In this document: positions 1 through 25,036 of the stretch, in pieces | Numbering within the stretch: position 1 is the stretch's first letter | Layout of the letters: each line of letters begins with the position of its first letter | NCBI GenBank assembly: GCA_946624395.1 | Contig: CAMORY010000042.1 | Location: forward strand, 1-25,036 | Source: an uncultured Clostridia bacterium | Lineage (GTDB): Bacteria; Bacillota; Clostridia; Christensenellales; Borkfalkiaceae | Reading direction: 5' to 3' | Length of the DNA: 25,036 nucleotides | The notes under the pieces: generated by a model | What the model was told of the DNA's origin: nothing | The model's database searches: none | What the model saw: the letters and a program-made list of their open reading frames with translations, nothing else | Translations under genes and position numbers: made by a program

Positions 1-2
1 AT

Positions 3-836
3 AAAAGCGATAAAGTTGACGGCGCGGCGGGGAAAGGTAAGACGTTTACTATTCTTGCCGACAACTTAAACAATCCTATAAACCAAGAATATAATAACGG
101 GCTTAAAAACTCGGCGGGTAAAACTTTTGCGGAAGTTCAAGCCGATATTTCCGCGGAAGACTTTTTATCTTCGATAGGTTCTCTTAAAGCGGCGGAAACG
201 TTCAGGAGCAACGGTTCGCGCTTTTTGTGGGTAAAAAACATCTGGATAACCGACAGCCCCACCAAGCACCCCGTTGAAAGCAGTTGGGATTCATTTAAAA
301 GCACTTACGGCTACGACGGAGTTAATATCGAAAGCGATAAAGGCTACACCAAACTTATAGCGGAATTACAAGACGAACAGTCCGCGCCCAACGGGTACTT
401 TATACTCGTTGCGCTGACGGCGTTATCTTCGCTTTTGACGCAGTTCGTTATAGGCAGAAGCCAAAAGGCGCAGATGGAACTTCAGACGGTGAACGGGCAG
501 GGCGCGCAGACGCAGAAGATTATGATGTGGATGATGCCGATTATGATGGCGGTATTCGCGTTCTTCTACACCGCGGCGTTCTCGCTGTATATCGTATTAA
601 GTTCGATAATAAGTCTTTTCACTACGCTTATCATAAACTATATAGCCGATAAAAAATTCAAACCCAAAGAAGCGGGAGAAAACGAAATTATCCGCGGCAG
701 AGTATATATTCCGCCAAAAAAGGAAGAGCCGAAAAAAGAATACAAGAAGTCCAAAAAGAAAGATAAGACGTTAGAAGACGGGTTTTTATCCGGGCTTGCC
801 GACAAAAAGAAACACACGCGCGGCAGATTAAAGTAA
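3..836 (+). CDS. yidC: YidC/Oxa1 membrane protein insertase, 5'-truncated by the window edge
   Basis: Frame is open from position 3 (KSDKVDG...), so the track start at 225 is internal. Has FLWVKNIW..DSP (FLWxxNL..PD-like motif), C-terminal TM segments (MMWMMPIMMAVFAF, AAFSLYIVLSSIISL) and a basic tail. Lies directly upstream of jag, the usual synteny. Confidence 0.9.
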   Translation, partial: KSDKVDGAAGKGKTFTILADNLNNPINQEYNNGLKNSAGKTFAEVQADISAEDFLSSIGSLKAAETFRSNGSRFLWVKNIWITDSPTKHPVESSWDSFKSTYGYDGVNIESDKGYTKLIAELQDEQSAPNGYFILVALTALSSLLTQFVIGRSQKAQMELQTVNGQGAQTQKIMMWMMPIMMAVFAFFYTAAFSLYIVLSSIISLFTTLIINYIADKKFKPKEAGENEIIRGRVYIPPKKEEPKKEYKKSKKKDKTLEDGFLSGLADKKKHTRGRLK

Positions 837-870
837 ATAACACGCCGACAGGCGTTCAAGGAGTAAAATA

Positions 871-1752
871 ATGGAATTTACAGGTAAAACGGTTGAAGAA
901 GCCAAGGCAAAAGGATTAGAGAGCCTTGGTATCTCCGAAAATCAGGCGGAGATAACGGTAGTTGCCGAAGCGGTTAAGGGGCTGTTCGGCAAAGTGAAAA
1001 AAGAAGCGGTAGTCGACGTTAAAAAGAAAGAAGAAACCGCAAAACCCGCGAAAAAGGCGGTAAAAGAAGAAAAGGCGGAAAAAGACAACGGCGTGAAAGC
1101 GGCGGCGGAGTTCATAGGTAAACTTTTTGAAATTATGGACGTAAACGCCAAAGCGGATATAACCGATGAAAACGTTATTTCGCTTATAGCGGAAGAATCT
1201 TCGGCGGTTATCGGATATCGCGGAGAAGTGTTGGACGCTATACAGGTTTTAGCGGGTGCGGTTGCTAATATCGGCAAAAAGGAATACGAAAAAATCGTAG
1301 TCGACTGTGAAAATTACCGCGGGCGACGCGAAGAAACGCTTATCGCCCTTGCGCATAAACTCGAAGCGAAAGCGACGGAAATGAGAAGAAAGGTTATTTT
1401 AGAACCTATGAGTCCGTTTGAAAGGAGAATAATCCACACCGCGCTTGCGGAAAGCGAAACGGTCAAAACTATAAGCGACGGTAAAGAACCGCAACGGTAC
1501 GTTGTAATAGTTCCCAACGATTTGGACGAAACGTCAAGACCGTACAATGCGGGAACTAATCACGGCAAAAACCGCAGAGACGGAAAAATCGGCGGGAGAA
1601 GAGACCGTAATCATAACGACCGCGGCGGCAGAGACAACAGAAACCGCAATCGCGGAGAAAGAAGGGGCAGCGGATTTACCGAAGAAAAGAGAAAATCCAC
1701 TCCCTCTTTCGGTACGTATCTCGGCAACAGTTTAAAAGACAAAAATTATTAA
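871..1752 (+). CDS. jag: Jag/EloR (KhpB) RNA-binding protein with Jag_N, KH and R3H domains
   Basis: N-terminal EFTGKTVEEA, KH motif VIGYRGEVLDAIQ, R3H motif MSPFERRIIH; AAGGAG RBS; follows yidC. Confidence 0.95.
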   Translation: MEFTGKTVEEAKAKGLESLGISENQAEITVVAEAVKGLFGKVKKEAVVDVKKKEETAKPAKKAVKEEKAEKDNGVKAAAEFIGKLFEIMDVNAKADITDENVISLIAEESSAVIGYRGEVLDAIQVLAGAVANIGKKEYEKIVVDCENYRGRREETLIALAHKLEAKATEMRRKVILEPMSPFERRIIHTALAESETVKTISDGKEPQRYVVIVPNDLDETSRPYNAGTNHGKNRRDGKIGGRRDRNHNDRGGRDNRNRNRGERRGSGFTEEKRKSTPSFGTYLGNSLKDKNY

Positions 1753-1757
1753 AATAC

Positions 1758-1791
1758 TGCCCGCGGAAAACTATTCTGTTTTCCGCGGGCA
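1758..1791. terminator. 14-bp stem hairpin after jag (terminator or processing site; no clear U-tract)
   Basis: TGCCCGCGGAAAAC-tattct-GTTTTCCGCGGGCA. Confidence 0.55.
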
Positions 1792-1838
1792 AAGCCTATT
1801 TAAAAACCAAGGACTGCTTTTATTACAAGGTGAAAAAA

Positions 1839-3578
1839 ATGAAACAACTTATGATAGGAAACAAGGCGGTAGCGCGCGGGCTTTACGAAGGCGGTATAAA
1901 ATTCGTATCTTCTTACCCCGGCACTCCGTCTACCGAAATTACCGAATTTCTTGCTAAATACGACGACGTAAAGTCGGAGTGGGCGCCCAACGAAAAAGTG
2001 GCGCTAGAGGCGGCGTTCGGCGCGTCGCTTGCGGGCGCAAGGTCGGCTTGCGCCATGAAACACGTGGGCTTAAACGTTGCCGCCGACCCCCTGTTTACCC
2101 TTTCTTATACGGGCGTAAACGCAGGGATGGTTATTTGCGTTGCGGACGACCCCGCCATGCACTCTTCGCAGAACGAACAGGATTCCCGCCACTACGCTAT
2201 AGCGGCGAAAGTGCCGATGCTTGAGCCTTCCGACTCCAAAGAAGCGTACGAGTTTGCAAAATCTGCGTTCGAACTTTCGGAAAAGTTCGATACCGCGGTG
2301 CTGCTTCGTATGTGTACGAGAGTTGCGCACAGCCAGTCTGTAGTAGACACGGCGGACCGCGCGGAAATTCCGAATAAACCGTACGTTAAAGACGGCGCGA
2401 AATACATAATGATGCCCGCAAACGCGATAAAGCGGCACGTCGTCGTTGAAGAGCGTATGAAAGCGCTGCGCGAATACGCCGAGACCTGCCCCTTTAACCG
2501 TGTGGAAATGGGCGGTACGGAAATAGGTATTATCACTTCGGGCACTTCTTATCAGTACGTTAAAGAAGTATTCGGCGATACGGTCAGCGTGCTTAAAATA
2601 GGTATGCCGAACCCTTTGCCCGAAAAACTTATTTTAGATTTTGCAAAAAAGGTAAAAACCCTTTACGTTATAGAAGAATTAGAACCCATTATCGAAACGC
2701 ATTGCAGAAATTTAGGGCTTAACCCGATAGGAAAAGAAAAATTTTCTATCCTTGGCGAATTTTCCCAACAAACAATATCCGCGGCGTTTAATCTGCCCGA
2801 AAAGCCGACGGTAAAAGCGGACACTATTGCGCCCGCAAGACCGCCGATGATGTGCGCGGGCTGTCCGCACCGCGGAATTTATTACGTGCTTTCAAAGAAC
2901 AAAATAACCGTGTTAGGAGATATCGGTTGCTACACGCTTGGCGCGCAACCGCCCCTTTCCGCCGTCGACTATACCCTGTGTATGGGCGCGTCGGTATCGG
3001 GTATTCACGGGTTTTTGAAAGCGTCCGAAAATGGCGCCGAAAAAAGAACGGTTGCCGTTATCGGGGATTCCACGTTTATGCACTCGGGTATTACGGGGCT
3101 TGTGAACGTTGCGTATAACGGTTCTAACTCTACCGTTATTATTCTCGACAATTCAATAACGGGTATGACGGGGCATCAGCAAAACCCCACTACGGGGTAT
3201 AACATAAAAGGCGACCCCGCGGGGAAAGTCGATTTAGAAGCGCTTTGCCGCGCTATCGGTATTCGCCGCGTGCGAGTTGTAGACCCCTACGACCTTAAAG
3301 CCTGCGAAACCGCGGTAAAAGAAGAACTCGAAGCGGACGAACCGTCCGTAATCATATCAAGGCGGCCGTGCGTGCTTTTAAAATACGTAAAAACCGCGCC
3401 CGCGTTAAAAGTTGATAAAGAAAAGTGCCGCGCGTGCAAGAAGTGTATGACGCTCGGTTGCCCCGCCGTTTCCTTTAAAGACGGCAAGGCGCATATCGAC
3501 GCGACGCTTTGCGTTGGTTGCGAAGTTTGCAGCAAGTTGTGCCCGTTCGGCGCGATAGTAAAGGGAGGTACGTTATAA
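1839..3578 (+). CDS. iorA: Indolepyruvate (arylpyruvate):ferredoxin oxidoreductase alpha subunit
   Basis: GNKAVARG, SYPGTPSTE, NEKVALE, MKHVGLNVAAD, CAGCPHR, GDIGCY, TPP motif GDSTF..SG...N, two C-terminal CxxCxxCxxxCP ferredoxin motifs. Start placed at ATG 1839 (AAGGTG upstream) rather than GTG 1830. Confidence 0.95.
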   Translation: MKQLMIGNKAVARGLYEGGIKFVSSYPGTPSTEITEFLAKYDDVKSEWAPNEKVALEAAFGASLAGARSACAMKHVGLNVAADPLFTLSYTGVNAGMVICVADDPAMHSSQNEQDSRHYAIAAKVPMLEPSDSKEAYEFAKSAFELSEKFDTAVLLRMCTRVAHSQSVVDTADRAEIPNKPYVKDGAKYIMMPANAIKRHVVVEERMKALREYAETCPFNRVEMGGTEIGIITSGTSYQYVKEVFGDTVSVLKIGMPNPLPEKLILDFAKKVKTLYVIEELEPIIETHCRNLGLNPIGKEKFSILGEFSQQTISAAFNLPEKPTVKADTIAPARPPMMCAGCPHRGIYYVLSKNKITVLGDIGCYTLGAQPPLSAVDYTLCMGASVSGIHGFLKASENGAEKRTVAVIGDSTFMHSGITGLVNVAYNGSNSTVIILDNSITGMTGHQQNPTTGYNIKGDPAGKVDLEALCRAIGIRRVRVVDPYDLKACETAVKEELEADEPSVIISRRPCVLLKYVKTAPALKVDKEKCRACKKCMTLGCPAVSFKDGKAHIDATLCVGCEVCSKLCPFGAIVKGGTL

Positions 3579-4147
3579 TGACTACGAATATTATGATAGT
3601 GGGCGTGGGCGGACAAGGCAGTCTTTTGGCGTCCAAACTCTTGGGCGCGGTACTTCTCTCCGAAGGGTACGACGTAAAAGTTTCCGAAGTGCACGGTATG
3701 AGCCAGCGCGGCGGCAGCGTGGAAACGTACGTACGGTTCGGCGAAAAGGTGTATTCGCCCATAATCACGCAAGGCGAAGCAGATTATATTTTATCGTTTG
3801 AAAAGTTAGAAGCGGCGCGTTGGGCGGCGTACTTAAAACAGGGCGGCGAAATTATCGTCAACACGCAGGAAATTGACCCGATGCCCGTAATTATCGGCAA
3901 AGCCGAATACCCGTCCTCGATTTTAACGGAGTTAAAGGCAAAGGGCGTTAATATAGAAGCGATTGACGCGCTTTCCGCGGCGGAACAGGCGGGCAGCGTT
4001 AAAGCGGTCAACGTAGTGTTGCTTGCGCGGCTTGCAAAGCGGTTCGCTATCCCCTACGGCAAATGGATAGAAGCAATCGAAAACACCGTCGCTCCCAAAT
4101 TTTTAGAAATGAACAAGAAAGCCTTTGAAATAGGATACAATTTATAA
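3578..4147 (+). CDS. iorB: Indolepyruvate:ferredoxin oxidoreductase beta subunit
   Basis: GVGGQG, SEVHGMSQRGGSV motifs. ATG 3578 overlaps the iorA stop (TAATG) with GGAGG upstream; the track start at 3509 is too early. Confidence 0.95.
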   Translation: MTTNIMIVGVGGQGSLLASKLLGAVLLSEGYDVKVSEVHGMSQRGGSVETYVRFGEKVYSPIITQGEADYILSFEKLEAARWAAYLKQGGEIIVNTQEIDPMPVIIGKAEYPSSILTELKAKGVNIEAIDALSAAEQAGSVKAVNVVLLARLAKRFAIPYGKWIEAIENTVAPKFLEMNKKAFEIGYNL

Positions 4148-4170
4148 AACTTAAAAAGGAAGAAAAACCC

Positions 4171-5478
4171 GTGGAACAGTATTTTCAGAAAGACATCGAA
4201 ACGATGCCCGTTGAAAAAATAAAGGAATTACAATCAGCAAAATTAGTAAAGCAGGTAAAACACGTTTACGAAAACGTGCCCTATTACCGCGAGTTAATGG
4301 ATAAAAAAGGCGTTCGCCCCGAAGATATTCACGGGATAGAAGACCTACATAAACTCCCCTTTATATCGAAAAGCGATTTGCGGGAAACCTACCCCTACGG
4401 TATGCTTGCCGTGCCGCTGTCTGACTGCGTGAGAATACACTCCACGTCCGGCACGACGGGAAAGCGGGTTATAGCCTACTACACCCAGCACGATATAGAC
4501 CTTTGGGAAGACTGTTGCGCGCGCGCCATCGTTGCCGCGGGCGGCACGAAGGAAGACGTTTTGCAGGTGGCTTACGGCTACGGGCTGTTTACGGGCGGCG
4601 CGGGACTTCACGGCGGTTCGCATAAAGTGGGTTGTCTTACCCTGCCTATGTCCAGCGGGAACACCGAAAGGCAAATTCAGTTTATGATGGACTTAAAGTC
4701 CACTATTATCTGCTGTACGCCGTCTTACGCCGCGTACATAGGCGAAACTTTAAAAGAACAGGGATATAAGCCCGAAGACAATTCTTTAAAATCGGGCATT
4801 TTCGGCGCAGAACCGTGGACGGAAGAAATGCGCCGCGATATAGAAAAAGCTTTAGGCATTAAAGCGTACGATATTTACGGGCTTACCGAAACTTCGGGAC
4901 CAGGGGTTGCGTTCGAGTGCAAAGAACAGAAGGGTATGCATATAAACGAAGACCATTTTATCGCGGAAATAATAGACCCCGAAACGGGCGAAGTTCTGCC
5001 AGAAGGCGAAAAGGGCGAACTTGTGTTTACTTCGCTCGATAAAGAAGCGTTTCCCCTTTTGCGCTACCGTACGCGGGATATCTGCGTATTATCGCGCGAA
5101 AAGTGTTCGTGCGGCAGAACCTTTATCCGTATGGCAAAGCCCATGGGCAGAAGCGACGATATGCTTATTATCCGCGGCGTAAACGTGTTCCCTTCGCAGA
5201 TAGAAACGGTACTCTTAAACGAAGGATATGCGCCTAACTACCGCATAGAAGTAGACCGTGTGAACAACACCGATACTTTAGACGTTTACGTGGAACTTTT
5301 ACCCGAACAACTCTCCGATACCACCGAAGGTATAGTTAAAATGGAAAAAGCGCTTTCCGCCGCCATTACTACGATGCTTGGTATTCGCCCCGCGGTGCAT
5401 CTCGTACCGCCGAAGACCATAGTACGGAGCGAAGGCAAGGCGGTAAGGGTTGTAGATAAACGAAAATTGCACGATTAA
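4171..5478 (+). CDS. paaK: Phenylacetate-CoA ligase family protein
   Basis: HSTSGTTGK, AYGYGLFTGGAG, YGLTE, PLLRYRTRD, GRSDDMLIIRGVNVFPSQIE, C-terminal GKAVRVVDKR. Exact substrate is not established from sequence. Confidence 0.9.
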   Translation: MEQYFQKDIETMPVEKIKELQSAKLVKQVKHVYENVPYYRELMDKKGVRPEDIHGIEDLHKLPFISKSDLRETYPYGMLAVPLSDCVRIHSTSGTTGKRVIAYYTQHDIDLWEDCCARAIVAAGGTKEDVLQVAYGYGLFTGGAGLHGGSHKVGCLTLPMSSGNTERQIQFMMDLKSTIICCTPSYAAYIGETLKEQGYKPEDNSLKSGIFGAEPWTEEMRRDIEKALGIKAYDIYGLTETSGPGVAFECKEQKGMHINEDHFIAEIIDPETGEVLPEGEKGELVFTSLDKEAFPLLRYRTRDICVLSREKCSCGRTFIRMAKPMGRSDDMLIIRGVNVFPSQIETVLLNEGYAPNYRIEVDRVNNTDTLDVYVELLPEQLSDTTEGIVKMEKALSAAITTMLGIRPAVHLVPPKTIVRSEGKAVRVVDKRKLHD

Positions 5479-5489
5479 GGGGGAATATT

Positions 5490-5909
5490 ATGAAAATCAG
5501 GCAGTTGACCGTTTTTGTAGAAAACAAAGTAGGATACATTTCGGAGATAACCGAACTTTTTGCAAAAAACAATATCGATATGAAAGCGCTGTCCATTGCG
5601 GACACCAAAGACTTCGGTATTTTAAGGCTTATAGTAGACGACCCCGAAAAGGCGCTTAAAATTCTCAAAGACCACGGACTTTTAGGCACGATTACCGAAG
5701 TTATCGGCGTGGAAATTAAAAACAGCGCGGGCGAACTTTCAAAAGCGCTTGCGCTTCTTGCCGAAAAAGGCGTGAACGTAGAATATCTTTACGCGTTTTT
5801 ATCGGGAACGAAAGAAAGCGCGTTCGTGGTTATTAAGGCGACGGACAATCTTAAGGCTGAAACCGTTTTAAAAGCCGCGGGATTTAAGGAAATAAACGGA
5901 CTTTCGTAA
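5490..5909 (+). CDS. Tandem ACT-domain protein typical of paaK neighbours
   Basis: QLTVFVENKVG..., NIxALSIADTxDFGILRLIV, VNVEYLYAF; GGGGG RBS. Confidence 0.88.
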   Translation: MKIRQLTVFVENKVGYISEITELFAKNNIDMKALSIADTKDFGILRLIVDDPEKALKILKDHGLLGTITEVIGVEIKNSAGELSKALALLAEKGVNVEYLYAFLSGTKESAFVVIKATDNLKAETVLKAAGFKEINGLS

Positions 5910-5920
5910 TAACGGCGAAT

Positions 5921-6766
5921 ATGATTATCGACTTTCATACGCACACTTTTCCCGACGCGATGGCGGTAAAAACCGTCGAGTTTTTAAAGAGTAAATCGGG
6001 TACAGTTCCCTTTTCGGACGGCACGGTTAAAGGGCTTTCCGAAAAAGCAAAAACCGCGGGGGTAGAACTTTCGATAGTTCTGCCCGTAATCACTAACCCC
6101 GCGTCCACGGCTAAAATAAACCGCTTTGCGGCGGCGCAGAACGAAAGCGCTAAAGAAACGGGCGTTTTTTCCTTCGGCGGTATGCACCCTGACGTTGCGG
6201 ACATTAAAGGCGCGATAAAGGAAATCCGCGACTTGGGGCTTAAGGGGTTAAAAATTCACCCCGCGTACCAAAAAACGCCATTAAACGATATAAAATATAA
6301 ACGCATTATCGGCTATGCGGAAGAAACGGGGCTTATTGTCGTTTCCCACGGCGGCTTGGATATAGGCGTTGACGGCAGTTGGAGTTCGCCCCAAATGGCG
6401 GCGGAACTAATCGACGACGTTAAACCCGAAAGGCTGGTTTTAGCGCATATGGGCGGCTGGGAACAATGGCAGGACGTTAAAAATTACCTTTGCGGCAAAA
6501 AGGTGTATTTCGATACGGCGTTCTGCGCGGTGGACTTTGCGTACCAAAGCGAGTTCCCCGCGGACAGGCAAAAACCCGTGCTTTCGGAAAGAGATTTTAC
6601 CGAAATAGTAAAACTCCACGGTGCGGATAAAATTCTGTTCGGAACGGATAGCCCCTGGGGGGATGAAAAAACGCAGGTGGATTTTATAAACGGGCTAAAC
6701 CTTTCGCCCGCGGAAAAGTCCGCGATATTCTTTGGCAACGCGCAAAAACTTTTGGGAAAAATTTAA
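5921..6766 (+). CDS. Amidohydrolase-2 family metal-dependent hydrolase/decarboxylase
   Basis: IIDFHTH, GLKGLKIHP, VLAHMGG, VYFDTA, ILFGTDSPW, GNAQKLL. Confidence 0.85.
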   Translation: MIIDFHTHTFPDAMAVKTVEFLKSKSGTVPFSDGTVKGLSEKAKTAGVELSIVLPVITNPASTAKINRFAAAQNESAKETGVFSFGGMHPDVADIKGAIKEIRDLGLKGLKIHPAYQKTPLNDIKYKRIIGYAEETGLIVVSHGGLDIGVDGSWSSPQMAAELIDDVKPERLVLAHMGGWEQWQDVKNYLCGKKVYFDTAFCAVDFAYQSEFPADRQKPVLSERDFTEIVKLHGADKILFGTDSPWGDEKTQVDFINGLNLSPAEKSAIFFGNAQKLLGKI

Positions 6767-6813
6767 TACTTTTGAAAAAGACCTTCGGGCAATCGCCCGA
6801 AAACGGAGATAAA

Positions 6814-8454
6814 ATGTTGCTTACACAGTTGTTGGAAAGAAACGCCGCGCAATATACCGCGGACGTTGCGCTCGTGGAACTTAACCCCGCGACGCAGGAG
6901 AGAAAAAGAAGCACGTGGAAAGAGTATTCTTTGGTAGAAGAAAGTTCCACCCGCCACTTCCGCAGGGAAATAACCTGGGGCGAATTTAACGAACAGGCAA
7001 ACCGCGTCGCCGACTTCCTTATGAAAAAGGGGGTTAAAAAGGGCGACAAAGTCGGTATTCTTTTAATGAATTGTTTAGAGTGGTTGCCCCTGTATTTCGG
7101 GATTTTAAAAACGGGCGCGCTTGCCGTGCCTATGAACTTCCGCTACACCGCGGACGAGATACTGTACTGCGCCAACCTTTCGGAAATAAAAACTTTGTTT
7201 TTCGGTCCTGAATTTATCGGCAGGGTTGAAGAAATAGTGGATAGTTTAAGCGGCAAAGTAGCGCTGTATTTTACGGGCGGCGACTACTGCCCCACGTTTT
7301 CGGAAGACTTTGACGAAGAAGTAAAAGACTGCGCGACGGTAAACCCCGAAATTCCGTTGACCGCTTCTGACGACGCGGCAATCTATTTTTCAAGCGGTAC
7401 GACGGGCTTTCCCAAAGCCATTTTGCACGCGCACAGGGCGTTAGAACATGCGGCAATCGTCGAACAAAAGCACCACGGGCAAACCCGCGACGACGTGTTT
7501 TTGTGTATTCCGCCGCTCTATCATACGGGCGCGAAAATGCACTGGTTCGGAAGTCTTATGTCGGCAAGTAAAGCGGTGCTACTCCGCGGCACAACGCCCG
7601 AAACCATTATGGAAGCCGTATCCAACGAACGTTGCACCATCGTGTGGCTGTTAGTGCCGTGGGCGCAGGATATTCTGGAAAAACTCGATAACGGAACGAT
7701 TAAACTTTCTGATTATCACGTTAAGCAGTTCCGCTTAATGCATATCGGCGCGCAACCCGTGCCGCAAAGTTTAATAAAGCGCTGGCAGGAATATTTCCCG
7801 GGGCAGGCTTACGACACCAACTACGGCTTAAGCGAATCCATAGGTCCGGGGGCGGTGCATCTCGGCGTTGAAAACATAAGGAAAGTGGGCGCAATCGGCG
7901 TTGCGGGCTACGGCTGGCAGGTTAAAATCGTCAAAGAAGACGGCATAACCGAAGTAAAGCAAGGCGAAGTGGGCGAACTTGCCTTAAAAGGCGCGGGGGT
8001 TATGAAATGCTACTACCGCAACGAAAAGGCTACGGCGGACGTTATGCGCGGAGAGTGGCTTTTAACCGGCGATATGGCAAAGCAGGATGAAGAAGGGTTT
8101 ATTTATCTCGTTGACAGAAAGAAAGACGTAATAGTCTGCGGGGGCGAAAACCTTTACCCCGTGGAGATAGAGAACTTTATGCGTAAGTTCGATAAAATAA
8201 AGGACGTGGCGGTTATAGGGCTACCTGATAAGCGGTTGGGCGAAATCCCCGCGGCGATAATAGAACTTGTTTCGGGCGCAACCTGTACGCAGGAAGAAAT
8301 AGACGAATTCTGCCTTGCGCTTCCGCGGTATAAGCGCCCGAGAAAGGTTATATTTGCCAAAGTGCCGAGAAACGCCACGGGCAAAATAGAAAAACCCTTG
8401 CTCCGCAAGACGTATAACGCCGACAATATAGTCGACGAACAAAACCGTTCTTAA
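6814..8454 (+). CDS. AMP-forming acyl-CoA synthetase (ANL superfamily)
   Basis: P-loop YFSSGTTGFPK, NYGLSE, LLTGDMA, DRKKD, GGENLYPVEIE, PRNATGKI. Start placed at ATG 6814 (GGAGAT upstream). Confidence 0.88.
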   Translation: MLLTQLLERNAAQYTADVALVELNPATQERKRSTWKEYSLVEESSTRHFRREITWGEFNEQANRVADFLMKKGVKKGDKVGILLMNCLEWLPLYFGILKTGALAVPMNFRYTADEILYCANLSEIKTLFFGPEFIGRVEEIVDSLSGKVALYFTGGDYCPTFSEDFDEEVKDCATVNPEIPLTASDDAAIYFSSGTTGFPKAILHAHRALEHAAIVEQKHHGQTRDDVFLCIPPLYHTGAKMHWFGSLMSASKAVLLRGTTPETIMEAVSNERCTIVWLLVPWAQDILEKLDNGTIKLSDYHVKQFRLMHIGAQPVPQSLIKRWQEYFPGQAYDTNYGLSESIGPGAVHLGVENIRKVGAIGVAGYGWQVKIVKEDGITEVKQGEVGELALKGAGVMKCYYRNEKATADVMRGEWLLTGDMAKQDEEGFIYLVDRKKDVIVCGGENLYPVEIENFMRKFDKIKDVAVIGLPDKRLGEIPAAIIELVSGATCTQEEIDEFCLALPRYKRPRKVIFAKVPRNATGKIEKPLLRKTYNADNIVDEQNRS

Positions 8455-8470
8455 TAAAGGAAAAAGTTTT

Positions 8471-10051
8471 ATGAAAATAGCGCTTTACATTGTTTTACTT
8501 ATAGTATTTTTCGGTTCTATGGTCGTAATCGGCTTTGTCTGCCGCAGAAAAGCCGCTTCTACCGACGGGTTTTTACTCGGCGGAAGAAACGTCGGCGCGT
8601 GGCTTACCGCGTTCGCGTACGGTACGTCCTATTTTTCCGCGGTCGTTTTCGTCGGCTACGCGGGGCAGTTCGGGCATAGGTTCGGTGTTGCCGCTACGTG
8701 GATAGGGCTTGGCAACGCGTTTATAGGTTCGCTACTCGCGTGGAAGATTTTAGGTCGCAGAACCCGTCTTATGACAAGGCACTTAAAATCCGCCACCATG
8801 AGCGACTTTTTCGGGAAACGCTACGACAGCAACGCGTTAAAAATCGCCGCGGCAATCATTATATTTATATTCCTTATCCCATACACCGCGTCTTTATACA
8901 ACGGACTTTCAAGGCTGTTCGCTATGGCGTTCGATTTGCCGTTCTGGGTGTGTATAGTTATTATGTCCGTGCTTACCGCAATCTACGTTATTGCGGGCGG
9001 ATATATGGCTACTGCGATTAACGACTTTATTCAGGGTATTATAATGGTAATAGGCATTGTCGCCGTTATCGTCGCCGTAATTTTAACTGAACCGCAAGGC
9101 GGTAGTTGGAATCAGATATTTATGAACTTATCGCAGGTAGAAGACCCAACGGTTTCTTCGCAAGCGGGCGTATTTACGTCCTTCTTCGGACCGGACGTCG
9201 TTTCCCTGTTCTTCGTCGTTATCTTAACGTCTTTGGGCACGTGGGGGCTTCCGCAAATGGTGCAGAAGTTCTACGCCATTAAAGACGAATCGGCAATCGT
9301 CAAAGGCACTATAATTTCAACCGTATTCGCGGTTTTGGTCGCGGGCGGCTGTTATTTCCTTGGCGGGTTTGCGAGAGTGTATTTTGCCGAAAAACCCGCG
9401 GACGGGTACGACGCGATAATTCCCGCAATGCTTTCGGAACTTTCGCCCGTACTTATAGGGCTGGTTATAATTTTAGTGTTGTCGGCGTCTATGTCCACTC
9501 TGTCTTCGCTCTCTATGACTTCGGCGTCTACTATGACGCTCGATTTAATAAAGCCGTACAGCAAAAAGAAAATGACCGACAAAGGACAAGTTTTGTGGAT
9601 ACGTTCCCTTATAGTCGTGTTTATCGTTATTTCGGCGGTCATTGCTATTTTACAGTACTATAAAAATTTCGGGTTTATCGCGCAGATGATGGCGGTTTCC
9701 TGGGGCGCGCTTGCGGGGGCGTTCCTTGCGCCGTTCCTTTACGGGCTGTATTCCAAAAAGACGACGAAGGCGGCGGTGTGGTTCAGTTATATCTACGGCG
9801 TGGGAATAATGGTGCTGTATCTTTTGTATACTTTCTGGCTTAAAGAGTACTTTACGTTGCCCGCGTTCTGGGCGTCGCCCTTAAATCTCGGCGCACTCGT
9901 TATGCTGACAGACCTTATATTCCTGCCGATAATAAGCCTTTTCACCAAAAAGCCCGATATGGAAAAAGTAGAAGAAATGTTTGCCTGCTATCATAAGACC
10001 ATACTCGTACCTGCGGAAAAGGTGCTTATCGACGAAGACGAACAGAATTAA
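8471..10051 (+). CDS. Sodium:solute symporter (SSS, PutP/PanF-like)
   Basis: Multiple TM helices; FLLGGR.VGAW..AF.YG.SY.SAV.FVGYAG, DFFGKRYDS, GLPQMV.KFYA, SASMST. Confidence 0.9.
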   Translation: MKIALYIVLLIVFFGSMVVIGFVCRRKAASTDGFLLGGRNVGAWLTAFAYGTSYFSAVVFVGYAGQFGHRFGVAATWIGLGNAFIGSLLAWKILGRRTRLMTRHLKSATMSDFFGKRYDSNALKIAAAIIIFIFLIPYTASLYNGLSRLFAMAFDLPFWVCIVIMSVLTAIYVIAGGYMATAINDFIQGIIMVIGIVAVIVAVILTEPQGGSWNQIFMNLSQVEDPTVSSQAGVFTSFFGPDVVSLFFVVILTSLGTWGLPQMVQKFYAIKDESAIVKGTIISTVFAVLVAGGCYFLGGFARVYFAEKPADGYDAIIPAMLSELSPVLIGLVIILVLSASMSTLSSLSMTSASTMTLDLIKPYSKKKMTDKGQVLWIRSLIVVFIVISAVIAILQYYKNFGFIAQMMAVSWGALAGAFLAPFLYGLYSKKTTKAAVWFSYIYGVGIMVLYLLYTFWLKEYFTLPAFWASPLNLGALVMLTDLIFLPIISLFTKKPDMEKVEEMFACYHKTILVPAEKVLIDEDEQN

Positions 10052-10092
10052 AAAAAGAAAAAAATACAAAATATATGGTAAGGAGATAAAAA

Positions 10093-10398
10093 ATGGAAGT
10101 CATAGTAAACGTAAACAATTTTGAAAGCGAAGTGTTAAAAGCGGAAATGCCCGTTTTAGTGGATTTTTGGGCGACGTGGTGCGGTCCTTGCCGTATGCTT
10201 GCCCCAACCGTTAGCGCTATCGCGGAAAAATACGCGGGCAAAATTAAGGTTTGTAAAGTAGATATTGACGAGAATATTCCGCTTGCCGAAAAGTACGGGA
10301 TAGAAGTTATACCCACTCTTATACTGTTTGAAAAAGGCGAGATAAAAGACCGTAAAATAGGGCTTATGACCGCAAACGAAATAGAAAGTATGCTATAA
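10093..10398 (+). CDS. trxA: Thioredoxin
   Basis: VLVDFWATWCGPC active site, cis-Pro motif IPTL; AAGGAG RBS. Confidence 0.95.
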   Translation: MEVIVNVNNFESEVLKAEMPVLVDFWATWCGPCRMLAPTVSAIAEKYAGKIKVCKVDIDENIPLAEKYGIEVIPTLILFEKGEIKDRKIGLMTANEIESML

Positions 10399-10402
10399 AA
10401 AA

Positions 10403-11020
10403 ATGAAAGTTCTTTTGATAAACGGTAGTCCTAAAAGGGACGGAAACACGGCGATTGCTTTAAACGAAATTGAAAAAACTCTTAACGCGAACGGGATAGA
10501 AACGGAAACTGTTCAAGTCGGCGGTAAGGATATAAGGGGCTGCGTTGCCTGCGGGTTTTGTAATACCCACGCAAAGTGCGCTTTTTTAGACGTTGTGAAC
10601 GAGACGGCGGAAAAGTTTGAAAAGGCGGACGGGCTTATTGTTGCAAGCCCCGTGTATTTCGCTTCGGCAAACGGCACGCTTATTTCCTTTTTAGACCGCT
10701 TATTTTACAGCACGCGCTTTGATAAGACGATGAAAGTGGGCGCGTCGGTAGCGGTATGCCGCAGGGGCGGCGCAAGCGCGACTTTCGACGGGCTTAATAA
10801 ATATTTTACCATAAGCGGTATGCCCGTAGTTTCAAGTCAATACTGGAATATCGTTCACGGCAGAGACAAGGGCGAAGCGGAACAGGACGGCGAAGGCTTA
10901 CAATGTATGCGAACGCTCGCCAAAAACGCCGCGTTTTTAATAAAGAGTATCGCGCTCGGCAAGGCGAAAATGGGACTTCCCGAAAAAGAACCGAGAATAT
11001 CAACAAACTTTATCCGCTGA
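10403..11020 (+). CDS. Iron-sulfur flavoprotein (Isf) / NADPH-dependent FMN reductase family
   Basis: INGSPK..GNT, Cys motif CVACGFCNTHAKC (Cx2Cx2Cx5C), ASPVYF, RRGG. Confidence 0.88.
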   Translation: MKVLLINGSPKRDGNTAIALNEIEKTLNANGIETETVQVGGKDIRGCVACGFCNTHAKCAFLDVVNETAEKFEKADGLIVASPVYFASANGTLISFLDRLFYSTRFDKTMKVGASVAVCRRGGASATFDGLNKYFTISGMPVVSSQYWNIVHGRDKGEAEQDGEGLQCMRTLAKNAAFLIKSIALGKAKMGLPEKEPRISTNFIR

Positions 11021-11046
11021 TTGCAAGCGTTTAACATTTTTTAGAG

Positions 11047-11394
11047 ATGATAAATTATAAACATAGCAATATTTCAGCGGGCAAAGCGTTAAGGGAAAAT
11101 ATGACGCCGTGGGAACGTAAATTATGGTTTACTTTTTTAAAAGATTTACCCGTAAAAATTTATAAACAAAAACTCATAGGCGATTATATAGTAGATTTTT
11201 ATTGTGCGAGTAAAAAAACGGCGATTGAATTAGACGGTAGTCAACATTATATGGACGAAGCCGCAAAACACGACGGAAAACGGACGGCATATTTAAATTC
11301 TTTGGGGATTTCTGTTTTAAGATATTCAAATAAAGATATAGACAAAAACTTTAAATCCGTTTGTGAAGATATTTATAATCAATTATTTTTATAA
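11047..11394 (+). CDS. DUF559 / very-short-patch-repair-like endonuclease domain protein
   Basis: LRENMTPWERKLW, KQKLIGDYIVDFYC, AIELDGSQHY, D..RTAYLNSLGISVLRYSN. Visibly AT-richer than the flanking genes. Confidence 0.85.
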   Translation: MINYKHSNISAGKALRENMTPWERKLWFTFLKDLPVKIYKQKLIGDYIVDFYCASKKTAIELDGSQHYMDEAAKHDGKRTAYLNSLGISVLRYSNKDIDKNFKSVCEDIYNQLFL

Positions 11395-11414
11395 ACTAAA
11401 CTAAAATTTAAAAA

Positions 11415-11553
11415 CTTGTGTCCCCTTTTAGGGGATAGGCGGTAAAGGCTCGGAAAATTTCCGAGCCTTTACCAAAGGGTTTGATTTTATATTATTTAAA
11501 CCTTTTGGTACTCGCTATTGCTCGTACCGCCTTTCCCTTTCAGGGAACACAAG
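11415..11553. repeat. Nested REP-like palindromic element: inverted terminal hairpin units enclosing two internal hairpins
   Basis: Left unit 11415-11444 CTTGTGT-CCCCT-ttt-AGGGG-ATAGGCGGTA. Reverse complement of right unit 11525-11553 CTTGTGT-TCCCT-gaa-AGGGA-AAGGCGGTA. Internal stems 11441-11473 (16 bp) and 11470-11510 (13 bp, one G-T). Confidence 0.75.
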
Positions 11554-11579
11554 AATAAGGATAGAATATTAAAAAGTTG

Positions 11580-11610
11580 CCGCGCCGAAAGGTTTTACCT
11601 TTCGGCGCGG
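11580..11610. terminator. Intrinsic terminator, probably bidirectional (rnpB on minus; DUF559 side on plus)
   Basis: CCGCGCCGAAAGG-tttta-CCTTTCGGCGCGG with T-rich runs shortly downstream in both orientations. Confidence 0.75.
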
Positions 11611-11625
11611 ATATTTTTTACTTTA

Positions 11626-11975
11626 TAAGCGGACCTGTAAGCCGAGTTCTGTCGAGTGCGAACATTTATCTACGAATAACGTCTCCGTTATCCCCCAGCG
11701 ATATTTTATTAAATTCTCTCGGCGGAACTCCCTAAGAGAGAATTTGTCAATCTTGCGTCGGGTGGGGTTTACATTGCCTTTCGCGTTGCCGTGAAAGCGG
11801 TGGGCTCTTACCCCGCCTTTTCAACCTTACCCCTTAAGATAAGGGGCGGTAATTTTCTGTTGCACTTTCCTTAAAGTCGCCTTCACCGGAATTTCTCCGG
11901 CACCCTGTTCCTGAAACGCTCGGACTTTCCTCATTGACGGTTTTTCTCCGTCCCCGCGTTCGCACAGTCCGCTTA
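11626..11975 (-). ncRNA. rnpB: RNase P RNA, bacterial type A
   Basis: Minus strand reads AAGCGGAC...GTCCGCTT (P1), GTGCGAAC/GTTCGCAC (P2), GAGGAAAGTCCG and CAGAACTCGGCTTAC (P4 signatures), AGTGCAACAGAAA, GGTAAGAGC, P6 GGAAC/GTTCC, P16 AAATTCTCTC/GAGAGAATTT. Ends are approximate. Confidence 0.97.
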
Positions 11976-11989
11976 AATAAAGCACATAT

Positions 11990-12018
11990 ATTATATTATG
12001 CTTTTTATATTTTGTCAA
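11990..12018 (-). promoter_or_regulatory. Consensus sigma70/sigmaA promoter of rnpB
   Basis: TTGACA (12018-12013), 17-nt spacer, TATAAT (11995-11990), just upstream of the RNA 5' end. Confidence 0.92.
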
Positions 12019-12023
12019 CACGT

Positions 12024-12054
12024 AAAAAAGGCGGTAAATTTTACCGCCTTTTTT
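12024..12054 (-). terminator. Intrinsic terminator closing the small-ORF transcript and insulating the rnpB promoter
   Basis: AAAAAAGGCGGTAAA-t-TTTACCGCCTTTTTT; symmetric, so a U6 tail exists on both strands. It lies 16 nt after the stop at 12071. Confidence 0.85.
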
Positions 12055-12070
12055 CGATTGAATTGTGAGT

Positions 12071-12181
12071 TTACAAGTCGTCCGCGTCTTGGTCGGGGTC
12101 ATCGTACCTGTTTGAAAAGTCGACACCCGTATAAGACCCGTTATAATCGAACCTGCTTTTCATTTTGCGTGATTTTCGCAT
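12071..12181 (-). CDS. 36-aa small protein MRKSRKMKSRFDYNGSYTGVDFSNRYDDPDQDADDL (not in ORF track)
   Basis: Hand-translated. ATG lies 2 nt after the upstream stop and the ORF is followed by a terminator. The GSYTG...P.QDADDL ending resembles small clostridial hypothetical proteins from my recollection (not searched). An alternative start at Met7 is possible. Confidence 0.75.
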   Translation of the reverse strand: MRKSRKMKSRFDYNGSYTGVDFSNRYDDPDQDADDL

Positions 12182-12183
12182 AA

Positions 12184-12288
12184 TTATTTACTGTTCTTAG
12201 TAGATTTGGTGCCTTTTCCGCCGCAATCCTTGGTGGATTTACGCGTACCGCAGTCTTTTGCCGACTTGGTGTTTTTAACGTCTCTCAT
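12184..12288 (-). CDS. 34-aa basic small protein MRDVKNTKSAKDCGTRKSTKDCGGKGTKSTKNSK (not in ORF track)
   Basis: Hand-translated. Strong AAGGAG RBS 6 nt before ATG; internal KSxKDCG repeat. Confidence 0.75.
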   Translation of the reverse strand: MRDVKNTKSAKDCGTRKSTKDCGGKGTKSTKNSK

Positions 12289-12319
12289 AATTTTCTCCTT
12301 TGTCGTTTGCCGACAAAGA

Positions 12320-12348
12320 TATTATGAGTGAAATTTTGCGGTTTATTC
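12320..12348 (-). promoter_or_regulatory. Putative forespore sigmaG-type promoter for the two small ORFs
   Basis: GAATA (12348-12344), 17 nt, CATAATA (12326-12320); matches the B. subtilis/clostridial sigmaG consensus GHATR-N17/18-CAWWHTA. Confidence 0.65.
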
Positions 12349-12370
12349 TAAAAATCGACAAAAATTTTAA

Positions 12371-13195
12371 TTATCTTACCCGAATTCTCGTCGCCTTTGC
12401 TTTGCCCGAAACAAGGTCGGCTATTGTATGCTTTGCTTGAGCGATAATAACTTCCGTACCGATTTTGACCGCTTCTTTAACGTATTCTAACTTGGCTTTA
12501 GCGCCGTTTGCCCCCGCGCGGGAAGCGCCGTTGCAATAATTTTCGCAAGCGGTAATGTTGTCTAACAGTTCGTAAACGTCCTTACCGTTTATCTCTTCTA
12601 TTAACGTGTCGGGATTTTTACTGTCCTTATAAATACCGTCGGTACTCGTTAAAATAATCAGGTGTTTGGCGCGAACAAGGCACGCAATCTGCGCCGCCGT
12701 TTCGTCGTTATCCACGCACTCCACCGCTTTGACCTTTTTTGCCTTTAAAGACTGAATTTCAAACCTGCGGGATTCTTCGGTAGACACCGCGTCGTTATAA
12801 TTTATTATCGGAATAGCGTTCTGCTCTTTACACCTTAAAAGCAAACTTTTTAAGTGTTCGCGTTTAGCGTCGTCGTTAAAATGCTGGTGTTCCACAAGCA
12901 CCTGACGGAGCGAATAGCGGCTGTCTACAAACTGCCGATAGGTGGACATTAAAATAGCCTGACCTTGCGCGGCGTAGTCGGTTTTAGCGTCTTCCGTGCC
13001 GATATTAAGTTCCCTGCCGTTGCGCATTATATAATCGAGCCTGCCCGTTTCCGCCGCGCCGCTCGTTATCCAGATATATCCCGGTTTAAGTTCGCGCGAA
13101 ATGCGTGCGAGAAGGGTATAGTCAAGCATATTGCTTGCCTTATCTATTAGCGCCATAGAACCTATTTTTCCGACGAGTTCCGTATCGAAAGTCAT
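12371..13195 (-). CDS. proB: Glutamate 5-kinase-like amino-acid kinase, no PUA domain
   Basis: GKIGS, ITSGA, AAQGQ, IPIINYND, DNDETAA, LIILTSTDGIY, GGM-like NGAKAKL. Symbol is tentative; several motifs diverge. Confidence 0.7.
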   Translation of the reverse strand: MTFDTELVGKIGSMALIDKASNMLDYTLLARISRELKPGYIWITSGAAETGRLDYIMRNGRELNIGTEDAKTDYAAQGQAILMSTYRQFVDSRYSLRQVLVEHQHFNDDAKREHLKSLLLRCKEQNAIPIINYNDAVSTEESRRFEIQSLKAKKVKAVECVDNDETAAQIACLVRAKHLIILTSTDGIYKDSKNPDTLIEEINGKDVYELLDNITACENYCNGASRAGANGAKAKLEYVKEAVKIGTEVIIAQAKHTIADLVSGKAKATRIRVR

Positions 13196-13218
13196 AATTC
13201 CACCTGAACTTTTTTATT

Positions 13219-13247
13219 ATTTTAACACAACGCGTAAAATTTTACAA
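13219..13247 (-). promoter_or_regulatory. sigmaA-type promoter of the proB-like gene
   Basis: TTGTAA (13247-13242), 17 nt, TAAAAT (13224-13219) with an extended TG. Confidence 0.6.
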
Positions 13248-13255
13248 CAAAAAAG

Positions 13256-13284
13256 GTATGCTTTCGGCGGATTTATACAAACTA
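13256..13284 (+). promoter_or_regulatory. Putative sigmaG-type promoter of rubrerythrin
   Basis: GTATG (13256-13260), 17 nt, CAAACTA (13278-13284). Confidence 0.45.
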
Positions 13285-13311
13285 CGGGTAAAAGGGAAAA
13301 AGGAGAAAATT

Positions 13312-13845
13312 ATGGATTTTAATGAAAGTCAGACTATAAAAAATTTACGGACGGCGTTTTTAGCCGAGAGCGGCGCAATGAACGAATACAATTTTTTTGC
13401 AACTCAAGCAAAAAACGACGGGTTCGAGTTCGTTGCCAAAACTCTAAACAAGTTTGCGCTTAACGAAAAGGCGCACGCGGAAATCTGGTTTAAGTTATAC
13501 CACGGTATCGCGGGGACGAGCGATAATCTCGTTAGTTCTATGGACTTGGAAAATTACGAGCGTACGGTAATGTACGCGGATTTTGCCGAGACTGCGCGGC
13601 AGGAAGGGTTTTCGGATATAGCCGCGCTGTTTGACGGCGTTGCCGAGATAGAAGGCGCGCACGAAAAGACCTATAAAGAATTGCGCAAGCAGATATTAAG
13701 CGGCAAAATGTTTGAAGGCGAAAAAGACACGGTGTGGAAATGCGCTAACTGCGGGCATATCCACACGGGCAAAAACCCGCCAAAAAAATGCCCCGTCTGC
13801 TCTCACCCGCAAGCGTTTTTCTATAGAACGCAGGGGCAAAACTAA
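13312..13845 (+). CDS. rbr: Rubrerythrin
   Basis: Ferritin-like domain (AFLAES, NEKAHAE, YADFAETARQEGF, EGAHE) plus C-terminal rubredoxin CANC...CPVC. Start at ATG 13312 after AAGGAG. Confidence 0.92.
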   Translation: MDFNESQTIKNLRTAFLAESGAMNEYNFFATQAKNDGFEFVAKTLNKFALNEKAHAEIWFKLYHGIAGTSDNLVSSMDLENYERTVMYADFAETARQEGFSDIAALFDGVAEIEGAHEKTYKELRKQILSGKMFEGEKDTVWKCANCGHIHTGKNPPKKCPVCSHPQAFFYRTQGQN

Positions 13846-13847
13846 AA

Positions 13848-13884
13848 TTTTAAGCGCCGCGACTTTCCGTCGCGGCGCTTAAAA
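13848..13884. terminator. Hairpin between convergent rbr and the peptidase gene
   Basis: TTTTAAGCGCCGCGAC-tttcc-GTCGCGGCGCTTAAAA. Confidence 0.7.
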
Positions 13885-13886
13885 CG

Positions 13887-15173
13887 TTATATATCTTCCT
13901 TTACGGCTGCTAAATCGAAAATAGCCTTTTTGTAAATTTCGTACGAATTTATAAAAAGGTCTTTTTTAACCCGTTCGTCGGCTTCGTGCATATGGTAATT
14001 TTCGCCGTCGAATTCAGGACCGAAAGCGCAGCCTTTTTCAAATACCCGTGCAAAAGTGCTGCCGCCCATGCTCACGGGCTTTTGGTTTTCACCCGTGATA
14101 GCGTTGTACGCTTTAAGCAAGGTTTGCACGAACTTGCCGTCTTTATCTATCATAACGGGCGGGTGTTCGTGGTCTATAACCGTAATATCAAGCGGGGCTA
14201 CGCTTAACTTTTCGTTTACCGTGCGTAGAGTGAACGGCGCGGGTATGCGGCAGTCGCATAAAATTTGCGTGCCGCCGTTAGATAAGGGCTTTGCAAGGTT
14301 TGGCGAAAAGGTTATATACCCCTGTTCGTTGTGCATTTTTGAAATGCCCCACTTGTCTTTAAATAGATAATCTATAGCGTTATCCACGTCTTCGCCGCTG
14401 TCTTTCAAGAATTCTAACAGCGATAAAAGCGCGTTTTTGCCGAGATGCGGTTTAGAACCGTGTGCTGAAACGCCCACGCTTATTATTTTACCGTTTTCAA
14501 AGGAAAGCCCGTGTTTTTCTAACAGCGATTTGTCGAAATCCCGTTTCGGCGTTATTTCCGCGTGCGCGCACACGGCGTTTATTACCGTTCCGCCCGTTAT
14601 TGCCCCGAAATTTTTAAACGGCGGCAAATTTATGTTGACGTAGTAAAATCCTTTTTCCGCGTACGATACGGGAAAGTTTCCGTCGGGCGAAAACCCGTAT
14701 TCGGGAAGAGGGGTTTTAGTCTTTAAATACGCTGCGTCCCGCCAGCGGCTTTCTTCATTACAGCCGATAAAGAAGCGGAATTTTTTATAACACGGCGCAC
14801 CGCTGTCTTTAAGTTCTTTAAGCGCGTACAAGGTCATAAGCATAGCGCCCTTGTCGTCGCCTACGCCCCTGCCGATAAGGTAGCCGTCCTTTTCGGAAAG
14901 CGTAAACGGCGGGAAAGTCCAGCCCGTGCCCGCGGGTACGACGTCCAGATGCCCGATAATACCTATTTCCTGCCCGTCGCCGTATACTATTTCGCCCGCG
15001 TAATTGTCGTAGTTTACGGTTTTAAACCCGAAACTTTCGGCAAGACTTAAAAACCACGTAAGCGCGCGTTTTACGTTTTTGCCGAACGGCGCGCCCTGTT
15101 CCGCTTCTCCCTCAACGCTTTCGATTGCGATAAGTTCGCCTAAATTTTTAATGAACCCGTCTGAATTTTTCAT
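13887..15173 (-). CDS. pepV: M20 family Zn dipeptidase (PepV/Sapep-like)
   Basis: IGHLDVVPAG, GRGVGDDKG, GCNEES, FSPDGNFP..YAEKG, SAHGS, GGSTFAR, HMHEADE. Symbol is at family level. Confidence 0.85.
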   Translation of the reverse strand: MKNSDGFIKNLGELIAIESVEGEAEQGAPFGKNVKRALTWFLSLAESFGFKTVNYDNYAGEIVYGDGQEIGIIGHLDVVPAGTGWTFPPFTLSEKDGYLIGRGVGDDKGAMLMTLYALKELKDSGAPCYKKFRFFIGCNEESRWRDAAYLKTKTPLPEYGFSPDGNFPVSYAEKGFYYVNINLPPFKNFGAITGGTVINAVCAHAEITPKRDFDKSLLEKHGLSFENGKIISVGVSAHGSKPHLGKNALLSLLEFLKDSGEDVDNAIDYLFKDKWGISKMHNEQGYITFSPNLAKPLSNGGTQILCDCRIPAPFTLRTVNEKLSVAPLDITVIDHEHPPVMIDKDGKFVQTLLKAYNAITGENQKPVSMGGSTFARVFEKGCAFGPEFDGENYHMHEADERVKKDLFINSYEIYKKAIFDLAAVKEDI

Positions 15174-15285
15174 AACTTACCTAAAAATAAATTTATTATC
15201 AGTATATACCTTTCGCGAAAATTTTGCAACTTGCGTAAACCAGAGATAAAAATTTTGCCGTAATGCGCTAAAACCCGTTTTTTTA

Positions 15286-15314
15286 TTTACTTTTTGCGCA
15301 AATTTTGCTAAAAT
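15286..15314 (+). promoter_or_regulatory. sigmaA-type promoter predicting a leaderless radC mRNA
   Basis: TTTACT (15286-15291), 17 nt, TAAAAT (15309-15314) with extended TG; ATG begins 7 nt after the -10 end and there is no SD. Confidence 0.55.
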
Positions 15315-15320
15315 ACTCTT

Positions 15321-16025
15321 ATGCAAGAAGGTGTTCACAGCGGTCATCGCGAACGGCTCGTTAAAAAGTTTACGGAGTTTCCCGATTCCTTTTCCGACCA
15401 CGAACTTTTAGAAATGTTTCTGTTCCCGCTGCTCCCGAGAAAGGACACGAACGAGATAGCGCATCGGCTTATCAAGTCGTTCGGCAGTATAAAAAACGTC
15501 TTTAACGCGACGGCGGAACAGTTAAAGACGGTAAACGGCGTGGGCGAAAAAACCGCCGCGTATATTGTCTTATACGGCAAAATGTTGAAAAAAACGGCGA
15601 ACGTGCCGCAAAAACAGGTGTTAAACCCGTTCACTTCTTTTGAAAACACCAAGCGGGAAATGTTTGCATTATTTGACGGGCAGAAAACGGAAAAGTTTTA
15701 TTTCTTTTTGCTTAACTATAATTACGAAGTGGTTTTTCAGGTGGAATATCAGGGCAACGACGACTATTCGGTATTTGCGGACACCGCGGAGATTTCGAAA
15801 GTCATAAGCGTGCATAAAGCGAAGTTTGCGATTATGGCGCACAATCATCCGAGCGGGTGCGTAAATCCGAGTGCGGCGGACGACGAAGCAACGAGAATGT
15901 TTTATATTATTTGTCGGTTGCACGGCATAAATCTCGTTGACCACATTATAGTGTCAAAAGACAACCTGTTCAGTTATTTTTCCGACGGACGGATAAACTA
16001 TATTAAAGAAAATACAAAATTTTAG
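15321..16025 (+). CDS. radC: RadC family JAB-domain protein
   Basis: HSGHRERL, HELLE.FL, HhH VNGVGEKTA, JAB motif AHNHPSG..NPS..D, LVDHIIV. Confidence 0.92.
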   Translation: MQEGVHSGHRERLVKKFTEFPDSFSDHELLEMFLFPLLPRKDTNEIAHRLIKSFGSIKNVFNATAEQLKTVNGVGEKTAAYIVLYGKMLKKTANVPQKQVLNPFTSFENTKREMFALFDGQKTEKFYFFLLNYNYEVVFQVEYQGNDDYSVFADTAEISKVISVHKAKFAIMAHNHPSGCVNPSAADDEATRMFYIICRLHGINLVDHIIVSKDNLFSYFSDGRINYIKENTKF

Positions 16026-16068
16026 CCGCATACGTGTCTGAAAATGCGGGACGTTTAAGGAGAGAATT

Positions 16069-17508
16069 ATGGAAAAAGTAAGAACGCGTTTTGCGCCAAG
16101 CCCTACGGGCTATCTTCATATCGGCGGTTTACGTACGGCGCTTTACGGATATCTTTTCGCTAAGCAACGCGGCGGGGATTTTATACTGCGTATAGAAGAT
16201 ACCGACACTACCCGCTACGTTGACGGTTCGGTTCAGATTATATACGACACTATGCGTGATTCCGGCATTATGTACGACGAAGGTCCGGATATCGGCGGCA
16301 ATTACGGGCCGTATATTCAGAGCGAGAGAAAGGCGATTTATACCGAATACGCTAAACTTCTCGTGGAAAAGGGCGGCGCGTATTACTGTTTCTGTACGCC
16401 CGAAAGAATAGCGGGGTTAAAAGACAGCGAAGGCAACGTTCGCTACGATAAGCATTGTCTTAAACTTTCAAAAGCGGAGATAGAAGAAAAAATCGCGCGG
16501 GGCGAGCCATACGTTATCCGCCAGAACGTTCCGACGGAAGGCTCCGGCACGTATCACGATTTGGTGTACGGCGATATTTCCGTGGACTATAAGGACATAG
16601 AAGACGGTATTTTGATTAAAAGCGACGGTATGCCCACCTATAACTTCGCAAACGTTATAGACGACCATCTTATGGGTATAACCCACGTTATCCGCGGTAC
16701 GGAATATCTTTCATCCACGCCCAAGTATAATTTAATGTACGACGCGTTCGGTTGGGAACGCCCCGTTTATATTCACCTGCCGCCCATAATGAAAGACGCG
16801 CAGCATAAACTGTCCAAGAGAAACGGCGACGCGGGGTACGAAGATTTTGTTAACAAAGGCTATATTAAGCAAGCGATTGTCAACTATATCGCGCTTTTGG
16901 GTTGGAATCCCAAGAGCAACGTTGAAAAAATGAGTTTAGCGGAACTTGTCGAACGTTTTTCTTTGGAAGGTATAAATAAATCGCCCGCGATTTTCGACGA
17001 AACCAAGATGAAATGGCTTTCTGGGGAATATATAAAGGAAATGACGATTGATGAGTTTAAAAAACTCGCCTTGCCTTTCTTAAAGAAAAGCGAAGCCTTC
17101 GGCAAGTTTAATGAAGATAAACTGCTTAATCTCGTTAAAACGCGCGTTCAGATATTAAGCGAAATCCCCGAAAAGTTGGACTTTTTAACCGACTTTAAAG
17201 AGTTTGATATTTCCCTTTTCGTAAACGAAAAACAAAAAGCAAGTGTGGAACTTGCAAAAGAAATTTTACCGAAAATAAAGGACAGATTATCGGCGCTTGC
17301 GGACTTTACAAACTCCGCGTTGTTTGAAACTTTGGTTGCACTCTCTAATGAACTTGGTATCAAAAAACAGGCGCTTTTATGGATTGCGCGGATTGCCATA
17401 ACGGGCAAAGGCGCGACGGCTGGCGGCGCAACTGAAATAGCAGAACTTTTAGGCAAAGCCGAAACTCTCCGCCGAATAGACTTTTCGATAGAATTGTTGA
17501 ATAAATAA
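16069..17508 (+). CDS. gltX: Glutamate--tRNA ligase
   Basis: VRTRFAPSPTGYLHIGG, RIEDTD, GPYIQSER, PTYNFANVIDDH, KLSKR; AAGGAG RBS. Confidence 0.97.
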   Translation: MEKVRTRFAPSPTGYLHIGGLRTALYGYLFAKQRGGDFILRIEDTDTTRYVDGSVQIIYDTMRDSGIMYDEGPDIGGNYGPYIQSERKAIYTEYAKLLVEKGGAYYCFCTPERIAGLKDSEGNVRYDKHCLKLSKAEIEEKIARGEPYVIRQNVPTEGSGTYHDLVYGDISVDYKDIEDGILIKSDGMPTYNFANVIDDHLMGITHVIRGTEYLSSTPKYNLMYDAFGWERPVYIHLPPIMKDAQHKLSKRNGDAGYEDFVNKGYIKQAIVNYIALLGWNPKSNVEKMSLAELVERFSLEGINKSPAIFDETKMKWLSGEYIKEMTIDEFKKLALPFLKKSEAFGKFNEDKLLNLVKTRVQILSEIPEKLDFLTDFKEFDISLFVNEKQKASVELAKEILPKIKDRLSALADFTNSALFETLVALSNELGIKKQALLWIARIAITGKGATAGGATEIAELLGKAETLRRIDFSIELLNK

Positions 17509-17519
17509 AAAAATAATTT

Positions 17520-17554
17520 TTACCGCCGCCACTTAAAAAAAGTGGCGGCGGTAA
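17520..17554 (+). terminator. Terminator after gltX
   Basis: TTACCGCCGCCACTT-aaaaa-AAGTGGCGGCGGTAA then GTTTT. Confidence 0.8.
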
Positions 17555-17682
17555 GTTTTAAATATTTTTAATACCGTTTGGTATAATTAAAAGTTATTCA
17601 GTTTTTTTATAATATAATAATTTTGCAAACTCAAAACTTGTCAAACTTGAAATGCGGTCAAAACGCCCTAATCTAAGGAAAC

Positions 17683-17710
17683 CCCCGCCTGCGTTTGTGC
17701 ACAGGCGGGG
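17683..17710. terminator. Hairpin downstream of mnmG; the better T-tract is on the plus strand
   Basis: CCCCGCCTG-N10-CAGGCGGGG; followed by TGTTTT on plus and GTTTCC on minus. Confidence 0.55.
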
Positions 17711-17727
17711 TGTTTTATAAAGAATAT

Positions 17728-19584
17728 TTAATTTTTAAGGTAAACCATTAAAACGGCAATATCTGCGGGCGAAACTCCCGAGATTCTACCCGCTTGCCCT
17801 AAATTTTTGGGGCGGATTTTATCGAGTTTCTGCCGCGCCTCTAAACGTAAGCCTTCCATTTTAAGATAGTCTATATTATCGGGTAAAAGTTTTTCTTCTA
17901 ACTTTTTAGCCTTGTCTATCTGTTCCTGTTCCTTTATTATATAGCCCGCGTATTTTGCGTCGATTTCCACGGTTTCAACTATCTGCGGCGAAATGCCGTC
18001 TAAAATATTAAGTTCTTCCGCAATTTTTTTAAGCGGTATGCCGCGCCTTACTAAATCCCCTGCGGAAAGTGCCGCTTGTGCCGCTGGAAAACCGAATTCC
18101 CAAAGTAATTTTTCGCAAGCCTTGGGCTTAAACGGCTTATTTATTTCCGCCGTTGCCTTTTCGTATTCCGCTTTTCTCTTTTCAAACACCGCTTTCCGTT
18201 TTTCGCTTATAAGTCCCGTCCGCATAGCCTTTTCGGTAAGTCTTAAATCGGTGTTGTCCTGCCGCAGCACTATTCTGTACTCCGCGCGGGAAGTCATCAT
18301 ACGGTAGGGTTCGTTAGTGCCTTTTGTTGTTAAATCGTCGATTAAAACCCCAATATATCCGTCGTCCCGTGAAAGGGTAAACGGTTCTTCCCCGCGTAGC
18401 GCTAAAGAAGCGTTAAGCCCCGCGATAAGTCCTTGCGCGGCGGCTTCTTCGTACCCGCTTGTGCCGTTTATCTGCCCCGCGGAATATAGGCCTTTTATCC
18501 GCTTGTACTCTAACGTCGGGTACAAATCGAGTGAATCTATACAGTCGTATTCTATAGCGTAGGCGTAGCGCATTATTTCGCAACGTTCCAAGCCCTTTAC
18601 CGTGCGGTACATAGCCTTTTGCACGTCGTGCGGGAGCGAAGTTGAAAGCCCCTGAACGTAAATTTCGTTAGTGTCCGCGCCTTCGGGTTCTAAAAAGAGT
18701 TGGTGGCGGTCTTTATCGGCAAATCTGACGACCTTGTCTTCTATCGACGGGCAGTACCGCGGCCCCGTGCCCTTTATCTGCCCCGAATAGAGAGGCGAAC
18801 GGTGTAAATTCGCGCGGATTATTTCGTGCGTTTTTTCGGTAGTATAAGTAAGATAGCAAGGCGTTTGTTTTTCGGGCAGTCTGTCCGTAAGATAAGAAAA
18901 GGGGTAAACGTCCGTTTCGCCGTTCTGGATTTCAAGCCCCGAAAAATCTATAGTACGTTTATCCACTCTTGCGGGCGTGCCCGTCTTAAACCGCCTTACG
19001 TTAAAGCCCAAATCTATTAAATTCGCCGTCAAAAGGTTAGCGGGCGAAAAGCCGTTCGGACCTGAAGAGCGTTGCCACTCCCCCGCGATAACGCTGCCGT
19101 TTAAGTATACGCCCGTACAAAGCACGACGGCGCGGCACTTTATAACGCCGCCGAACGCCGTCTTAACACCGGCAACTTGTCCGTTTTCGGTTAAGATTTC
19201 CACCGCTTCGCCCTGTAAGATTTTAAGGTTAGGAGTTTCTTCAAGCGTTTTTTTCATAAGGCGGTGGTACAGGTTTTTATCCGCCTGCCCGCGAAGACTT
19301 TGCACCGCCGCGCCCTTGCCGCGGTTAAGCATACGGATTTGAAGCAGCGCTTTATCCGCGTTTACGCCCATTTCGCCGCCCAGAGCGTCGATTTCCCGTA
19401 CTATCTGACCTTTTGCCGTGCCGCCTATGGACGGGTTGCACGCCATAAAGGCTATGCTGTCCAGATTTAAGGTCAGCATAACCGTCTTAAGTCCCGTTCG
19501 GGAAAGGGCAAGTGCGGCTTCTACCCCCGCGTGCCCCGCGCCGACGACTACGGCGTCGCAAGTTTCTTCAATAAATTCAGTCAT
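17728..19584 (-). CDS. mnmG: tRNA uridine-5-carboxymethylaminomethyl modification enzyme MnmG (GidA)
   Basis: VVGAGHAGVEAA, CNPSIGG.AKG, LNRGKGAAV, RFKTGTPAR, GPRYCPSIEDK, AGQINGTSGYEEAAAQG, YRMMTSRAEYR. Confidence 0.97.
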   Translation of the reverse strand: MTEFIEETCDAVVVGAGHAGVEAALALSRTGLKTVMLTLNLDSIAFMACNPSIGGTAKGQIVREIDALGGEMGVNADKALLQIRMLNRGKGAAVQSLRGQADKNLYHRLMKKTLEETPNLKILQGEAVEILTENGQVAGVKTAFGGVIKCRAVVLCTGVYLNGSVIAGEWQRSSGPNGFSPANLLTANLIDLGFNVRRFKTGTPARVDKRTIDFSGLEIQNGETDVYPFSYLTDRLPEKQTPCYLTYTTEKTHEIIRANLHRSPLYSGQIKGTGPRYCPSIEDKVVRFADKDRHQLFLEPEGADTNEIYVQGLSTSLPHDVQKAMYRTVKGLERCEIMRYAYAIEYDCIDSLDLYPTLEYKRIKGLYSAGQINGTSGYEEAAAQGLIAGLNASLALRGEEPFTLSRDDGYIGVLIDDLTTKGTNEPYRMMTSRAEYRIVLRQDNTDLRLTEKAMRTGLISEKRKAVFEKRKAEYEKATAEINKPFKPKACEKLLWEFGFPAAQAALSAGDLVRRGIPLKKIAEELNILDGISPQIVETVEIDAKYAGYIIKEQEQIDKAKKLEEKLLPDNIDYLKMEGLRLEARQKLDKIRPKNLGQAGRISGVSPADIAVLMVYLKN

Positions 19585-19606
19585 AATTTTTTCGTTTGGT
19601 TTTCGC

Positions 19607-19640
19607 TTTTACGCGGGGCGAAAATTCGCCCCGCGTAAAA
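19607..19640. other. 16-bp stem hairpin between dnaA and mnmG, no 3' U-tract on either strand
   Basis: TTTTACGCGGGGCGAA-aa-TTCGCCCCGCGTAAAA. Confidence 0.7.
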
Positions 19641-19646
19641 AAGTCG

Positions 19647-20981
19647 TTATTGTTTAAGAAGTTTTTTCTTTATATCGTTTATTTCGGTATAAAGTTTGGT
19701 GTCTAGTTTCATTTGTTCGGCAATCTTATCGCGCGAATAAACAACCGTGGAATGGTCTCTGCCGCCCAACAGTTGCCCTACCGTGATAAGCGGCAGGTTC
19801 ATCATATCCGTTATAAGATACATACAAACTTGGCGGGGTTCGACGAATTCCTTGTTTTTCTTTTTGCTGACAACGTCCGCTTTTGCTACCTTATAGAAAT
19901 CGCACACGCAGTTTATTATGTCTTCCGCCTGCAACTCTTCCTGCTTTTCACCGGCGGACTCTTTTAGCGCTTCGTTGACGAGTTCTATCGTGATGGGGCG
20001 TTCGTGGAGTTTGCTTGCAAACACGACTTTGGTCAGTTTGCCGATTAACGTCCTTACGTCTTCCCCTTCCATTTCCGCAATATAGGTCAAAACCTTTATA
20101 TCGACAAGGCACTTTTGCTCTTCGCTCTTTTTGCGAAGGATTGCGATACGCGTTTCTAAATCCGGCGGCTGAACGTCGGCAAGCAGCCCACCTTCGAACC
20201 GCGTGCGCAAGCGTTCTTCTAAAACCTCTATTTCCTTGGGCGGGCGGTCGCAGGTTAAAACCACCTGCTTGTTCTGCATAACGAGTTCGTTGAACGTGTG
20301 GAAGAACTCCGTCTGTACGCCCTGTTTTCTGGCAAGGAACTGTACGTCGTCAATTAAAAGAACGTCTACGTTCCTGTACTTGTTCCTGAAATCCGCGGGC
20401 GAAGCCTTGCCTTTCCCAAGACTTTCAATCATCTGGTTGGTGAACTGTTCGCAAGTGGCGTAAAGTACGTTTAAGGACGGCTTTTTTAGTTTTATGTAGT
20501 TGGCAATCGCCATTAAAATGTGCGTTTTGCCAAGCCCCGTGCCGCCGTAAATAAAGAGCGGGTTGTATGCTTCCCCGGGGTTTTCCGCCACCGCTTTTGC
20601 CGCAGCGAAAATAAATTCGTTAGAAGGTCCTACCACGAAAGAATCAAAGGTCAGTTTGGGATTGACGGGCGCGCCGTGCGTTTCGGCGGCGATTGCCGCT
20701 TCTTCACCGAACTTGGACAAATAATCTTCTCTGCCGTTTGCGACGACGATAGAAAAATCTGAAATGTCCGCGTTGCTTTTTTTCAGGGCTTCGCAAATTT
20801 TTACGCGCATTTTAGCCGAAACGGTGTCGGCAAAAAGTTTGCTCGGCGTGCAAAGCACTATTTTATTTCCCACAACGTCTACGGGGGTCAGTTGCGATAT
20901 ATACGTGTCGTAAGAAATGGAACTTACCGTTTTTTCGAGTTCGGGCAGGGTGGTTTTCCACAAAATCTCATAACTTTCCAT
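19647..20981 (-). CDS. dnaA: Chromosomal replication initiator DnaA
   Basis: TFDSFVVGPSN, YNPLFIYGGTGLGKTH, LLIDDVQF, EFFHTFN, RLRTRFEGGL, DVR sensor-2, domain IV PRQ..MYL and GGRDHSTV. Confidence 0.96.
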   Translation of the reverse strand: MESYEILWKTTLPELEKTVSSISYDTYISQLTPVDVVGNKIVLCTPSKLFADTVSAKMRVKICEALKKSNADISDFSIVVANGREDYLSKFGEEAAIAAETHGAPVNPKLTFDSFVVGPSNEFIFAAAKAVAENPGEAYNPLFIYGGTGLGKTHILMAIANYIKLKKPSLNVLYATCEQFTNQMIESLGKGKASPADFRNKYRNVDVLLIDDVQFLARKQGVQTEFFHTFNELVMQNKQVVLTCDRPPKEIEVLEERLRTRFEGGLLADVQPPDLETRIAILRKKSEEQKCLVDIKVLTYIAEMEGEDVRTLIGKLTKVVFASKLHERPITIELVNEALKESAGEKQEELQAEDIINCVCDFYKVAKADVVSKKKNKEFVEPRQVCMYLITDMMNLPLITVGQLLGGRDHSTVVYSRDKIAEQMKLDTKLYTEINDIKKKLLKQ

Positions 20982-21012
20982 AAGGCGGTATCCTTTTAAC
21001 GTATTTTTTCGT

Positions 21013-21041
21013 TTGCAATTAGGTAAATTTTATTATATAAT
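21013..21041 (+). promoter_or_regulatory. sigmaA promoter for recF whose -10 overlaps an opposite-strand -10 facing dnaA
   Basis: TTGCAA (21013-21018), 17 nt, TATAAT (21036-21041). The palindrome ATTATATAAT (21032-21041) also gives TATAAT on minus (21037-21032). Confidence 0.65.
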
Positions 21042-21097
21042 AATTTTAAAATAAAATAAAGCAATTCGGGCAGTTTAACCGAAATTTTTTGTTTAAC

Positions 21098-22201
21098 ATG
21101 AAGATAAAGACTTTAACGCTTAAAAATTTCCGCAACTATTCGGACGAAAAAATCGAATTCGGCGGCGGCGTGAATATATTGACGGGCGAAAACGCACAGG
21201 GCAAAACCAACGCGGCGGAAGCGGTGTTTTTTCTCTGTACGGGCTATTCCCCGCGCGCGAACCGCGATAAACTCGTAGTAAAATTCGGCTCTAGCAGCGG
21301 CGAAATCGCGGGCGTTGCCGATTCTGCGTACGGCGAAGTGTCGACAAGGATTGTCTTTTCCACAAGCGATAATAAGCGAATGTTCGTAAACGGTATAGAA
21401 GTGTTAAGGATAAGCGAACTTTTAGGCAATATACACAGCGTGTTCTTTAATCCCGCCGAACTGAAATTAGTGCAGGAAAGCCCCGAAGACCGCCGCAGAT
21501 TTATGAATATATCCCTGTCGCAGATGTCGAAAAGTTATTTCAGAGCGCTACAAAATTACAACAAAATTCTGGCGCAGAGAAACAACCTGTTAAAGGATAG
21601 GGACGTAAGTTTAATACGCGAAACTTTGCCTGTGTGGGACGCGGGATTAACTAAACACGCGGCGACGATAATTAAGGCACGGAACGCCTTTTTAGCGGAA
21701 CTTGCCCCGATAGCGGAAGAAAAACACGCGCTTTTATCGGGCGGCAGAGAAAGGCTTACAATGAAAACCGAGAGCGGCTATTACGGCACGGAAGAAGAAA
21801 TCGCCTACGCCCTATCGGAAGATTTAAAAACGGGTTTCGAACGGGATTTGCGGCTGGGGTTTACGGGCATAGGTCCGCACCGCGACGATATAAAGTTTAT
21901 GCTAAACGGCGAAGATGCGCGGGTGTTCGGTTCGCAAGGTCAGCAAAGAACGATTGCGCTATCGCTTAAACTTGCGGAAGCGGAAACGTTTAAAACAAGG
22001 TTCGGCGAGTATCCCGTACTTATATTAGACGACGTGCTATCCGAACTCGATAAATCCCGTCAGCAGAAGTTAGTTGCGGCGGTAAAAGACATACAGACGA
22101 TATTTACGGCGACCGCCGTTCCCCGTGCGATATTTAAGGGCGTACCCTACCGCCATATAACGATAAAAAGCGGCGCTATAAAGTCGGTTAAAGATTATTA
22201 A
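21098..22201 (+). CDS. recF: DNA replication and repair protein RecF
   Basis: LKNFRNY, Walker A GENAQGKTN, PEDRRRFMN, GPHRDD, GSQGQQRT, LILDDVLSELD. Start placed at ATG 21098. Confidence 0.95.
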   Translation: MKIKTLTLKNFRNYSDEKIEFGGGVNILTGENAQGKTNAAEAVFFLCTGYSPRANRDKLVVKFGSSSGEIAGVADSAYGEVSTRIVFSTSDNKRMFVNGIEVLRISELLGNIHSVFFNPAELKLVQESPEDRRRFMNISLSQMSKSYFRALQNYNKILAQRNNLLKDRDVSLIRETLPVWDAGLTKHAATIIKARNAFLAELAPIAEEKHALLSGGRERLTMKTESGYYGTEEEIAYALSEDLKTGFERDLRLGFTGIGPHRDDIKFMLNGEDARVFGSQGQQRTIALSLKLAEAETFKTRFGEYPVLILDDVLSELDKSRQQKLVAAVKDIQTIFTATAVPRAIFKGVPYRHITIKSGAIKSVKDY

Positions 22202-22223
22202 ATATAATGTCGCGAAAAATGTC

Positions 22224-22253
22224 GCGGGCGCGCCTATTAATAGGCGCGCCCGC
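22224..22253. terminator. Perfect 30-bp palindrome between convergent recF and the lipoprotein gene
   Basis: GCGGGCGCGCCTATT|AATAGGCGCGCCCGC. Confidence 0.65.
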
Positions 22254-22269
22254 AAGATTTTAAAAGTTT

Positions 22270-24633
22270 TTAACTTTCGATATACGCTTTAATTACCGTA
22301 CTGTCCATCATTTGTTTGTTGTTTATAAATTCGTCTATTAACAAATCGTAATCTTCCATAATTTTATTCAGAACGTTCGCGTCGATAATTACCGTTGACG
22401 TTATACCGTTATCGGCAAGAATGTCTGCACTATAAGTGCTGTAATTATTATCTTTATCGTTATCTTCCTGAATAAACATCATCGGCACAATTACTTCATA
22501 TTCTTTCAAGTTTCCGTTATCATCTAATCCGTAAAAATATTGAGTTCGGAATTCGATGTCGTATTTTCTGCTTGTTTTTACGCCGTATTTTTTGTTGTGT
22601 GTCGGGCTGAAAGCGGTAGAATTGTCGTTTACATAAACGGCTTCAAGTTCGCCTTTATCGTTAAAGTCTGCTTTTATGGTATTTATTCCGCTTATGTCGC
22701 TTAAGTTAAACCATAATGTGTTGTAATCTGAACTGTAATCTATACCTAATACTCGGAAAGATAAAGTTTCTCTTACTTCGTAGCCCAAAAGTTTGCCTTC
22801 GTTGGCTTTATACAGTTCATTTATATAGCCCTTTGCTAACATCATAGCGTCCGCCTTGTTTCCTACGACTGAAACGTATTCATTATCAATATAGAAATCC
22901 GCACAAGAAGGAACGGTGTCATGTCCTACAAGAGTTATATATTCGTAAATGTGCCCTTCAACCGTATCGTCGGACTTTCTTTCAATAGAAAGATACGACG
23001 TACGAGAGCCGGCTGAAATTCCATATTCTATTCCGAATTCATATTTGTTCTCGGAAACCGTATAACGCAAACGGTTTGTGTCGGTAAGTTTTACCGTATA
23101 CGTTTTTTCGCCCGATATAGTGTTGTAAATTATTGAAATGGTCGGAGAAACATTTCCGAATAGCGGCACGTTTACACCTGTGTTGTAATTTAAGGTATAA
23201 GAGAACGAGTTGCCGTCATAAGCGATAGAAGCGTAAAAATATTCGGTCTCAAAACTCTTGTCTATCGAATCCGCGTATTCCGATTCAAGATAACTTGTTA
23301 TAGTTGTTATTGCTGACGATAAAACCGTGTTGCCGACATTAAGATATTTATAGAAATATTCACTTTGGTTGATATTGTCTATAACCATATTCCACTGTTT
23401 GCCGAATCCGCCGTATTTTATTGCGCTGACGTTGACAAAATTTGAAAAATCGTATGAAACATCACTTTCTGCGACAAAATTAGCGGCATATCTCGGTGTC
23501 ATAGCGGCGGGAATAAAGTCATACGGCGACGCATTAAAAGATTGGACGACCGTATTCAAATATCCCTTTACGGTTGCGCGTAGTTCCGCAATTTCACTTG
23601 CAACGAGTTTAGTTGCAAAATCTTTGATATCTTCTGAAACTTCCGCCACTGCGGCAGGTATGTTGTCGATATCGTCCACGGCGGTTATTTTTGATTTTTC
23701 GGCAGTGTAAAACTCATTTAACTGCGTTTTTAACTGTTCGTCTTTAAGTTTGCTTAATCCTGCCGTAACGATTTTATCAAGTTCTGAAAAAGCGGCAACT
23801 TTAAGTTTTTCGAGTTGGGACTTAATTGTATTATTAACGAAAGTTGATGTATCCGCTAATATTTCATCAAACGCAGTTTTTGCGGAATCAATCGAATTTA
23901 CAGCAACGATATTATTTCTTGTCTGTTGATAAAAAGAGTTAATTTCGGCACGTAAATCTTCGTCGGAAATTTTTGCAAGTAAGGCGTTAACGGAGTTATC
24001 TAAATTTGCAACCGCCGCTTCTTTTAACGCGGTGAGTTGTTGCGTTATAATTTCTTTTATGAAATTTTCCACGTCTACTTTAATTTCAGTTAAAGCAGAA
24101 GGTAGTCCGTCTAATGTTTCAAGAGCGGTTATAGTTGTTTTTTCGGTGTTATAAAAATTATTCAACTGTTGTTTAAGGCTGTCGTTGGATAATTTATTTA
24201 ACCCTGCCGCAACGATTTCGTCAAGTTCCGCAATTATGTTAGACTTGAGTTTAGAAATTTGCGCTGAAATCGTATTTTCTACGAAAGTAGCAATATCTGC
24301 TTTTATTTGATTAAGCAAGGCTTTGGCATTGTCAATGGAGTTAACAGAAGAAATGTCGTTCTTCGTTTTTTGATAAAAGGCAGAGATTGCGTTTTTTAGG
24401 TCGTCGTCGGTTATTTCAGAACGCAGAGAGTTTACGGAACTATCTAAATTAGCCGTAGTTTCGGCTTTCATCGTTTCGAGTTGTTGTTCGTCCGTTTCAC
24501 CGTCAGTGATTTCGCCTGTTTGTGCTGGGGCGGTGTTTGCGTTCGGGCTGTCGCCGCCGCAACCTGTGCCTAATGCGCAAAAGCACATTATGCATAAAAG
24601 CATAATTAAAAACAGTGTTAGCGATTTCCTCAT
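22270..24633 (-). CDS. Uncharacterised 787-aa predicted lipoprotein with helical repeats and a Tyr/beta-rich C-terminal region
   Basis: Basic N-terminus, hydrophobic stretch, LGTGC lipobox-like Cys25, flexible linker, four 74-aa repeats; AAGGAG RBS. Confidence 0.8.
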   Translation of the reverse strand: MRKSLTLFLIMLLCIMCFCALGTGCGGDSPNANTAPAQTGEITDGETDEQQLETMKAETTANLDSSVNSLRSEITDDDLKNAISAFYQKTKNDISSVNSIDNAKALLNQIKADIATFVENTISAQISKLKSNIIAELDEIVAAGLNKLSNDSLKQQLNNFYNTEKTTITALETLDGLPSALTEIKVDVENFIKEIITQQLTALKEAAVANLDNSVNALLAKISDEDLRAEINSFYQQTRNNIVAVNSIDSAKTAFDEILADTSTFVNNTIKSQLEKLKVAAFSELDKIVTAGLSKLKDEQLKTQLNEFYTAEKSKITAVDDIDNIPAAVAEVSEDIKDFATKLVASEIAELRATVKGYLNTVVQSFNASPYDFIPAAMTPRYAANFVAESDVSYDFSNFVNVSAIKYGGFGKQWNMVIDNINQSEYFYKYLNVGNTVLSSAITTITSYLESEYADSIDKSFETEYFYASIAYDGNSFSYTLNYNTGVNVPLFGNVSPTISIIYNTISGEKTYTVKLTDTNRLRYTVSENKYEFGIEYGISAGSRTSYLSIERKSDDTVEGHIYEYITLVGHDTVPSCADFYIDNEYVSVVGNKADAMMLAKGYINELYKANEGKLLGYEVRETLSFRVLGIDYSSDYNTLWFNLSDISGINTIKADFNDKGELEAVYVNDNSTAFSPTHNKKYGVKTSRKYDIEFRTQYFYGLDDNGNLKEYEVIVPMMFIQEDNDKDNNYSTYSADILADNGITSTVIIDANVLNKIMEDYDLLIDEFINNKQMMDSTVIKAYIES
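23593..24480 (-). repeat. Four in-frame 74-aa (222-bp) repeats in A-B-A-B order, residues 52-347
   Basis: Units start LETMKAETTANLDSSVN / ISKLKSNIIAELDEIV / LTALKEAAVANLDNSVN / LEKLKVAAFSELDKIV; all have FY at unit positions 35-36. Confidence 0.85.
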
Positions 24634-24670
24634 TTTTACTCCTTTTAATCTGTTAAATTTTATCTATGTA

Positions 24671-25036
24671 TTATAAATCATTGCTTAATTCTGGGTTTTT
24701 GAAGTTTTTAACGATAGCGAACGGATAAGCAAATATGCTTAATACCAGACATACCGCTACGGCAAGCAAGAAACACGCAATCGAGATTAAACCGCCTAAT
24801 ATCCATAAACCTAATTTTACGGTTAAGAGCCAAACGATGCCGTCCAAATCTAAACTAAAAATAACGCCTGGCATCCTTATACTCCAGGAAGATATGGTTT
24901 CAAACAAATCCCCTATAAAATTGTTTTGTAAAAACAAACAGGAAAGGAACGGGAAGAATAAAGCGGCCCACACAGTTGCGGCGATTACTATACCCGTGTC
25001 AAGATTTGCCGAAAGCGTAGCAATCAAAGCGATTGC
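24671..25036 (-). CDS. Hypothetical membrane protein, 5'-truncated by the window edge
   Basis: Frame is open from 25036 (AIALIAT...). Several hydrophobic segments and a PGVIFSLDLDG motif; no family assigned. Confidence 0.7.
   Translation of the reverse strand, partial: AIALIATLSANLDTGIVIAATVWAALFFPFLSCLFLQNNFIGDLFETISSWSIRMPGVIFSLDLDGIVWLLTVKLGLWILGGLISIACFLLAVAVCLVLSIFAYPFAIVKNFKNPELSNDL

Follow-up and report, generated by a model that had tools for sequence, protein, structure and literature searches.

A conserved two-cistron operon for two small hydrophilic proteins with a forespore-type promoter, located between proB and rnpB in gut Clostridia

Introduction

The short interval between a proB-like gene and the RNase P RNA gene rnpB of an uncultured Clostridia bacterium raises the question whether two very small reading frames, here called P1 and P2, form an expression unit of their own and, if so, in which cell type and for which function their products would be made. 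The DNA analysed, referred to as the window, is a stretch of 25 kb contained in a 784-kb MAG that is 58% complete. A preliminary description, made from the letters of the window, had proposed a hidden operon for two micropeptides under the control of a sigma-G-type promoter. The reading that we favour, and consider probable, is that of an independent operon of two translationally coupled cistrons, which encode small hydrophilic proteins, with a forespore-type promoter (sigma-G, possibly also sigma-F) and an intrinsic terminator before rnpB.

Results

Architecture of the P1-P2 unit

All parts of the proposed unit, i.e. promoter, ribosome binding site, 34-aa ORF, 2-nt gap, 36-aa ORF and a terminator before the rnpB promoter, were recovered on the minus strand of the window, with the following coordinates and neighbours:

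12371, minus strand: end of the proB-like ORF, the upstream neighbour of the P1-P2 unit
12344-12348, minus strand: -35 element GAATA (sigma-G/F type, GHATR), read directly; G[ATC]ATA in 20/20 same-genus loci
12320-12326, minus strand: -10 element CATAATA (CATnnTA), 17 nt past the -35 element; CA..ATA in 20/20 loci
12298-12318, minus strand: 5'UTR stem-loop of 8 bp between the -10 element and the Shine-Dalgarno sequence (dG -11.3 kcal/mol, z -5.1)
12295-12300, minus strand: Shine-Dalgarno sequence AAGGAG, 6 nt 5' of the P1 ATG
12184-12288, minus strand: P1, 34 aa plus TAA (ATG at 12288, TAA at 12186-12184)
12071-12181, minus strand: P2, 36 aa plus TAA (ATG at 12181, TAA at 12073-12071)
about 12024-12056, minus strand: intrinsic terminator, a GC-rich stem between an A-run and a U-run (dG -19.2 kcal/mol, z -5.8)
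12018-11990, minus strand: rnpB promoter, a perfect sigma-70 TTGACA-17-TATAAT found by promoter scan
11975-11622, minus strand: rnpB, RNase P RNA class A (RF00010), adjoining the P1-P2 unit downstream

The P1 stop codon and the P2 start codon are separated by only 2 nt (TAA-tt-ATG), and P2 has no Shine-Dalgarno sequence (SD) of its own. With adjoining stop and start codons, an SD-less second cistron, one promoter and one terminator, the unit is organised as a translationally coupled bicistronic operon. In every related locus, P1 has a strong SD (AAGGGGG or AAGGAG) ahead of it. The 5'UTR stem-loop is confined to the subclade of the window, its 3' arm abutting the SD; in three loci (L003, L004 and L007) the sequences of its arms differ and their complementarity is kept. 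The opposite charges ascribed to the two products were also found, P1 having a net charge of about +8 and P2 a basic N-terminus followed by an acidic C-terminal half. The statement that the unit had been missed by the ORF track holds in part: the unit is real, but the exact sequence of P1 is already present, unnamed, in a public protein collection.

Conservation and coding potential

A six-frame search recovered P2 from 26 of the 36 same-genus genomes, with weaker matches in several other families of the order. All 20 same-genus loci that were fetched contain P1, P2 and a single G[ACT]ATA-N17/18-CAnnnTA motif. P1 is represented in these loci by a Lys/Asn/Ser/Thr-rich ORF of 21-37 aa, mostly starting with MRD and ending with KNCK or KDCK, which is followed by P2. 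The unit is directly followed by rnpB in 13/13 loci tested and preceded by proB in most loci. The pairing of the two ORFs, on which the preliminary description relied, is thus retained along with the promoter motif in 20/20 same-genus loci, but P2 occurs alone in many Oscillospirales-like and other lineages.

The substitution pattern was analysed by pooled pairwise comparison. For a 29-codon core of P2, pN/pS was 0.26 in frame and 1.52 and 1.39 in the shifted frames, and for 11 distinct 22-codon P1 genes the ratio was 0.36 in frame, 1.51 in the +1 frame and 0.62 in the +2 frame. The low in-frame ratios compared to the shifted frames indicate that both ORFs are translated and constrained as proteins, in line with the coding-type pattern expected from the preliminary description. 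Conservation and purifying selection apply to the P1-P2 unit, to its promoter motif and to both reading frames.

Presence of the unit in RNA

Two gut metatranscriptome runs from different studies contain the unit in the form of low-depth assembled contigs without strand information. The contig from run X18 is identical to positions 12126-12295 (170 nt, 0 mismatches, depth 6.5) and spans P1 and the P1-P2 junction, and that from run X8 is identical to positions 12140-12295 (156 nt, 0 mismatches, depth 3.6). The ends of these contigs are not transcript ends, because they lie at strain-variable positions where the DNA unitigs also break. In both RNA runs, the depth was 0 over proB, over positions 11936-12069 and over the rubrerythrin side, and in DNA runs from comparable samples the region is covered throughout. 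These zero-depth flanks argue against carry-over of DNA and against read-through from proB. The latter, named beforehand as a finding that would speak against an independent unit, was rejected as the sole source of the RNA, since proB is absent from the same libraries. The P1-P2 unit thus occurs as RNA where its neighbours do not.

P2 defines a large family of small proteins

P2 is characterised by two invariant motifs, D..GS.TG and P.QDADDL, the latter located at the extreme C-terminus. A profile search yielded >4600 clusters at 90% identity, all of them unnamed and without Pfam domains, and a second profile search, in a library of 1.84 billion proteins, about 1760 clusters at 50% identity, which were unnamed as well. 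The matches range from 30 to 118 aa and all carry the motif at their extreme C-terminus, and those of greater length that were inspected resemble over-extended gene calls; the possibility that the motif is a domain of larger proteins was therefore discarded, with no such case among the family matches. The records with names are MAGs labelled Christensenellaceae, Clostridia, Oscillospiraceae, Ruminococcaceae, Acutalibacteraceae, Candidatus Gallimonas, Scatosoma and Faecousia. Where P2 occurs without P1, as in Oscillospirales-like and several other lineages, the gene has an SD and an ATG of its own and often encodes a helix-like N-terminal extension.

At E <= 10, neither P1 nor P2 had a match in Pfam or NCBIfam, and a set of 25 diverse P2 relatives gave no Pfam or NCBIfam match, no family reaching E = 0.01. 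Protein-atlas look-ups yielded nothing but small unnamed clusters (scores below 0.9), and full-text literature searches for the motif sequences QDADDL, GSYTGV and PVQDADD brought up no relevant paper. P1 and P2 thus form a pair of uncatalogued families, probably akin to the small spore proteins under sigma-G control, and the P2 family is one of the larger small-protein families of gut Clostridia that are missing from the catalogues. The AlphaFold2 model of P2 (pLDDT 68, pTM 0.25) has no secondary structure, which is consistent with a short linear-motif peptide. With regard to a physical interaction of the two peptides, an ESMFold2-based prediction of the P1+P2 complex gave a score of 0.00 and a pLDDT of about 40, which according to the tool is evidence neither way.

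P1 is a short polycation under selection

P1 of the window contains 9 K, 2 R and two KDCG motifs. Its relatives measure between 20 and 58 aa (20-41 in most cases), with a mean column identity of 22%; they are of low complexity and poorly alignable, and their composition is kept across clades. The N-terminus reads MRD or MKK, and a near-invariant Cys is found two residues from the C-terminus within K[ND]C[KG]. The window's own P1 lacks this C-terminal Cys (KNSK, not KNCK) but keeps two internal Cys. The distribution of P1 is restricted to part of the lineage range of P2. In a clade of higher GC content, to which Candidatus Gallimonas MAGs belong, the P1 gene overlaps the stop codon of a 199-aa rubrerythrin gene, giving a rubrerythrin-P1-P2 operon.

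The variable length and low column identity of P1 are what one would also expect if only P2 were functional and P1 were a leader ORF that delivers ribosomes to the SD-less P2, its Lys-rich sequence being incidental. Such a role would agree with the dependence of P2 on the P1 stop codon in all P1-bearing loci and with the many lineages in which P2 occurs alone and has an SD and ATG of its own. We nevertheless regard it as unlikely, since P1 is under purifying selection in its own frame (pN/pS 0.36 compared to 1.51 in the +1 frame), since its composition, the MRD/MKK start and the near-invariant Cys are kept across clades and in all three frame relations to P2, and since P1 has the strongest SD of the unit.

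A forespore-type promoter precedes P1

In B. subtilis, the consensus sequence of sigma-G promoters is GHATR-N17/18-CATXHTA, and the -10 elements are CATACAnT for sigma-E and CATAnnnTA for sigma-K. The GAATA-N17-CATAATA sequence ahead of P1 matches the sigma-G consensus, as had been proposed, and is the single match to the strict form GHATR-N17-CATNHTA in the 25-kb window, for which the chance expectation is ~0.12 per window, so that the match alone is not significant. The significance of the promoter derives from the presence of one match at a fixed distance in 20/20 loci against a background of 0.027 per kb per strand, equivalent to 42 occurrences of the loose motif in the whole MAG. The motif is located at -46 to -48 from the P1 ATG, or at -60 to -77 in the subclade with the inserted hairpin, and its spacer measures 17 nt in 19 of the 20 same-genus loci.

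As a positive control for a forespore promoter, we used spoVAC, which is a forespore operon in studied species. In the MAG, spoVAC carries GTATA-N17-CATATTA, and 19 of 24 same-genus genomes have G[TA]AT[AG]-N17/18-CAnnnTA ahead of this gene at a fixed position of -119 to -126, mostly as GTATA or GAATA combined with CATATTA, CAAATTA or CATAATA. In the clade containing Candidatus Gallimonas, a GTATA-N18-CA[ACT]AATA motif lies ~50 nt upstream of the rubrerythrin gene in 12/17 loci. At distant standalone P2 loci, the strict promoter regex was mostly negative, and forespore expression is thus not to be extended to the whole P2 family.

Judged by the B. subtilis consensus sequences, the invariant G.ATA and CA..ATA, in which TA occupies positions 6-7 and position 8 is not a fixed T, would fit sigma-G better than sigma-E or sigma-K. 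The P1-P2 promoter thus appears to be of the forespore type, with sigma-G and sigma-F inseparable by sequence alone. That it is instead read by the mother-cell factors sigma-E or sigma-K or by a housekeeping sigma factor, in which case the peptides would not be forespore products, is somewhat less probable still than a mere leader function of P1. The -10 elements of sigma-E, sigma-K and sigma-G all begin with CAT, and GAATA contains ATA like the -35 element of sigma-E, so that some resemblance is given; the conserved positions, however, fit sigma-G and neither CATACAnT nor CATAnnnTA, and the same motif is found ahead of spoVAC. As for a housekeeping factor, the sigma-70 scan lists no site at the P1-P2 promoter, and the -10 elements of relatives (CACAATA or CAACATA) are far from TATAAT.

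The genome of the host is compatible with control by a forespore sigma factor. The MAG encodes Spo0A, a spoIIAA-spoIIAB-sigF operon followed by spoVAC-spoVAD, and sigE-like and sigK-like genes. The best match of the C33 ORF is SigG, with 329 bits for NF006071 (cut-off 372) and 313 bits for TIGR02850 (cut-off 457), both below the curated cut-offs. Of spo0A and sigG, whose presence had been suggested as a check on the sigma-G assignment, the MAG contains spo0A and a sigG-like gene, together with the remaining sporulation sigma cascade. Within the genus, SpoIVA was found in 5/5 and SpoIIIAE in 4/5 genomes, and SpoIIP had no match in the genus genomes searched.

P2 lacks a start codon in many relatives

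In most clades, the P2 ATG is located at -4 to +8 relative to the P1 stop codon (TAATG, TAAttATG, TAAATG, ATGA). The survey of P1-bearing loci, most of them from the genus of the window or close to it, revealed 16 distinct loci in which P2 lies in the +1 frame, abuts the UAA and has no ATG, GTG or TTG. In 11 of these 16, an ATT lies 11 nt ahead of where the P1 stop codon ends, arising from Asn/Asp-Cys codons (xAT TGY), and the other five (L030, L034, L039, L049 and L087) have neither a canonical nor a near-cognate start beside the P1 stop codon. The P2 peptide is strictly conserved in all 16. Gene callers begin these start-less P2 genes far upstream, in the +1 frame of P1. Translation from there was rejected, as pN/pS in this frame across P1 is 1.5, and the annotations represent a systematic gene-caller error by which P2 is extended through P1 in the wrong frame. 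Start-less P2 could be expressed by either of two candidate mechanisms, non-AUG reinitiation or +1 frameshifting at AAR-UAA.

Both mechanisms have precedents: prfB and antizyme are expressed by stop-codon-dependent +1 frameshifting, and infC by coupled initiation at a non-AUG codon (AUU). The likeness to these systems is the start-less +1-frame P2 that abuts the UAA in many relatives; the difference from prfB and antizyme is that neither a slippery site of the CUU-U type nor an upstream SD-like stimulator was recognised in the relatives, and that the window uses a plain ATG. Taken further, the 16 start-less loci, five of them without a near-cognate start and all with a strictly conserved P2, could mean that P1 and P2 are modules of one protein, made in many species by a programmed +1 frameshift at the P1 stop (AAR-UAA-N), the ATG of the window being derived. 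We consider this improbable, more so than a reading of the promoter by another sigma factor: the ATT in 11 of the 16 loci would permit non-AUG reinitiation, no slippery codon of the prfB kind or internal SD was recognised, the +1 frame of the P1 region shows no selection (pN/pS 1.5), and P2 of the window has a normal coupled ATG. In addition, in-frame P1-P2 fusion proteins were looked for and none turned up in the sequences inspected out of about 6400 family matches. The two-protein operon remains the preferred reading, and the start-less P2 genes offer a natural system for telling non-AUG reinitiation from +1 frameshifting in Firmicutes.

Relation to known spore proteins

Alpha/beta-type SASPs and the protease GPR are regarded as near-universal in endospore formers. 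B. subtilis has in addition the minor SASPs SspG-SspP and Tlp, some of which are encoded by bicistronic sigma-G operons (sspN-tlp, sspO-sspP). A survey found alpha/beta-type SASPs in 75 of 76 endospore-forming species, the single exception being called enigmatic, and outside Bacilli only alpha/beta-type and Tlp-like SASPs have been reported (Galperin et al. 2022, 10.1101/2022.02.25.481979).

The remark in the preliminary description that neither peptide resembles alpha/beta SASPs proved correct and can be widened, as P1 and P2 matched neither PF00269 nor the profiles of minor SASPs (SspH, SspI, SspK, SspN, SspO, SspP, Tlp and the like). Moreover, PF00269 was found in 0/37 P1-bearing genomes of the genus of the window including the MAG, in 0/5 P1-bearing genomes of the rubrerythrin-P1-P2 clade and in 0/5 P1-bearing genomes of other clades, and GPR (PF03418) in 0/5 genomes of the genus of the window. 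In total, 0/47 P1-bearing compared to 7/11 P2-only genomes have PF00269, in a comparison of genomes that are related rather than independent and in part incomplete. This anticorrelation of P1 and SASP is suggestive, a lead rather than a test, and may reflect one or a few ancestral events.

The closest parallel is provided by the minor SASP operons of B. subtilis, which share with the P1-P2 unit tiny hydrophilic products (about 30-50 aa) without recognisable fold, a sigma-G-type promoter, a strong SD and two small genes in a short operon with a terminator. The differences are the lack of any sequence relation, the Lys-rich P1 with its conserved Cys and the invariant C-terminal motif of P2, and the occurrence of the P1/P2 family in Christensenellales- and Oscillospirales-like gut Clostridia. 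With alpha/beta SASPs, the peptides would have in common that they are small forespore-expressed proteins, and a polycation like P1 would suit DNA binding; they differ in that P1 and P2 are half the size, lack a GPR-type cleavage site and have no match to PF00269. A further analogy concerns Lys/Arg-rich nucleoid condensers of dormant or developmental cells, such as protamines, with their cross-linking cysteines, and chlamydial Hc1/Hc2. Like P1, these proteins are very basic, of low complexity and disordered, and the conserved cysteine(s) of P1 could likewise cross-link; P1 has no homology to them and is far shorter, so that they serve as an analogy for its possible action.

Discussion

The evidence can be combined into a working model of the operon. 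During sporulation, RNA polymerase containing sigma-G (or sigma-F) would synthesise a short mRNA in the forespore, which in the subclade of the window is probably stabilised by the 5' stem-loop. Ribosomes would load at the strong SD of P1, terminate at the UAA and reinitiate 2 nt further on at the SD-less P2, and such reinitiation would yield P1 and P2 at a constant ratio. Both most probably accumulate as small soluble proteins of the spore core, in the manner of minor SASPs. P1 would be a disordered polycation carrying conserved cysteine(s), with nucleic acid or some other polyanion as its candidate ligand. The invariant C-terminal motif of P2 implies a conserved binding partner, on which its PVQDADDL would probably dock.

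The weakest alternative, a pair unrelated to sporulation in which a cationic toxic peptide is neutralised by an acidic partner (toxin-antitoxin-like or antimicrobial), draws on the opposite charges, small size and tight coupling of the products and is very improbable in view of the fixed place of this core gene between proB and rnpB across the genus, the lack of a signal peptide, hydrophobic segment or mobile context, the sporulation-type promoter shared with spoVAC and the wide occurrence of P2 without P1.

A bolder extension of the favoured two-cistron forespore operon would assign P1 the part of a missing spore protein. In small-genome gut Clostridia that have the sigma cascade, SpoIVA and SpoVA, and in which neither SASP nor GPR was found, P1 might replace the protector or condenser of the spore nucleoid, at a fixed ratio with, and perhaps checked by, P2; the latter would be expressed from a start-less gene in many species, by +1 frameshift or AUU reinitiation, and a forespore rubrerythrin would be co-transcribed in some lineages. 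We put this forward as a speculative proposal that, taken in full, is rather unlikely to hold.

Altogether, the feature is broader than the preliminary description had assumed. It draws attention to a whole uncultured gut lineage with sporulation sigma factors in which neither alpha/beta SASP nor GPR was found, and the P1 operon is a concrete candidate for DNA protection in the spores of these bacteria, if such spores are made.

Leader hairpin and start codons of the P1-P2 unit

The two-gene unit encoding the Lys-rich peptide P1 and the peptide P2 carries a hairpin in its 5'UTR, which has counterparts at the related loci L003, L004 and L007:

12298-12318, minus strand: 5'UTR hairpin

This insertion between the -10 element and the Shine-Dalgarno (SD) sequence was found only in the subclade of the window. 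The sequence of its arms varies among the species at these four loci, with complementarity kept, and the 3' arm extends into the SD.

At 16 related loci, the reading frame of P2 is +1 relative to that of P1, and P2 lacks an ATG, GTG or TTG start codon (L008, L011, L012, L014, L015, L017 and L019, and further L030, L033-L036, L039, L049, L058 and L087). An ATT at -11 is present in 11 of the start-less loci, and five are without any start beside the P1 stop. In public gene calls, start-less P2 appears as a gene stretched through P1 in the wrong frame.

Neighbouring genes

The rubrerythrin gene is a divergently oriented neighbour of the unit, and its own SD-ATG is preceded at 27 nt by the following element:

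13256-13284, plus strand: GTATG-N17-CAAACTA, upstream of the rubrerythrin ORF (start 13312)

This element is a looser match to the putative forespore-type motif of the P1-P2 unit. In the rubrerythrin-P1-P2 operons of another, higher-GC clade, the first gene encodes a 199-aa rubrerythrin and is preceded by GTATA-N18-CA[ACT]AATA.

RNA depth was very high over one segment of rnpB in the two metatranscriptome runs:

11797-11907: rnpB core

Many loose ends and joints accompany this depth, which stems from conserved stretches of RNase P RNA contributed by many sampled organisms and not from expression by the organism of the window.

Sporulation genes of the genus

A conserved short ORF starts about 8 nt past the -10 element of the spoVAC promoter in the MAG of the window and at L116-L139:

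L115 (contig C72 of the window's MAG), about 1540-1650: conserved short ORF, spoVAC promoter region

In this MAG it encodes 33 aa with the N-terminus MRK and an internal LKN.DERE; it lacks an SD, overlaps the spoVAC ATG at its 3' end and could represent a leaderless micro-ORF belonging to the spoVA operon.

Sporulation genes were surveyed in whole genomes of the genus (G000-G036; 0.9-2.3 Mb, mostly 1.1-1.7 Mb). Alpha/beta SASP were found in none of the 37 genomes, and neither GPR nor SpoIIP in any of the five searched for each. The genus carries Spo0A, sigF/G/E/K-like genes, SpoIVA, SpoIIIAE and SpoVAC/D, and its sporulation gene set looks pared-down.
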